Shown: positions 1 to 64,000, counted from the stretch's first letter. The stretch is 64,000 nucleotides of DNA from Candidatus Micrarchaeia archaeon (GCA_038874595.1 JAVZCB010000004.1:1-64000), one strand, 5' to 3'. A program made the numbers and translations. The notes: a model not told the origin generated them from the sequence alone.

Positions 1-680
1 AGTGAGATGAACAACGCAATCAAAAGGTTGCCGCCGTGTCTGGTAAACTTGAACGCACGCAAAAATATCCCAAGCGGGAGTATTAAAGCAGTGCCTTTGG
101 ATGAGATAATCCCAAGCAACTGTATATGGAACTGTAGAAATGTAAATGGTATGGCTAATAACATCTGCAAATCAGAAAATGTGGTTGTCAGTGGCTGGAA
201 TATTGCACCCAAAGATATACCTGAAGTTATAGACTTCATAAAACCTTCCAGTTCCTGGCCTTTATTGGTTTGTGAGTTCTGAGTATCTTGAGCACCGCTC
301 TGTGGCTCATTTGTCTGGCTTACTGCACCTTTTATATTTAGAATTGACGGGTTAATGTTCACTGAAAAGCTTGACAGGAATATTAGGGTGTTCATTCCTG
401 CAATCATGCTGAATTGGCAGTAGACATCATCAAAGAATAAATCATTCAGGTACTTCTGCCCGCTGTTCCTGTATTCGCTTATAAAACTCTGGCTTGCAAG
501 CGAAATCAGGGATGCAAAAAGGATGAGAGTAAGAAAAATGGACTGCAATTCATGACGCGCCCATGCACGAAGCAATTCAGAGCTTACCACATAGGAGAGC
601 ATATATATTAGCACTGAAAGTAAAAATGATGCAAGCACGCCAAACATTGCCAATTCATTCCACGTTACAACGACGCTCAT
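1..680 (-). CDS. Polytopic membrane protein, VirB6/CedA-like paralog 4 (partial, runs off the window; not in the ORF track)
   Basis: Manual translation from ATG 680, which overlaps the upstream stop (ATGA): MSVVVTWNELAMFGVLASFLLSVLIYMLSYVVSSELLRAWARHELQS...LPLGIFLRAFKFTRHGGNLLIALFIS. The end segment is in frame with the start. Shares both motifs of the three upstream paralogs. Confidence 0.8.
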   Translation of the reverse strand, partial: MSVVVTWNELAMFGVLASFLLSVLIYMLSYVVSSELLRAWARHELQSIFLTLILFASLISLASQSFISEYRNSGQKYLNDLFFDDVYCQFSMIAGMNTLIFLSSFSVNINPSILNIKGAVSQTNEPQSGAQDTQNSQTNKGQELEGFMKSITSGISLGAIFQPLTTTFSDLQMLLAIPFTFLQFHIQLLGIISSKGTALILPLGIFLRAFKFTRHGGNLLIALFIS

Positions 681-2113
681 AGCAACCTACTCAATCCTGG
701 TATATCTTGCTCACCGCCCAAAAGCGGGGATAACCCTCTTATGAAAGAAAACATAATGTAAAAGTTCATTATCGGGATTGCAACCGCAACTAACGCATAA
801 CGAGATAACATGTCAAAATACCCAATAGACCCGTTCTCATAGTTTGTATATAGCTGGTCAGCGGTTTTTATTGGGGAGCTTGCAAATGCCGCAAGCGCCA
901 TTATGATTGAGAAAACTATTGTTGCATCAAAACCAAGTTTCATAACGCCAAAAACTGTCGTTATAGGGTTTGCAAGCTCAATACCGCGCAAAACCATAAA
1001 CGCAATTATTGAAGCAAGTATCGCATATGCTGAGACAAGCTCGCTCGAGCCCCCACCACCTTGTGCTGCAAGCATCTTCATAAGATTGCCAAGCTGCTCG
1101 AAAAACCCAGTTAGCCCAGAAGATACATCTCCACCTGCAAGGCCTGAACCTCCTTTCTGTGAAATGCCTGCCTCCTGCATAGGCTTTATATCTAGCGTGT
1201 ACCATCCAAGTATGTAAAGGCCAGGAAGCACAAACATCATGCCTATTCCCATCGCAAGGAAAAGGCCACCCGCTTTCCTAAACACCCAGATAGAGCGCAA
1301 AAGGATACCTAAAACTATGAGAGCGCCCGCAAGGCCAAACTCAAAATATTTCAGTATGCTCTCCTGGAACTTTATGAGCATCATTAGCTTCTGTGTAAAT
1401 GTTACCATATCGCTTATGCAGGTCAGTAACACTGAATGTGTTGGATAGCCAGTACCAAAATTAATACCAAATTTCTTATCAAATATGAAAAATGAGTTTG
1501 AAAAACCCATAGAGTCTACAGCGCTAAGCGCGGAGTAGGAGTACATCATATTGCCCAACATGCCTGCAAGCTTCTCATATGTTATGCCCAAATATGCACG
1601 GGACATTAGGAATTTAGGGTCGCATGATGGCTGCGGACCATTACCGGACCATTTACATACTGGTGCTCCATCTTCAACCCTAATATAAAGGCCTTTGCCT
1701 TCGTTATTCTCCTTCCATCTGTTGGTTGATGGGTCAAACACAAGGTCGGTGCGCACGGTATGCATACACTCTTCATCAGTACACTGCGCTGCCGGGTTTA
1801 TCACGCCAACAAAGAAAGAACTCACAATATTGTCAAGAATGACAAGGACGCCTCCTATGCTTGCTATGATTATAAGGGAATATACAGCTTGCACAACCTC
1901 GTTCTTGCACCACGCCTTAAGCTCCTCATCCTGGAACACTCCTGACAGCATGTATGCCAAAGATACCAGTGTGAGATGCAGTATGACAATCAGTGCTGCA
2001 ATGCCCATCCACGTAGCAGGATTACCTAAATCATACGCACCTATTTGTTGCTGCGCTGCAAAAGACAATGATACGCAAACGACCAGTAATATGCCAAGGT
2101 GCCTCAGGTTCAC
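677..2113 (-). CDS. Polytopic membrane protein, VirB6/CedA-like paralog 3, with signal peptide and Cys-containing extracellular loop
   Basis: 478 aa. Motifs LAYMLS..EELKAWCKNE and GILLRSIWVFRKAGGLFLAMGIG..VLP; several TM helices; GTG start overlaps the upstream stop. Confidence 0.7.
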   Translation of the reverse strand: MNLRHLGILLVVCVSLSFAAQQQIGAYDLGNPATWMGIAALIVILHLTLVSLAYMLSGVFQDEELKAWCKNEVVQAVYSLIIIASIGGVLVILDNIVSSFFVGVINPAAQCTDEECMHTVRTDLVFDPSTNRWKENNEGKGLYIRVEDGAPVCKWSGNGPQPSCDPKFLMSRAYLGITYEKLAGMLGNMMYSYSALSAVDSMGFSNSFFIFDKKFGINFGTGYPTHSVLLTCISDMVTFTQKLMMLIKFQESILKYFEFGLAGALIVLGILLRSIWVFRKAGGLFLAMGIGMMFVLPGLYILGWYTLDIKPMQEAGISQKGGSGLAGGDVSSGLTGFFEQLGNLMKMLAAQGGGGSSELVSAYAILASIIAFMVLRGIELANPITTVFGVMKLGFDATIVFSIIMALAAFASSPIKTADQLYTNYENGSIGYFDMLSRYALVAVAIPIMNFYIMFSFIRGLSPLLGGEQDIPGLSRLL

Positions 2114-3015
2114 ATGCCCACCTCACCTATGAAATCGCGCGAGAACACCGGAAACAGGGAACGCGCAGCGGCAAGCGAGAATATCAATGCAAGCAAAGGT
2201 ATCGTAACCGCATACGGTGCGATGTATGCGAGTTCGGCTATTGCTTTTAAGGACTCGCCGTTGTCAAAAGAGTATACATCAAGGTCCATAGAAGATACGT
2301 CTTCTTTTATGCTATTGAGAGTGCTCTTGCCTATCTCCTTATGTACCATCCCGCCCATTACATATACAAGCGGAAACACAAAATAAAACGCCAATGCAAT
2401 CGAAATGAGATACGCACCAGCATCACGTGTGGTTGGAAGTATTTTAAGAATAAACCCTGCAGGCAGGAGAAGCGCAAGGAAAAACTGCTTGATTATATCT
2501 AGTGCCAGCATCTGGATTATTAAAGCTGCTGCAAAAGGCACATTTATATTTGCTATTGATTCCAGGTTGTTTGCAATATAAACCACTCCTGCATCATCAT
2601 TATAACACACACCGGCCATACAGGACGGTGCGGGGGTTATTATTGTTGCAGCTATACGTGCATCTATGGCAGATGTCCAGAGCGTATTGAGTGCTTTTGG
2701 GATCTGGCGTGTTGCGAATGCTGACATGTAGCTTTTTGCGGCATCAAAAGGGTCTGTACCTCCTGCAATATTCACGGACGCTGTACATAGCACCTCCGCA
2801 AATGCCAAAATGCCAAATATAAATATAATCGAAATAACCATACGGGCCAGCTCAACCTTAACTCGTGCTTCCCAGTCTGCACGTGAAAGGAATTTTGCAA
2901 GTATATAGAAAAGCGAGAGTATAATGAAAACTATTACGAACAGCAGCGTAACAATAGGTATCCATGCGAAATATCCTGTCTGCGGATCAATGTCAATTGG
3001 GCATACCACTACCAT
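2110..3015 (-). CDS. Polytopic membrane protein, VirB6/CedA-like paralog 2
   Basis: 301 aa. Motifs FYILAKF..ADWEARVKVE and GFILKILPTTRDAGAYLISIALAFYFVFP. Confidence 0.7.
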   Translation of the reverse strand: MVVVCPIDIDPQTGYFAWIPIVTLLFVIVFIILSLFYILAKFLSRADWEARVKVELARMVISIIFIFGILAFAEVLCTASVNIAGGTDPFDAAKSYMSAFATRQIPKALNTLWTSAIDARIAATIITPAPSCMAGVCYNDDAGVVYIANNLESIANINVPFAAALIIQMLALDIIKQFFLALLLPAGFILKILPTTRDAGAYLISIALAFYFVFPLVYVMGGMVHKEIGKSTLNSIKEDVSSMDLDVYSFDNGESLKAIAELAYIAPYAVTIPLLALIFSLAAARSLFPVFSRDFIGEVGM

Positions 3016-3024
3016 AACACCAGC

Positions 3025-4317
3025 CTAGATGAAAGTAAGCATATTAACTACTGATTCATCACCGCCAAGCGCCTGCACGAGGGCAGTTATCCCCGCGAGC
3101 GTGAACACAACATTAAAGAAAGGCAGGAAATATGCAAGCACGAGCACATCAGAGCTTACAGCAATCTGTGTGGATATCTTATCTGCAATTTCCAAACCTA
3201 TATATCCTGGGCCAAGCAGTGCTGCTTCAAGTATCGATTTTGCAGTGAGTATTAGCTGAGCTGCCATATTTACCATTGTTGCTATTAAATCGAAAGACCA
3301 TACTATTAAACCTATTATCCAACAGTATGACCAGGCATAAGCATAACAAACATAATTCCAGGGAGCGCTTAATTTCTCGCACGGGTTATCAAACCACTGG
3401 CAAAAGTCAAGCAGGTACTTAGGTATAAGCAGCATACCGAAAAATTTACCAATCGGTGATGCTAAATTGCCCATATCCATATCGATTATGCTCTTGCTTT
3501 CTGGCTCTGCCATCTGACCTGATGCTGCAAGGCTTGAATAAACACCTGCTTCAAGCACGAGCGCAAGCTTAAGGAAAAGGAATCCTCCAAGGAAGATACC
3601 AAACATGGTGCTTCCCATCCTGCGCGTGAAAACAAATGCACGCAAAAATATTGCAAGGCCAAGGAACACATAAAGTGACTTCTCAATGAACACCAGGATT
3701 GTGTACTGGGCAGCTATAGAAAATATGCCCATTATAAGTATCGGTGAGAACATCCCGGCAAACAGGTACACGAGCGAATATACGGAATGGGGTGTATAAT
3801 AGAGGGATGAGCTCCAATTAACTATTCCAAAAACTGATTGGAACGCTGTTGGAATCCAGCCAATCGCCCCCATCAACCCAACCTGTGCCATAAATAATGA
3901 AAGTTGAACAACCTTAGAGAATGCACTGTCAATTACATATGAGAACAGTTCGTTGTATGTGTAGGCATCTTTTGAGCCTGCTGGTGCAACCAAAAACGAA
4001 TCTACCAATGCATTAAAAACGGGGATGAGTGAAACAACAAGCCCTACATACAACGTGCTCATAAAAGCCTCACGCAGCTCAGCCCTGCTCCACACCTCCA
4101 TTTCACGAGATGAAAAAATCCTTGCAGCCATAAAACCGAGCGCTACGATGAGGTATGAAATTATAAGGGCAAGCGCAATACCATAATTATACAAGAAACC
4201 TGATAATTCGCCGCTTGTTTGGTTGTAATTGTAATTACTCGAGCTATCCGCAAATGCAATGAAAACCACTAAGAATAAGAAGACTGCAAACACTGTATGC
4301 AGACGCATAAATACCAT
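3025..4317 (-). CDS. Polytopic membrane protein, VirB6/CedA-like paralog 1
   Basis: 430 aa. Signal peptide; motifs GFMAARIF..REMEVWSRAE and AIFLRAFVFTRRMGSTMFGIFLG; first gene of the operon. Confidence 0.7.
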   Translation of the reverse strand: MVFMRLHTVFAVFLFLVVFIAFADSSSNYNYNQTSGELSGFLYNYGIALALIISYLIVALGFMAARIFSSREMEVWSRAELREAFMSTLYVGLVVSLIPVFNALVDSFLVAPAGSKDAYTYNELFSYVIDSAFSKVVQLSLFMAQVGLMGAIGWIPTAFQSVFGIVNWSSSLYYTPHSVYSLVYLFAGMFSPILIMGIFSIAAQYTILVFIEKSLYVFLGLAIFLRAFVFTRRMGSTMFGIFLGGFLFLKLALVLEAGVYSSLAASGQMAEPESKSIIDMDMGNLASPIGKFFGMLLIPKYLLDFCQWFDNPCEKLSAPWNYVCYAYAWSYCWIIGLIVWSFDLIATMVNMAAQLILTAKSILEAALLGPGYIGLEIADKISTQIAVSSDVLVLAYFLPFFNVVFTLAGITALVQALGGDESVVNMLTFI

Positions 4318-4370
4318 TCGTTCATTAAGAATATAAATATGTACTACAAATGTGTTAAATAGGGTATTGT
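4318..4370. promoter_or_regulatory. Short AT-rich divergent promoter region
   Basis: 53-bp gap between divergent genes containing TATA-like TATAAATA and TTAAATA. Confidence 0.4.
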
Positions 4371-7300
4371 ATGGGGTTGCACTCTAAAGCACTGGTATTA
4401 TCATTAATCGTGCTTTTTCTTATGGCCACAATCGCACATAGTGGCGCAAGCTGCATAATACAAAAAGCCGAGACAAGCATACGGGTAAGTGAATATTATG
4501 ATGAGGATACTGGGCAGTTGGCTGTGAGTGCGCGGCTTACATACACAAATCTTGACACAGGAAAAACAGAAGGGCTTGGCCAACAGGAGCTTGAGTTTAT
4601 TGTGAATTATACCACCAGTGAAGGCGAAAAAAGCGATAAGTTCAAGATGCAAACTGACACACGGGGATGGGCCACAGTTAACTTTGTGATTCCGGGAGCG
4701 ATTAAACACACTGCTACTGTGATATACAAAGGAAATGATGCATTTAAAGAAAGCATTGGGACTGTTGGAGGGTCTGCAAGAAGCAGCACATCATTTGAGA
4801 CAGGCCTGCCGCAGGATATTAATCTTGTTGCATGTCTTCCTTTACTGATCTTAGTAGGATTTCTCGGTGCCGCAATGTACGCTTCAGGAAGGAATCCCTT
4901 TGGGGTTGTTGATTTTACGGCACCGCGTGGAATTACCACTCAGCGTAGGGTAATGAAAGCGTTCCAGGCTGGGTGGGTGGCCCAAATTTTCGCAATTAGT
5001 GGTGGTGTTGTAGGTGCAATTGCAACTTCGATGGTTGGTGCAAAAGCGATACCAAGAGAAAGTGAGAAGGAAAAAGGAAAAGAAGAAGCGTCCAAACAAA
5101 AAGGTGAAGAGCAAAAAGGAGGCCACGTCAAAGGTGCTGTTGGGGATTTAGAGGCAAAACCAAAAAAGAAAGAGCCAGAACCACAACAAACCAAACCGCC
5201 GGTACCTGCCACACCAACTGAACAAGCAAGTAAAAGTAATGTGGTTATACGCGATGCTGAGAAGCTTTCGCAGGTAACATTACCTAAAATAGTACATACC
5301 GTTAGTGGATTTGGAGCAACCCTTGGTATTATAGGTGTAATTTTATCAGTTCTTGGAGGTAACGTGTGGGCTGCCATGGGGATTAAGAAGGAAAAGGTGT
5401 ATACAAAAGATAAGGATGGAAAAGAGGTCGTTGTTGAGAGAATTGTAACCAAACCTATGGCTGAAAATATGGTTAGAAAAGTGCATGCGCTCGCAAAAGA
5501 AGAGAAAGCAAAATTTGGCTCAATAAGCAAAGAAGGAGACTCGCTTGTTCTTGTCTATGATAAAGAGGGTGGAACTTGGAAATTTACAAAATTGAGTGAT
5601 TTAAAAAGCGAGCTGGAAAATAGAATAAAAGAGCTAGAAAATGCTAAAAATAAATGTGGAAAACAAAAAGAAGAAATTGAGAAGGAGATTAGAGAGTTGA
5701 AGGGTTCAATCCAAAAAATAGAAGAAAAAATAAGCGGCCTTAAGGAGACTGCGGCAAAGCACAGCAAGGAGCTTGATGAGAAGGAAAAGGCTGTGTCAAG
5801 CTTGAAAAAAGAAAAGGAGCAGCTAGAGAAAGATAAAGCTGCTTTGGAAAAGCAAATTAAGCCTCCTGTTAAAGGAGAAACTGACGACCAAAGAAAAGCA
5901 CGCGAAAAGAACAATGCTGAAATTCAGAAAAAGATTAATGAAATAGAGGGCAAGTTAAAAGCCGCTAAAGAAAAACTTACAATTGCATTGAGTGAGGTTA
6001 ATGCACTCAGCAATAAAGCTAAAGAATCAGGTGAAATGCTTGCCAAAGCGGATGTTGAGTTAAACCAGGCAAAGCATAAGCTTGCTATGCTTAACAATAA
6101 CAAAGATGCGCTGTCAGACCATCTTAAAGAAAACGAAAGAGACTTGAAAAAAGTTGACGCTGCGTTGAAAGATATAAACAATACCATGGATGCAAACAAG
6201 AAGGTCTATGACAAATACGTTAAAGACATTCGTGAGAAATACGGTTCAGACCTTGAGAAAGCCGGTGTAAAAAAAGAAGATAACATAACACCAAAGGTTA
6301 TTGATGAGCTCATTAAGAATGCACAGGAAGACCTTAAATCGGCAAAAACGAAGGATGAAAAAGCAGCAATTGAAAAGAAAATCGATGATTTGAAAAACAG
6401 GAAAGATAATTTGCAGGATGCAAACATCAAAAGTCAAGAAAGCAATAGCGCAGCTTACATTACATCTGAGGTGGTCAAAAGCAATATTAAAGAGTCTGAA
6501 AAAAGTGTTGGAAGAGGGCGTTTTCTGTGCAACTCAACCGCGGAAGAGGTTGCTAAAGCAGATGTTTACAGCAGGGCTGAAGAAGCTGCAGGAAAAGAAA
6601 GGGAGATTGCAGGCATTAAAAGCCTGGTAGATAAAGCAGATTTCTCTTTAAAAAGAGACTATGGAGAAGCTTTCGTCAGTGCAGATAATGCGCTTGACGC
6701 GTTAATAGGTGTTGCTGCAAAGAGGTATGGTAGTAACAGCGAAGAGGTTGCTAAGCTACACAAGCTAAAAGAAGAATTGGAAAATACCGGAGATGTTAGG
6801 AAGGTTATCAACAACGTAGAGCCATTTGTAAAAGATGAAATGAAAAATGCGAGAAATAATCTAGAGAATGTTGCGAATTTTGCAGTAAAGCTTGGTGTTG
6901 GTGTTGAGCCAGGTAGTGTAAAGATACGCGAGCTGCCGCCTGGTGAGGAAAAACTTGCAAGGGAGCGTGGTGAGATTGCACCGTATGGTGTCAGTGTCGA
7001 GCGCTCAGTGCCACCAGGGGGTGTTGACTCATATATCAAGAGCATTACTGATAATAAAGATATAGCTCAAAGTGCTAAAAACCAAAATATATATCTTAAC
7101 GCTGGTGGTGAAGATCTCGCAATAAATAATAAAAAATACAGCGATAAACAGCTTGTCTCAGCTAACCTTGATGAAATAATAAAAATACATAATGAAAAAG
7201 ACATTGTTAACTTCGTAGAGAAAAATCCAGATGCCGCACAGGTACTTAGAAGTACCCTTGAGCTTGAAAGCACAGCTGGAGCTGAGGATATTGCAAAAGC

Positions 7301-8009
7301 TTGCTTGAATAAAGAAAAATTTGGAACAAAGCTTGAAGGTTTAGCTTCAGAATATGATAAAATAGCTAAACCTCCTCAAAAGTCACCTGAGCTTGATGAG
7401 ATACTGGCAGCTGCAGCGATGAGAGATTACGGAGGGTTTAGGGTAAAATCTCCTTCTTTTGATAAAGCTGTTGAAAGCCTTAAAAGAGATGCCGAAGCTA
7501 AAACTGTTGGAAAAATTGTGGTGTTTAAAGAGCAGCAGGAGTACTATGAGGCAAAAGAGAAATATGACAAAGCAAAAGAAGAGTATGATAATGCATTTAA
7601 TGAATACGAGAAAAACAAATCTGAATTATTAGGTAAATGGCTCAAGGAAAAAGAAAACAACTTAATAAGCGCTAGTCGTTTATTAGGAGATGCAGAACAA
7701 GAATTTAACGACAAAATCACCAAAACTGAGGGTAATGTTTTAGAAAAAATAGATATTATGAAATCAGATAAAACGCTCGAAGACTGGAAAAAAGCTAGAG
7801 ATGAATATGACAAATCTCTCAAAAACCTTAACAACACCACTTATGCAAGCTATTTGATTAATGAAAAAGGAGATAAGGATTTCTACCTGGGAGGGGAAAA
7901 GGAAAACTATAAGCAAGCAATCGCAGAGGAAAAACTTGTTGAGAGATTAAACTCCGTCCTAACATCATATCCTGAAGGCATTGATAAGCTCGACTGGTTA
8001 AGAAAATAA
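4371..8009 (+). CDS. Large membrane-anchored protein: signal peptide, Ig-like beta domain, TM helix, Gly-rich hydrophobic segments, long coiled coil
   Basis: 1212 aa. Hydrophobic N-terminus, beta-rich residues ~30-135, TM LPLLILVGFLGAAMY followed by GRNPFGVVDFTAPR, K/E-rich heptad region ~400-690. Confidence 0.8.
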   Translation: MGLHSKALVLSLIVLFLMATIAHSGASCIIQKAETSIRVSEYYDEDTGQLAVSARLTYTNLDTGKTEGLGQQELEFIVNYTTSEGEKSDKFKMQTDTRGWATVNFVIPGAIKHTATVIYKGNDAFKESIGTVGGSARSSTSFETGLPQDINLVACLPLLILVGFLGAAMYASGRNPFGVVDFTAPRGITTQRRVMKAFQAGWVAQIFAISGGVVGAIATSMVGAKAIPRESEKEKGKEEASKQKGEEQKGGHVKGAVGDLEAKPKKKEPEPQQTKPPVPATPTEQASKSNVVIRDAEKLSQVTLPKIVHTVSGFGATLGIIGVILSVLGGNVWAAMGIKKEKVYTKDKDGKEVVVERIVTKPMAENMVRKVHALAKEEKAKFGSISKEGDSLVLVYDKEGGTWKFTKLSDLKSELENRIKELENAKNKCGKQKEEIEKEIRELKGSIQKIEEKISGLKETAAKHSKELDEKEKAVSSLKKEKEQLEKDKAALEKQIKPPVKGETDDQRKAREKNNAEIQKKINEIEGKLKAAKEKLTIALSEVNALSNKAKESGEMLAKADVELNQAKHKLAMLNNNKDALSDHLKENERDLKKVDAALKDINNTMDANKKVYDKYVKDIREKYGSDLEKAGVKKEDNITPKVIDELIKNAQEDLKSAKTKDEKAAIEKKIDDLKNRKDNLQDANIKSQESNSAAYITSEVVKSNIKESEKSVGRGRFLCNSTAEEVAKADVYSRAEEAAGKEREIAGIKSLVDKADFSLKRDYGEAFVSADNALDALIGVAAKRYGSNSEEVAKLHKLKEELENTGDVRKVINNVEPFVKDEMKNARNNLENVANFAVKLGVGVEPGSVKIRELPPGEEKLARERGEIAPYGVSVERSVPPGGVDSYIKSITDNKDIAQSAKNQNIYLNAGGEDLAINNKKYSDKQLVSANLDEIIKIHNEKDIVNFVEKNPDAAQVLRSTLELESTAGAEDIAKACLNKEKFGTKLEGLASEYDKIAKPPQKSPELDEILAAAAMRDYGGFRVKSPSFDKAVESLKRDAEAKTVGKIVVFKEQQEYYEAKEKYDKAKEEYDNAFNEYEKNKSELLGKWLKEKENNLISASRLLGDAEQEFNDKITKTEGNVLEKIDIMKSDKTLEDWKKARDEYDKSLKNLNNTTYASYLINEKGDKDFYLGGEKENYKQAIAEEKLVERLNSVLTSYPEGIDKLDWLRK

Positions 8010-8048
8010 TAATGCTCATATCTATTGGACATATCATATAGTAGTGGG

Positions 8049-8435
8049 TCACTTTTCTGAGGAGTATATTTTCTCTACACGGTCTTCTATGTGCATCTTA
8101 TCTTTTCCGTAAATATGTGGAAGAAGTGCACCGCTGAATGTCCTTGGTATGTGCAAGAGCTCGTGAAGTATTGTTTTCTCCTTCTCGATATCAGAGAGCT
8201 TGTCAAACCGCTCGCTTATCACTTCAAGGACATAAAACGTGCTTATGCCAAGAGCGACCTGCCACGCTTTCGGCATTGACCAGATGCGCGCATACGCACG
8301 TGCGGAGCTGCCGAATGAGCGGATGCATATCACACGAAACTGGTTTATATGTGGAAAATTATCCCTGAACTTCTCAATCGTGCTGAACATAATCTTTTCA
8401 ACATCCGGGGCCTGCTCGTACCTTATGCTTGGCAT
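8049..8435 (-). CDS. Putative metallopeptidase (phage-metallopeptidase-like, HExxH)
   Basis: 128 aa; ILHELLHIP zinc motif preceded by YARIW...FD.L. Confidence 0.7.
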   Translation of the reverse strand: MPSIRYEQAPDVEKIMFSTIEKFRDNFPHINQFRVICIRSFGSSARAYARIWSMPKAWQVALGISTFYVLEVISERFDKLSDIEKEKTILHELLHIPRTFSGALLPHIYGKDKMHIEDRVEKIYSSEK

Positions 8436-8485
8436 ATATATCTATTGCATCATAAAACAATTTAACATAAACTGGTGCTTTGCAT

Positions 8486-9046
8486 ATGATTACGGTATTA
8501 AGGCTTGGGCATAGGGTAATTCGTGACCAGCGGATTACTACGCACGTAGCGCTCACCGCACGCGCATTCGGTGCGGATAAGATTATAATTTGTGGGGAGA
8601 AGGATGAGGGTATAATTGATAGTATCAAAAAGGTATGTGAAGAATTTGGAGGAGGGTTCGAGGCGGAGTTCGGAGAGAAGGGGAACGGGATAAAAACAAT
8701 TGAGCGCTGGAAACGTGAAAACAGAAATGGAACGATTATACATCTTACTATGTATGGCGTTGATGTTGATGATGCTGGGGTTGCGGGTACACTTGCTGCA
8801 AAGGCAAATAATAACGTGCTGGTTATTGTTGGTGGCTCTAAAGTCCCTTCAGAAGTATACGCGATTGCAGATTATAACATAGCTGTTGGAAACCAGCCGC
8901 ATTCAGAGGTTGCAGCGCTGGCAATACTGCTGGACAGGATGCTCGGGAAGGATACCAAAAAAAGGAAAATGGCAGGCGCAAAAATAGAAATTCTGCCTAA
9001 CCCTCAAGGTAAAACGGTTATTGAAAATGATAAAATGAGCAGCTGA
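8486..9046 (+). CDS. trm56: tRNA (cytidine56-2'-O)-methyltransferase (SPOUT)
   Basis: LRLGHR..RDQRITTHVALTARAFGA, HLTMYG, VGNQPHSEVAALA signature motifs. Confidence 0.93.
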   Translation: MITVLRLGHRVIRDQRITTHVALTARAFGADKIIICGEKDEGIIDSIKKVCEEFGGGFEAEFGEKGNGIKTIERWKRENRNGTIIHLTMYGVDVDDAGVAGTLAAKANNNVLVIVGGSKVPSEVYAIADYNIAVGNQPHSEVAALAILLDRMLGKDTKKRKMAGAKIEILPNPQGKTVIENDKMSS

Positions 9047-9176
9047 AAGAGGACAAACATACTGGGTAAAATAACACCGCTCAGCCGCTGTTGCAAGAAG
9101 AATTTTAAGACAGTTGATGAAAGTGATAAAGAAGAAGATTGAAAGAGGACAAACATACAGGGTAAGATTAACACCG
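9044..9176 (+). repeat. Imperfect direct repeat, two copies of 36-37 bp
   Basis: TGAAAGAGGACAAACATACTGGGTAAAATAACACCG (9044-9079) and TGAAAGAGGACAAACATACAGGGTAAGATTAACACCG (9140-9176), separated by 60 bp. Confidence 0.8.
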
Positions 9177-9274
9177 ACAGCTCTGTTACTGTTGCTTTAT
9201 TTTACTGCTGCTTTATTTATTTTATCTACTTATTAATAATTGGGATAATAAGCTTTACTAAGCAAAATTAAAGT

Positions 9275-9607
9275 ATGGTGCCAGCAGAAAAGAAAGCGGG
9301 CAGCGGCATCACGGAAAGCAAGCTGAGGGATGCGCTCAGGTCCGTTATTGACCCAGAGCTTGGGGTTAACGTAGTTGACCTTGGGCTCATATATGATATA
9401 AATATAAATAGAGATGCTGTAAAAATTAAGATGACACTGACCACTCCAATGTGCCCACTCGCACCTGTTATTATTGAAGGTGTGCAAAAAGCCGCAGAAG
9501 GTGTGGAAGGTGTTAAGAAGGTTGATGTTGAGGTGACATTTGACCCTCCATGGTCTATTGACCGGGTAAGCCCCGGCTTGAGAGAAAAAATGGGGTTGGG
9601 TGTCTGA
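9275..9607 (+). CDS. Metal-sulfur cluster assembly factor (DUF59/SufT-like)
   Basis: VIDPELGVNVVDLGLIY, MTLTTPMCP, FDPPW motifs. Confidence 0.9.
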   Translation: MVPAEKKAGSGITESKLRDALRSVIDPELGVNVVDLGLIYDININRDAVKIKMTLTTPMCPLAPVIIEGVQKAAEGVEGVKKVDVEVTFDPPWSIDRVSPGLREKMGLGV

Positions 9608-9629
9608 AAAAACTTGTGGGGGTAATCGG

Positions 9630-10379
9630 ATGGTTTTTGAACATGCCATAAAAACATATACAAAAAATACTGGCCTATTTTTGGTATTTTCTGTATCTTT
9701 CTTGCTTGGTTTGCTTATGCCAATCCTTGCAAGCACACCTACTTACAGTGCGATAGGTGCGGTGTTCCTGAGGTTTATGAGTATACCTGAGATGACAATT
9801 GCGGACCTGATTATTATAGGGATTGCGTTCATCCTATCAAACTACTTTGTAGCGTTCGGCCTTGTTGCAGTGAACCTTATTGTGAAGCGTGAGAGAGTAC
9901 AGATTAATCTTACAACTGAAATCCTGAATAATATTGCAAGAAATACGCTCGTGATATTCCTAATATTCACTTTCCTTTTCTTTGTCAACTATGCTGCACA
10001 GATATTCCTAATGGAACTACAGGCGCCTTACTGGCTTGCAGGGATTGTTTTCTTCCTGATATATATTCCAACGTTTTATGTTGGGCCTGCAATCGTGATA
10101 GATGAGCTGAAGCCCGTACAGGCAGTGATGGCAAGCGTGGAGCACATCAAAAGGCAGCCAATGGCAGTTGTGATGTGGCTCTTCTTAGGCCTTGCAATGC
10201 TGCTTGTCACATCGTTGGTTTCTTATGCAATTGTGCCCGCATATTTCCAGTGGATAACACTGGTTATAAACTCTTTCTTCATAATACCATTCCTGCTGGT
10301 GTACCAGGCACACATATACATAGAGAAATATGAAATACTCAAAGGCCCGCGAAGGAGAGGCAGGGCTGGAAACAGGTGA
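9630..10379 (+). CDS. Hypothetical polytopic membrane protein
   Basis: About six hydrophobic helices. ATG 9630 preferred over the overlapping GTG 9600. Confidence 0.75.
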   Translation: MVFEHAIKTYTKNTGLFLVFSVSFLLGLLMPILASTPTYSAIGAVFLRFMSIPEMTIADLIIIGIAFILSNYFVAFGLVAVNLIVKRERVQINLTTEILNNIARNTLVIFLIFTFLFFVNYAAQIFLMELQAPYWLAGIVFFLIYIPTFYVGPAIVIDELKPVQAVMASVEHIKRQPMAVVMWLFLGLAMLLVTSLVSYAIVPAYFQWITLVINSFFIIPFLLVYQAHIYIEKYEILKGPRRRGRAGNR

Positions 10380-10391
10380 AGAGGTGTATAT

Positions 10392-11138
10392 ATGTTTAAG
10401 ATAGATGTAAACGAGATTGATGAGTTTAAGAGCGCTGTTGAGGCGCTGGGCAATCTGATTGATGAGGGCACTTTCTCTTTCAAGAAAGAGGGAATCAGCC
10501 TGCACGCGCTTGACCCTTCTCAAATCGCAATGGTCATATTTACAATGCCACAGAGCGCGTTTGCTGATTATTCAGTTGACGGGGCGCAGACCGTCGGGCT
10601 TAACATAGATAATTTCAATAAAATATTATCGCGCGGTACAAAAGGAAACAAAGTAAGCATATTTGATGAGGAAAACAAAGTAGTTGTACAGTTTATTGGT
10701 GAGAAATCAAAGAAGAGCTTTAAAGTGCCGGTGATCGATATTGGTGCTGGTGTTGAGAGGGAGCCGCGTGTTGAGCATGATGTGAGCATTGTTATGAACG
10801 CTGGTGCATTCAAGGATGCAATCAAGGACATTGCGCTTGTAAGCTCGCACATCACGTTTGAAGTTAAAGGCAAAAAACTCAAGATAAGCGCCTCTGGTGA
10901 TAATGCAGAGGCAGACCTTGAGTTCGAAGAAGGCGACGAAAACATAAAGAAGATGGATGTAAAGAGCGCAGCGAAGGCGACTTTCCCGGTGCAGTACTTT
11001 GAAGATATGGTAAAGGGTGCAAGCGGAAATACGGATATTGAAATATCATTAAAGACAAATGCGCCTGTTAAAATAAAGTACGCATTGGGCAATGCATCTT
11101 TTGTGTATTACCTGGCACCAAGGATAGATTTGGAGTGA
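10392..11138 (+). CDS. pcn: DNA polymerase sliding clamp PCNA
   Basis: 248 aa; LIDEG.F, ALDPSQIAMV, C-terminal YYLAPRI; GAGGTG RBS. Confidence 0.95.
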   Translation: MFKIDVNEIDEFKSAVEALGNLIDEGTFSFKKEGISLHALDPSQIAMVIFTMPQSAFADYSVDGAQTVGLNIDNFNKILSRGTKGNKVSIFDEENKVVVQFIGEKSKKSFKVPVIDIGAGVEREPRVEHDVSIVMNAGAFKDAIKDIALVSSHITFEVKGKKLKISASGDNAEADLEFEEGDENIKKMDVKSAAKATFPVQYFEDMVKGASGNTDIEISLKTNAPVKIKYALGNASFVYYLAPRIDLE

Positions 11139-11154
11139 ATTGAGAGAGCATCTA

Positions 11155-11218
11155 CAAAAAACAAAAATGAGAGAATATAATTGCCTTATTTTATTTTTGT
11201 GATTCTGTTGTTTTTGGC
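11155..11218. terminator. Probable bidirectional T-rich terminator region between convergent genes
   Basis: A-tracts followed by T-tracts between the pcn and gdhA stop codons. Confidence 0.3.
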
Positions 11219-12430
11219 TTAAAACTGGTATTTCATTGCAGCGACTAAGCGCTTCACACTTACTCTGTAAGCGGCCTCCCTATAGCTTATTCCTTTGCCT
11301 ACACGATGCTTTTCATTTGCTACCCCTTCAAACGCCCTGCGCATTATCTCTTTTAACCGTGAGACTACATCGTCATATTCATAGATTGCACCCTGCAGGT
11401 TCTGCTGCCATTCAATATAACTTGCAGAGACTCCGCCTCCGTTGACCAGTATGTCCGGGAACACCTCAATACCGCGCTCTTTTAGGATAGCGTCTGCCTC
11501 CATTGTTGTGGGATTGTTTGCTGCCTCAAAAATATACTTTGCTTTTATCTTATCAGCATTGTCCTTATGTATCTGGTTATCAAGCGCGGCCGGGACAAGA
11601 ACATCACATTCACATTCAATCAGCTCTTCATTGGTTATCTTCTGCGCCTCGTGATAATCCTGCACACTACCGCCTGAGCTTTTTACTGCCATAACTTTTT
11701 TGATATCCAGACCATCTTCGTTATATATCCCTCCTTTTGAATCGCTCACTGCAACAATTTTATAGCCAGCCTCATAGAGTATTCGTGCGGCGTGCATACC
11801 CACATTACCGAACCCCTGCACTGCAATCTTTGCATCTTTGCCGATTTTATGCGTTTGGAACGCCAACTCCATTACAAAAAATGCACCGCGGCCGGTTGCC
11901 TCATCCCTGCCCTGGAGGCCACCTGCCTCAACAGGCTTGCCTGTAAATGTTGCATACCCGCCACTACCTGTGATTGTGTTATACTCATCAGCCATCCACG
12001 CCATCATCTCAGCGTTCGTGTTGACATCTGGTGCCGGGATATCTTTATGTGGCCCAATAAACGGAAAGACCGCACGAACGTAAGAGCGGGAGATGCGCTC
12101 AAGCTCGCGCTTGCTATATTCTTTTGGGTTTATGCATACGCCTCCTTTACCGCCACCGTACGGAATTGCCATCAGCGAATTCTTGAAAGTCATAAGCTTT
12201 GATAAAAGGACAACCTCATCGTAATTCACACCTGGGTGGTACCGTATCCCGCCTTTGTACGGGCCAAGCGCAGAGTTATACTGCGACCTATATCCTGTAA
12301 GGAAAACCACCTCGCCATTATCACGCACAAGCGGAAATGTGATTTCAACAACGCGTTCTGGCCTGTTAAGCCGTTCTGCGTACTTCTTCTCAAGGCCAAG
12401 CCCTGTTATTGTATCTTCTATCAATCCCAT
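11219..12430 (-). CDS. gdhA: Glutamate dehydrogenase (Glu/Leu/Phe/Val family)
   Basis: GPYKGGIRYHP, GGGKGG, DIPAPDVNT, GFGNVG, EAANNP. Confidence 0.95.
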   Translation of the reverse strand: MGLIEDTITGLGLEKKYAERLNRPERVVEITFPLVRDNGEVVFLTGYRSQYNSALGPYKGGIRYHPGVNYDEVVLLSKLMTFKNSLMAIPYGGGKGGVCINPKEYSKRELERISRSYVRAVFPFIGPHKDIPAPDVNTNAEMMAWMADEYNTITGSGGYATFTGKPVEAGGLQGRDEATGRGAFFVMELAFQTHKIGKDAKIAVQGFGNVGMHAARILYEAGYKIVAVSDSKGGIYNEDGLDIKKVMAVKSSGGSVQDYHEAQKITNEELIECECDVLVPAALDNQIHKDNADKIKAKYIFEAANNPTTMEADAILKERGIEVFPDILVNGGGVSASYIEWQQNLQGAIYEYDDVVSRLKEIMRRAFEGVANEKHRVGKGISYREAAYRVSVKRLVAAMKYQF

Positions 12431-12440
12431 TTATAACACC

Positions 12441-15254
12441 TCAATCATTCCGTTTGTATATCCTGATAGGAACAACACCAAACCCGGTCTTATCGGCAGG
12501 ATATACCTGCGTGTACCCATCAAGCTCACCAAGGAAAAATGCTTTGTAGAAATTAGATGTATACCCTCTCCCAGGCGCATCTGCAAGGCCCTCTTTTGTA
12601 TATACCATTATATACTCATTATAAATTGCGTTTTGTATTCTGGCCTGGCCTGAAGCCATTGGAACAACACTTAGCTGCTTGCCAGTCTGGGCATCGAATA
12701 TTAGCATATACTGGCCGTTTATGATTTGGGTGCAGTACATTCTCATCCCAAAAGATGAATAACCTATCACGCCATACTGGTTGCCTATCGAGCACATCTG
12801 GCTTATTGCTGGTTTCTGCGGCACCCACATCCTTTCAAATTGGTAATCCATACTGCATTTTGATTCTGATGGCATATCTTCGGGTTTTGTTTCTCCGTTA
12901 TACACACAAGATAAATATGTCAGTGCGCCCCATTTACCTACCAGGTCTATATCAAATAAAGCATAGGTAGAGTTGTGCGCTTTCATATAAGCGGCCATTA
13001 CACTCTCGTTCTTTGCTACATACTTATCTGCAACTTCCAGGTCAAGTATCACAAACGGATGGTCATTCCTCGTGAATGTCTTCTTGAGTGCAAAGTGGTT
13101 CGTCCAGTGCCCGTAATCCCACCAAGAGAACACGTATGAATTGTTATCAACATTCTTGCGCATCCATTCCATCGAATCATACCAATACTCAGGGATTACG
13201 TTGCAGTAGAAGTTTTTCGCATAGAGTGATGAGGTAAGCGTCTCGGCACACAATGCACTTACGGATTTGTGGTCAAGCAGGTTCATTGTGAGATGCTCTA
13301 TTGAATATGGGAGCACATCAATGTTGTTGAGTGCGAACGGCAGGAATAGTAGCATGGCGGAGATCCCCAGCACTGCATCCCATCTCTTTTCGTTATAATA
13401 TTGGTATGTAAGATAGAGGAACCCTGCAAACACTGCACCAAACACTAAGTAGTAAAGTGCATTTGAAAGCGCATAGAATGGAATGCCTCCCCCGCCTATG
13501 AAGAATCCTATGAACCCGATTATGTAAGAGAGCACTGCAAACACTGCAAGCAGCATCAGCACAGCGCCAGCGCCAAACCCCAAATATTCAGGCAGGCCTT
13601 TATCCCTCTGTGCAAAATATGCCTCCCCTACTATTGCACATATCGCCAAGCCAAGCACCCAGCCAAGATGCGGGAGGTACTTGATTTTCTGGAGACCTAT
13701 CAGTGAGATTGAGAATACAAGCAATGCGATAAGGAGTATCGTCTCAGATTTTCTGTAAAACAGGCCGTATGTAAGGGAAAGCAACAGCAAAACAAGCACG
13801 ACCGGTAATGCCTGCAATGAGCCATACTTTGATATGAAATTCTTGGTTATGCTGCTCACATCAATAGAGACGCCTGCAATCCCAAACCTTCCTGAGATGT
13901 CATCACCGTGCAGGTTCTCTTCTGCAACTGTCTTAACAAGCGCGTTTGATGCACCGAGCTGGCCCACCCCCATCAAACCTATCCCATAGCTGAGGACAGG
14001 TGCGCCAAGTGGTGTTAGTAGGAATACCGCTGATAGTAACCCAATGCCACATAAAGCCAAGGCACGGTTCTTCATCGTTGATAGGTGCGTCTTTCCTATA
14101 TCAAGAAGATGGTATACAAAGAATGCAAAGAATGATGCAAGCAACAGCAATATAACATCACCGTTAACCACCGAGCTGAAACCTAGCGTCCCTGGGGAAG
14201 TGTATACGCTCACAATAAGGTTTGCAATCGAGACTGAAAACGCCATAACTGCTGGGAGCTCATAGTATACTTTTGAGCGCTCACCGTTCAGGAAATCCAA
14301 AGCTGCCTTTACAAAAACAAACAGTGCAAGCACCACAGTTGGTATCATGCCTGCTTTTGAGCCGAGCACCGCACCTAAAACACCCAGCACTGCTAACACG
14401 TAATACCAACGGTTATCCTTATACTTAATTGCGTAATGGATGAACACTATACCTGCCATTGCTGCAAAAATGCCCCATGGTAGTTGTTCGGCAACCCCTG
14501 CGAAGAACTTGGAAAATAGCATTGGGATGAAAGACATTACGAATGCCGCACTTACACCTATGAAAGAAGAGTACTCATCCCTGAAGAGGAGGTATGCAAG
14601 GAATACAATGAGTGCACCAAGAAGTGGGGGATATATGTTTGCGATTATGGAGTTTTCAAAGTGGTCATAATGCCCCGGGCCAAATGATAAAAAGTACCAT
14701 ACTGCTGTGAGGTATTGCGGGAGCGGGCGGTTGCGGTGGCCTACAAGATGTAACTGATATGTCTGGCCGTCATGGATAACTTGCTCGTTCGATGCGTATA
14801 CTAAATCATCATAGAGCGGGACCTCACCTTTGGTCAGGAGGAATTCGGATATTTGCATATAGTAATAGGGGTCAAATTCATAGAAATACGCTGAAAGTGA
14901 CTGTAGGCGCAGGAAGAATGCAACCAAAAACATGAGAAGCACTGCGAGCGAAACGCGCGAAAATGTTGTATGAGGGGGTTGTAGAGAGACCTGCTTGGTA
15001 AATAAAAGGTACCCCGAGATAATAAGTGGGATTGCAAATGTGATTGCAATCAGCGGTAGCGCGAAAGGCATAAAGAAATTAAGGAGCCAGGCGATAAGTG
15101 GAACTAATATTACGGAAATTGTAAGCGCAACAAGGCCAAGCTCTATCAGGTTAAGCTTCCTTTCCCTGAAAAAGAACTCTGCGATCGGTATGAAGAGCAG
15201 GACGAATGCAATAAAGTTTATTATCCCACCGGGTATCAGGTCTAGAACGTTCAT
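12441..15254 (-). CDS. aglB: Oligosaccharyltransferase AglB/STT3
   Basis: Multi-TM protein with EFDPYY, TVAEE and SWWDYGHW motifs and a soluble C-terminal domain. Confidence 0.88.
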   Translation of the reverse strand: MNVLDLIPGGIINFIAFVLLFIPIAEFFFRERKLNLIELGLVALTISVILVPLIAWLLNFFMPFALPLIAITFAIPLIISGYLLFTKQVSLQPPHTTFSRVSLAVLLMFLVAFFLRLQSLSAYFYEFDPYYYMQISEFLLTKGEVPLYDDLVYASNEQVIHDGQTYQLHLVGHRNRPLPQYLTAVWYFLSFGPGHYDHFENSIIANIYPPLLGALIVFLAYLLFRDEYSSFIGVSAAFVMSFIPMLFSKFFAGVAEQLPWGIFAAMAGIVFIHYAIKYKDNRWYYVLAVLGVLGAVLGSKAGMIPTVVLALFVFVKAALDFLNGERSKVYYELPAVMAFSVSIANLIVSVYTSPGTLGFSSVVNGDVILLLLASFFAFFVYHLLDIGKTHLSTMKNRALALCGIGLLSAVFLLTPLGAPVLSYGIGLMGVGQLGASNALVKTVAEENLHGDDISGRFGIAGVSIDVSSITKNFISKYGSLQALPVVLVLLLLSLTYGLFYRKSETILLIALLVFSISLIGLQKIKYLPHLGWVLGLAICAIVGEAYFAQRDKGLPEYLGFGAGAVLMLLAVFAVLSYIIGFIGFFIGGGGIPFYALSNALYYLVFGAVFAGFLYLTYQYYNEKRWDAVLGISAMLLFLPFALNNIDVLPYSIEHLTMNLLDHKSVSALCAETLTSSLYAKNFYCNVIPEYWYDSMEWMRKNVDNNSYVFSWWDYGHWTNHFALKKTFTRNDHPFVILDLEVADKYVAKNESVMAAYMKAHNSTYALFDIDLVGKWGALTYLSCVYNGETKPEDMPSESKCSMDYQFERMWVPQKPAISQMCSIGNQYGVIGYSSFGMRMYCTQIINGQYMLIFDAQTGKQLSVVPMASGQARIQNAIYNEYIMVYTKEGLADAPGRGYTSNFYKAFFLGELDGYTQVYPADKTGFGVVPIRIYKRND

Positions 15255-15315
15255 AAGGGGTTTTTAGGGTGCACATTTTATTAAATTAACAGCGCCTTAA
15301 CTACTGTGAGGTAAT

Positions 15316-15978
15316 TTGATGAGAAGAATACTGTTGTTAGGGATACTCCTTGCAATGGTGCTTTTATTCGGCTGTATAGGCGGGAATGATAAGAGCACTA
15401 CCAACGCAGGGGATGGCAAGCTGAATGCAAACACCGGCTCTGATGGGCAGGGTGCAAAGCAAGATGGTACTGGAAGTTCCAGCGGCCAGGATGCTGGTAC
15501 TGGAATGTTCAACCCATCCGCATCACAAAAGTGTACTATCAAGGACCGTACTACGGGTGATGTGAGCATATATTACCTGGATGGGAAAGGGAATATGCGT
15601 GCAGAGATTAAAGTAGCTAATCAGGAGATAGTTACAATAGTTAAGGGTGAATCTGTATATACACAGGCAACCGCTGAGATGAAACAAGGCCCAATGCTCC
15701 AGGATTGTGATTGGTTATATTTTGACGCCAAGGATAAAAGTTCTGGGGGTATTGAAAAGCCACCAACGGCGCAAGAAATAAAAGAGATGGCTAATACGAT
15801 TGCAAGGTATGAGGTATCATGTGTGCCTCAGCAGGTTGATGAATCTGTTCTTGCAACCCCTGGGAAGGTGTGCGACCTCAAAAAGATGATGGATGAGGCG
15901 ACCAAAAACCCGTGCGCATCAATCCCTGACCTGAACCAGAGGGCTGAGTGCGAGAAGGCAATGGCAGGGTATAATTAA
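15316..15978 (+). CDS. Putative lipoprotein
   Basis: Signal peptide ending in the LLFGC lipobox, Gly/Ser linker, beta-rich domain with cysteines. Confidence 0.75.
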   Translation: MMRRILLLGILLAMVLLFGCIGGNDKSTTNAGDGKLNANTGSDGQGAKQDGTGSSSGQDAGTGMFNPSASQKCTIKDRTTGDVSIYYLDGKGNMRAEIKVANQEIVTIVKGESVYTQATAEMKQGPMLQDCDWLYFDAKDKSSGGIEKPPTAQEIKEMANTIARYEVSCVPQQVDESVLATPGKVCDLKKMMDEATKNPCASIPDLNQRAECEKAMAGYN

Positions 15979-16004
15979 GACCGTGCAGGTGAATTGGCTA
16001 AGAG

Positions 16005-17141
16005 GTGTCGGTTGTGAGCGCGGATAATGCGATTATTGCAAATAGTGCATGGCCTCAGGTAAACTTGGCACAGCCGGCACCACAAACACCTTTGGATATT
16101 GCAAGGAAGATGCGAGCTGAAAGGAGGTTTGATGAGGCAGTTAAAATTCTGCAAGAAGAGATCTCAAAAGGAAACGCTGCTGAGGAATGCTCGCTTCTTC
16201 TTGCAGATATTTTTGGGGATATGGGTGATTTTGAGCGTGCCGTAAAAGTGATGGATGAGCTTATCAAAGCAAACCCAAAAAACAAAACGTACTACATGAA
16301 AAGAAGCGTGTTCAGGTTCAAGCTTGATGACAGGCAGGGCGCACTTAAGGATGTGATAAAAGCACGTGAGATTGACTCAAAAGATATTAGTATTGTTAAA
16401 GCGCTTGTTGATGTTAACGCATCACTTGGGAATTATACTGAGGCGTTGGAAGCGCTTAATCTGATACAAAACCAGAATATGATTGACAGCGGGGTGCACG
16501 AGAGGAGGAAAAACCTGCTCGGCCTTATACGGTTAAAAGAGGAATCAGACATATATAATTTCCTGCTTGATTCGGTAAAAGCTAACGCAAAAGATGATAT
16601 GCTATTGATTGCATCTTCGCTTTTTGAGAAAATCACAGAGCGTAGGAACGCGGACTATTATGAAGTGGGATGTGGGCTATACAGGAAAATGGGGATGCCG
16701 CATAAAGCGGTTCAACTCGGTGAAGAAGCTGAAAAGGAAAATAAAACAAACGATCGTGTCCGTAGGATGCTTGCGTTTGCATACATGGACCTCCATAAGT
16801 TCGATAAGGCGATAAAATTGCTTGAAGGGATTGCAAAGAGAAGCAAAGATGACCCTGCAGTGTTCGCAGACCTTGCAGTTGCGAAACTTAATGGAGGTGA
16901 CCCGGCAGGGGCACTCAAGGCGATTGATAATGCAATTAAAATAGACCCGTACAGGGAGATGTTCTACCTGCATAAGGGGGACATAATTGCACGGCTTGAA
17001 AGTGTACAGCACGCTGTGAGATGGTATGAGAAAGCTATTGCACTCAACCCGCTGAACCAGGATGCGCACGACCGCAAGGAAAATGCAGAAGCGGTGCTGT
17101 ACAGGCACGCCAAGAAAAGCGATGAGAAAATATTCAGGTAG
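16005..17141 (+). CDS. Tetratricopeptide repeat protein
   Basis: Multiple TPR units (A...YEKAIALNP; ALKAIDNAIKIDP). Start uncertain. Confidence 0.85.
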   Translation: MSVVSADNAIIANSAWPQVNLAQPAPQTPLDIARKMRAERRFDEAVKILQEEISKGNAAEECSLLLADIFGDMGDFERAVKVMDELIKANPKNKTYYMKRSVFRFKLDDRQGALKDVIKAREIDSKDISIVKALVDVNASLGNYTEALEALNLIQNQNMIDSGVHERRKNLLGLIRLKEESDIYNFLLDSVKANAKDDMLLIASSLFEKITERRNADYYEVGCGLYRKMGMPHKAVQLGEEAEKENKTNDRVRRMLAFAYMDLHKFDKAIKLLEGIAKRSKDDPAVFADLAVAKLNGGDPAGALKAIDNAIKIDPYREMFYLHKGDIIARLESVQHAVRWYEKAIALNPLNQDAHDRKENAEAVLYRHAKKSDEKIFR

Positions 17142-17229
17142 AGAGGCTACACATATGCTATATTCCGGAATTGTTATGTATAAGGAAGGAAAGATATGAT
17201 GAATGTATGAATGTGATGAGGTTGCGTAT

Positions 17230-18414
17230 ATGCTGATTGGGATTGTTGGCAAACCATCAACTGGCAAAAGCTCTTTCTTTATGGCGGCCACAAGTGTTGC
17301 TGTTGAGAGGTCGCCGAGACCTTTTACAACTATTAAGCCGAACCATGCTGTTGGGTACGTAGAGGTTGAGTGTGTTGATAAAGAGTTTGGCGTGCAATGT
17401 AATCCGAGAACTGGCTATTGCATAAAAGGAAGGAGGTTTGTCCCTGTTGAATTGCTTGACGTTGCGGGGCTCGTGCCGGGTGCGCACGAGGGGAAAGGCC
17501 TGGGCAACAAGTTTCTTGATGATTTAAGGCAGGCTGATGTGCTCATACATATTGTAGATGGGAGCGGCTCAACAAATGAGAACGGAGAGAAAGTAGATAT
17601 AGGAACATATGACCCTGCAAATGATATCAGGTTTCTTGAGGAGGAGCTTGATTTCTGGATTAAGGGGATAATGGATAATAACTGGGCCAAGCTTGTGAAA
17701 GAGGCGCGTTCAAAAGGAAATGAGGATGCCTTGTTTAATCAGTTCACGGGCCTGAAAATCAGCAGGGATGCAGTCTCAAGAACGCTTACAGGGCTTAACC
17801 TAAAAGAGAAAGCGCTCGATGCGTGGAGTGATGATGAGAAATTGAGTTTTGCAAAAAGAATGCGTGCAATCGGCAAGCCTATCCTGATTGCAGCTAACAA
17901 GTGTGATTTACCAGGTGCGTATAAGAATTATGAGCGGCTGGTTAAGGAGTTCCCGGATTATATCATAATACCATGCTCCGCAGAGGCTGAGATTGCACTT
18001 AAAAGCGCTGCAAAAAACAAGTTCATTGAATATGTGCCTGGTGATGCGGATTTTAATATTGTAGGGAACGTGGATGAGCAGCAGAGGAAGGCGCTTGAGT
18101 TCCTGCGCACATATATTAAAAGTGCAAACGGGACAGGGGTGCAGAAAGCGCTTAACACGGCGGTGTTTGGACTGCTAAAGTATGTTGCTGTGTTCCCAGG
18201 CGGTGCTAATAAGCTGGCCGATAATGAGGGAAACGTGTTGCCGGATGTTTTCCTGTTTCCGCCGGGGAGTACTGCCCTTGATTTTGCAGCAAGGATACAT
18301 AAGGATATGGCAAAGAATTTCATCAGGGCGATTAATGCACGCACAAAACGGGCGCTCGGTGCGGATTACGTGTTACAGCACAGGGATGTGCTTGAGATTG
18401 TTTTTGGAAGGTAA
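17230..18414 (+). CDS. ychF: YchF/OLA1-family translation-associated NTPase
   Basis: GKPSTGKS, PFTT, DVAGL..G...GKGLGNKFL, NKCD, C-terminal TGS domain. Confidence 0.93.
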   Translation: MLIGIVGKPSTGKSSFFMAATSVAVERSPRPFTTIKPNHAVGYVEVECVDKEFGVQCNPRTGYCIKGRRFVPVELLDVAGLVPGAHEGKGLGNKFLDDLRQADVLIHIVDGSGSTNENGEKVDIGTYDPANDIRFLEEELDFWIKGIMDNNWAKLVKEARSKGNEDALFNQFTGLKISRDAVSRTLTGLNLKEKALDAWSDDEKLSFAKRMRAIGKPILIAANKCDLPGAYKNYERLVKEFPDYIIIPCSAEAEIALKSAAKNKFIEYVPGDADFNIVGNVDEQQRKALEFLRTYIKSANGTGVQKALNTAVFGLLKYVAVFPGGANKLADNEGNVLPDVFLFPPGSTALDFAARIHKDMAKNFIRAINARTKRALGADYVLQHRDVLEIVFGR

Positions 18415-18418
18415 TTAG

Positions 18419-18873
18419 ATGCCAAAAATAATTACTGATTTGCAAGAGCTTTCTAAAGTTGAAAAATAGGTAAGAGAAGCTGAGGCCAAAAATCCGGTTG
18501 TATAAAATCCCAGGTAGGAGTTGTCATAGTTAAAAAGGAGAAATTATTTCAAAAGGACACGATTTCTACTTCCAGCAAATGCTTCGTAAACAAGGGAGGG
18601 TATTGCAGCCCGTGCATAAGAAAACATATACATGACAATTCTCAATCAGAGAGATGCTTTGCAATCCATGCTGAACAGATGGCATTGATTAATGCAAGGG
18701 CAGACTTAACTGATGCTGTAATGTACCACACTAAGATAAAGAATTGCGTACGAACGCCTATAGAGGTGCCTGCATGCACCGTTTGCAACAGGATGATTAA
18801 AGAGGCAGCTGTTCATTTCGTGACTCTGCAAAAAGAGGGATACGTGATGTATTCCCCCAGAAGAGCTAAATGA
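18419..18873 (+). pseudogene. Disrupted dCMP/cytidine deaminase-family gene
   Basis: The ATG 18419 frame stops at TAG 18467-18469. Another frame gives SGCIKSQVGVVIV...CFAIHAEQMALINA...PACTVCNRMI (HAE and CxxC Zn motifs). The GEIISKGH motif lies in a different frame from HAE. Confidence 0.75.
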
Positions 18874-18897
18874 CATTTCATTTAAGAAACTTCTGAA

Positions 18898-19308
18898 TCA
18901 TTTTTGAGAATTGGCCTTCAAATTCTCGATCCGTATTTCAGGGACATCAAAAAACCCAAGTTTACCCTTATAGGGAATGGGCGCTATCCTCTGAACGTCT
19001 TTTAGGACAAATCCATATGTTGGAAACGTGTTGTTATCAATCGAAAGATGCCGCTCTCTATCGGTAACAAACTCCTCTTCACTGCCATAGTGGATAACGT
19101 CAACAAGATTTGCATAACCGACAATATGGCCAACGGTTAGGTCCCGCAAGTCAAATTTATAGAAATTGGCGGCATCTACAGCCACGCCTTTTGATACATG
19201 AATCAAAAAATATCCCCTCAATTTTGTGTTCCATGTCCGTATTTCTATTTTTTTCCGCCCTTGCAGGATAAGCTCCGCCCAAGGCTGCTTAATGGAGAGC
19301 GCTTTCAT
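18898..19308 (-). CDS. ASCH domain protein (ASC-1-like)
   Basis: MKALSIKQPWAELILQGRKKIEIRTW...GKLGFF. Confidence 0.9.
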   Translation of the reverse strand: MKALSIKQPWAELILQGRKKIEIRTWNTKLRGYFLIHVSKGVAVDAANFYKFDLRDLTVGHIVGYANLVDVIHYGSEEEFVTDRERHLSIDNNTFPTYGFVLKDVQRIAPIPYKGKLGFFDVPEIRIENLKANSQK

Positions 19309-19655
19309 CTTATCACTTCAAAATATATCGCAAGAATACCAAACTTCTTTTCTTCCTCTTCGGAATAATATCGCCTCATGCGCTGAACCTGCTCTTCAAC
19401 AGTAAGATTGGCATGGTGCAAATATTCCTTAGGCACAAATACAAACAAATCCCTAAAACTGTCAAAACGCAATAATCCCCTTACACGTACCCTAACCACT
19501 CCATTCCCATCCAAACTCCTAAATACTATCGTATCACCGAGTGCAAGTTTTTTGCGCTTTTCGTCAAAAAGTCTAACCTCGACAATTTTCTGCCCAGCGT
19601 TTACCCATTCAAATGGTTCGGCTGCTAATTGCATCATATGTTCCGCCATGTTCAT
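19305..19655 (-). CDS. ASCH domain protein (second subfamily)
   Basis: HMMQL..EPFEWV.AGQKIVEVRLFDEKR..L..GD.I.F; 4-bp overlaps with both neighbours. Confidence 0.88.
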   Translation of the reverse strand: MNMAEHMMQLAAEPFEWVNAGQKIVEVRLFDEKRKKLALGDTIVFRSLDGNGVVRVRVRGLLRFDSFRDLFVFVPKEYLHHANLTVEEQVQRMRRYYSEEEEKKFGILAIYFEVIR

Positions 19656-20764
19656 ACCCCAAGCTTCTCCCTAAACAACGCGCCGAAATATTCAACAGTG
19701 TAATTCCTAAAAAGCTTTTTGGGGTTTCTTGCCCATTGGTTTACTTCATCCCACAAAACTTCAAGGCCCCCTTCGCCATATGTATTCATCAATTCAGGAT
19801 ATACCTGCAAAGAGGGAGGCAAATAATCATAGGTACCCCTTTCCACATAAACGCTCTTAGAAAACTTAGCACCGGACCAGTCCTCTATGATGGGAGTATA
19901 GATTCTAGTGGGCAAATCACTAGCATTGTATCCCCATATACCCAATACGTGGTTCATTAGCTCACCCATTCCTACCCAATCACCGCCATCAACCATTACA
20001 TTAAGCGCATTTGAAAGTTTTGCGTCACTTACAAATAACCTTTCCTTGATAGCGTTTCGTATGGGCGTGTTGAAGTCAACAAATTCGGTATTACTAGAGG
20101 TTACATTGATTTCATATCTGCCGTGGTCAAAGCATTCCATGCTTAGTTTCAATAAGTCCCGCCTTAATTCTTCAATCCTTAGGGTCTTTGCATCTTCATC
20201 CATAAACTTACAAACATTGCAGGGAAATCTTACCCTTAAATTAGCCTCACCGGGGTTTAAAATGGGAAGGAATTTCTGAGAATCATTAAAGATTCTCAAA
20301 AGAGATTCCCTAACAAAGGGCATCCCTTGGAATTCCGCATACGAAATTATCTTGTAATCAACACCTGATTTATTAGAAAGCCAACCCATAAATTCCTTAA
20401 AGGAGCGCATATATATCTCCAATTTAGTCGAGTTATCCATAGGGGTGTCACACAGCATCAGCTGGTACACAATACCGTTCTTGCTTATCTTGTAACCTGG
20501 CGCGTTTTCAAGCTGCTCAAAAAGAATGTATACAGGCAAGTCAAAACTTTCCCGGAGAAACTTGGATAATGTGAATACCATCATTAAACTTGTCATGGTA
20601 CCTAAATGTGGATGGCCATTGGGCTGGAAAGAAAAATGAATATGGACTCGCTCTTTGTCTTTGAGCCGCCACTTAAAATATTCTTTCATGTCCTTGTTTA
20701 TGTGCGCTATAACAACAGGAGGATAAATAACCTCGGATAAGATTCTTTTTTGCATATCACCCAT
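19652..20764 (-). CDS. Class I lysyl-tRNA synthetase-like catalytic-domain paralog lacking the anticodon-binding domain
   Basis: HIGH-like QPNGHPHLGT, Zn-ribbon CNVC...CFDHG, GGDW, KMSKS-like SGAKFSKS; only ~65 residues follow KFSKS. Confidence 0.75.
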   Translation of the reverse strand: MGDMQKRILSEVIYPPVVIAHINKDMKEYFKWRLKDKERVHIHFSFQPNGHPHLGTMTSLMMVFTLSKFLRESFDLPVYILFEQLENAPGYKISKNGIVYQLMLCDTPMDNSTKLEIYMRSFKEFMGWLSNKSGVDYKIISYAEFQGMPFVRESLLRIFNDSQKFLPILNPGEANLRVRFPCNVCKFMDEDAKTLRIEELRRDLLKLSMECFDHGRYEINVTSSNTEFVDFNTPIRNAIKERLFVSDAKLSNALNVMVDGGDWVGMGELMNHVLGIWGYNASDLPTRIYTPIIEDWSGAKFSKSVYVERGTYDYLPPSLQVYPELMNTYGEGGLEVLWDEVNQWARNPKKLFRNYTVEYFGALFREKLGV

Positions 20765-20832
20765 CTAAAAAAACAGATTAATAAACATTGTTATATATCA
20801 CCAAATCGGTTATAAGAGCAAGAAAAAGCTTA

Positions 20833-21219
20833 CTACCTTGTTACAGGAATCTCCAAAAATAGCTGGCCTGTCAGTGTTTTTTGCTTTTGACCTGGTTTCA
20901 TTAGCGCCTCATCCAGCACCTTCATCTTCTCATCAAGCGCATAAACCATTATGGGAAAATTTACATTTGACATTGTAAATGTAACTGTTGTGGGTGAGTT
21001 AAAAACGAAAAGCATCGCCTCATTCTTGTTTAAGTCTTTTGGGTCGCGAAACATGTATCCGAATGCACGCGAGAAGAAATTATCTGCAACATATGCGTTA
21101 TATCTCCTGCCATTGATTGATACTTGCTTGGTTCTACGATATGGCCCAAAAAAATAAACCAGCGGGAATAGAAGAAAAACAAGAAAACTATCTGTAAATC
21201 CCCTGTCCCTCAATCGCAT
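20833..21219 (-). CDS. DUF192 domain protein with N-terminal TM anchor
   Basis: VADNFFSRAFGYMFR, AMLFVF, FTM.NV.FP, LEIP. Confidence 0.8.
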   Translation of the reverse strand: MRLRDRGFTDSFLVFLLFPLVYFFGPYRRTKQVSINGRRYNAYVADNFFSRAFGYMFRDPKDLNKNEAMLFVFNSPTTVTFTMSNVNFPIMVYALDEKMKVLDEALMKPGQKQKTLTGQLFLEIPVTR

Positions 21220-21232
21220 AACTATATCACGC

Positions 21233-21793
21233 TTATTTTGATAATTGGTTCTTAAGAGTTGATATATCTAAAAGGTATTTATCCGCAATTTCTTTCCTTG
21301 GGTCGTTTTTGTTTTTTGAGATTTCCATTAGAATACCAATAAGTTTTTCATAGTCTACGGTATACAAGGGTGAAAGTGGTCCCTCATTCTCTTCTGGAGG
21401 GAATTTTCGTATCATATGGTAAAGCAGCTCGCATCCAGCCCTAAATGTTCCTGCATCTTTGGAACTAAGATTGTTACTAATCGTAGATTCCATCGTTTGT
21501 GCCAAATTTATGTTTTTTGAGTACATCTTAAGCATCAGGCCTATCGCCACAGGCGCGCGTTCACTGTCATCTACGTATTTTTTGAGATACTCGTTTAGCA
21601 TTGTGAAGCCTGCCATACCTGAGCCAACAAGCTGGTCCTTAAACGCCGTTGCCTCTTTGTCTTTGCTCCTTACATTAGCCATTGTTAAGTATTTCTCACA
21701 ATTCTCCATTGTGATTGCGTATTGAGTGTTCTTTGCCGGCACCACTGAAAGGTTCTTCTTGTTATTTTCCTGAGCAAACGTGCTGCTGCTCAT
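21233..21793 (-). CDS. Hypothetical alpha-helical protein
   Basis: ATG 21793 has a GAGGTGG RBS; helical, possibly HEAT-like. Confidence 0.65.
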   Translation of the reverse strand: MSSSTFAQENNKKNLSVVPAKNTQYAITMENCEKYLTMANVRSKDKEATAFKDQLVGSGMAGFTMLNEYLKKYVDDSERAPVAIGLMLKMYSKNINLAQTMESTISNNLSSKDAGTFRAGCELLYHMIRKFPPEENEGPLSPLYTVDYEKLIGILMEISKNKNDPRKEIADKYLLDISTLKNQLSK

Positions 21794-21907
21794 ATCAATC
21801 CACCTCTCGCTTTTTGGCTTGGAATCACAAAACTGCATATGCACGCACGCCAAACCCATAACAGCCAACTTGCAAACTCCCCTAATCTTATGCTTATACA
21901 CACATCA

Positions 21908-23212
21908 TCACTCTCCAAACGCATCATCAACTGAAGTCTCATTATGATGAATAAGATGGCTTCCTTTGTATGCCTTTTCAATTTCTTCAAGGTATTTAGG
22001 TAATTTTCTAATATTTTTGGCAAAAGCTTTTCCAGCACCTAGGGTTGCTGCGTACGCTTCACTTGCGCCTATCGCACCCCCGAAAAGTGCACCTATACCT
22101 AACAAAGTTACATATTTGCCTGCAGTGCCCACCCTTCCAAACACTGCATCAAGCCCAAGCTGCGCACCAGCTTCTGAAACTCCACCGGTAAGCATACCAC
22201 CAATCGCGTGGCTACCAACATATTCCGATACTACAGGTGTTAATGTACCTACTGCAAAAATCGATAATACCATCACACCTGCATTAATCGCTCTGGTCTC
22301 GCGTGTTTCGCGAGCCCGTATCCCCTCCATATTAAGAGCTATAAATGCAGAAATATTTTTTGCATCATTATATGTTATCTCTTCACCATCGGCAATTTTC
22401 TTAAGTGACTTTTCCGCAGCAAACCAGAGGTTTGTCGCTTTCGCAACTTCTGCCTGGTCAACACCGTGCCACATCCGCACCATACTGATGAAATCCGTAT
22501 CCTTCAGGAAATTCTTGGCAACATATGAATTAGCATCTTTTATGCTTGCAATGACCTGCTCCGCAGATGCCCCTGAAGATGCTGTCTTAAACAGCTTATC
22601 ACGCGCATCCTTAAACGTGCCGGCAACCTTGTTCAGGTACTCCTTCGAGTCCTTGCTCTCATCAAGCGATGCGCGAACCGCCACATTAAGCCTTGTAATC
22701 TCAAACTGCAACGCGGCCGTTAATGCCGCACACTTTGCAACGTATTCGTTCTCGTTTAGCTTTCCATCTTTGAACTGCTGTGTTATTTCCTTGAAGGTCT
22801 TGCTTGCATCAGATACAAACTTCTGCGATTCATCAAAGAGGGGCAAGCACTTGTTACGCTCATCAACCTTCTTTAGATAAGTAGAGTCCATTGTTTGTGC
22901 AAGCTCCGTGTTGGCTTTAACGAACCGTGCTTTCATTGAAAATGCAGTATCTATAATACCATTAACCTTTGCACCCATCTGTTTGGCAACTTCTTCCCTG
23001 CGCTCCTGTGCTTTCATTGCAGCTTCAATCTTGCTCTTGCCCTCTGGAGTGCTTATATAATGTGAAAATGCAGCATTTATAATCTCACGTTTCTGGGCAG
23101 GTGTTTTTGCAAGTGCCCCCTCATACACCTTGTATAACTCTTCAGGCTTTGCAATCTTGAACTGCTCAAATGCTTTCTTGTATTCTGGTGTTTGTTTGTA
23201 AGCTTCTGGCAT
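21908..23212 (-). CDS. Hypothetical helical protein with a C-terminal Gly-rich hydrophobic region
   Basis: Long K/E/A-rich helical region followed by GxxxG-rich hydrophobic segments; no signal peptide. Confidence 0.75.
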   Translation of the reverse strand: MPEAYKQTPEYKKAFEQFKIAKPEELYKVYEGALAKTPAQKREIINAAFSHYISTPEGKSKIEAAMKAQERREEVAKQMGAKVNGIIDTAFSMKARFVKANTELAQTMDSTYLKKVDERNKCLPLFDESQKFVSDASKTFKEITQQFKDGKLNENEYVAKCAALTAALQFEITRLNVAVRASLDESKDSKEYLNKVAGTFKDARDKLFKTASSGASAEQVIASIKDANSYVAKNFLKDTDFISMVRMWHGVDQAEVAKATNLWFAAEKSLKKIADGEEITYNDAKNISAFIALNMEGIRARETRETRAINAGVMVLSIFAVGTLTPVVSEYVGSHAIGGMLTGGVSEAGAQLGLDAVFGRVGTAGKYVTLLGIGALFGGAIGASEAYAATLGAGKAFAKNIRKLPKYLEEIEKAYKGSHLIHHNETSVDDAFGE

Positions 23213-23407
23213 GTGCACCAGTAGAATATTGCCTTCTTTTTAATTTAAACCTTACCACAGGCAAGCTCTGTGAAAATCCTCAATATACAAGCATAAAACC
23301 AAATTACTGTGGGCTGGGTTTGGCACTGTTGCGGCGTAAAGCAAAAGCTGCAAGGCGTACAGTATCTACACCGCTCACAGAAAAAAGTTATATCCAATGC
23401 CCCAATC

Positions 23408-23929
23408 TCATATTTCCGGAATGATTGAGCTGAAACTGGATTTCAGCCTTGACTGTGTTGCGAGGTCCTCAATAGAGGAAAGTATTGAATGTATGTAATC
23501 TATTGCATACGGCTTATCGCGCGAGATTGCATCCAATAAATCACGCCTCTCTGCATCTAACCTCCCCTGCATAAAATGCACCATCGCCTCAATCACATCA
23601 AGCATTGCAACCATCTTGGAGTCATCATTAAATTTTGCACGCATTTCATCAAGCACTGCGGCGGCACGGTCGTAATCATCAAGCGCTATGTAAGAAAGCA
23701 CTGCATATATGCGGAGCTCGAGTGGGGTGCTTGGTTGGTCAAGAATCTTTATGCAATCGTTATGCTCGCCTTCAAAAAACCTATAAACACCATAGTATGG
23801 GCGATTCAGGTCGGTTAACTTATACCAATAAAGCCAGCGCGAGAACTGTAGCTTAAACTCACTCATGTTTCCATTCTGGAGTGCTGCACGGCACTTCTGC
23901 TCATATGCTTGCTCCGACTCCTTCGGCAT
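23408..23929 (-). CDS. Hypothetical TPR-like protein
   Basis: 173 aa helical-repeat pattern directly downstream of thrS. Confidence 0.6.
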   Translation of the reverse strand: MPKESEQAYEQKCRAALQNGNMSEFKLQFSRWLYWYKLTDLNRPYYGVYRFFEGEHNDCIKILDQPSTPLELRIYAVLSYIALDDYDRAAAVLDEMRAKFNDDSKMVAMLDVIEAMVHFMQGRLDAERRDLLDAISRDKPYAIDYIHSILSSIEDLATQSRLKSSFSSIIPEI

Positions 23930-23962
23930 GATACAACCTTGCTAATCAAAATAATGCTTAGA

Positions 23963-25819
23963 TTAGATGAATGCAAACCTTTTGCTCAACTCACGCGGCA
24001 GTGAAAGCTCCTCAAACGGGTACCCTGCGGTCTTCTCTGTTATCTCGGTAACCACCTCATCAGAATTAACTGTATACTGACCCTTATCACCGCGTTTCCT
24101 CACTGTTACCGTGCCTTTTGCAGCCTCCTCCTTGCCCACAACCACAATGTATGGCACCCATTCCTTCTCAGCTTCCCTGATGCGCTTACCGAGGCTTTCG
24201 TTGCGGTCATCTAAATCAACACGCACTTTTCCCTTCATTTTATGCATAATTGCACGTGCATAATCAAGCTGGTCCTCAGAAACTGGAATTATACGAACCT
24301 GGGTAGGCGCAAGCCATAACGGATATTTAGGTATCCCACCCTGGGATCTTATCATGCCCTGTTTCTCGAGGATTGCATACACCTGTCTCTCAACCGCACC
24401 GCTCACACTTGCGTGGAGTATGTACGGCCTCTTGCGCGTGCCATCCTGTGCAACGTAGGAAATGTCAAACCGCTCGGCATTCTCAACATCAATCTGCACT
24501 GTAGAGAGAGCCGTGCACTTGTCAAGCGAGTCAACGACATTGAACTCAAACTTTGTAATGAAGTATGCATACCTGCGGTCAAACATCTCAACGAGCATCG
24601 GCTTCCCGATTTTCTTGGCAATCTGTGCATACCACTCCTTGTTCTGCTCGTACCATTCAGAAAGTATCCTGAATGCAACTTCATAATCACACTCGATATC
24701 TGACATCATCTTTTGCGAGATTTCCATCTGCTTAAAGAAGTCTTTTTTCGCCTGCTCCAAATCTGCAGTTAAGGTGTGCATATCTGGCATTGTGAACGCG
24801 CGCAGCCTGCGCAGGCCTGCAACCTCACCACTCTGCTCTCTCCTGAAGCTGTACCTGGTAAGCTCAAATATTCTTAATGGGAGAGATTTGTATGAAAAAG
24901 TGGATGAGCTTGCTATGAGGAACTGGCCAAAGCACGCTGCAAACCTGAGGAAAAACTTCTTCTTGTCTGATGTAACAACATACTGCCGTGACGGGAACCT
25001 GTTGAGATATTTCTCAAGCGCAGGGTGCTGGAAATCATACATCAACGGCGTCTCAACCTCGACCGCACCTTCATTGATACAGGTGTTTGTAACGTGGCGC
25101 TCCAGGAGCTTCTTCATTAGGCGGCCTTTTGGCAGCCAGCGCAGGTTGCCGACATCACTCCCCGGCTCTGGCTGGACAAGCTCGTGCTCTTTCATCAGGA
25201 TTATATGCTCAGGGTCGCGCTCATACACACGGCTTTTCTTTATCTCATAATTGGCAAACACCTGCAAGTTCCTATGCTTTGAGAAATCAAACTTCTCAAC
25301 AGGTGTAAGCATGCCGTCAGGTGTCATGATGAAGAACTGGCTTTTTGTCTGTGATTCCTGGACAAGCGATTGCGATACGAGTTCGCCGCCTTCCTTGACA
25401 TCCTTCTCGCCAATCCTCTTTGAAAGCTCGCTGAGGGGATGGCCCTTAACCTTTAGTTCAAAGGATTTGTACCACCCAAACGGTGCCCTGCCAACAGCAA
25501 ACCCCTTTAGCTGAAGGGCGCTTTGCAACGATTTGGTAAGCTCAAGTGCAACTGATGGGGTTGCGGGCTTATCTGTAAGATGCACGTACGGGTAAACTAG
25601 TATGTTCTGTGTGTTAACCTTGTGCGCGTGCTCTTCTATAAGGTTGGCCATCGCATTAACAACCTGCTCTGAATCCCCCTCCTCAACGGAAACGAATGGG
25701 ACAAGCGCCTCCTTTATGTGGATTTCCTTCATATCTTCAGTTAGTTGCTCTGCGCTTTCTATCGCTTTCTCGACCGGCCTCACCTTTATATAATCAACAT
25801 GTAATGCCAGCGTTATCAT
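23963..25819 (-). CDS. thrS: Threonine--tRNA ligase, archaeal type with N-terminal editing domain
   Basis: VYPYVHL and APFGWYK editing domain; LRFAACFG, FRREQSGE, FTMPDMH; anticodon domain. Start trimmed to MITLALH. Confidence 0.96.
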   Translation of the reverse strand: MITLALHVDYIKVRPVEKAIESAEQLTEDMKEIHIKEALVPFVSVEEGDSEQVVNAMANLIEEHAHKVNTQNILVYPYVHLTDKPATPSVALELTKSLQSALQLKGFAVGRAPFGWYKSFELKVKGHPLSELSKRIGEKDVKEGGELVSQSLVQESQTKSQFFIMTPDGMLTPVEKFDFSKHRNLQVFANYEIKKSRVYERDPEHIILMKEHELVQPEPGSDVGNLRWLPKGRLMKKLLERHVTNTCINEGAVEVETPLMYDFQHPALEKYLNRFPSRQYVVTSDKKKFFLRFAACFGQFLIASSSTFSYKSLPLRIFELTRYSFRREQSGEVAGLRRLRAFTMPDMHTLTADLEQAKKDFFKQMEISQKMMSDIECDYEVAFRILSEWYEQNKEWYAQIAKKIGKPMLVEMFDRRYAYFITKFEFNVVDSLDKCTALSTVQIDVENAERFDISYVAQDGTRKRPYILHASVSGAVERQVYAILEKQGMIRSQGGIPKYPLWLAPTQVRIIPVSEDQLDYARAIMHKMKGKVRVDLDDRNESLGKRIREAEKEWVPYIVVVGKEEAAKGTVTVRKRGDKGQYTVNSDEVVTEITEKTAGYPFEELSLPRELSKRFAFI

Positions 25820-25899
25820 AAGACTACCTCTATTACGCGTTGGATATTCTACCCGAATAAAGTTAATAAATATCAGCACAATAATTAAAGCGGAATAAG

Positions 25900-27513
25900 A
25901 TGCCAACGACAAGCAACGACCCTAAGGAGTATTACTACCGTGGCAATGATTACTACGAGAAGGGGAGCTATGATAAGGCTATTGAGAATTATAACACTGC
26001 TATAATACTTAACCCAAACTTCCCGGAAGCGTATTTCAACAGGGGGCTGTGCTATTATAACAAGAAAGAGTATGACAAGGCAATCAAGGATTATACACAG
26101 GCGGCAAACCTTGACCCTGACAACCCAGTCATTTATAATAACAGGGGAGATGCGCATTACAGGAAACAGGAGTACGATAAGGCAATAATGGATTATGATA
26201 AGGCAATCATGCTCAACAGTAGCTACCTGAAAGCGTATTACAACCGCGGGCTTGCTTACGCTGTGCTTGAGGATTATGACAAGGCGGTTGAGGATTTCAC
26301 AAAGGTGATTGAGCTTGACCCTGATTTTGCAGAAGCGTACTATGTGCGCGGGCTTGCTTACGAGTATCTAAACAATTATGATAAAGCTATTGAGGATTAC
26401 CAAAAAGCACTTGGCCTAAACCCAGACCTGCAGGAGGCAGCGTCACACCTGGAAGCTGTGAAAAACAAGAAAGAAGGTGGTGGGGAAGGTGGTGAAGGGT
26501 CAAGCAAGGTTGATAGTGTAAAGCTTGTGCAGAGGCCGAGCGTGAACTTCTCGCACGTTGCCGGCATGAAAAAGGTAAAGGACTCATTCCTCGATTATAT
26601 CGTAAGGCCGCTACAAAACCCAGAGTTGGCAAGGAAATACGGCAAGCTTGGTGGCGGTGGGCTCCTCCTATACGGGCCGCCCGGGTGCGGTAAGACGTTC
26701 ATTGTCAAGGCGGCTGCGGGTGAGAGCGGTGTGGCGTTCATCAACGCAAAGCTGAGCGACCTCCTTGACATGTATGTTGGTAACACTGAAAAGAATATAC
26801 ATAAAGTGTTTGAGGCTGCAAGAAAGAATGCTCCCTCGATATTATTCATAGATGAGCTGGAAGCGCTCGGAGGCAGAAGGGAAAAGATGGACCAGAGCGC
26901 AACACGTTCTGCAATCAACCAGTTGCTTTATGAGATGGACGGTGTGGAGGCACATAACGAGAATGTGCTTGTTATAGGCGCGACCAACTCGCCGTGGTCT
27001 GTTGATACTGCACTGAGGAGGTCAGGAAGGTTCAGCAAGATGATTTACATTCCCGAGCCGGACGGTGCATCGCGTGCTGACCTCTTCAAGATATACCTGG
27101 CGAAGAGACCGCTCGCAAAAGGTATACAGTACGGTAGGCTCGGGAGGGCAACTGCGGGGTATTCCGCTGCGGATATTAAGCAGATTTGTGATGATGCAGC
27201 AGCAATCCCTTGGAAGGAGGCTTTCCTCACCGGTAAGGAGAGGCCTATCATGATGAAAGACCTGCTTAAAGTTATCAGGTCGAGCAAATCAACACTGCCT
27301 CCGTGGTATGCATCTGCAAATACAGAGATTGGAAAACAGAAGGAAGTTGAGATTATTGATGGCAAGAAGCACGTCAGGGAGAAGGAGAGCAAGCTGGGGC
27401 CTGAAGAGCAGCAGCAGTTCAGGGAATTGCTTGATGTAATTAAGCGAAGAAACCAGTGGTGGAATAAAGGACTAACCTGGCTGTGGCGCCAGATTGCTAT
27501 TTGGATAATATGA
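25900..27513 (+). CDS. TPR-repeat AAA+ ATPase (classic AAA clade)
   Basis: About five canonical TPRs, Gly linker, Walker A GPPGCGKT, Walker B LFIDE, SRH ALRRSGRF. Confidence 0.9.
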   Translation: MPTTSNDPKEYYYRGNDYYEKGSYDKAIENYNTAIILNPNFPEAYFNRGLCYYNKKEYDKAIKDYTQAANLDPDNPVIYNNRGDAHYRKQEYDKAIMDYDKAIMLNSSYLKAYYNRGLAYAVLEDYDKAVEDFTKVIELDPDFAEAYYVRGLAYEYLNNYDKAIEDYQKALGLNPDLQEAASHLEAVKNKKEGGGEGGEGSSKVDSVKLVQRPSVNFSHVAGMKKVKDSFLDYIVRPLQNPELARKYGKLGGGGLLLYGPPGCGKTFIVKAAAGESGVAFINAKLSDLLDMYVGNTEKNIHKVFEAARKNAPSILFIDELEALGGRREKMDQSATRSAINQLLYEMDGVEAHNENVLVIGATNSPWSVDTALRRSGRFSKMIYIPEPDGASRADLFKIYLAKRPLAKGIQYGRLGRATAGYSAADIKQICDDAAAIPWKEAFLTGKERPIMMKDLLKVIRSSKSTLPPWYASANTEIGKQKEVEIIDGKKHVREKESKLGPEEQQQFRELLDVIKRRNQWWNKGLTWLWRQIAIWII

Positions 27514-27538
27514 TAATCAAAATGCGTGAGGTTTTTGT

Positions 27539-28732
27539 ATGGCAAATATACACTATCGCCTAGGCCGTAGTATAAATGAGAATTATCTTGAGATAGCTGA
27601 GAGGAAAGGGTTGGGGCACCCGGACACTATAATAGATGGGATTATGGAGGAAATCAGCCGGGAGCTGTGCAAGGAGTATATCAAGGAGTTTGGGGTTATA
27701 TTGCATCATAATGTTGATAAGGGGCTTATTGTAGGTGGTGAGGCGCGTGCGGCGTTTGGGGGCGGTGAGATAAAGAAACCTGCCGAGATATACCTTGCAG
27801 GAAGAGCCGTATACGAAGCTGCCGGTAAGGAAATTAACGTTGAAGGTATTGCAATGGAGACGGCGCGCAAGTACCTGGAGGATAATTTCAGGCATCTGGA
27901 TGTTGATAAGGATGTTGTGCTAATCCCAAAAATCCGCGAAGGGTCCGCTGACCTGATAAGCGTGTTTGAAAGCAAAGCCAAGGTACCGCTTGCAAATGAT
28001 ACAAGCTTTGGGTGCGGGTTTGCACCGTACAGTGTGCTTGAGGGTATCGTGCTCGAAGTTGAAAAACATCTCAACTCAAAGCAGTATAAGGAAACACACC
28101 CGTTTCTGGGAGAGGATATAAAAGTGATGGGATTTAGAGAGGGAGAACGTATCAAGATAACTGTTGCGGCTGCATTTGTTGCAGCACACGTGTCTGATAT
28201 GAGGGATTATATTGAGAAGAAAGAGGATGTGATGGAAGATATAATGAAATTTGCATCAAAGATTTATGATGGTGATCTTGAAGTATTCCTGAACACTGCT
28301 GATGACTACACGAATAACTCAGTATATATAACAAAAACCGGGCTGAGCATGGAGGCAGGTGATGATGGTGAAGTGGGGAGAGGGAACAGGAGCAGCGGGC
28401 TCATAACTCCTTACAGGAGAATGTCGCTTGAAGCCGCGGCGGGCAAAAACCCTGTAAATCACGTGGGAAAGATATACAACGTGCTCGCAAATGAGATTAC
28501 AAAGGATATTGTCAGCCAGTTTGATTTTGTTGATGCTGCAACCTTTACGATTGTATCACAGATTGGCAGGCCCATAAATATGCCAAAAGGTGCTGATTTG
28601 GAAGTTGTGCTGTCAAAGGGGTACTCGCTTGAAGATGTAAAACCAAAGATTGCATATGTCGTTGATGGCTGGATGGAAAACATAACCGAGATAACAACCA
28701 GGATAATATACGGCAGGGCGCGGGTGTTCTAG
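27539..28732 (+). CDS. mat: S-adenosylmethionine synthetase, archaeal type
   Basis: ERKGLGHPD, HHNVDK, ANDTSFG, GEDIKVMG, GRGNR, AGKNPVNHVGKIYN. Confidence 0.95.
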   Translation: MANIHYRLGRSINENYLEIAERKGLGHPDTIIDGIMEEISRELCKEYIKEFGVILHHNVDKGLIVGGEARAAFGGGEIKKPAEIYLAGRAVYEAAGKEINVEGIAMETARKYLEDNFRHLDVDKDVVLIPKIREGSADLISVFESKAKVPLANDTSFGCGFAPYSVLEGIVLEVEKHLNSKQYKETHPFLGEDIKVMGFREGERIKITVAAAFVAAHVSDMRDYIEKKEDVMEDIMKFASKIYDGDLEVFLNTADDYTNNSVYITKTGLSMEAGDDGEVGRGNRSSGLITPYRRMSLEAAAGKNPVNHVGKIYNVLANEITKDIVSQFDFVDAATFTIVSQIGRPINMPKGADLEVVLSKGYSLEDVKPKIAYVVDGWMENITEITTRIIYGRARVF

Positions 28733-29838
28733 TGAGGCACTTGGATTTTGTTTACAGGGAAATGGAGCCAATGCGCCAAGCTGTTGAGGAGATGGTGCAG
28801 CGCATAGAAGAGATTGCCAAATCACCTGATAAGGTGGTCGTGAAATATGACACTGATGGTGACGGGCTGAGCGGTGCGCTCATACTATACAGGATGTTTG
28901 AGAAGCTCGGGAAATCTGATGATGTCACTTTTGTGCAGAGTCCTTCCCCGGTCTACCTTATAGAGGATGCAATGCACGATGCCGAGATGTATGGCGGCGC
29001 ACATTTCATATTCGTGGATGGCCAGAATAATAACGACAGCGAGGATGGCCTGGCAATTCTCAGGAAATCTGCAAAGACAATCTCAATAATAGACCATCAT
29101 TTAAGCACCAGGAGCAAGGCGCCAGGTGAAATTGTTGTAACGCCTATGTGGTACGGGCTTGGGTATGAGTACACATCGGGGTTCTTGTGCTACGAGATTG
29201 CCAGGAGGGTATGCGACGCAGATTATGAGATATTATGGAAAAGCTCACTTTACTGTGATAAGAGCACACTTAACTTTGAGATAACCGGTGAGGTTGAAGA
29301 GGTTGGGTTGGTGCTTGATTATATGAGCACTATAATGGATCACGAGAAACACAGTATTCAGTTCATTGATGCGCTCATAAGGAATAAAGAGATGCGAAGG
29401 GTTGAATACCTGGCTGCAAAAGATGCTATAGAGACTGCAACGCGGCTGGCACTTAGCATTGCACGGGAAAGTGTGCTCCCGAACGGTGTGGTTGTCGTGC
29501 AGGTCGAGGTTGGTAGGATCGTTGAGCCCGGCGAGTTCCCACCGCGCGGCAAGGTTACCGGGCGAGTGCACGATGCATTCATTGAGAAAGAGGAGTATAG
29601 GGATAGGCCTGTTGTTACAATCGGGTACACATCTGATTCGATGATGGTGCGTGCAAACAGGAAGGCGCTTGAAAGAGGGTTTAACGGGAACAGTATTATA
29701 GAGGAGCTTAAGAAAGAGATGCAGGATACAATCATATCAGGTGGTGGGCATGCCGGGGCATCTGCAATGAAGTTTGCACGCGGGTTTGAAAAAATAATAA
29801 TGAGAGCGTTTATAAGCAGGATTACTGCATTGCACTGA
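28732..29838 (+). CDS. DHH-family phosphoesterase (RecJ-like)
   Basis: DTDGDG, IIDHH and GGGHAGA (DHHA1) motifs. Confidence 0.85.
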   Translation: MRHLDFVYREMEPMRQAVEEMVQRIEEIAKSPDKVVVKYDTDGDGLSGALILYRMFEKLGKSDDVTFVQSPSPVYLIEDAMHDAEMYGGAHFIFVDGQNNNDSEDGLAILRKSAKTISIIDHHLSTRSKAPGEIVVTPMWYGLGYEYTSGFLCYEIARRVCDADYEILWKSSLYCDKSTLNFEITGEVEEVGLVLDYMSTIMDHEKHSIQFIDALIRNKEMRRVEYLAAKDAIETATRLALSIARESVLPNGVVVVQVEVGRIVEPGEFPPRGKVTGRVHDAFIEKEEYRDRPVVTIGYTSDSMMVRANRKALERGFNGNSIIEELKKEMQDTIISGGGHAGASAMKFARGFEKIIMRAFISRITALH

Positions 29839-29903
29839 CAGTGATTTGCTTAAATTATTTTAGGATAACTCTTACGTATAGGTTATAGACAGGTGTATAT
29901 AAT

Positions 29904-31160
29904 ATGAAGCTTACATTGCTTGGTGGTGCAGCAGAGGTCGGGAGGAGCGCTGTGCTTATTGAGACTGAGAATAAAAGGTTCCTAATGGATTATGGGATTA
30001 AAGTGGAAGAGTTTGGCCCGGCAGAGCTGCCGCTCGTGCCGCACAGGAGTGTCCAGGAGGTTGTAATATCGCACGCGCACCTGGACCATATCGGCTTCCT
30101 TCCGATGGTTTACGAGAAGAGCATCGTGCCCTGGCACGCTACACCTCCAACGCAAGCGCTTGCTGAGCTTCTCATCCAGGATGCAATGAAAGTGAATAAG
30201 CTTAATGGGTTTGAGAACCCATACACTGTTGAGAGCTTTAAGAGGGCAATGGAAAACTTCAACCCGGTTGAGTATGAAGAAACAATACAAATGAGGTGCG
30301 GGCCAAAACTGACATTGCACGATGCTGGCCATATACTTGGTGCCGCAATATGTGAGTTTAAGATTGAGGGTAAGAAGGTTGTTTATACCGGTGATTTCAA
30401 CCTCAGCGAGACAAGGATGCATAACGGTGCATCATTTGCAGAAGATATTGATATACTCATAACTGAAAGCACCTACTCCGCAAAAGAGCATCCTGACAGG
30501 GAAAACGAGGAGAAGAAGCTAGTTAAGAATGTCAAATGGGCGCTTGACAGGGGAGGGTCTGCACTTGTGCCGGTGTTTGGTGTTGGGAGGGCACAGGAAG
30601 TGCTGCTCATACTACACGAGAGCTTCCCAGATACGCCGATTATGCTCGAAGGGATGGCCATAAAGGCCACTGATATTTACCTGAGATATCCTGAATATAT
30701 CAAGAACCCGAAAGGTCTGCACGATGCTATGCATGATGCAATAATTGTAAAAAAGCCGCCGCAGAGGAGAAGGGCCACAAAAGGCGGTGCAATTGTTGTT
30801 TCACCTGCGGGGATGCTGAACGGTGGGAATGCGTTATGGTACCTTGACAACCTGCCTGAGAACTCATCTGTTACGCTTACAGGATATTGTGCTGAGGGGA
30901 CAAACGGTTGGATGCTGCTCAATAAAGGTGCTATACTTGACCAGGGAAAAGAGAAGAAGCTCAATTATCACGTTGAGCAGGTTGACCTGAGCGCACACGC
31001 CGGCAGGAAAGACCTCTGGGACCTGATTAAGAGGACATCACCTGAGCTTATAGTTGCAATGCACGGTGATAACTGCTTCCAGTTTGTGGATGAGCTTGAG
31101 CTTGAGGGATTTTCAGCGATAGCGCCGCGTATAGGCGAGACCATCCCTGTAAAGATATAA
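29904..31160 (+). CDS. Metallo-beta-lactamase beta-CASP ribonuclease (aCPSF2-like)
   Basis: EVGRS, SHAHLDH, AGHILG, YTGD, ESTY, GRAQE, SAHA; no N-terminal KH domains. Confidence 0.9.
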   Translation: MKLTLLGGAAEVGRSAVLIETENKRFLMDYGIKVEEFGPAELPLVPHRSVQEVVISHAHLDHIGFLPMVYEKSIVPWHATPPTQALAELLIQDAMKVNKLNGFENPYTVESFKRAMENFNPVEYEETIQMRCGPKLTLHDAGHILGAAICEFKIEGKKVVYTGDFNLSETRMHNGASFAEDIDILITESTYSAKEHPDRENEEKKLVKNVKWALDRGGSALVPVFGVGRAQEVLLILHESFPDTPIMLEGMAIKATDIYLRYPEYIKNPKGLHDAMHDAIIVKKPPQRRRATKGGAIVVSPAGMLNGGNALWYLDNLPENSSVTLTGYCAEGTNGWMLLNKGAILDQGKEKKLNYHVEQVDLSAHAGRKDLWDLIKRTSPELIVAMHGDNCFQFVDELELEGFSAIAPRIGETIPVKI

Positions 31161-31216
31161 AATAGAGACAACGCGGTAAACCAAAACACGGCAAATAAAA
31201 ACCGAAAAATCTACAA

Positions 31217-31627
31217 CTATAATTCGTTGAATGCGTAGGTGCGTATCACTTCATCTTGTGAATGCGAAAGTTTTCTCAGGATTTTGCGTACCACTTCCTT
31301 TGACTCTTCAGTCTCCTCTGCGATTTTCTTTAGTTCTGCTATTGTCTGCTCGGGATTCTTGGAAGCCGCCTTACATATATCCGCATATTCGCTTGAAAGG
31401 AAAACCTCCATATCACCCTTTCCTTTAAGCGCGTGCACAAGCATACGAATATGCTGGGTATCGGGCTCTTTGACACGGAATATTTCCATATCCCCGTAAA
31501 ACATCTTATTGCTTATGCTACCCTCGCTAAGGTCAGTGTAAACAGACACTTTCCTGCGGCCTGCCCTGAAAATATTACCTATTATAGGTATGCCTTCAAA
31601 GACATTCCGTTTCCCCACTTTAACCAC
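31217..31627 (-). CDS. Hypothetical protein
   Basis: 136-aa ORF filling the gap, GGTG RBS upstream; no recognised family. Confidence 0.55.
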   Translation of the reverse strand: MVKVGKRNVFEGIPIIGNIFRAGRRKVSVYTDLSEGSISNKMFYGDMEIFRVKEPDTQHIRMLVHALKGKGDMEVFLSSEYADICKAASKNPEQTIAELKKIAEETEESKEVVRKILRKLSHSQDEVIRTYAFNEL

Positions 31628-31697
31628 ACACCTGCCTTTTTTTAAAAAAAGCGAACTATTTAAACCTTATTCCCATTATAAGAAAAGAGGTGGGAAA

Positions 31698-32207
31698 ATG
31701 ATTCCAAGGAGAAGAAAGGGCTGGCCGTTTGACTGGGATGATGATTTTGATAAGATTTTTGAAAGCATGGAAGAGATGATGCGTGACCTAACCGAGCGTG
31801 TTGAAAAAGGCGAGATAAAACAAAGCGGGCCTTTTGTGTATGGGTTTTCGATGCGTGTTGGGCCTGACGGGAAGATTATCGTTGATGAATTTGGCAATAA
31901 GGGAAGAGAGGGTGAGATTACAGATGAGAGAGAACCCGTCACGGATGTGATAAATGATAAGAAGGAGGTTGTGGTAATCTGTGAGATACCTGGCGTGAAC
32001 AAGGAGGATATACGCCTTACGGTAAACGAGCAGAGCATGAACATAAAGGTTGATACTGCTGAGAGGAAATATAACAAGACACTCAAGCTTCCTGCAAAGG
32101 TAGATCCAAAGAGCGCATCTGCAACATACAAGAACGGTGTGCTTGAGGTAAGACTGAAAAAGATAGGTGAGCAGGAAGAAAGCGGGTATGATGTTAAGAT
32201 ACATTAG
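31698..32207 (+). CDS. hsp20: Archaeal small heat-shock protein Hsp20
   Basis: GPFVYGFSM.VGPDG...EFGN, REP..DV, EIPGV.KEDI, YKNGVLEV; GAGGTG RBS before ATG 31698. Confidence 0.92.
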   Translation: MIPRRRKGWPFDWDDDFDKIFESMEEMMRDLTERVEKGEIKQSGPFVYGFSMRVGPDGKIIVDEFGNKGREGEITDEREPVTDVINDKKEVVVICEIPGVNKEDIRLTVNEQSMNIKVDTAERKYNKTLKLPAKVDPKSASATYKNGVLEVRLKKIGEQEESGYDVKIH

Positions 32208-32280
32208 CCTAGAAGCAAATTCTTGCTAATAGGTATGTTTTTAAATATTTAATATGAAATAAACCCGAGGTGGAATACTT

Positions 32281-32598
32281 ATGAATAAGTATGGATACTT
32301 TGCATTGATTGCTTTGCTGCTCGCAATCAATGTGGCATTTGCTCAAACAAACACTGCGTTGAGCACGCAGCTTGAGAATATAAAGAACAGCCTTAAAACC
32401 ATACTGCCTATCGTTGCAATCGTTATGATTGTGCTTGCGGGCGTGGTATACGCTGCAGGGCAGGTAATGGGAGCTGAGATGAGGTCCAGGGCAAGTGTGT
32501 GGGCCACATCACTGCTTGTCGGTGCTATCATCGGATTGATACTCGCTGCAAGCGCTGAGGCTATCGTTGGCCTGTTCAGCAGCGCATCACTGTTCTAA
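32281..32598 (+). CDS. TrbC/VirB2-like pilin, copy 1
   Basis: Signal peptide ending VAFA, then two hydrophobic helices separated by a short basic loop (GAEMRSRASVW). Confidence 0.75.
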   Translation: MNKYGYFALIALLLAINVAFAQTNTALSTQLENIKNSLKTILPIVAIVMIVLAGVVYAAGQVMGAEMRSRASVWATSLLVGAIIGLILAASAEAIVGLFSSASLF

Positions 32599-32695
32599 AA
32601 AACTAAAATCTCTTTTTTACATTTTTGTTTATTTGCAATCCTCTATGTTAATATTTAAAACTTCGCACCAAATATTTCTTTGAGGTGGAATACTT

Positions 32696-33010
32696 ATGAA
32701 TAAGTATGGATACTTTGCGCTGGTCGCATTGCTACTTGCAATCAACGTAGCATTTGCTGCTAACACACAATTGATCTCACAGCTTGAAGGCATAAAAAAC
32801 AGCCTTAAAACCATACTGCCTATCGTTGCAATCGTTATGATTGTGCTTGCAGGCGTGGTATACGCTGCAGGGCAGGTAATGGGAGCTGAGATGAGGTCCA
32901 GGGCAAGTGTGTGGGCCACATCACTGCTTGTCGGTGCTATCATCGGATTGATACTCGCTGCAAGCGCTGAGGCTATAGTAGGTCTGTTTAGCAGTGCATC
33001 ACTATTCTAG
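32696..33010 (+). CDS. TrbC/VirB2-like pilin, copy 2
   Basis: Identical to copy 1 from IKNSL to the C-terminus; differs by one residue in the signal peptide and in the mature N-terminus. Confidence 0.75.
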   Translation: MNKYGYFALVALLLAINVAFAANTQLISQLEGIKNSLKTILPIVAIVMIVLAGVVYAAGQVMGAEMRSRASVWATSLLVGAIIGLILAASAEAIVGLFSSASLF

Positions 33011-33042
33011 GCACTTTTCCTTTTTTTTATTAATTCTGTTTT

Positions 33043-34575
33043 ATGTGTGGTCAGATGAGATGGGGGTACTGGCCAGCTCTTTATTCCGTAATACTTCTTG
33101 TTTCCTTTGTAATAAGCGCATCACAACCGTTAGTCGGTGATGAAGAGCAATACGCAATTGCAATAAAAGATGTCCAGCACTATGGGATACAGCCGTATGC
33201 AACTTATTTTGGAGAGCCGATGTTCTGGAAGCCCCCACTTTCATTTGCAATCTATGGTATAATCACAGCGCCAATTATAGGGGTCTTCCCGGAAACCGTC
33301 GCACTCCGCATCCCTTCCCTTTTGTTTGTGATTTTAGGGGTTGTTGCGTATTACCTACTGGTAAAGGATGACCTGGGAGAGGAAAAAACAAAATATGCGG
33401 TTCTGATTCTCTTAGTATCCTTGCCTGTTTTTTGGTTTGGTACCAGGATATTGACAGATATACCCGCCTTCGCCTTTACGATTATTATGTTATATGCACT
33501 AAAGAGGTATGCTGCTAAATGGAATGCTGGATTTCTGGGGTTATATGCAATCTCATTAGTCATTATTGGGCTTACAAAATCAGCCGCAATTTCTGTGCTT
33601 GCATTCTTACTTAGCGTGGTATATCTTTGGACATCTGGTATAAAAGAGCATAGTAAAATGCTAATAGCCGTTCTTGTGGGAGCTATCACAGCAGGTTTTA
33701 TTTTTTTTGGATATCCTCTTCTTCTGCAGGGATACGGTGAGGATGCATACAACAGCGGATTATTCGATTTAATAAGGATAGTCACACCTTTCCTCGATGT
33801 CATAATTTATAGGAACCTGCCAATTTATGTTTTCTTAATGCTCCCGCTGGGTGTGGTTGCAGTATTTTTTGCCATAAAAAACGCAATAAAAAGCAGGTCA
33901 ATCTTATTCTACGAGATATGGGCACTTTCATCACTTGCAGCTGTGATTAGTGCATGGGGATTCCTGCCGTGGTATCTGCTGTTCTTTGCACCCGCGTTTG
34001 CATATGTGGTTGCAAGAAATATTGAGGATAATATCATTGATAAGGCAACTATTATCTTCTTGGTACTGATATCGCTTGCATTGCATTGGGGGGTATCCCT
34101 AGCATTTTTTGGAGTGAGACAGGACTCCAAAGAGATAATGGATTATATTAAGTATATTGGCGATGAGAAAGTCATGCTCATAACACAACTCTCTGACGGA
34201 ACGGTGAATGCAGTATATGACTTGCCATATAAAGTGATTGTTACACCTGAAATAGGGATGGGTCGGCTAGACGCAAAAACTCGCAACATAACGTTCTGGG
34301 GAGTGAAGGAAAACACCACTGTTCCCAACAATATGCGCGGGCTTATCTATGATTATGATAATGAATCACTGCTTCCAAAGTTCATAGATAAGCTGAATAA
34401 AAAAGATTTGTATGTGCCGCCGGTTGCAAGAACAAGAAAATACTGGGATGGGGGGTTTGATGTAATTATCGCAAGAAAAGATTATGCTGATTCAATAAAG
34501 AAAGTTGCACCAGAGTATAAGGTTGTTTACACAACATCAAACAATGTTTATTATGTTTTCAAAAAGGAAAGTTAG
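33043..34575 (+). CDS. GT-C fold glycosyltransferase (ArnT/PMT-like), paralog 1
   Basis: GDEEQYA...FWKPPL...RIPS; many TM helices; soluble C-terminal domain. Confidence 0.8.
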   Translation: MCGQMRWGYWPALYSVILLVSFVISASQPLVGDEEQYAIAIKDVQHYGIQPYATYFGEPMFWKPPLSFAIYGIITAPIIGVFPETVALRIPSLLFVILGVVAYYLLVKDDLGEEKTKYAVLILLVSLPVFWFGTRILTDIPAFAFTIIMLYALKRYAAKWNAGFLGLYAISLVIIGLTKSAAISVLAFLLSVVYLWTSGIKEHSKMLIAVLVGAITAGFIFFGYPLLLQGYGEDAYNSGLFDLIRIVTPFLDVIIYRNLPIYVFLMLPLGVVAVFFAIKNAIKSRSILFYEIWALSSLAAVISAWGFLPWYLLFFAPAFAYVVARNIEDNIIDKATIIFLVLISLALHWGVSLAFFGVRQDSKEIMDYIKYIGDEKVMLITQLSDGTVNAVYDLPYKVIVTPEIGMGRLDAKTRNITFWGVKENTTVPNNMRGLIYDYDNESLLPKFIDKLNKKDLYVPPVARTRKYWDGGFDVIIARKDYADSIKKVAPEYKVVYTTSNNVYYVFKKES

Positions 34576-34580
34576 GGGAG

Positions 34581-36092
34581 ATGTTGAAAATGACTCCTAT
34601 AAAAAACATGGTGCTGTTTTTAATTGCGTTTGCATTGTACTTATTGATTGTATTATCATCTAATTACTGGTTTATAGGTGATGAAGGGTTTTATGCAATA
34701 AGCATTTTTGAAGCTATAAAAAACGGGCCGCAGCTTTACATAACATTCCTTGGCACACCGGTCTTCTGGAAGCCATTTCTGATGATAGATGTTTATGCAA
34801 TGCTGGTGCAGCCACTTGCAAGCGTGCTGCCTCCTTATACTGCATACAGAATTCCCTCAGCGCTCTTCTCTGCCATCAATGTTGTGCTTGTATATCACAT
34901 AAGCAAAGAGTTCTTCGAAGAGAAAAAAGCGCTTATGATATCCGCGCTGTATGCACTCAACCCACTGATACTTTTGTTTGGGACAAAGGTGTTTATGGAA
35001 TCTCTCACGATGTCTTTTGTGTTTTTTGGGCTTCTTGCAACAACTCATATATGCAAAAAAGATAGCAAGCTGGATTGGGTTTCGGCTTTTCTTGGGATAG
35101 CACTTGCCATCACTGGCGCATCTTTCTCAAAATCAACAACAATCGGGCTTATGGCGTTCCTGATTTATGGTATGTACGCGTTCCTGGCGAACAGGAAAAA
35201 AATATGGGTTATTGCGCTTGCAGGCGTTGTCTCAGCTGCGGTAGTTTTTATAGTTCCGTTCCTTACAAAATTTCCTGATGCATTCTTCAAGCTTTATATG
35301 GAGGACTTCTTTACAAGAAGGATTGATTTTGAAACCTACCCGGAAAACATAATCTCGATGGCAGCATTGTCATCCTATCTTATACCATTGCTTTTTGTAA
35401 GTATACTTGGAATACGTAAGCTGGATTCCAAAGAACTATTTCTTGTGCTGTGGGTATTGCCCCTTCCTGTGATTATGCTAATGACTCCATACGTATGGTA
35501 CGGTTATTACTTTGTTCTTCCGCTTGTTGCAATCTCATTGATGGGCATTTCTCCCAGCAACAAAATTGATATGGCTATTGTAATCGCGATGCTAGTGCTT
35601 GGACTTTTGATATATGCTGGTGCCGAGGCATCGCACAGCCAAATAAGTGAGCTCAAGACGATTGAGTATATGGAAAAGCACATTGAAAGGGAACAATGTA
35701 TTTTGTATGTTGGTGCATTAAGCCCAATGACTATTGCATACCTTGAAGTGAGCGGCCACAACTTTAATGCAATCATAAACAATGCTGCAATTGATAAAAA
35801 GGCCAACGGCACGAGCACTATCATTCTTGATGCAAACCTAACACAGGAACAATTGCAAGTTGCTGTTTATGATTATATGAATGTGAGGTTTGCCGAGGAT
35901 ATTTCAAATAGAAAATACCTGTTTGCGCAGTGGAAAGGCCCTGGGAGCAATTTAAGGCTCAAGAGCATCAATAAAAAATGCTCCGATTTTGAATATGTGA
36001 TTGTGACTGATTATTATAAGAGATTGACAATTAATGGATATCAGCTTGTAAGTGATGAGGATCAGATGCGCGTATGGAAAAGGCAAAAATAA
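34581..36092 (+). CDS. GT-C fold glycosyltransferase (ArnT/PMT-like), paralog 2
   Basis: GDEGFYA...FWKPFL...RIPS; same architecture as the upstream paralog. Confidence 0.8.
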   Translation: MLKMTPIKNMVLFLIAFALYLLIVLSSNYWFIGDEGFYAISIFEAIKNGPQLYITFLGTPVFWKPFLMIDVYAMLVQPLASVLPPYTAYRIPSALFSAINVVLVYHISKEFFEEKKALMISALYALNPLILLFGTKVFMESLTMSFVFFGLLATTHICKKDSKLDWVSAFLGIALAITGASFSKSTTIGLMAFLIYGMYAFLANRKKIWVIALAGVVSAAVVFIVPFLTKFPDAFFKLYMEDFFTRRIDFETYPENIISMAALSSYLIPLLFVSILGIRKLDSKELFLVLWVLPLPVIMLMTPYVWYGYYFVLPLVAISLMGISPSNKIDMAIVIAMLVLGLLIYAGAEASHSQISELKTIEYMEKHIEREQCILYVGALSPMTIAYLEVSGHNFNAIINNAAIDKKANGTSTIILDANLTQEQLQVAVYDYMNVRFAEDISNRKYLFAQWKGPGSNLRLKSINKKCSDFEYVIVTDYYKRLTINGYQLVSDEDQMRVWKRQK

Positions 36093-36142
36093 TTCATCAT
36101 TAGCAAAAACAACCGATTAATTATAGCACACCTTAATGCCAG

Positions 36143-36835
36143 CTAACTTTTGCTTTTAAGCTTGCCAATTAAGAGCATAGCCACCTGCTTGAGAAACTCT
36201 GCCCTGGTTTTCAGGTCAAGCTTGCTGCTGCCTTTTTTGCGCATATGAAATACTATTGGAATTTCCTTCACCTTTGCAAACCGACCTCTCGCCAATATTT
36301 CAAGCAAAATCTTATAACCCACTGGATTGAGCCTTGGGACAAGGGATAGGAATTTCCTGCGTTCCAGCATAAAAAAGCCGCTTAGCGGGTCGTACGCTTT
36401 CATGCCAAGCACATCCCTGCATAGAAAGGTCCCAACCTTTGAATCGAGGCGCTGCTGGTTACGGAGGTTCTTCACAAACCGCGAGCCAATCACTATTGAG
36501 TTTGGGGTGCGCACTATATAGTTATACATTTCAGGCAGGTATTTCGGGTCGTGCTGAAGGTCACCATCCATAACACACACATACTTTCCTCTTGAGTGTT
36601 TCAGGCCGGTTATAACCGCACTTGAAAGCCCCATCTTTTTTCCGCGCTCAATTAGCCTTATCTTTTTATTTTTCTTTTGCAAGGCGCGCACGAGCGCTTC
36701 CGTGCCGTCTTCTGAGCCGTCATCTATGAATATCACTTCATAATCAATATTTTTGAGCGACGAACCTATCCTGGAGATAAGAACCGGGATATTGCCGGCT
36801 TCATTGTAAACTGGGATTATCACTGAAAGGTCCAC
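36143..36835 (-). CDS. Polyprenol-phosphate mannose synthase-like GT2 (DPM1 family)
   Basis: SVIIPVYNE, IDDGSEDGT, GLSSA, MDGDLQHDP, GSRF, DPLSGFF, GYKILLE. Confidence 0.88.
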   Translation of the reverse strand: MDLSVIIPVYNEAGNIPVLISRIGSSLKNIDYEVIFIDDGSEDGTEALVRALQKKNKKIRLIERGKKMGLSSAVITGLKHSRGKYVCVMDGDLQHDPKYLPEMYNYIVRTPNSIVIGSRFVKNLRNQQRLDSKVGTFLCRDVLGMKAYDPLSGFFMLERRKFLSLVPRLNPVGYKILLEILARGRFAKVKEIPIVFHMRKKGSSKLDLKTRAEFLKQVAMLLIGKLKSKS

Positions 36836-36886
36836 GGGATAATAAATGAGTAAATCTTTATATAAAAACGGCGCATATATACGGTT

Positions 36887-38011
36887 ATGGGAAGGATAAG
36901 CATACTTATAGCTTTGCTTATGTTGGGCAGTATGGCGCTTTCATTTGCGTGGACCGAATATACAAGCGCTACTGTGGCCAAGCTTGTGCTTCTGGAATCA
37001 TATCCGGAGTGTGCAGCACAGATTGAGGAGGGTGCGATACTCCCTTACAAAGAAGAGCAGGTTGACCCGGTGCTTAAGGAGCCTGTTAATTTCCATTGTG
37101 ATACACTCACGTGCCCTGCGTTTGACCCTAAATACTGCCAGACAAGCGTGAAGACTTGCCAGAGCGAAACGATGGCTGGCAAGATGAAAAATTATGCCAA
37201 GAAAGCGTGCAACTGTGAGCAGGCAAAGCTGCTTGCACAGGCAATCACTTATTACATTGCAAAGTACAACCCGATGAATCTTATGGTGAATGAGGAATGC
37301 CGTGATGAATTCAACAATGAGCTAGAGAAGGCTATCAGGAGCGGGCAGCCGCAGTGGGAGGTAAGGTTCCAGTGCAATGCACCAAACAGAGAGTTTGTGT
37401 TCACATCACAGAGGTATAATGAAATGCTCTATAACGCGAGGACGTTTGCGTTTGCAGAAGCATATTCCGGCTCACAACCGTGGTTCTGCTACACGCTTGG
37501 CAAGCCGGGGAATGGGGCAGGCAGCGGGCTGAAAAATACCGGTGCGCTCTGCGCAAAAAACTCTGAGTGCAAGAGCGGGCGCTGCAGCAATAATGTATGC
37601 TGTGATGCGGACATTTGCTGCCCGGTGCCTGGTGTTAAAGGGTACCCGTGCGGCCAAGGTGAAAAATGCAGCAGTGATTACACGTGTGTGCCTGTGAACG
37701 CCAGGAACGGTGAAAAGTGCGATTATAATGAGGAATGCCAGAGCGGAAACTGCAGGCCTGGAAGCGGTGCAAGCGTATCAACCAGATACTGCTGCGGTGC
37801 CGGGAACGAGTTCTGCTGTGCATCAAACTCAGACTGTGCAAGCGGGCACGAGTGTAAAAATTATGCGTGTGTTGCAAAGCCGTTTGTGCCGCAATCAAAC
37901 AATACCCCTGGGGAGGAAGAGCAGAAATCACAGGGGTGCCTGCCCATTGCAGTGCTTCTTGCTGTTGTCGGCGGCCTGTTTATTTATGACCGCGGGCTTG
38001 GGCGCAGATGA
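36887..38011 (+). CDS. Secreted Cys-rich surface protein with C-terminal TM anchor
   Basis: Signal peptide; repeated Cx5CxSGxC modules; GCLPIAVLLAVVGG.. TM followed by a basic tail. Confidence 0.8.
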   Translation: MGRISILIALLMLGSMALSFAWTEYTSATVAKLVLLESYPECAAQIEEGAILPYKEEQVDPVLKEPVNFHCDTLTCPAFDPKYCQTSVKTCQSETMAGKMKNYAKKACNCEQAKLLAQAITYYIAKYNPMNLMVNEECRDEFNNELEKAIRSGQPQWEVRFQCNAPNREFVFTSQRYNEMLYNARTFAFAEAYSGSQPWFCYTLGKPGNGAGSGLKNTGALCAKNSECKSGRCSNNVCCDADICCPVPGVKGYPCGQGEKCSSDYTCVPVNARNGEKCDYNEECQSGNCRPGSGASVSTRYCCGAGNEFCCASNSDCASGHECKNYACVAKPFVPQSNNTPGEEEQKSQGCLPIAVLLAVVGGLFIYDRGLGRR

Positions 38012-38017
38012 GCTCCT

Positions 38018-38767
38018 ATGGACTTAAACAAGTTTAGTATTATTTTCTCTTCTTCTGATATTGCCGGAAGGAATATTGCAAGAATGATAGCTGAAGCCGG
38101 ATATGGACAGGCACTTTGCGAACTCCCTGAAAACATTCTATACAAAAAATTTGATGATAACAGCGGTCCTTACATTGTATTGAGCCGCCATAGTAGTGAG
38201 AAAAAGATACGAGCAATAACGTGCCATTTCACGGGAAATTGGAGTGGTGAGGCAAAGTATGGCGGCAATCCGCGTGATGTTTGTATTGCAATGCCTTCCG
38301 TGATGAAGGGGGTTGCACAGTATATCTCAGGCAAAATAAACACACTTACTGGATATGTGTTTACACTTGAGGTGACACATCACGGTCCGACCGGGAATTT
38401 TCCAATGATGTTCGTTGAGATTGGGAGTTGTGAGGAGGATTGGGGGAATACACAGGCAGCTGGCATAATTGCAGATGCACTCCTTAACGCAAAAGAATCA
38501 GAGGATGGTGAAGTTGTGATAGGGGTAGGAGGGCCGCATTACGCACCTGATTTCACAAGGCTGCTTGATAAGTACAGGATTGCGCACATAATACCACAGT
38601 ATGCCGTTGACGGCCTTGCCCTGGAGACGTTCAGGATGGGTATTGAAAGGAGCACTGAGCGTGTTGAGAAAGTGCTTATTGCGTGGAAAGGCTTGACAGC
38701 GGCACAGCGTGAAAAGATTATTGGATTTTGTAATGAATGCGATATAGGATACATAAAATACAAATAA
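38018..38767 (+). CDS. dtdA: D-aminoacyl-tRNA deacylase (archaeal DTD2)
   Basis: SRHSS, TCHFTGN, EVTHHGPT, FVEIGS, GGPHYAP. Confidence 0.92.
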   Translation: MDLNKFSIIFSSSDIAGRNIARMIAEAGYGQALCELPENILYKKFDDNSGPYIVLSRHSSEKKIRAITCHFTGNWSGEAKYGGNPRDVCIAMPSVMKGVAQYISGKINTLTGYVFTLEVTHHGPTGNFPMMFVEIGSCEEDWGNTQAAGIIADALLNAKESEDGEVVIGVGGPHYAPDFTRLLDKYRIAHIIPQYAVDGLALETFRMGIERSTERVEKVLIAWKGLTAAQREKIIGFCNECDIGYIKYK

Positions 38768-38818
38768 CATAAAGCACTGCTAGTGATATGCCGGCACGCA
38801 AAATCTGTGGTGTGACCT

Positions 38819-40021
38819 TTAAAACTTGAAATAATCAGTTATTCTCTTCTGGCTGAGCACAACGTCGTTTTTCAGGTAAACCGATATGTCATTTGAAAGA
38901 ATGTGCTTTGCGTAAGATAACATATCTTCAAGGGATGAAAATTTGGTGGCGCCGGCCTTGAATGCATTACGGACATTCTCGCGGACCTGCCATACGCCTA
39001 CGGGGACCATATAGCCCGGCTCGACCTCCCTGATTACTATCGCACGTGCCTGGCGCCTGCGCTCAAACAGGTGCTCAACAACAGCATAACGTGATGCGTA
39101 GTACCCGCCGGCCTGCTGCTCTGCATATTTAGTCCTGCCTTCGAATGGCTCGTGCTCTTTCGTGATAAATGTGCCGGTTTCTGATAGGTTCCACGTGGTG
39201 CCGTGCGCCCACGCCTCGTAATTCTCAAACTCCCATCTGCCTGGAATGAGCATCACAACATACCTATTGCTCAGGTAATAGGAGGTGTAAAGCTCATAAT
39301 CAGATATCTCCGGGGCTTCGCGTATGGCCTCGAGATATATCTTTGCAATCATATCATCCATTGCAGTGATACTCCACCTTGTTGGGACAAGGCGCTTGCG
39401 GGCATTCTCACCAAAGATGCCTGCACTGAACACACGAGTCAAATAGTAATTGTCATACCCCCTGTAAAGCAGTTCCTTGACAGCTACTGAGGCCTTAATG
39501 TTTTCGCTTGCAAGCGAATCTATGCGCTTCGGTATCTTCGCATTGCCAGTTATCCTGTAGTTCTCGAGCTGGCCTATCGGGCCCATCGGCTGGGTCATAG
39601 GCGAAAACTCAACCTCAGGCTTGGGGGCATACTTAAACTTTATTTCAACATCAACCGGCTCCTGTGATAGCACGAGCTCCTGCATATCTGAGATATACTT
39701 ATCCTTAGCGAGCACTTCGCGCTTCACAGCACTCCTAAATAATTTTGACCTTTCCTCTACTATCTTGTCCAGCGGCTGCCCGAACATCCTGCGCGGGTCA
39801 TCCTCAACAGGGGTATCACTTGCCATAGCCCCAACCGCTACCACCGGGTATCCAACGTGCCCTACAAATATGTTTGGAGGTGATGGGCCAAAAACCTCCG
39901 TCTTGACATCTGCAAAAACCTTGTTCTGGATATTAAGCCTCTGCAGTATAGGGCAGTAATCAAGGCCACATAAGAGACGAGAACCTTTGCACGGGACACA
40001 TAAATGCGCTGGTGGCATCAT
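38819..40021 (-). CDS. nreA: Nre-family DNA repair protein with C-terminal PIP box
   Basis: CxxCKG..LCG...CP, SPP..FVG..GYP, LVPTRWSITA.D, PVGVWQVRE; C-terminal QKRITDYF. Confidence 0.9.
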   Translation of the reverse strand: MMPPAHLCVPCKGSRLLCGLDYCPILQRLNIQNKVFADVKTEVFGPSPPNIFVGHVGYPVVAVGAMASDTPVEDDPRRMFGQPLDKIVEERSKLFRSAVKREVLAKDKYISDMQELVLSQEPVDVEIKFKYAPKPEVEFSPMTQPMGPIGQLENYRITGNAKIPKRIDSLASENIKASVAVKELLYRGYDNYYLTRVFSAGIFGENARKRLVPTRWSITAMDDMIAKIYLEAIREAPEISDYELYTSYYLSNRYVVMLIPGRWEFENYEAWAHGTTWNLSETGTFITKEHEPFEGRTKYAEQQAGGYYASRYAVVEHLFERRRQARAIVIREVEPGYMVPVGVWQVRENVRNAFKAGATKFSSLEDMLSYAKHILSNDISVYLKNDVVLSQKRITDYFKF

Positions 40022-40106
40022 ATCAATCACACACCTAAAGGTCATTGACAAGCCGCTGCATGGCTGTTCACACCACATACGGCACATGCTTGCTTAAATT
40101 GTTGGG

Positions 40107-41006
40107 GTGTATGCTTTAATAGTTAATTGCACTAATTCTGCTGTGGATGCTGCTGAGTTCTTCAACGAGTATTTTGTCAGGCCTATCATAATGCACGAAG
40201 GGTATAACTCAATCAACACTATCACCTATGCAATCATAGCAGTCATTGCAGCTTTTCTTATTTATAAGTTATTCAGAAAAGCTGGTGCTGAATTCAACAG
40301 GGATTTTATTGTGCGTGTAATCCCCTATATACTGTTGGGCTCAACAGTACGTGTGGTTACAGACAGCATAACAACCGGCGGGATGCAAGCATACGTGGGG
40401 CCCTTCAGGCCTGTATACGACGTTATTCTTGCAAGCCACATATACGATTATGGGTTCCTGACGGCAAGCCCGGGAATATTTTTCGTGATTGGGATTTTTG
40501 CAATAGCAACCATGTATTATTCATACAGGAGCAGGAACTATGACTTCGGTGCCAAGCTTGCATTTGCACTGTTCGTATTACATCTCATAATCCTGCTTCC
40601 ATTGTTTACGAATGTCACTTTTGGAGCACTCATAATAATACTTGCGGGTAGCATATGTGGGCTCTATATGGCATTCAAAAAAGAAAGTACAGTACCAATG
40701 CACTGGCTCGTGGTATTCTCGCAGGCACTTGACGGCAGTGCAACCTTTGTAACACTGGATATATATAATAGAATGCACAACGGGGGATATGTTGAGCAGC
40801 ACGTGCTTGCCAACCATCTCGCCTCAATTGCTGGGGACTCGATGGTTTTATTCCTGGCACTTAAGGTATTGCTTGCAATAGGTATTGTGTGGCTGCTCGA
40901 GAAGGAAAAAAACCAAAATGAGAAGGGATACATCGCACTGCTCATCATCATATTTGGGCTTGCACCCGGCGTGCGTGACCTGCTCAGGCTTGTGTGTGGT
41001 GTTTAG
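40107..41006 (+). CDS. DUF63-family membrane protein
   Basis: GYN.INTITYA, RVVTD, LDG.AT, Y.EQH, GLAPGVRD. Confidence 0.82.
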   Translation: MYALIVNCTNSAVDAAEFFNEYFVRPIIMHEGYNSINTITYAIIAVIAAFLIYKLFRKAGAEFNRDFIVRVIPYILLGSTVRVVTDSITTGGMQAYVGPFRPVYDVILASHIYDYGFLTASPGIFFVIGIFAIATMYYSYRSRNYDFGAKLAFALFVLHLIILLPLFTNVTFGALIIILAGSICGLYMAFKKESTVPMHWLVVFSQALDGSATFVTLDIYNRMHNGGYVEQHVLANHLASIAGDSMVLFLALKVLLAIGIVWLLEKEKNQNEKGYIALLIIIFGLAPGVRDLLRLVCGV

Positions 41007-41765
41007 ATGCTATACGTTATAGGGACTGGGCTTTGGCGTGGTGATGATATTTCGTACAGGGGCACGGAGTTGTGCCGCAACTCATCCAAGGTATATATTG
41101 ACAGCTATACACGGGCATTTGATAGCAAAGAGCTTGCAAGGCTTGAGGAGATAATTGGAAAAAAAGCAATACTGCTGGGTAGGGATGAGCTTGAAGAAAA
41201 GCTCGGCTTCCTTAGAGAATCAAAGGATGTGGATGTTGTGCTGTTGGTGCCCGGCGACCCGCTGATCGCGACTACGCATATCACTATTATTATGGAGGCC
41301 AGAAGAAGAGGGATACGGTACGAAATCGTACACGGGAGCTCAATTTATGATGCGCTGATAGGTGAGGCTGGCCTCCACATATACAAGGTAGGTGGGAGTT
41401 GCACCATACCTATGAGAGAGAAAAAAATCAGGCCGTACAGCGTTTATGATAAGATTGCCGAGAACACAAAAAGAGGGATGCATACGCTTGTGTTTCTTGA
41501 TACCGCACCGGGTAAGGCGATGATGATAAACGAAGCCCTTGAAATTTTGCAGGAGATTGAAGAAGAGAAAAAGCAAGGAATTGCAAGGGATGAGAATAAG
41601 ATTGTTGTAGGGTGCAGGATTGGGAGCGCACAGCAAAACCTCGTTTACGGTAGTATTGGAACCATCAAAAAGATGCGATTCACGGGTCCGTGCGCGCTTG
41701 TTTTTCCTGGAGAGCTGCACTTTTCAGAAGAGGAATTTCTAAGTTTTTTTGAGGTGCGGGAATAG
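41007..41765 (+). CDS. dph5: Diphthine synthase
   Basis: MLYVIGTGL, YIDSYT, GDPLIATTH, GLHIYK.G, HTLVFLD, PGELHF.E.E. Confidence 0.93.
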   Translation: MLYVIGTGLWRGDDISYRGTELCRNSSKVYIDSYTRAFDSKELARLEEIIGKKAILLGRDELEEKLGFLRESKDVDVVLLVPGDPLIATTHITIIMEARRRGIRYEIVHGSSIYDALIGEAGLHIYKVGGSCTIPMREKKIRPYSVYDKIAENTKRGMHTLVFLDTAPGKAMMINEALEILQEIEEEKKQGIARDENKIVVGCRIGSAQQNLVYGSIGTIKKMRFTGPCALVFPGELHFSEEEFLSFFEVRE

Positions 41766-41797
41766 GCATAAAATACTTCCCAGTAATAGTTGATTGT

Positions 41798-42223
41798 ATG
41801 GCGCAGGGCACGGATTATAAGAGCATAATAAAGAAAATCGATGATGGGAAACAGCTTCAGGAAAAAGAGAAGGCACTTGTTAAAGAAGCGATTGATAAAT
41901 GGCTTACTGAGAATGCCGTGATTGCAAACGGGATAGCCAGCCTCGTGAAACTGACTGCAGATGAGGACTCTTTCATAAAAATACGCCAGGTCATAGAGAA
42001 TGCCAGGAAGCGTGCTGAAAGTGGAAAAGAGCAACTAACTCCGGAAGATGAAAAAAAGCTCTATAGCGCGCTCGCATACCTGCGGAAAGAAAGCTCTGAA
42101 AAGATTGTCAACTCGGTGAAAAATGGAGGTATACTTTTTTTGGCAATGCTTGATGACAAGCTTGCAAAAGTTGATATCGGGGAAATCGGCAAGCTGCAAA
42201 AAATGCTAAAGACACTTAAATAA
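41798..42223 (+). CDS. Hypothetical helical protein
   Basis: 141-aa charged helical ORF filling the gap; no recognised family. Confidence 0.6.
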   Translation: MAQGTDYKSIIKKIDDGKQLQEKEKALVKEAIDKWLTENAVIANGIASLVKLTADEDSFIKIRQVIENARKRAESGKEQLTPEDEKKLYSALAYLRKESSEKIVNSVKNGGILFLAMLDDKLAKVDIGEIGKLQKMLKTLK

Positions 42224-42311
42224 GCAAATAAGTGCGCACACAACCAACAAATCCAAATCGCCCTATCCTGCTGATTCTTGTTGCCTGTTTGTGCAATATC
42301 ATCTCGGGAGC

Positions 42312-43244
42312 CTATTCCTGTTTCTGCTTGCCTTTTTTCGTAAATTGAAGGGGGTTTTTTATCCCGCATTGCGCTACACATAACCCCTGCGCACGGAGTG
42401 TATTACAGGATGGCATAGAGTACCCCTTTGACCTGATATGCTCAAGATGGTAGTTTACCTTCTTCTCATCATAATTTGGGGCGTGAGAGAATACCTCAAT
42501 AATCTTGCTGTTCTCCCAGCCGCGCCTTATAAGAAACACTGCAAGTGCCCATCTTTTTATGTGCGGCACGTTTGCGCCTGCCCTCAGCTCATTGATTATC
42601 TGCTCCATGCACGGTGCAATGTCCTGGCTCTGCCTGCCAAGCGCTGGGGAACGCAGGGAAAGCTCGGAGAGTATCTCATTTAGTGCTGGCTTTAGCTGCT
42701 TTTTCAGGCTCTCACTTATAAGAGAATCGCGGATTGGCAGGCCTTCAGAAATCTTGCGCTTTATGGCCTCTTTCAGGAGGACGCCTTTCTCGTGCTCACT
42801 TATCTTAACGCGGCCGCCAGCAACTTCCCTGTTTGACAAAAGCATTGATGCAAAAGTTGAGCTATAAGTAAGATAATCCCGGAGACTTACGTGCAGGTCA
42901 TCCCCCATGGACATCCCAAGTTCAGCCATTAAAAAGCCCTCATCGCGGTTTTTCCTGCATATCTCAAGTGCACGCGTCGCCTCAGCATCAACAAACGCAT
43001 CGATTTTGCGATTAAGCAATGAAACAAGAAGGCGGGACACTGCATACGCGCGCACATCGTTCAAGATATCTTCGGAAGAGAAATATGAAGGGGTTGGGAG
43101 CCTGCCGTGTCGTATAGCACTGAGCACACGCTGTTTTGCAAGCTCAATCGCTTTTGCATCAACATCTGCCGCCATGCGAAGAAGCTTTACCTCTGCTTTT
43201 GTACTGTCAAGGAAAGGGTAATAACCGTGCTGGCGCTTCAGCAT
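42312..43244 (-). CDS. priL: DNA primase large subunit
   Basis: YPF at the N-terminus; APCM, H..R, APNY.E...YH..HI, Y.MPSC..L...GLC...C..KNPL Fe-S domain. Start trimmed to ATG 43244. Confidence 0.88.
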   Translation of the reverse strand: MLKRQHGYYPFLDSTKAEVKLLRMAADVDAKAIELAKQRVLSAIRHGRLPTPSYFSSEDILNDVRAYAVSRLLVSLLNRKIDAFVDAEATRALEICRKNRDEGFLMAELGMSMGDDLHVSLRDYLTYSSTFASMLLSNREVAGGRVKISEHEKGVLLKEAIKRKISEGLPIRDSLISESLKKQLKPALNEILSELSLRSPALGRQSQDIAPCMEQIINELRAGANVPHIKRWALAVFLIRRGWENSKIIEVFSHAPNYDEKKVNYHLEHIRSKGYSMPSCNTLRAQGLCVAQCGIKNPLQFTKKGKQKQE

Positions 43245-43299
43245 ACCTTTGCTTATGAATGCAGAACATTTAATAAATTTAGAATAGTAATTTTCCCTT

Positions 43300-45435
43300 A
43301 TGAGACGTGCATTTATCCTCCTGCTGCTTATCGTCTCGTTGGGGTGGAGCTTTAATATACAGGAATATTTAAGCCCTAATGAGAGTGTCAAGAGTGTAAC
43401 CTATCTAGATATGGTTGGCCCTGACGGTGCATACGTGATGTATTATGTTGACAACGAGCCAATAATGCTAGTCAAGGGAGACCAGATTGTCGAGAATAAA
43501 GAGATACTAGTTGCCGTGCTTGAAGGATACTTCTTTAATAAGGATTTTCCAAAGGCAAGCGAGTTGCAGGAGATACACGAGAAGTGGCTGGAGTTCAATA
43601 AGTCCAGGTCATACACATTCAATAATGAATACGTACGGGAATTTTACCCCCCTGAAAAGTATTGCAAGCAGCTTACCGGCCTTACGGTGAGGCACTGCAA
43701 TAAAAACGAGACAAACTTCCACCCCTGCATTACATCCTGTGGTGCTGTGCCTATTTGCAGGGGCAGTATACTTGAAGGAGGCATCACATCCCTGCAGAAA
43801 ACAACAAGAGATTTTCTTGATGGAATTATGAGCCTTGATGACGAAACAATGAATTTGGACAGGTATGGCTCCCAAATTAGCGAAATTACGGAGAAGCTTG
43901 AAGGCATAAAATACTCTAATTACAATGCCCAGACGCGCAAGGACATTGAGGTGCTTGTTGCTGCAATGGAGGGGATAGAGGTTTCTGCAACTAAGATTGA
44001 AAATAATATACTGTTCTCAGACTTGTTGCCGGCTGCTGGGCTACAGCCATACTGCGGCCCAACCAATTACTCAAAAGATGCACAGGCATGGCTCACTGCA
44101 AAGGCCAAAACAATAAAAAGCAGGACATATAACCTGTTCCATGTTGATTCTATCGCGACAAGAGTTCTCGAGAAAACTGCACAAAGGAAAGAGTTAAAGG
44201 ATAAAATGAAGACGACAAACGAGTACAGCTCAAAGTTCAACAGGATTGATGGGATATACAATGACCTTTATGCAAAGTATGTCAAAGTGAGCAAGTATGT
44301 GAAAGATGATACGCTTACAGGCGATATTGAAACATTACGCGCAAAAAAGGATTCGGTGCGGGATGACATTTACATTGGCAATTATAACCGGGCCGACCTA
44401 ACCATAAAGCAGTTTGATGTGCTTGCGGAAACTTTCTCTTCAAGAGTAAATGAGTATTATAACAAAACAAACAAAATCGACGAATACAAAACACTTGCAG
44501 ATAAGAAATTCATAATGGCAGAGTGGGATATTGAAGCCACAAATATATTCCTAGGCCAGCAGTTGCAGGATGCAAAAGCAAAGAGGACTGCACTTGATGA
44601 GAGGCTTGCGGCAAAGATCGACCCGGAAGAGCTTGATATGATTATCCAAGAATACGAAGAAATCATAAAAGATGTAGATGAGATTATAAAAGCAAAAAGG
44701 GAGCACGCTTTAGATACAATAATGAGCAAGGTTGTTGCGGCCTCAAACTCATACTCAGATATGTTGGCGTCTGCGTATGCGGGCGCTAATGAAGGGAGCT
44801 TCCAGCAAAGGAGACAGGTACGCGAGTATGTGCTTCCTGCAACGCTTGTTGTTGTTGACTTGGTTGCAATAGGAATATTTATAGCCGCATTCGTGTATAT
44901 GGTCGGCTCAGGCAGGATACGCCTGAGAAAGATTGCTGCTGTGCTCTGGTCTTTCATATTCATAGCATTCTTTATGGCCGTTGCAGGGAGCTCAATCGCT
45001 TCTTATATGCTTATTGACCAGAAAACCAATAAGGCCAGTTTTGATTCGTTTTATACATATGTGGTTGGTAGCGATTCGGCCGTGATTGTGATTGATACAA
45101 AAAGCGGTAGTGTAAATGAAGAATGTGCACGGGAGCTTAAATCAACAATGGAAAGACAAATGAACAAAACAGTATACCTGTATAAATATACGCTTGAGGG
45201 GTGCGAGCTTGTTGATTACACCACGGGTGCGAATGTAACCGCGAGCTTAAATGAGAAAAAAACCGTTGATGCGTGCGAAGAGAGCATGGGGCAGATGCCG
45301 CGTGTGTTCATCAAGTCTGCACAAGAAGATTCAACAACATTCTCTGTCAAGTATTATCCAAGCGCAACGATTGCGGGCAGCCCTGATTATATCCAGTTAT
45401 GCCTCCTGAATACGATACTTAAAGAGGGACAGTGA
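43300..45435 (+). CDS. Large membrane-anchored surface protein (signal peptide, Cys-containing domain, coiled coil, two TMs, C-terminal domain)
   Basis: 711 aa; hydropathy and heptad pattern read by eye. Confidence 0.75.
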   Translation: MRRAFILLLLIVSLGWSFNIQEYLSPNESVKSVTYLDMVGPDGAYVMYYVDNEPIMLVKGDQIVENKEILVAVLEGYFFNKDFPKASELQEIHEKWLEFNKSRSYTFNNEYVREFYPPEKYCKQLTGLTVRHCNKNETNFHPCITSCGAVPICRGSILEGGITSLQKTTRDFLDGIMSLDDETMNLDRYGSQISEITEKLEGIKYSNYNAQTRKDIEVLVAAMEGIEVSATKIENNILFSDLLPAAGLQPYCGPTNYSKDAQAWLTAKAKTIKSRTYNLFHVDSIATRVLEKTAQRKELKDKMKTTNEYSSKFNRIDGIYNDLYAKYVKVSKYVKDDTLTGDIETLRAKKDSVRDDIYIGNYNRADLTIKQFDVLAETFSSRVNEYYNKTNKIDEYKTLADKKFIMAEWDIEATNIFLGQQLQDAKAKRTALDERLAAKIDPEELDMIIQEYEEIIKDVDEIIKAKREHALDTIMSKVVAASNSYSDMLASAYAGANEGSFQQRRQVREYVLPATLVVVDLVAIGIFIAAFVYMVGSGRIRLRKIAAVLWSFIFIAFFMAVAGSSIASYMLIDQKTNKASFDSFYTYVVGSDSAVIVIDTKSGSVNEECARELKSTMERQMNKTVYLYKYTLEGCELVDYTTGANVTASLNEKKTVDACEESMGQMPRVFIKSAQEDSTTFSVKYYPSATIAGSPDYIQLCLLNTILKEGQ

Positions 45436-45932
45436 TGAAGAAAGCCAATAACAGCACGTTTACAAAGCAAATCCTGCTTGTAATTGCTGCCATACTTGCA
45501 GTATCAGCAGTATATTTGCTATGGAGCGTGGGTGAAAAAGAGGATTATGGTGGGGAGCTCGTGCTAAGTGATAAGCAGATTAGCAATTATGAAGGGGCCT
45601 TCAAGCTTGCTGATGGGAAAAGGATTGCAATCGTAATGGATACGAGAGGGCTTACGCAGGAAAACAGAGTGTCGGTATACCAATGCGGTGTTGGGTTTGC
45701 ATCATCGCTTGCCCGTATCGGTAAGAACATAACTAATTTTGCCATTGAAGATAGTGGATGCTATGGGCCACTTAACAGAACGAGCATAACGAAATGTAAT
45801 GAGCTCATCCATGCTGAGGATTACATTATCCTGCTTAAGGGCGGTGAGCCAGATGCAAAATATTACGAGGACCACCTGCTTGTCATGGTCCCACAAAATA
45901 ATACGATGGAGTGCGGTGTGAAAGCAAAGTAA
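45432..45932 (+). CDS. Membrane-anchored protein resembling the C-terminal domain of the upstream protein
   Basis: N-terminal TM; IVMDTR/C/GC/C.E/KYY/C pattern; GTGA overlap with the upstream gene. Confidence 0.7.
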   Translation: MMKKANNSTFTKQILLVIAAILAVSAVYLLWSVGEKEDYGGELVLSDKQISNYEGAFKLADGKRIAIVMDTRGLTQENRVSVYQCGVGFASSLARIGKNITNFAIEDSGCYGPLNRTSITKCNELIHAEDYIILLKGGEPDAKYYEDHLLVMVPQNNTMECGVKAK

Positions 45933-45966
45933 GCGTAAAAATCGATGGGTGAAGCGCACTAAAATC

Positions 45967-47196
45967 CTAGTACCTTAAAAGAGCACCTATTCCAAAGAAG
46001 CCATTAAGGAACTGCCCACCTTCCGGAGTATCTGTTGATATGAATTCAATCCTTGCACCTGATGACTCTGCAAGGTTTTCCAGCTCCTCAACCATATCAG
46101 TATCCTCAAGCACAGAGACTTTCCCACCGCAGCTGCATGTGACTTCCTGGCCTTCCTGTGTAATATATGTGGTACCCTCCTGGCCGCATTTCTGGCATTT
46201 ATACCTTATCCTGTGCAGGTAAAGGCCTTCTGAGAGTAACAGGGTATTGACACGCTTGGATTCAAGTGCTTCCAGCACTTCCTTGACACCATAAGTTGCA
46301 AGGCCTCCCTTGACAACATTTTCAATGAACATCTGTACCAGCTTCCTTTCCTGTGCGGCTTCCTGATTTGCTATTATCTCCTCAAGCTTTTGCATAATCT
46401 CGTGTATGCCATTCTCATCGCTATATCCCGTATCTACTTTTCCAAGTATCTTAATCTGGTAGTTGAAGTACTTGCCATCAAGGAAGTAATCTTTTATTGG
46501 GCCAGGGCCTCCAACAATTACACCTTTCATATTCTGTACATTAAGGAAAACTTCATCCATCGCCTCGCCGACACGCTTGTAGTAGTCCTCCTTGCCGATT
46601 TCCACAAGGCGCTGGTACCGTGCGGCACTTTGGCCTCCCTTATGCGTTTTTGATGGTGCTGTTGAGTGAACATGCCTTACAATGCGGACGTTTTTCCCTT
46701 CAAGGATTGCAAGCGTTGCATCCGAGCCGTCAATTGCAAGCAGGCCATAAGATTCCTTTGGCTTTGTGAACACAAGCAGCGGCTCAAGAAAGAAAGATGA
46801 GTCGCACCTGTAAAGCTGTATCCCGATAGGGTCTGGGGGGACAATGTAAAACAGCTTGATATCGCTCTCCCCGGGGTTTTTTGAGATGTTGCCTGCAAAG
46901 ATAGCAATCCCGTTATCGGGTGGCTGGTTAAAATGCTTCAGGAAATTAAGGATGCGCTCAAGCGCACCTAAAACATTGTTCCGTGTCTGTTTTGATTTAA
47001 TATTGCTTGCTTGTGAATATTCAGAGCGTAGCCGCCCCGCAACATCACCAATTGGGTATTTTGGAGGTATGTAAAGAGAAATTAATTCTGTACCTGAACC
47101 GCGTATTTTGCTGAGCTCGGCTACCCTTTTCTTTATCTCGCGCCTGCTTGCTTCCAATTTTATATCCTGCTTGTCTTCACCTGTGATATAAACCAA
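45967..47196 (-). CDS. prf1: Peptide chain release factor aRF1
   Basis: GTELISLYIP, NIKS, YRCD, KGGQSAARY, GIGALLRY. Confidence 0.96.
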   Translation of the reverse strand: MVYITGEDKQDIKLEASRREIKKRVAELSKIRGSGTELISLYIPPKYPIGDVAGRLRSEYSQASNIKSKQTRNNVLGALERILNFLKHFNQPPDNGIAIFAGNISKNPGESDIKLFYIVPPDPIGIQLYRCDSSFFLEPLLVFTKPKESYGLLAIDGSDATLAILEGKNVRIVRHVHSTAPSKTHKGGQSAARYQRLVEIGKEDYYKRVGEAMDEVFLNVQNMKGVIVGGPGPIKDYFLDGKYFNYQIKILGKVDTGYSDENGIHEIMQKLEEIIANQEAAQERKLVQMFIENVVKGGLATYGVKEVLEALESKRVNTLLLSEGLYLHRIRYKCQKCGQEGTTYITQEGQEVTCSCGGKVSVLEDTDMVEELENLAESSGARIEFISTDTPEGGQFLNGFFGIGALLRY

Positions 47197-47206
47197 CTCC
47201 TTACAG

Positions 47207-47929
47207 TTACCTGTGGCTGGGCCCTAAACGCGGCAACTGCCGCATGCTTATGAAATTCTCCAGGCCCATCTTATTTAATAAATCCCTCATATAACTGCCG
47301 TCTACACGCGACAATTTGATTTCTTCTATGCGGGTGTTCTGGTTAGCAATGCCTTTTGAAATAGCATTAAGATGCCATGCTGCTGGAAGAATGTCGTCAT
47401 GCGCGGATATCTCGTATATCGCACCATAAACATCCACGTTTCCTGCTTTTACACCCGTTGTTGAAACCACAAAATCGCGCACGTGTGCCATCTGCGCCTT
47501 TGTATTTTCAATGATTGCGTTCTCAACCAGGTCACCGCTCACCGTGCTGGCGCGCTCCACAGATGGAAATATATACCGCATCAAACCTGCAATAGATGGG
47601 TGCACACCATCAAGCTTGCCACCATTGGAAAACAGCTTGCATGCTGTGGTTACCGCACCACATTTAGTATGCCCAAGCACAAGAATAGCCAGCTTGCCAT
47701 CCACCGAAAAGTGGGTAAGTGCATATGCAAGTGATGACTTTGATTCATCACCAAGCCCGAACACGTTGCCTGCGTTTTCAATCGCAAAAACCTCGCCAGG
47801 GTTTGCACCCAAGAGATTGATATCAACACGCGAATCTGAGCAGTATATCGCTACAAGGGGCGGGTTTTGGCCTTCTTTCAGCTTCTCCAAAAGTTCCTCG
47901 CGCGATTGTGGTCCAATCATATCTGCCAT
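47207..47929 (-). CDS. Beta-class carbonic anhydrase
   Basis: CSDSRV, GEVF..ENAGN, LGHTKCGAV zinc ligands. Confidence 0.88.
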   Translation of the reverse strand: MADMIGPQSREELLEKLKEGQNPPLVAIYCSDSRVDINLLGANPGEVFAIENAGNVFGLGDESKSSLAYALTHFSVDGKLAILVLGHTKCGAVTTACKLFSNGGKLDGVHPSIAGLMRYIFPSVERASTVSGDLVENAIIENTKAQMAHVRDFVVSTTGVKAGNVDVYGAIYEISAHDDILPAAWHLNAISKGIANQNTRIEEIKLSRVDGSYMRDLLNKMGLENFISMRQLPRLGPSHR

Positions 47930-47964
47930 ATTATCACAACTCCTTGAATGCATATAATGTAGTG

Positions 47965-48534
47965 TTATAGTCCTTTGGAAATCTTAAACATGAGCAGGTC
48001 ACGGCGGCACTGCTCAACAAGCGAGCGTGCCACATCGAGCTTTCTCCTGAACCCTGGGAGTATTGAGTTTGAGAACCTGAGCGGCAAGAGCAATTCGTAT
48101 GTGCTGCTCATCACCTCAAACAGTCTTGTTGCAGTTTCATAGTCATCCTTTCTCATGTGCTCTATTATCTCACGCCGTGCCTCCCCAAGCGCATCGAGAA
48201 GGCCGAGCAGGTACGCTTCCGGTGGCACACCGAGGTCTTTATAATGTGGCAGTGGCTGGTTGCCAAGCATGTGCAAAAGGAGCTGTGCCTCTGCATACTC
48301 CTGTTGTGCCACAAGCACTAAGGAATTGGATGAACCCTGCATCCCCAAGACCTGCGGTTTGATACCTTCAAGCATCTTGTTTGCGTCATCCGCCCTACCT
48401 GCATGCATCAGCTGCATTGCCCTGCCACATACACGTATTATTTCCTCACACTTCTCCTTAACCATTAGGTAGGAGGACTCTTCCTCTAAAAGCACCTTCG
48501 AAGCATCTGAAATGATATCTGAGATATCCTGCAT
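47965..48534 (-). CDS. Translin-family protein
   Basis: QEYAEA, YLLGLLDA.GE.RR, FRRKLDVAR. Confidence 0.85.
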   Translation of the reverse strand: MQDISDIISDASKVLLEEESSYLMVKEKCEEIIRVCGRAMQLMHAGRADDANKMLEGIKPQVLGMQGSSNSLVLVAQQEYAEAQLLLHMLGNQPLPHYKDLGVPPEAYLLGLLDALGEARREIIEHMRKDDYETATRLFEVMSSTYELLLPLRFSNSILPGFRRKLDVARSLVEQCRRDLLMFKISKGL

Positions 48535-48585
48535 AGGGGAATTTGGGTGCTAAACATTTATATAAAAAACCGCCGATTATAGGCT

Positions 48586-49836
48586 ATGCAAAAGATGTAT
48601 TTGGCATTGCTGATTATCTTCGTGTCTTTAGTACAACTTGTGGGTGCTGCGGTTTGCGTGTACGAGCCACGGCTCAATGTGTCCTCAAGTTCTGTGACGA
48701 CATTATTCCCACACGCTGGCGATAAAATAGCACTGCAAGCACTGCTGCAAAGCGATGAGTTATATGCTGGCGTGATGGAAATCTATCTTAGAAAGGGTGA
48801 GTTGAAATACCCGCTGGCAAGCAGGGAGATATACATCGTTCCGGGAGATAATAAGATATCTCAGGAGTTAGAGCTTCCAAGGATGCTTGCTTCTGGTGTT
48901 TATGAGCTCAATTTAAGGATTGGTGGGTTTGTATATAAGTTGCCTTTGATTATTAATGGGAGCGAAACAGAAGATAAGGTATTTGTAAGCGAGGATATGG
49001 GGACGCTTGAGGTTATTGCTTTAACAGATACGCCTGTAATTGTTGTGCAGGAAATCGTGTTCGCAGATGGCAGGCGCGCGAACAAGGAGTATTCGGTTAC
49101 ACCGGTTAATAATACTGCTGTAATAAGGGAGATGGCTTGTGATGACTGTCTTCAGAGAATCAAGATAAGTAACAATGAGTTGTGGGCAGTCATTGAAAAA
49201 ATATATGGGGTTTATGAAGAGCCATACGCAAAGGTTATTGGGCTTAAAAAAGATAAGTTAGAGCTTGAGGTGTGTGCACCAGGAGAGTATACTGTATACA
49301 TAAATGGTGAGAATAAGGGAAAGATGAAAAACAAAGGGGACATTGAAACTGAATTGCAGAGCGGTTATGAGAAAGTGAGCCTAATATTATATGGAAAAGG
49401 GGAGATACTTAGCAAAGGGATTGACCTTGGCGAGTTCAGGGATGAGAATGCTAATATCTCAGTGAAGGTTATTGCACAGCAGCCGTTTACGGTGCGCCTC
49501 AGCGCAATGGATAGGTTTGGAAGGGAAGTGCTGAGCACAGGTGAGATAGAGATTATAGATGAGAGTGGGAATACGTTTTATGATAAGGTATCATTCGCGG
49601 GGAGCACAGAAAGGAAGTACAACTTGGCGGAAGGGAGATATATTGTAAAGTACAATGGTGTAAGTACAACGGGGTCTGCGGTGCCTGAACCGGCCGTTCC
49701 TTTACCACAAACTCAGCCAAAATATGAGCTTGTCCCAGCCGACCTTGTACCGGTTATTGCAGCTGTCCTGGTGCTTGCAGTGGTGGTTGCCATATTTGCC
49801 TTGATGAAGATGAAGAACTGGAGAAGAAATGTTTAA
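48586..49836 (+). CDS. Secreted beta-rich (Ig-like) protein with C-terminal TM anchor
   Basis: Signal peptide, beta-strand patterns, Pro-rich linker, TM followed by KMKNWRR. Confidence 0.75.
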   Translation: MQKMYLALLIIFVSLVQLVGAAVCVYEPRLNVSSSSVTTLFPHAGDKIALQALLQSDELYAGVMEIYLRKGELKYPLASREIYIVPGDNKISQELELPRMLASGVYELNLRIGGFVYKLPLIINGSETEDKVFVSEDMGTLEVIALTDTPVIVVQEIVFADGRRANKEYSVTPVNNTAVIREMACDDCLQRIKISNNELWAVIEKIYGVYEEPYAKVIGLKKDKLELEVCAPGEYTVYINGENKGKMKNKGDIETELQSGYEKVSLILYGKGEILSKGIDLGEFRDENANISVKVIAQQPFTVRLSAMDRFGREVLSTGEIEIIDESGNTFYDKVSFAGSTERKYNLAEGRYIVKYNGVSTTGSAVPEPAVPLPQTQPKYELVPADLVPVIAAVLVLAVVVAIFALMKMKNWRRNV

Positions 49837-49863
49837 ATACGAAGAAAATGAAAATTTGGATGT

Positions 49864-51840
49864 ATGCTAAGGAAAGAGGAGGTAAAATGCTGGTTTCGCG
49901 AGCAAAAACGCAAGTGGAAAAGCTTCGTTGCAGTTCCACTGTTAGCGGCCAGCATCATGGCTATTGGGCCTACTGTTTCACACTCACAGGAGGTAATAAG
50001 GATGAGTAGTAATCAAGCATTAAAAACTCCTATATCGAAAACTAAAGAAACTGCTGAAATTGTGCACGAGAATTCCTACAATGTTCTAAACTCCATAAAT
50101 GCTACTGTTAATTCAACTGAAACGGAGAGGGTACTGGGTGCACAATCATTGAAAAACCTTGTAAACAGGTACGGGAAAAAAGATATCATAAATGGATTAA
50201 ATAGACTTAAGAAGAGTGGAAAAATCAACGAAGAAGAATATAATAGGCTTGTTGAAATTGCTAATGAGATTGATTATGACAGGATGTACAAGAACGTTGT
50301 AACAACACAGAGTTTGAAAGTTGGCGGCAAATCTGAGAAGGTTGATGCAATAAAAGACACAAGCGTCCTGCTTGATAAAGAGATAAGGGATGTTGTATGT
50401 TTTGTATACCTTGTTTCAATAATAAGCATCCCTGAAATGAAAGAGGTACCGCACCCTGAAAAAAAGCTTTACTTTACAGCTCATACTCAGGATACTAAGA
50501 ACGCCGAAAAAATAAAAAAACAAATTGACGATGTGCAGAGTATTTATAACACGCTCCTATCAGATAAAATTTCGGAGATTAATTACCTTGCAATCAGGGG
50601 AAAGCAAGCATATCTTTTTTTGCAAGGATATCCACCACTTGGCTTACATATTGACTTTGAGCCGCTTTATTCAATTGCGGGCAGGCTTAAGCCTCCTGAA
50701 ATAGGAGATGTACCTCTTCAAAGTGATCCACAAGTGGAATATTTTGGGAAGGAATACAAAGACAGAATAAAGAAGATAGGTAATAACTACTATGTTTCTG
50801 GGAAGTGGCTGTATACAACACCCGAAGGGCGCGAGGCGCTCAAAGGATATTTCTCACAAGGCAAATGGGAGATTGGTGGAATTAAAAGCACTGATAAAGA
50901 TGCATCTAAAAAGCTGTTCGAACTAGTTGAGAAAACGGCCGGGACGTATGGTTATGAGAAAACGATGGCGTGGCTTGAGGAGCATTACAAGCAAGGTAAA
51001 ATAACAAATGAGCAGATGCAGATGATTGAGCCGCTGGTCCGTGTTGTTGATGAGATAAGGAAACGCATTGTGAGTATGGCTTACGAGTCAACTAAAGATA
51101 TTATGATGTTCTATGCAGGTGGTGAAAAGCGATTCGAGCTGAGACCTATTGGAGGCTCACAGGCAAGTATAACTGTTGGAGGCGGTGCTTACTATACAGC
51201 ATTTGAAGTGTACGATGAAAAAAATAAAGCGGTTGTGGGTACTTTATACGTGCGCGGCGAGTTACAATGGGAGAAATACAGCGGCTTAGCGGTACAGTTC
51301 CAGGTGTTTAATGATTTCGGCTTGATGCAGGATAACAAGAGCATTGTTGATGCGAGTGCACTTGCTTTTGGAGCGGAATTGAGCGAGCAGGTAGGGAATA
51401 GACTTGCACTTAAGTTTGGATTAGGTGGGCAGGTGGCACTAACTGCACAAAACATATACACAAGTGGAGGAGTTACGTGGTACCCAAAGAAAAATATGCT
51501 ATATATTCAGGAGGTTGGCATTGGACCGAAGCTGTCCCTCACAAACATAGACGTTGAAAATATACTTAAAAACCAGGGATTCACACCGGAGTTTGCAGGT
51601 GCGATGGGTAATGTTATCCCTCCATATTTATGGAAAGCTGGCATTCCTGTAGATATTACATTTGGTGGCAAAAATTGGAAACTTGAGTTATCATCAGAGG
51701 CAGGATATATGCTTCTTACAAATAAAGACCTTAAAGGAATTCCTGAAGGGGGAAAATTCTACTGGGGCGGGAGTGCTGGTGTAGAGATTAACCTCTATGA
51801 AGATTGGGTTATTAACCTAAACATCTCGGTTTACAAATAG
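49864..51840 (+). CDS. Secreted hypothetical protein: helical N-terminal region and amphipathic beta-strand-rich C-terminal region
   Basis: Basic N-region plus hydrophobic signal; SHOCT-like LKKSGKINEEEY; alternating G/aromatic beta strands in the last ~230 aa. Confidence 0.75.
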   Translation: MLRKEEVKCWFREQKRKWKSFVAVPLLAASIMAIGPTVSHSQEVIRMSSNQALKTPISKTKETAEIVHENSYNVLNSINATVNSTETERVLGAQSLKNLVNRYGKKDIINGLNRLKKSGKINEEEYNRLVEIANEIDYDRMYKNVVTTQSLKVGGKSEKVDAIKDTSVLLDKEIRDVVCFVYLVSIISIPEMKEVPHPEKKLYFTAHTQDTKNAEKIKKQIDDVQSIYNTLLSDKISEINYLAIRGKQAYLFLQGYPPLGLHIDFEPLYSIAGRLKPPEIGDVPLQSDPQVEYFGKEYKDRIKKIGNNYYVSGKWLYTTPEGREALKGYFSQGKWEIGGIKSTDKDASKKLFELVEKTAGTYGYEKTMAWLEEHYKQGKITNEQMQMIEPLVRVVDEIRKRIVSMAYESTKDIMMFYAGGEKRFELRPIGGSQASITVGGGAYYTAFEVYDEKNKAVVGTLYVRGELQWEKYSGLAVQFQVFNDFGLMQDNKSIVDASALAFGAELSEQVGNRLALKFGLGGQVALTAQNIYTSGGVTWYPKKNMLYIQEVGIGPKLSLTNIDVENILKNQGFTPEFAGAMGNVIPPYLWKAGIPVDITFGGKNWKLELSSEAGYMLLTNKDLKGIPEGGKFYWGGSAGVEINLYEDWVINLNISVYK

Positions 51841-51845
51841 GTGGT

Positions 51846-53936
51846 GTGATGAGAAAGCTTGCCTTTGTACTGGTCGTTGTGCTCTGGTGTGCTGTGCTAC
51901 TATACGGGGCAAGCGAAAGCAAGAGCCGCACATATACGATGCCTGATTATAGCATTTACTCGATGAGCTCTGAAATCACGCAAGTAATCAATGCAAACAC
52001 TGCAAAAATAACAAGTGATAAGATATGTGCCGGGGATTCTAGGAATTTGAGAGAGTATGTTGATTATGCAGTTACACAAAATACTCATGTAATAACGCAT
52101 TGTGACATTTCAACATCTACGCTGGATTGTGATAAAAGCAAGTATACAATCGTAGGTGAAGGTATTGCGAGCACGGCTGAAGTAATCTCTGAAAACGAAT
52201 ATAACATCCTCAAGAATAGCGGGTTGAAAAGGTTTACTGCATATGGGGTTTTAACCCAAGGCGAAAAGAATGTTGTTGATGAGATCTCGGGCTCGAGATA
52301 TGGCGGTGCACATCTCGCAAGGATGGATATTGATGGTAAGATATGTACGGGATGCACACACATAAAATATGCAAAAAGCCGTGGCGGGCTTGGGTGTACT
52401 GGAACTTACAAAATAACTGTTATCGGGCCTGATGGAAGCACTGCTGCTGTTTATGAAGGGCCTCTTGAAGAGTTTGCCGAGTCAACTAAAAAGATTAATT
52501 ATAAGTTTGATAGGGCAGGGCAGTATACTGTGAATTATGAAACAGCTGTAAAAACCTGTGTAGGCATACTGAGTGAGGAGCCAATAGGTGGGACACGGGT
52601 TATACATCCTTTCTTTGACCCATCTGGTTTGTACTTGCCATTCGTGATTAAGGAATCTGTCAAGCTTGATATCCTAAGCGGTATTAACGTTCCTGACATC
52701 ATTCCGTCACAGGGAGTGATTGATAATGAGATTGACCCGTCAACGGGTAAAATAGTGCCAAAAACACTCACAGAGAATAAGCAGGATACGTTTACTTTAA
52801 GGTTCAGCCTGTCAAACCCACAGGATAGCAGCACAGATATGAAAATCACATCTATAAGCTGGCCGTTAGATGCTACAAGTGATACTAAAATTGCAAAGCT
52901 CAAGATAGATAATGCTGTTATAACACCAAGTGTTGGAAGTGGTATCACGCTCAAGCCAGGCCAAACGCTTTCCGTTGAGATTAAAACAACAGCAACTGCC
53001 CCAAAGGGGTCGGTTGGGATGCATACCTTGAAGGTTGATTACTCATATGATGCAACAGCTATTGGGATATGTGCAAGCGGTGCGAGCGAGAAACGCGGTG
53101 GAAGTGTATACGCAACAATACAAGTGTTGCCAGAAAACGTTCAACCGCAGGATAATTTAGGGGTAACTGTTAGGGTAACGCCGCCTTTAATAAACACTAA
53201 TAACTATGAAAAGGTAAACAAGGATGGTGTAAAAGTAGACGGATATGTACTGCTGAACCCTGGTAAAGATAATATTGGTGTTGAAGGTGCAAACGTAACC
53301 CTATGGAGTATTACAAAACACTCCAGGAAAATTAATAGTGGAAAACCGCTAACATCCACCCTTTGTTATCTGCCACCTGAAAACAACAAAATGGTAAAAA
53401 CGGATAAGAACGGCTACTATGACTTTTCAAATGTGCCTTTGACTTTATGTAAAATTGGTGGTGACGAGGAAGGGTTCCTTAACGCCACTGTAACTGCAGA
53501 GTATGCAATGCCTGGGAAAGCACCGTTGCGTACACAGCCCACTTCCGGAGGCTCAACCATAAGCACGCCTATCCCGGACCCAACGTGCACTCTTACATAC
53601 AAGAGAAAAACTGGGAATGTTGAGACATACGAGATTACTGTTAATATAAAGAACTGGAAAGATGGGTTTGTTGTAAACACTGCTGGCGGCAAAGAGAAAG
53701 GCAGTTACGATTGTGGCAGTGGCGGGGGCCCGGTAACAACTGGTATCAGAGGAAGCTTAAAGGGCGAGAACCCTACACTTACATTTGAATGCTCATACGG
53801 TGCAGAGCTTACACCGGAGATGTCGCGCGTGGTTGTGTACGGGTTGGATTACAAAAAAACCAATGACCAGAGAGCGCCATTTACAACTATGGTGTGCAGG
53901 GAAAAAATCGGGATGTGTTACGTACAGCTAGGCTAA
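51846..53936 (+). CDS. Secreted multi-Ig-like, Cys-containing surface protein
   Basis: 696 aa; signal peptide; Thr/Gly-rich beta sandwiches (FDRAGQYTV, VKTDKNGYYDF); no obvious C-terminal anchor. Confidence 0.75.
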   Translation: MMRKLAFVLVVVLWCAVLLYGASESKSRTYTMPDYSIYSMSSEITQVINANTAKITSDKICAGDSRNLREYVDYAVTQNTHVITHCDISTSTLDCDKSKYTIVGEGIASTAEVISENEYNILKNSGLKRFTAYGVLTQGEKNVVDEISGSRYGGAHLARMDIDGKICTGCTHIKYAKSRGGLGCTGTYKITVIGPDGSTAAVYEGPLEEFAESTKKINYKFDRAGQYTVNYETAVKTCVGILSEEPIGGTRVIHPFFDPSGLYLPFVIKESVKLDILSGINVPDIIPSQGVIDNEIDPSTGKIVPKTLTENKQDTFTLRFSLSNPQDSSTDMKITSISWPLDATSDTKIAKLKIDNAVITPSVGSGITLKPGQTLSVEIKTTATAPKGSVGMHTLKVDYSYDATAIGICASGASEKRGGSVYATIQVLPENVQPQDNLGVTVRVTPPLINTNNYEKVNKDGVKVDGYVLLNPGKDNIGVEGANVTLWSITKHSRKINSGKPLTSTLCYLPPENNKMVKTDKNGYYDFSNVPLTLCKIGGDEEGFLNATVTAEYAMPGKAPLRTQPTSGGSTISTPIPDPTCTLTYKRKTGNVETYEITVNIKNWKDGFVVNTAGGKEKGSYDCGSGGGPVTTGIRGSLKGENPTLTFECSYGAELTPEMSRVVVYGLDYKKTNDQRAPFTTMVCREKIGMCYVQLG

Positions 53937-53945
53937 AAATAAAGG

Positions 53946-54590
53946 TTAGTAATTCTTACTTTGTTTTTTCCCCTCATCTCTTACAAGGAAAGTTGTTCTA
54001 TAAACACGCCTTCCTTTTTTGACACCATACAATTTGTTTGAAGTTATTAGTTTGAAGTTGAGTGCTGATAATATCGTTGCAGCCGCAGATTTGCTGCCTA
54101 CATATATGTCAAGCCCTTCTTTAAGCTCTTCAGTCTTTGGAATGAAAGTAAGCCGCTCAAGCTGGCTTATCAGCCGCTCTGCGAATGCTTTATCATGTGC
54201 GTACCTGCCTCGCAGCTGGATTATGGCTTCATAGTAACCGGCAGATTTCTGGGCACACACGTTGCACAGTGATTCCTTAATCCGAAGAGGGATGCGGAAT
54301 TCCATACTTATCTTATCATACTTCACAACTATGTGCTCATCCTCAATCCAAACTTCAGGAGTCCCAAAACTCTTACTTTTAAATTCGTGTGATAATGCAT
54401 CTTCAACAGGGGTTGCCCAGGATGTAAACCGCTCAGCCCCGCAATTCCTACACCTGTATATTGTAACTTTCAATGGCAGTTTTGGCATATTCATTGCCAG
54501 ATAACAATCAATACAAAAACTACCAATGAAATCCTTATCACTTTCAAATGCGCCACATTTTGGGCATTGCTTTGGCATAACAACAACCAC
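53946..54590 (-). CDS. nmd3: NMD3-family ribosome biogenesis protein
   Basis: CPKCG, FCIDC, CRNCG, LCNVC...GYYEAIIQLRG, GLDIYVGS. Confidence 0.9.
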   Translation of the reverse strand: MVVVMPKQCPKCGAFESDKDFIGSFCIDCYLAMNMPKLPLKVTIYRCRNCGAERFTSWATPVEDALSHEFKSKSFGTPEVWIEDEHIVVKYDKISMEFRIPLRIKESLCNVCAQKSAGYYEAIIQLRGRYAHDKAFAERLISQLERLTFIPKTEELKEGLDIYVGSKSAAATILSALNFKLITSNKLYGVKKGRRVYRTTFLVRDEGKKQSKNY

Positions 54591-54600
54591 ACTAATTTAA

Positions 54601-55845
54601 TTACTGGTGCGAGCGCAATTCCTCAAGCGCTTTCCTGACAGCTGACATAGATATCTCACTTTCCCTATCTTTAAACAGCTCATAAATCTGTGCTGCCTCT
54701 GATGGCGTTGCACCTGCCATTAGCGCCAGCGTTTTGGAATGCAACCGCATATGTCCCTTGTTTATCCCTTCCTGTGTTAGCGCACGCAACGCCGCAAAAT
54801 TCTGTGCCAATCCTACCGCAGCAGCAACACTGCACAATTCAGGTGCGGATTTCACCTGCAATATCCTATCTATGCAAATTCGTGCAGCCCTATGGTTTGT
54901 ACCGCTGCCCACAATACCTAAAGATAGCGGAAGCTCAATCTCACCAGCAAGCTTCCCATCCTCGATATAGTACTTTGTTAAAGGATGATAGGATGAATTG
55001 TAGGCCGCATATGCGTGTGCACCAGCCTCAACGGCACGTGTATCATTACCTGTTGCAAGCGCAAGTGCTGAAATTCCATTCATTATACCTTTATTATGAG
55101 TAACTGCACGAAGTATATCATTCTCAGCCAGCGCCTGCGCATCAAGGATTCCTTTTGCCAGTTCTAAATCTGATGTAAGGTATGCCTTTGCACGCGATAC
55201 GCGCTTAATGCAAAGGTTTGAGAGTATTCGCAGGCGTGCTTTTCCACCTATCATCTCAACAATAATGGGCGCCAGCGATTCAGCTACCTTGTTGATAGTA
55301 TTCGCACCCATAGCGTCACGTACATCAACAGAAAAATAAACTATTGTATGGCTCTTGCCGTTTGTGCTGAACGTGCGTGCCCAAATGTCACGTGCACCGC
55401 CGCCCCTCTCTTTCATTGAAGGGATAATCCCATCAATATGGCCGAGCAATGCCTGCTTGCTTGAATTAATTTTCGTATCCGCATCAGGGATTGGGTCAAC
55501 AACCTGCACCTGCCCTATCATAACTGGGTCAGATGATGATGCTGTAAACCCACCAAACTCGCGCGCCATCTTTGCAGCTTTTGATGCGGCTGCAACCACG
55601 CTTGGCTCCTCACCGGCCATTGGTATCAGGTAATCCTTGCCATTAATACGAAAATTTGTGGCGATACTTAAAGGCAAGGAATAGAGGCCTATAACATTCT
55701 CACGCATTGCGTTGGCTTCTTCTATTGATAGGCCACCGGAGCGTATGCAAGATATCTCATCATCAGATAAGTTAATGAGGGATTTCAAGTATGACAGCCG
55801 TTCAGATGGGGATTTTGAATGAAAACCCGAAATGTCAGAATGCAT
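54601..55845 (-). CDS. mvaA: HMG-CoA reductase, class II (bacterial type)
   Basis: ENVIG, EEPSVVAAAS, DAMGAN, RILSN, THNKGIMNG, GNDTRAVEAGAH, GHMRLH. Confidence 0.92.
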   Translation of the reverse strand: MHSDISGFHSKSPSERLSYLKSLINLSDDEISCIRSGGLSIEEANAMRENVIGLYSLPLSIATNFRINGKDYLIPMAGEEPSVVAAASKAAKMAREFGGFTASSSDPVMIGQVQVVDPIPDADTKINSSKQALLGHIDGIIPSMKERGGGARDIWARTFSTNGKSHTIVYFSVDVRDAMGANTINKVAESLAPIIVEMIGGKARLRILSNLCIKRVSRAKAYLTSDLELAKGILDAQALAENDILRAVTHNKGIMNGISALALATGNDTRAVEAGAHAYAAYNSSYHPLTKYYIEDGKLAGEIELPLSLGIVGSGTNHRAARICIDRILQVKSAPELCSVAAAVGLAQNFAALRALTQEGINKGHMRLHSKTLALMAGATPSEAAQIYELFKDRESEISMSAVRKALEELRSHQ

Positions 55846-55862
55846 TAAAACACCGTGCCTTT

Positions 55863-56051
55863 CTATTTTAGGTATTTCTTTGCAGCCCTTACCTTATAAA
55901 GTTTGTCAAGCTCGTTCCGGACATCATAAAACGACAGATGACGTATTTCAACCCCGGACTTGGCAGGCCCTGCTGGAGGCTTGAACGTGGGTGTTGATGC
56001 GATTTTTTCAAGTTCAACTATGCGTTTTCTTAACTCATCAAAAGAGCTCAT
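55863..56051 (-). CDS. Small hypothetical protein
   Basis: 62 aa in operon context with a GGTG RBS. Confidence 0.5.
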   Translation of the reverse strand: MSSFDELRKRIVELEKIASTPTFKPPAGPAKSGVEIRHLSFYDVRNELDKLYKVRAAKKYLK

Positions 56052-56062
56052 ACCTTTGGCAC

Positions 56063-57592
56063 CTACCGCTCTAATATCTCCTTCAACGGGACGCCCTTCT
56101 CAACCGCATCAAGCAAAGATTCCCTTGAATTATAATATTCTGCAACCACCCTGCCAACGTGCTCAACATCAACACAGCCCTGCTTTATCATATAATTCAG
56201 CACTTTTGATTTTTCATTTATATCTGCGGATATCTCCTTCTGTGTCATTCCTGTATAAAGGCTGAGGCGGTCAGCAAGTGAGGATATTTCATCCACTTTG
56301 TCAATCCTGTCGTTTCTGGGGTTCCACCTGTAAATTACCCTGTGCCTGCCACGGTCATCAACCTCTGCAACCTCAAACGTCCTGCGCAGGCCGGTACGCC
56401 TGTTCCTGTATTGCACAACTATTAAGTCCAGCGCTCCCAGCATAGATTGTGGGATATCCACAGGCGGATTGGTCAAACGGGATATCGTTTGCTCCGCGTT
56501 ATCTGCGTGTAAAGTTGCAATTACAGAGTGCCCCGTGTGCATCGCCTCAAACAGGATTTCTGCTTCACGCTTACGTCTAACTTCACCAACTATAATCCTG
56601 TCAGGGCGCATACGTAACGAGTTCACGAGCAGGTCAAGCATCTTTACCTCACCTTTCCCTTCAGGGTTTGGAAGCCTTGTTGAAAGGGGAACCCATTGCA
56701 GGAAGGATGGGAGATATATCTCACGTGTATCTTCTATGCTTATTATGCGCTGGTTAGGTGGGAATAGATTTGAAAGCGCGTTTAGGAAAGATGTCTTACC
56801 GCTACCCGTACCCCCTGAAACAAGTATTGACATCTCGTTCTGGATGCTCAGCCATAAGAGTGCCATAACCTCTGCGGATACTGTTGATGACTGCACAAAC
56901 ATAGTTGGTGTCCATGGATTTCGCGCAAATTTTCTTATTGTAATGGTATTGCCATTAGTGGAGATTGGGAAGAGTGTTGCATTAACACGGTCACCTGTTG
57001 ATAAGCGTGCATCCATAAGGGGATTGAGCAGGTTAATCTGCCTGCCAACACGGCGCCCTATGGCAGCAGCATAATCCTGCACCGTTTTCTCTTCTTTCAG
57101 CACAACGTTTGTAATGCACCAACCATACTTCTTATGGAAAACCCATATGGGCTGGCCTGCACAGTTTACTACGATTTCCTCAAGGTTCTCATCATGAAGG
57201 AACGGCTCCAAATCACCCAAGCCAAGTGTATACTGCATAAGGTACGCTGAGAGAATTTTCAGGTTCTCGGGCGGCAAATTAGGAAAATGCCTGAGTAAAA
57301 CTTTTGAAGTCTTTGAGAAGAACTGGTCGCGCACATACTTGCTCTTCTGGACATCAAGCATCTCTGATATATCAATGTTTACTTCGCCAACAAGCTCACC
57401 GCGTATTTGCGTATCTAATATAAGCCTTGTCCCTTCCGCAAGACCTGGGATTTTAATCGAGTAGTACGGGACGTACAAATCTGGCCTGTGCGATATCTGC
57501 ACCTCCATGGCCATGCCTTCAACATTAAGTTGATAAGTATCAACCGCGCGCACCGCACCACTGTCATTGTTCTTCTTTCCGTTTTGGACCAT
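56063..57592 (-). CDS. Type II/IV secretion ATPase (VirB11/TadA/CpaF/FlaI family)
   Basis: LEEIVVN, DRVNAT, ITIRKF, GGTGSGKT, SIEDTRE, LRMRPDRIIVGEVR, AMHTGH, TLHA. Confidence 0.93.
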   Translation of the reverse strand: MVQNGKKNNDSGAVRAVDTYQLNVEGMAMEVQISHRPDLYVPYYSIKIPGLAEGTRLILDTQIRGELVGEVNIDISEMLDVQKSKYVRDQFFSKTSKVLLRHFPNLPPENLKILSAYLMQYTLGLGDLEPFLHDENLEEIVVNCAGQPIWVFHKKYGWCITNVVLKEEKTVQDYAAAIGRRVGRQINLLNPLMDARLSTGDRVNATLFPISTNGNTITIRKFARNPWTPTMFVQSSTVSAEVMALLWLSIQNEMSILVSGGTGSGKTSFLNALSNLFPPNQRIISIEDTREIYLPSFLQWVPLSTRLPNPEGKGEVKMLDLLVNSLRMRPDRIIVGEVRRKREAEILFEAMHTGHSVIATLHADNAEQTISRLTNPPVDIPQSMLGALDLIVVQYRNRRTGLRRTFEVAEVDDRGRHRVIYRWNPRNDRIDKVDEISSLADRLSLYTGMTQKEISADINEKSKVLNYMIKQGCVDVEHVGRVVAEYYNSRESLLDAVEKGVPLKEILER

Positions 57593-57600
57593 AATAATAC

Positions 57601-58788
57601 TTACCTCCGCTTTTCCTTTTCCTCCCGCAGCTTCCTCATAAGGTCAATCAGCTCCTGGCGCTTCTGTTCCATCATAGTTACATCACGCTTTGTCTCCTTT
57701 ATCTTTTCCTTTGCCTCCTCAAGTTTTCCGCTGACTCCGCTCACAGCAGTTGGGGATACCTCTATCTTTATCGCCTGCAATTCACGTATAAGCAGCTTTA
57801 GCTTCTTGTCAAGCCTCTCCTCCTCATCTTCCAGCTCAGCAAGCATATCCGCAATCCTCTTTACCTCAGCATACCTGCGCGCAATTACATCCTCGCTTAT
57901 CTTGCTCTCAAGCACCTCAACATCCTTGCTGAAATCGTTTATCGTCTTGAGTGCAAGCCGCATCTCATCAAGCCGCTTCTCAAGCGTTTCATTAAGAGAG
58001 GAATACATCTGGCTTACACTTTCAAACTCCTCACGAACATTCTTTATCTCCTGGTCAAACTTGCCAGTGCTCAATTGCGAATACGTTGCCAGCCGGGTCT
58101 TAAGCGCCTCCTCCTTCTCAGAAAGGTCTGAAAGCTCAGAATCTATCTCATCTTTCTGCTTTTGCAAAGTCTCACGGAGAGCGCGCACCTTCCTGAGTGC
58201 ATCATCATAATTTGAGACAAGCGTTTCCATAACCGCCGCATCCTGCATATATGAGCTTTCTGCCTCCTTAAGCTGCACGCTGTACTTATCCATCCTCTCC
58301 TTAACCTTAAAGGCCATCTCCTCAAGGTCATGAACCATTACTTTTGCTTCTTCGTTTGCCTTCTGCCCTTCCTTCTTGATTTCATTTAAAGTTTCAACCG
58401 CTGCCCTAACCCCCTCACTCACAGAAGATAGATTACCTATAATTGAGGACAACTTTTTGCTGGATTCCTTTGACTCCGCCAAAAGCCCTGCAATGCGGTT
58501 TGAAAGCCCTTCCAGCTCAACAAGAAGCGAATCACGCTGCTCACGCAGCTCTTTTACCTTTTCAGGCTCAGTCACTGACTCCCCAGCCCATACAAGGTAT
58601 GCTGTTGTAAACTGGTATTCAATCTTGATTATCCCTTCCTCTTCAAGTATATGGGACCATTCCTCAATTACCTTCTGGGCAATGCCAAGCTCCTTTGAGG
58701 CGCGTTCAAGCGAGACACGTTTATTCTTGTAAATAAGGTTTATGAGCTGATCAACACCTGTGCTTATCAGTGAATCTACGTATGCCAC
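57601..58788 (-). CDS. Coiled-coil protein with N-terminal winged-helix-like domain
   Basis: TGVDQLINLI..K.VS..ASKELG...IEEW..ILEEEG.I.IEY followed by ~320 aa of heptads; co-oriented with the ATPase. Confidence 0.75.
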   Translation of the reverse strand: MAYVDSLISTGVDQLINLIYKNKRVSLERASKELGIAQKVIEEWSHILEEEGIIKIEYQFTTAYLVWAGESVTEPEKVKELREQRDSLLVELEGLSNRIAGLLAESKESSKKLSSIIGNLSSVSEGVRAAVETLNEIKKEGQKANEEAKVMVHDLEEMAFKVKERMDKYSVQLKEAESSYMQDAAVMETLVSNYDDALRKVRALRETLQKQKDEIDSELSDLSEKEEALKTRLATYSQLSTGKFDQEIKNVREEFESVSQMYSSLNETLEKRLDEMRLALKTINDFSKDVEVLESKISEDVIARRYAEVKRIADMLAELEDEEERLDKKLKLLIRELQAIKIEVSPTAVSGVSGKLEEAKEKIKETKRDVTMMEQKRQELIDLMRKLREEKEKRR

Positions 58789-58958
58789 AAAATGTATTTG
58801 GAGAAATTTAATATAAATCTACCATATGCTCGCAGCCCGCGGCCGCGCACTCAGTCACATATATTTATATGTTTCCTATTTGATGGGCCACTAAGGGAAT
58901 ATTATTATTATTTAAAGGTTTTGAGAAATATATCCTGCAAGCTATAGAGGGATTGCCA

Positions 58959-59240
58959 ATGGAATATACAAAAGAGGACCTTATGGGGGTTATTCCTATA
59001 AAAAGTGCAACAAGTGGCTCTGCATTCACAAGGGTTAAGCAGCAAAGGGCAATATTTGACAAGTTTGGTGCAGAAGGGGTTTCAATCTATGCATCAATCA
59101 ATGGTAAAAAAAGCGTTGAGGAAATCCGTGCTGATTTGAACATGACTGCAAGCAGAATCGTTGAGATACTTGAGTTCATGGAAAGGGAAGGTGTGATACA
59201 GCTAAAGACAATTTTTGAGATTGAGTCGGAAAGGAACTAA
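58959..59240 (+). CDS. Small winged-helix-like protein
   Basis: KFGAEGVSIYASINGKKSVEEI...ILEFMEREGVI. Confidence 0.7.
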   Translation: MEYTKEDLMGVIPIKSATSGSAFTRVKQQRAIFDKFGAEGVSIYASINGKKSVEEIRADLNMTASRIVEILEFMEREGVIQLKTIFEIESERN

Positions 59241-59255
59241 GCGGAGTTCTGATGT

Positions 59256-61421
59256 ATGATGCCTTCTGAAATAAGGATTACATTGGGAAAAATGGACCAA
59301 CTATCGCAGTACAAGCTCAAGTTAGAGGTTAGTAAAAAGTTTGGAAATGACGGCCTTAAAATTTATAACTTGCTTGAGAAATCAACTGATTTTGAGCTCC
59401 TGCGCAAAGGCGCCGGGCTTGATGATGACAGGTTGTACAGGATACTTGCTTTCATGGCCCGTGTAGGGTTGATTAGTGTAGAGGGGCTACCAAAAAAATA
59501 CCTGGAGGAAAGCCCTATTACAGAAGGCTTGGTTGTTGGTGTTGCACCTGCCGAGTCACTTATGCGTTTCAGGCATCAAAAGGCGCTTTTCAAGGAGTTC
59601 TCTTCAGATGGGATTAAGGTTTACGAGTATATTCGTAGCACTGAATCCACATTTGACAGGATTTCACGGGACCTTGGGATTGAACCAGAAAAAGTAAAAG
59701 AAATCCTGGACTTTATGATATCAAATGGTATTGCGTATTCAAAACAAGTAAGCCCCGCAAAGGCCCCAGAAAAAGAGTTAGAGAAACCAAAAGAAACAAT
59801 TGAAGAGGCAGCACTGCCTAAGGCCAAGGTGGAAGAAAAGATTTCTTTGGAAACCAAAAAGCCGCCTGCACAACCAAGCGGAAGGGAGATGGCAAAAGCA
59901 GCACAGCCTCCTGAAACTATCCAAGAATTTAGAAGTGAAAAAGCTATTGATGAAAGTGCTGAATATAGGATTGCAGATTTACCGCTTGCTGAAAGATATA
60001 ACATACAAAAAGAGATGCTTGACAAATTTGGCGCGGACGGATTGAAGGTTTATTCCTTGTTTACCATCCCTTCAACTGTTGCTAAGGTCGTGGAGCTTTC
60101 AGGAATTAGCAGGGAAAGAGTAATAGAGATTGCCGGAAAAATGCTTGAGAAGAAATATCTGACTACTAAAGAGAAGGTTATAACAGGTGAAGAAAAGCAG
60201 CTAGCGGAAAGGACCACAAAAAAAGAAGAGGCGATGCCAGAGGTACCAAAAGAGAAAACGATTGTTGAAGAGAAGAAGATAGAAATTAAGCCTGTTGAAT
60301 TGGAAAAAGAAAAGGAAGAAAGGCGTGTTGAGACTAAGGAAAAAACCAAACCTCTTAAATACGAAGAGAAAGAGGAGGAAATCAAACCCGTTGAGCTTGA
60401 AGAGGGAGAAAAGCTACCTGAGATTGAAGAGGAGATAACACAGCCAGAAACGGAGGAGAAGGAGGAGTTGCCAGCTGAGGAAGAGGAGGAGATTCAACCC
60501 CCGGAAGAAGAGGTGGAGGAAAAACCTGCTGGTGAAAAGGGAGAGGAAGAAATTCAGCTCCCGGAGATAGAAGAAGAAATAACCGCTCCAGAAATAACCG
60601 AAGAAGAGAGCGAAGAAAATAAAGCACCTGCTAAAGAAGAGCTCAGCCAATTTGAGAAGATAATAAAAGATGAGTACGGCTCCAAGGGACTTCTTGTGTA
60701 CAGGCTTATAGATGGCAAAAGAACTGCTGAAGAGATAATGAAAGAGGCAAATGTGGATGAGGAATTCATAATAGAATTTTTCGGCTTCCTTGAAAACAGA
60801 GGGATTATCAGGCTTGAGAAACCTAAGGGTGAGCAAGTCAAGGAGGAAATTGAAACAGAAGAAAAAATGCCTATCTCTGAAAGTTTTGCTGCACAGCCAC
60901 TCACTGAGAATATTAAAGTTCCAAAGAAGGAAATCATAATACTTGATGTTATCCCGCTCGATGTCCCAATCCTGCAAAAGATGCCATTGCCTGCAAGGAT
61001 GTCGCTTGAGGCAAAACTTCTTGCAAAGTTTGGGCCGCGTGCGCTCAGGATACTAAACAGGATTGATAATGAGAGCGATATAGTAAAAATTGCCATAGAG
61101 AATGCAATAGACCTGGATGAGCTTGATGAGATTTTATACGCGATAAGCAATAGCGGTGGCTGCACGTTTGCGACGCTCAGTGAAGATGATATAAAGAGGA
61201 GATATGGTGATGAAGCACTAAAAATATATAAGAAGTACGGGCGGGAAGGCGTAATCATATATGAACTTATAGGCAAAATGGACTCGCTTAAAAAGATGGT
61301 TTCTTTTGCAAAGGTTGACCCAAAGAAAGCTGTTGAAATTATTGTGGACATAAACGAGTTGCTCGGTATAGAAGGAGTAACAAAGAAGGACCTGTACGCG
61401 GAGCTCGGGCTTCGGGAGTAG
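59256..61421 (+). CDS. Tandem winged-helix-repeat protein with Glu/Pro-rich linkers
   Basis: About six (K/E)(F/Y)GxxGxx(I/V)Y repeats and acidic EEEIQ.PE repeats. Confidence 0.75.
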   Translation: MMPSEIRITLGKMDQLSQYKLKLEVSKKFGNDGLKIYNLLEKSTDFELLRKGAGLDDDRLYRILAFMARVGLISVEGLPKKYLEESPITEGLVVGVAPAESLMRFRHQKALFKEFSSDGIKVYEYIRSTESTFDRISRDLGIEPEKVKEILDFMISNGIAYSKQVSPAKAPEKELEKPKETIEEAALPKAKVEEKISLETKKPPAQPSGREMAKAAQPPETIQEFRSEKAIDESAEYRIADLPLAERYNIQKEMLDKFGADGLKVYSLFTIPSTVAKVVELSGISRERVIEIAGKMLEKKYLTTKEKVITGEEKQLAERTTKKEEAMPEVPKEKTIVEEKKIEIKPVELEKEKEERRVETKEKTKPLKYEEKEEEIKPVELEEGEKLPEIEEEITQPETEEKEELPAEEEEEIQPPEEEVEEKPAGEKGEEEIQLPEIEEEITAPEITEEESEENKAPAKEELSQFEKIIKDEYGSKGLLVYRLIDGKRTAEEIMKEANVDEEFIIEFFGFLENRGIIRLEKPKGEQVKEEIETEEKMPISESFAAQPLTENIKVPKKEIIILDVIPLDVPILQKMPLPARMSLEAKLLAKFGPRALRILNRIDNESDIVKIAIENAIDLDELDEILYAISNSGGCTFATLSEDDIKRRYGDEALKIYKKYGREGVIIYELIGKMDSLKKMVSFAKVDPKKAVEIIVDINELLGIEGVTKKDLYAELGLRE

Positions 61422-61473
61422 CAAAGGAACCTTTTTATTCGTTTCCTATTCTAAAATAGCCATTGGTGTTTAT

Positions 61474-61854
61474 ATGGACCAGTTTCACGGGCGTTCGATG
61501 ACAAACCCGCGCGGCGGGAAAAAGGTTCCCAACAGGGATAAGAGGAAATATGAATGTGGAGGGTATTTTGCAGCACCGAAAATTGGTGAGGATATTCGCG
61601 AGAAGTACAGGTGCCGTGGCGGTAACCTGAAAATCCAGCTTAAGCAGGTGCAGTACGCAAATGTGGACGTTGACAAAGGCAGGGTTGTAAGGGCAAAGAT
61701 TATCAAAGTCAATTCAACACCAGATAATAGGAACTATGCTAGGCAGGGCCTCATTACAAAAGGGTCACTGCTGACAACAGAGGTTGGCGAGGTTGTGGTG
61801 CAAAACAGGCCATCACAGCATGGTGTTGTAAACGCGAAGCTTGTAAAAAAATAA
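61474..61854 (+). CDS. rps8e: 30S ribosomal protein S8e
   Basis: GGK....DKRKYE.G, R.RGGN.K, NYARQGLITKG, RPSQHGVVNA. Confidence 0.95.
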   Translation: MDQFHGRSMTNPRGGKKVPNRDKRKYECGGYFAAPKIGEDIREKYRCRGGNLKIQLKQVQYANVDVDKGRVVRAKIIKVNSTPDNRNYARQGLITKGSLLTTEVGEVVVQNRPSQHGVVNAKLVKK

Positions 61855-61909
61855 TCTATTTTTATATAAACCCCTATGTTTGTAAAAGCAGATATAGAAA
61901 TATTTATAA

Positions 61910-64000
61910 ATGGGTTTCCTTCTAACTGCATCTGGTGCTAGTGTGAAAACTAAGGAAGAGGTTCTTAAAGAAATAGACGCTGTAAAAAAGATGCTGTTTG
62001 AAGTATCTTCAATAATCATTAAGGATGCAAAGGTATCAACTGGCCTCCCGGAAGATAAGGCGGCTGAAATACAACAAGGCGTAGATAAGATAAAAGAACG
62101 CGTTGATAGCATCTTGTGCGATTACTGTGACTTGAACAGGGACCAAAACATAGCCTCTGAGCTGAGCCTGCTCGCAGGTTCCATAGATTTCAAGATAGAT
62201 TACATACAAGAGGAAGTGCAAAAGTTCCCGGAGGACCGAGCACTTTTAGCATTTATGGGCTTGAATGCGTGCAGGGCGAGCATTGAAGATGTGTTAAAAG
62301 GAGGCATCCCCGCCACCCCAAAAAAACAAGCCATTGACGAGTTTGATGTGCTCACGAACGGGACAAAAAATGAAAAGCTCAGCTTTCTCTTTAATCTTAA
62401 TGGTGATGTGCTTACTGATGAGCAGACGCTTAAGCTGATTAAGGCATATGAGAAGGAGAAGGACGTGGATGTTTCTGCAATGCTAAAAGAGTACATAAAC
62501 CTAAAACTCAATGCTGACTCTTTTATATACACAAAGAAACTTATGCAAAGCGATAAGAAGGAGGATAGGCTTGAAGGCCTGCTATACCTGCGCGGTATGA
62601 GCACAAAACATTCCGCAGTGGTAGATTTGTTGCTTTCATCCTACCTTAATGAAGAGGATGTACAAGTAAGAAACGTAATGATGGATATGATAACGCGGCG
62701 GCTTGGCCCTTCGGCGCTTATTTATTTTGCAAAAAAGACTAATGATGCAGAGCACCACCGAAAGCTTGCAGCGCTATTACCGGTGTCAAAGGAACTTGTG
62801 GAGAAGGTATGGGATAGTGCTTCTGATGGAAATCCAAACCTACAAAAGTTTTTGGAAGAGCTAAGAAACCGTATGCTTATTGCAGAAAATAAGAATGCAC
62901 TTCCAATGAGCAAGACAGACAAATATGCAATAGCTGATAGGCCAGATAAAGAAAAGATACTATCTGAAATAAGGCAGAACTTGGCGCCGTATGGAGAAGC
63001 TATTGCTGCGGCGCTTGCAAAAGGTGCCACACTGCAACAGATTTCAGAGAATGCGAAAATCGGGCTTACAAATGCTATAAGAATTGTGCAGGATCTTATG
63101 CTCTGCAATTATGTGGTAAGAAAAGGCAGAAATGCGGAAGAGATCGACGAGCTGCTTGCCGAGATTGAAAAAGAGAAACGGACTACGTTTCTTATGGAGT
63201 ATATAAAAAACACCTCACTGCCTAGTATAGTAAGAATGGCTGCTGGGAGAAAGTGTATCAAAATTTATGCTGACACGGGCATGCACCTCAAACTTGAAGA
63301 GATGTGTGCAAGCCTTCCAGATATACCTGAAGCTATAAAAATTGAGGCCGGGAAGCGTGTCATTGAAATATACAGCCAGAAAGGGTGGGACCGCCGCATA
63401 GCTGACTTTGGCAAGAAAGCAGATAATGGCCTGATGCCTAAAATTGTGCTTGATGAAATCCAGAGGATAATAACGAATACAAGCCCCTCAGCGGATGCAT
63501 ACGATAACAAAACTGCTGAAATAACAAAAAGCGCAAATGAGACCTTATTTGAGAGCGTGTTTGAGCCAGTGGGGAATGGTGATGGGTATGAGAAAGATGC
63601 TGAAAACAATGCTCCAATAAAGAAGGTTGTAACTGCAAAAATACCTATAACTGTGGATATGGTGCGAGAGGTGGAGGCATCTGAAGATTCAAGCAGCGCC
63701 TATGAGGCAAACACCAATGATAAAACAGAAAAACCGCCCCTAGCTGCGGATGAAGCGGAATCTAAAAAGATGGAGCCTGGGGCAGCTGGTATGTTGGGAA
63801 GTGCTGATACCTCCAAAAGTGGTGTTACCGAGAAAACATCTGGCCAGGAGAATAGCGCGGGGCCCTCTGAGCTTCAGGCTGATCATAGCGAAATGGCCAA
63901 TGCCAATGAAAACCGCACTGAAAATCCCACAATACCTGGATTGGCCAGCCCAGATGCAGGGCAAGCTTTAGACCTATCTCCTTCTGCTACAAATGAGGAG
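61910..64000 (+). CDS. Large hypothetical protein (partial; helical/HEAT-like region then low-complexity tail; not in the ORF track)
   Basis: Manual translation MGFLLTASGASVKTKEEVLKEIDAVKK...; the same frame reads ...DLSPSATNEE at the window end (697 codons). The track lists mostly antisense shadow ORFs here. Confidence 0.75.
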   Translation, partial: MGFLLTASGASVKTKEEVLKEIDAVKKMLFEVSSIIIKDAKVSTGLPEDKAAEIQQGVDKIKERVDSILCDYCDLNRDQNIASELSLLAGSIDFKIDYIQEEVQKFPEDRALLAFMGLNACRASIEDVLKGGIPATPKKQAIDEFDVLTNGTKNEKLSFLFNLNGDVLTDEQTLKLIKAYEKEKDVDVSAMLKEYINLKLNADSFIYTKKLMQSDKKEDRLEGLLYLRGMSTKHSAVVDLLLSSYLNEEDVQVRNVMMDMITRRLGPSALIYFAKKTNDAEHHRKLAALLPVSKELVEKVWDSASDGNPNLQKFLEELRNRMLIAENKNALPMSKTDKYAIADRPDKEKILSEIRQNLAPYGEAIAAALAKGATLQQISENAKIGLTNAIRIVQDLMLCNYVVRKGRNAEEIDELLAEIEKEKRTTFLMEYIKNTSLPSIVRMAAGRKCIKIYADTGMHLKLEEMCASLPDIPEAIKIEAGKRVIEIYSQKGWDRRIADFGKKADNGLMPKIVLDEIQRIITNTSPSADAYDNKTAEITKSANETLFESVFEPVGNGDGYEKDAENNAPIKKVVTAKIPITVDMVREVEASEDSSSAYEANTNDKTEKPPLAADEAESKKMEPGAAGMLGSADTSKSGVTEKTSGQENSAGPSELQADHSEMANANENRTENPTIPGLASPDAGQALDLSPSATNEE

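Follow-up and report, generated by a model that had tools for sequence, protein, structure and literature searches.

A six-paralog membrane protein array encoded with a giant predicted lipoprotein as a candidate host-contact module of Micrarchaeota

The left end of the 64,000-nucleotide stretch of DNA analyzed here (hereafter the window; Candidatus Micrarchaeia archaeon, GCA_038874595.1, JAVZCB010000004.1:1-64000) is occupied by four minus-strand ORFs, identified by ORF calling and encoding proteins of 430, 301, 478, and at least 226 amino acids. An earlier note on this DNA described them as tightly packed paralogs of a DPANN archaeon. Both points are borne out: the ORFs are separated by one 9-bp gap and two 4-bp overlaps, and the source organism is a Micrarchaeota archaeon. 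The mechanical ORF list contains all four paralog genes (4/4). These genes, which belong to array 1, and their divergent neighbor are arranged as follows:

1..680 (ORF 3-680), minus strand: paralog 4 (D), N-terminal 226 aa, open at the left end
677..2113, minus strand: paralog 3 (C; 478 aa from a GTG start codon), with Cys in its large outer loop
2110..3015, minus strand: paralog 2 (B; 301 aa), which represents the minimal five-helix form (AF2 model, pLDDT 91.3, pTM 0.84)
3025..4317, minus strand: paralog 1 of array 1 (A, 430 aa; family HMM E 6e-85), with a signal-like N-terminus, a TM hairpin with the EMEVWSRAE loop, the FLRAFVFTRRMG loop, and a C-terminal LGGD...FI tail
4318..4370: AT-rich divergent intergenic region of 53 bp between paralog 1 and cc1212, with TATA-like ATATAAATA and TTAAATA
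4371..8009, plus strand: cc1212, a divergent 1212-aa protein with a signal peptide, a small N-domain, and three TM segments

The 53-bp region is presumably the promoter region of the divergent genes. In cc1212, the three TM segments are followed by a K/E-rich coiled coil of ~870 aa. Window base 1 is base 1 of contig C4, and paralog 4 is split by the contig end, with its remaining C-terminal 112 aa encoded on contig C1 (C1:1-339). The array 1 operon, ~22 kb in length, runs from window position 4317 down to base 1 and then through C1:1-17544, with the rest of gene 4 and paralogs 5 and 6 at C1:1-2563. Since the operon continues into C1 with two more paralogs, the original count of "at least four" holds for the four genes, which are real, but is an undercount. 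Inspection to the left of the window, suggested at that time as a search for further paralogs and an ATPase, yielded the former but not the latter, as neither the operon nor its flanks contain an ATPase, and no energy source is encoded in the operon. In addition to paralogs 5 and 6, its C1 part holds genes for a LolA-fold protein, for a predicted lipoprotein of 2876 aa, and for two cysteine-rich proteins anchored by TM segments. The gene order of the operon is repeated in two relatives (L007 and L009).

The 2876-aa protein possesses a lipobox (LLSSGC, residues 15-20) after a hydrophobic signal, from which it is predicted to be lipid-anchored, and contains no recognisable domain. A lipobox signal peptide is present at the N-terminus of 10/10 giant proteins from six families (f1, f2, f9, f13, f15, and f18), in which an array of this type is followed by an ORF of 1294-3197 aa with a cc1212-like gene near; in the examined relatives of all six, the cc1212 homolog lies beside the array. 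In the tree of position-6 paralogs, giant-linked arrays separate from other arrays with 2 label changes, compared with a mean of 7.3 after shuffling (0/500 shuffles as low). The window array is of the giant-lipoprotein type, found with the giant in six Micrarchaeota families. The giant proteins fall into two family groups, between which homology is not detectable. The gene preceding the giant, which it overlaps by 4 bp, is:

C1:2645-3418: G257, a membrane-anchored LolA-fold protein of 257 aa (AF2 domain pLDDT ~90)

The modeled domain of G257 is predicted to be an unclosed beta-barrel with the LolA-like half-barrel fold. Foldseek returned 24 matches at E<=1e-3 (E 1e-4, probability 1.00), the matches listed all having this fold, and VIA superposed the model on RseB, EPDR1, VioE, LolA, LolB, and LprG (Z 7-10.7, rmsd 3.6-4.7 A, 120-148 residues). 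G257 has an N-terminal TM helix anchor, a sequon-rich linker, and four conserved cysteines, and its gene is confined to families f1, f13, and f15.

The paralogy of the four window genes, originally proposed on the basis of two shared motifs, exceeds chance both in BLASTP within the four (A-D, 8e-5 over 218 aa; C-D, 1e-6; B-C, 1e-3 in two collinear pieces) and in links among 12 genomic copies, of which every pair is linked (strongest 4e-18). The first motif set (ELKAWCKNE, DWEARVKVE, EMEVWSRAE, and LLRAWARHE) and the second, the G..L(R/K)....(T/F)R..G pair, were both confirmed in the four proteins. Exactly 12 family members are present in the 0.92-Mb genome, organized as two six-gene arrays, the second of which lies on contig C3 and matches array 1 at 5/6 positions (best matches B-I, C-J, D-K, E-L, and F-M). 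The tree of paralogs groups B with I (93), C with J (97), and F with M (82), and the C-terminal LGGD tail is missing from position 2 of both arrays and only there. The two arrays are thus copies of one duplicated six-gene block of ancient paralogs.

Conserved family motifs are W.K.E, LR..P.TR..G, and LGGD...GL.R.I, and signal-like N-termini occur in several paralogs, as do basic residues in short conserved loops. Hydropathy and the helices modeled by AF2 for paralog 2 indicate a core of five TM helices in a layout that fits VirB6-like topology, and the members are probably oriented N-out, C-in. Identity reaches 0.71-0.83 in the cytoplasmic motifs and TM3-5, compared with 0.30-0.46 in the outer loops, and the same cytoplasmic motifs are retained in both arrays; the family is, as had been suggested, an expanded and diversified set of paralogs, and these polytopic membrane proteins keep their cytoplasmic motifs but vary in their outer loops. 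A family profile search recovered 3192 cluster representatives at E<=1e-3, of which 630 also passed E<=1e-30. The family was seen here in Micrarchaeota only, and paralog 3 has 14 orthologs, from Micrarchaeota in every case where the source is named. In a co-occurrence survey of 151 sampled genomes of the phylum, the family was present in 135 and a VirB2 pilin in 129, and the same families lacked both.

The genome contains three VirB2 pilin genes, two in the window (32.3-33.0 kb) and the remainder on contig C3. The window genes, the pilin genes nearest to array 1, lie 28 kb from it:

32281..32598, plus strand: VirB2/TrbC-type pilin gene (105 aa; PF04956, PF18895), outside the array 1 operon
32696..33010, plus strand: second tandem, near-identical VirB2-type pilin gene (104 aa; pilin HMM E 4e-35)

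The first pilin exceeds the cut-offs of both families (PF04956, 34.4 bits, cut-off 27.9; PF18895, 32.4 bits, cut-off 26.6) and has a signal peptide and the two-helix hairpin; the second matches PF04956 slightly below the cut-off (E 1.2e-5, 25.8 bits). A VirB4/CedB-like ATPase encoded at C3:91041-92804 matches AAA_10, DUF87, and the TraG P-loop, and in NCBIfam gives CedB as the best match (4.5e-23), followed by CedD (1.3e-18) and TraC (7e-18), all below family cut-offs. Its operon adjoins neither array. The genome thus encodes both the pilins and a VirB4/CedB-like ATPase; the lack of a VirB4-like ATPase, together with predicted structures of an unrelated fold, would have counted against the earlier reading, which stands in this respect. 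In the single-array genome G024, these genes form one train, in the order pilin, 243-aa gene, six paralogs, T253-like, T266-like, ATPase, T150, T246, and T870.

With VirB2 and VirB4 homologs in the genome, the locus could in principle be part of a self-transferring integrated conjugative element. We regard this as highly improbable, because neither a relaxase (PF03432) nor a VirD4-type coupling protein (PF02534) was found, chromosomal synteny of the locus with STT3, glutamate dehydrogenase, PCNA, and Trm56 is kept in relatives, GC content in 2-kb windows around it (0.38-0.44) lies inside the range of the remaining window, and the family is so widespread in the phylum. The same missing coupling protein and relaxase leave the originally proposed DNA transfer or effector delivery without specific support.

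The earlier assignment of the paralogs as VirB6/CedA-like was upheld only in part: their best fold matches are T4SS subunits, but they show no VirB6/TrbL sequence membership, and the fold score is within helical noise. PF04610 (VirB6/TrbL) gave no match in the four window proteins, in 92 family members, or in the six-frame translated genome; the 92 members had no Pfam match of any kind, five paralogs had none in NCBIfam, CedA included, and a PDB profile search with the family found nothing. In hhalign, the 92-sequence family aligned with 23 Agrobacterium-type VirB6 sequences with a probability of 1.5% (E 0.034, 33 columns), although that profile is narrow (>=36% identity), so a broader VirB6 profile might give a different outcome. 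Foldseek ranked TrwI first for the paralog 2 model, but weakly (E 0.42, TM 0.31-0.33). In VIA, of 48,161 chains, the two that matched best over the full length were both T4SS membrane subunits, TrwI/VirB6 (Z 8.3, rmsd 6.8 A, 235/261 residues aligned) and DotA (Z 8.8, 263 aligned); however, Z 8.3-8.8 at rmsd 6.7-7.9 A falls within the range reported for unrelated helical proteins, chance values of this size being frequent for helical models, and TMEM94 and TTYH score alike. A 50-sequence pilin alignment matched the family over 104 collinear columns (hhalign score 30.9, E 4.5e-4, probability 33%) and its N-terminal part alone with E 9e-5 and a probability of 59%; controls with the rest of the protein or reversed columns scored 16-17 compared with 30-31, the matched region being TM helices. 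A corresponding relation between membrane partner and pilin has been reported for CedA/CedA1 and VirB6/VirB2 (PMC9905601). The genome contains no PF04610 protein that could take the VirB6 role. Most likely, the family serves as the VirB6/CedA-like membrane platform of a chromosomal T4SS/Ced-like system derived from conjugation machinery.

A different origin is nevertheless conceivable, in which the paralogs are not T4SS-derived and array 1 and the LolA-fold protein jointly form an independent, undescribed envelope machine for lipids or lipoproteins that places the anchor of the giant or takes up host lipids that these archaea cannot make, the proximity of T4SS genes in some genomes reflecting shared surface function only. 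The lack of sequence similarity to VirB6/TrbL or any PDB chain, fold matches within helical noise, an operon shared with a LolA/LprG-fold protein and a lipoprotein, and the lack of an ATPase there would all fit such a machine. We consider it unlikely, given the position of the G024 array between pilin and ATPase, the coinciding distributions of family and pilin, the N-terminal hairpin scoring above controls against the pilin profile, the T4SS identity of the top two full-length fold matches, and the restriction of the LolA-fold gene to three families.

The preferred reading, which we hold to be probable with moderate confidence, is that the six paralogs are a membrane base of conjugation-type descent that carries the giant lipid-anchored surface protein. 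The paralogs would assemble into a single hetero-oligomeric base, whose conserved cytoplasmic face would dock a common partner, while the variable outer face may hold or present the Sec-exported giant at the cell surface for host contact. G257 could handle the lipid anchor or another lipid, and the pilins (window and C3) and the VirB4/CedB-like ATPase (C3) of the putative T4SS/Ced-like system would be supplied from outside array 1. As the putative base for a giant surface protein, the paralog set would be a candidate host-contact apparatus of Micrarchaeota, and the array 1 module a concrete candidate for host contact in these tiny, host-dependent archaea. Alternatively, both arrays might serve interchangeably as channel or platform of a single Ced-like pilus for DNA import or exchange, driven by the one ATPase, with the giant a physically unlinked adhesin. 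One ATPase operon and three pilin genes for two arrays, the shared cytoplasmic motifs, and the DNA-import protein CedB as the best NCBIfam match of the ATPase are compatible with this. It appears quite unlikely to us, since giant-type arrays and giants stay linked in six families although the giants have diverged beyond recognition, the operon is tightly spaced down to the G257/giant overlap, the CedB match reaches 81.7 bits against a 700-bit cut-off, and neither a partner for DNA processing nor a coupling protein or relaxase was found. We found no publication on a six-paralog, giant-lipoprotein module.

VirB6 has about five TM helices and a large outer loop at its center, with its N-terminus outside and its C-terminus inside. 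The paralogs, whose best full-length structural matches are TrwI of R388 (PDB 7o3v/8rt9/8rtd) and DotA (Legionella Dot/Icm, 9ngy), share with the VirB6/TrbL inner-membrane subunits of bacterial type IV secretion (TrwI, Agrobacterium VirB6) the polytopic build, a size of ~300 aa, the five-TM core, and the outer loop; like VirB6, the G024 array is flanked by VirB2 pilin and VirB4-like ATPase genes, and the N-terminal hairpin resembles a pilin, as has been reported for VirB6/VirB2 (PMC9905601). In contrast to VirB6, encoded by one gene, they lack PF04610 and profile-profile matches, have different conserved motifs, occur as six fixed paralogs per array with two arrays per genome, and in array 1 are coupled to a giant lipoprotein instead of an ATPase. 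The Ced (Sulfolobales: CedA, CedA1, CedB) and Ted (Thermoproteales: TedA, TedC, TedB) DNA-import systems (PMC9905601) share several traits with the putative Micrarchaeota system: they are archaeal, chromosomal, domesticated T4SS derivatives that combine a VirB2-like pilin and a VirB4-like ATPase with a polytopic partner whose N-terminal part resembles the pilin. However, CedA and TedA are single genes (CedA being compared here through NCBIfam and description only), no giant lipoprotein, LolA-fold, or coiled-coil membrane protein has been described for Ced/Ted, and DNA import is not indicated for the Micrarchaeota array.

Among epibionts, Patescibacteria/CPR possess a chromosomal T4SS, a gene set that one cultured strain is reported to require for its epibiotic growth (PMC12102498). 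It resembles the present case in the reduced-genome, host-dependent organism and in a chromosomal VirB2/VirB4/VirB6-type set with no typical conjugative context, but is bacterial and monoderm-type; its VirB6, VirB3, and VirB8 can be recognised by profile, and it has no six-fold paralog arrays. The giant "SPEARE" surface proteins of Nanohaloarchaeota, for which a role in host contact was proposed, carry a VirB4/TraG-like ATPase domain (PMC10266531) and are also DPANN giants genetically tied to T4SS-type parts; by description, they differ in having the ATPase domain fused in the giant, whereas the Micrarchaeota giant is a lipoprotein encoded after six membrane paralogs. G257 has the predicted half-barrel, lipid-binding-type fold of LolA, LolB, LprG, RseB, and EPDR1, from which it differs in lacking sequence similarity and in its TM anchor, sequon-rich linker, and conserved cysteines. 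To our knowledge, no Lol pathway is known in archaea. LprG is encoded in one operon with its partner transporter, and G257 similarly shares its operon with polytopic membrane proteins.

The four tightly packed minus-strand membrane genes that an earlier note had described at the left end of the window, named here paralogs A to D, were recovered from the ORF listing with the coordinates and spacing claimed for them (one 9-bp gap and two 4-bp overlaps), and all the motifs quoted for the four proteins were found. Pairwise BLAST among the four gave weak, collinear matches (A-D, 8e-5 over 218 aa; C-D, 1e-6; B-C, 1e-3), and the named close homologs of the 478-aa protein C belong to Candidatus Micrarchaeota. 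The source genome (918 kb, 93.5% complete) is spread over 7 contigs, and paralog D is cut by the end of contig C4, whose bases 1-64000 make up the window. The rest of the operon was located by tblastn of the proteins of relatives (loci L007 and L009) against the source genome. The end of D, two further paralogs (E and F), and additional genes run forward from the first base of contig C1; contigs C4 and C1 therefore abut, and the further paralogs sought to the left of the window lie beyond the end of C4, in an operon of ~22 kb.

Genes of the operon (window coordinates for C4; A to D from the ORF listing, the remainder from tblastn)
Window 3025-4317, minus strand: paralog A, 430 aa
Window 2110-3015, minus strand: paralog B, 301 aa
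Window 677-2113, minus strand: paralog C, 478 aa, GTG start
Window 3-680, minus strand: paralog D, 226 aa, cut by the contig end
C1:1-339, forward from the first base: last 112 aa of paralog D
C1:340-1482, forward: paralog E
C1:1484-2563, forward: paralog F
C1:2645-3418, forward: 257-aa protein
C1:3415-12045, forward: 2876-aa protein (the giant)
C1:12117-13913, forward: 598-aa protein
C1:13900-17544, forward: 1214-aa protein

Paralog A is separated by a 53-bp, AT-rich spacer with TATA-like elements from a divergent gene (window 4371-8009, plus strand) encoding a 1212-aa coiled-coil membrane protein. The neighbours are kept in L007 (STT3, glutamate dehydrogenase, PCNA, Trm56, metallopeptidase, and a 1161-aa coiled-coil protein), where the coiled-coil gene is followed by seven genes of 426, 301, 472, 337, 367, 360, and 235 aa and then by a gene of more than 2948 aa; the arrangement in L009 is similar. 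The gene at window 8049-8435, whose 128-aa product carries a domain annotated as "putative phage metallopeptidase" (PF18894, 72 bits), adjoins Trm56 in conserved chromosomal synteny in both the source genome and L007.

The family-wide pattern consists of an N-terminal part, in which a short W.K.E loop connects TM1 (with Y-M at its end) to TM2 and a variable region follows; a middle part with FQ..L and then LP.G..LR..P.TR..G between TM3 and TM4, followed by a second variable region; and a C-terminal part with TM5 and an LGGD...GL.R.I tail. The N-termini of several paralogs look like signal sequences, and basic residues mark the short conserved loops; both point to an N-out, C-in topology that would turn the conserved motifs towards the cytoplasm. 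Identity across 14 orthologs of C was 0.71-0.83 in the motifs and TM3-5, compared with 0.30-0.46 in the presumed outer loops. Searched against 1.84 billion proteins, a profile built from 23 members retrieved 3192 cluster representatives with E<=1e-3, of which 630 had E<=1e-30; members of 1080-1548 aa are among those listed. In family f2 (G033, G059, G087, G128, and G021) some members lie within ORFs of 1105-1492 aa, so large additional domains are in some cases fused to the five-helix core. Pfam gave no meaningful match for 92 family members, NCBIfam gave none, and neither family profile had a match among PDB sequences; likewise, Pfam and NCBIfam searches with all paralogs, the giant, the 598-aa protein, and most partners in the ATPase operon described below returned nothing usable.

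A genome-wide HMM search identified exactly 12 family members, all of them in array 1 (A to F) and in a second array of six paralogs, H to M (C3:36874-45147), which lies between LeuRS and a tandem pair of FtsZ genes. This pair and a gene for a DUF2070 membrane protein (C3:45564-49557) come directly after the array. Best BLAST partners pair position by position (B-I, 6e-15; C-J, 5e-13; D-K, 1.5e-6; E-L, 3e-11; F-M, 4e-18), and the tree supports B with I (93), C with J (97), and F with M (82), array-2 positions 1 and 5 being left unplaced on long branches. Only the two position-2 proteins lack the C-terminal tail. These position-wise pairs, together with the tail missing from both position-2 proteins alone, indicate that the six paralogs diverged first and that the whole block was copied later. 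The tree, in which branches are long, gave no resolved placement of the single array of genome G024 (family f3) relative to arrays 1 and 2.

The co-occurrence survey across Micrarchaeota proposed in the earlier note was carried out on 151 genomes of the phylum, which, being related, are non-independent samples (they include the unpublished genome G037, on which alone no claim rests). The family occurs in 135 of them and the pilin in 129, and both are missing from f10, f14, f16, f17, f19, and most of f11. Copy number is bimodal, with about 6-8 scored matches per genome in f3, f4, and f7, and mostly at or close to 11, the highest number scored per genome, in f1, f2, f5, f6, f8, f9, f12, f13, f15, f18, and f20; counted without that ceiling, four two-array genomes contain 14-17 matching pieces each. 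Gene order was examined in families f1 (G000, G004, L007, and L009), f2 (G033), f9 (G060), f13 (G046 and G122), f15 (G099), and f18 (G142). In all six two-array genomes (G000, G033, G046, G060, G099, and G142), one array is followed by an ORF of 1294-2876 aa, either directly or with one gene of 216-258 aa between, and the other array has neither a giant ORF nor a neighbour resembling the 1212-aa coiled-coil protein. The array-then-giant order is kept in G004, L007, and L009, where only the giant-linked array was examined; in G122 the contig carries a 3197-aa giant and stops short of the array. Every giant-linked array that could be checked has a homolog of the coiled-coil protein beside it, the contigs of G004, G122, and L009 ending too soon. 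When position-6 proteins are arranged in a tree with position 5 as the root, giant-linked and other arrays separate (two label changes compared with a shuffled mean of 7.3; 0 of 500 shuffles as low). This split places the duplication before the divergence of these families and assigns the array of the window to the giant-linked type.

Two groups of giants (f1/f13/f15 and f2/f9/f18) show no detectable similarity to each other, yet all 10 giants begin with a lipobox-type signal peptide (e.g., LLSSGC, ILSTGC, FLALGC, FLAGC). The first 1700 aa of the 2876-aa giant had no usable match in the ESM Atlas, and self-BLAST of the giant revealed no internal repeats. The 257-aa protein, whose gene overlaps that of the giant by 4 bp and whose type was found only in f1, f13, and f15, begins with a TM helix, from which a disordered linker rich in sequons leads to a domain of 170 aa that has four conserved cysteines. 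Its homology search found 5 sequences, so the AF2 model rests on 11 sequences (domain pLDDT about 90). Foldseek returned 24 matches to the domain at E<=1e-3, those listed being LolA-like half-barrels (VioE, EPDR1, MucB), with RseB, LolA, and LprG just above that threshold; VIA gave Z of 7-10.7 and rmsd of 3.6-4.7 Å over 120-148 residues. We know of no Lol pathway in archaea. A fold of the kind that binds lipids or lipoproteins, sited between the membrane paralogs and the giant, is the strongest hint as to what the module might handle.

In the 1212-aa protein, a signal peptide and a small outer domain precede three TM segments, after which comes a K/E-rich coiled coil of about 870 aa, presumably cytoplasmic; a pilin-like nature of its TM region was tested and ruled out. 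Just right of the window (C4 68184-74882), the N-terminal membrane region of a 2232-aa ORF resembles this protein (phmmer, 1.3e-5). The 598- and 1214-aa proteins are TM-anchored and homologous to each other (2e-11); both consist to 13-16% of cysteine, arranged in repeats about 29 aa long, and the larger one has a dockerin type I match.

The earlier note had proposed that the paralogs are VirB6/CedA-like channels. For paralog B, an AF2 model from a 92-sequence alignment (pLDDT 91.3, pTM 0.84) ranked TrwI/VirB6 of R388 first among PDB structures in Foldseek (E 0.42, TM about 0.32), and TrwI was again first in a second look with VIA (Z 8.3, rmsd 6.8 Å, 235 of 261 residues). In a Foldseek-independent VIA search of 48,161 chains, DotA (Z 8.8, 263 aligned) and TrwI (Z 8.3), both T4SS membrane subunits, were among the top four beside TMEM94 and short helical hairpins and were the only near-full-length matches, Z values of this size arising by chance in helical proteins according to VIA's own calibration. 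At the sequence level, hhalign of the family against an Agrobacterium-type VirB6 profile was negative (probability 1.5%), so membership in PF04610 is unsupported; an attempt to broaden the VirB6 profile through PLSDB matched almost exclusively Rhizobiales and was dropped. A 50-sequence pilin profile aligned collinearly with the first 115 columns of the family profile, across the signal peptide, TM1 with its I-Y-A/Y-M motif, the loop, and TM2 (score 30-31, E 1e-4 to 4.5e-4, probability 33-59%), compared with a score of 16-17 for controls using the rest of the protein or reversed columns. Such a relation between N-terminus and pilin has been reported for CedA/CedA1 and, more weakly, for VirB6/VirB2 (Beltran et al., PMC9905601). 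Taken together, the fold matches, the pilin-like hairpin, and the genomic context lead us to read the family as a functional counterpart of VirB6/CedA and probably a very distant relative. An unrelated lipid or lipoprotein machine, to which the LolA-like fold and the negative VirB6 comparison could point and the T4SS-subunit matches could not, is rather unlikely.

The genome encodes one VirB4-clade ATPase (C3:91041-92804), with matches to AAA_10, DUF87, the TraG P-loop, CedB (4.5e-23), CedD, and TraC, all below family cut-offs. The VirB4/HerA-type ATPase sought in the earlier note is thus present in the genome, on C3 and not at array 1. It lies in a seven-gene operon (C3:87223-94535) in the order pilin-like T113, T253, T266, ATPase, T150, T246, T870, in which T253 and T266 are 2-TM proteins and T246 shows a weak EAP30/wHTH match. 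In the single-contig genome G024, which has one array, a pilin-like gene, a 243-aa gene, and the six paralogs are followed by T253-like, T266-like, ATPase, T150-like, T246-like, and T870-like genes; this gene train corresponds to the C3 operon with an array inserted, the C3 operon having the same order without it. Two other DUF87 matches were set aside: the one at C1:48636 belongs to a P-loop kinase encoded within the SecY/ribosomal operon, and the strong one at C1:64213 is a stand-alone HerA without related neighbours. Three VirB2-type pilin genes were found, one by the ATPase operon and two in tandem in the window.

Tandem pilin genes of the window
32281-32598: pilin gene 1, VirB2/TrbC-type, passing the Pfam thresholds of PF04956 and PF18895
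32696-33010: pilin gene 2, VirB2/TrbC-type, near-identical to pilin gene 1

Genome searches detected no canonical VirB6 (PF04610), VirB4 N-domain (PF03135), VirD4-type coupling protein (PF02534), or relaxase (PF03432). T4SS-type parts are present, but with chromosomal neighbours conserved and no relaxase detected, it is hardly credible that the locus is a mobile element. That array 1 is a mere second channel of a Ced-like DNA importer, as the CedB match and the pilins might suggest and the giant and LolA-fold neighbours would not, also appears improbable.

In our reading of the family as a VirB6/CedA counterpart, the six paralogs would form one hetero-oligomeric membrane base, for which the fixed order, single copy per position, and translational coupling argue for a fixed stoichiometry. 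Its conserved cytoplasmic face would bind a shared partner, and its variable outer face, together with the LolA-fold protein, might hold the lipid-anchored giant at the surface for host contact. A more specific version, which we consider quite improbable, would make the giant-linked array a T4SS-derived lipid-handling contact machine, in which a VirB6-like ring of six paralogs and a LolA-fold carrier plant the lipid anchor of a giant adhesin in the host membrane or draw host lipids into a cell unable to make its own; if true, it would provide the long-sought route of membrane lipids into Micrarchaeota.

To our knowledge, the means by which DPANN archaea attach to their hosts and draw material from them have yet to be settled, nor do we know of an apparatus assigned to this role in Micrarchaeota. 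The locus offers a defined, conserved gene set to seek in the few cultured Micrarchaeota: six fixed, block-duplicated membrane paralogs, a LolA-fold protein, a giant lipoprotein, and a membrane coiled-coil protein, a set connected by distribution and by the gene order of relatives with a VirB2 pilin and a VirB4/CedB-like motor. Such a system would widen the known range of conjugation-derived machines and, as far as we know, would be the first in which a VirB6-like subunit has differentiated six-fold and in which a second copy, lacking a motor, is devoted to a surface lipoprotein. No description of a T4SS-like system or of these arrays in Micrarchaeota was found in the searchable literature; precedents of a related kind exist in the Ced/Ted systems (PMC9905601), in the chromosomal T4SS of CPR bacteria (PMC12102498), and in the VirB4-domain giant proteins of Nanohaloarchaeota (PMC10266531).

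In the window, the tandem pilin genes are followed by two PMT_2-type glycosyltransferase genes (33043-34575 and 34581-36092) and, past these, by a GT2 gene on the minus strand (36143-36835); the region 32281-38011 may represent a pilin glycosylation cassette.
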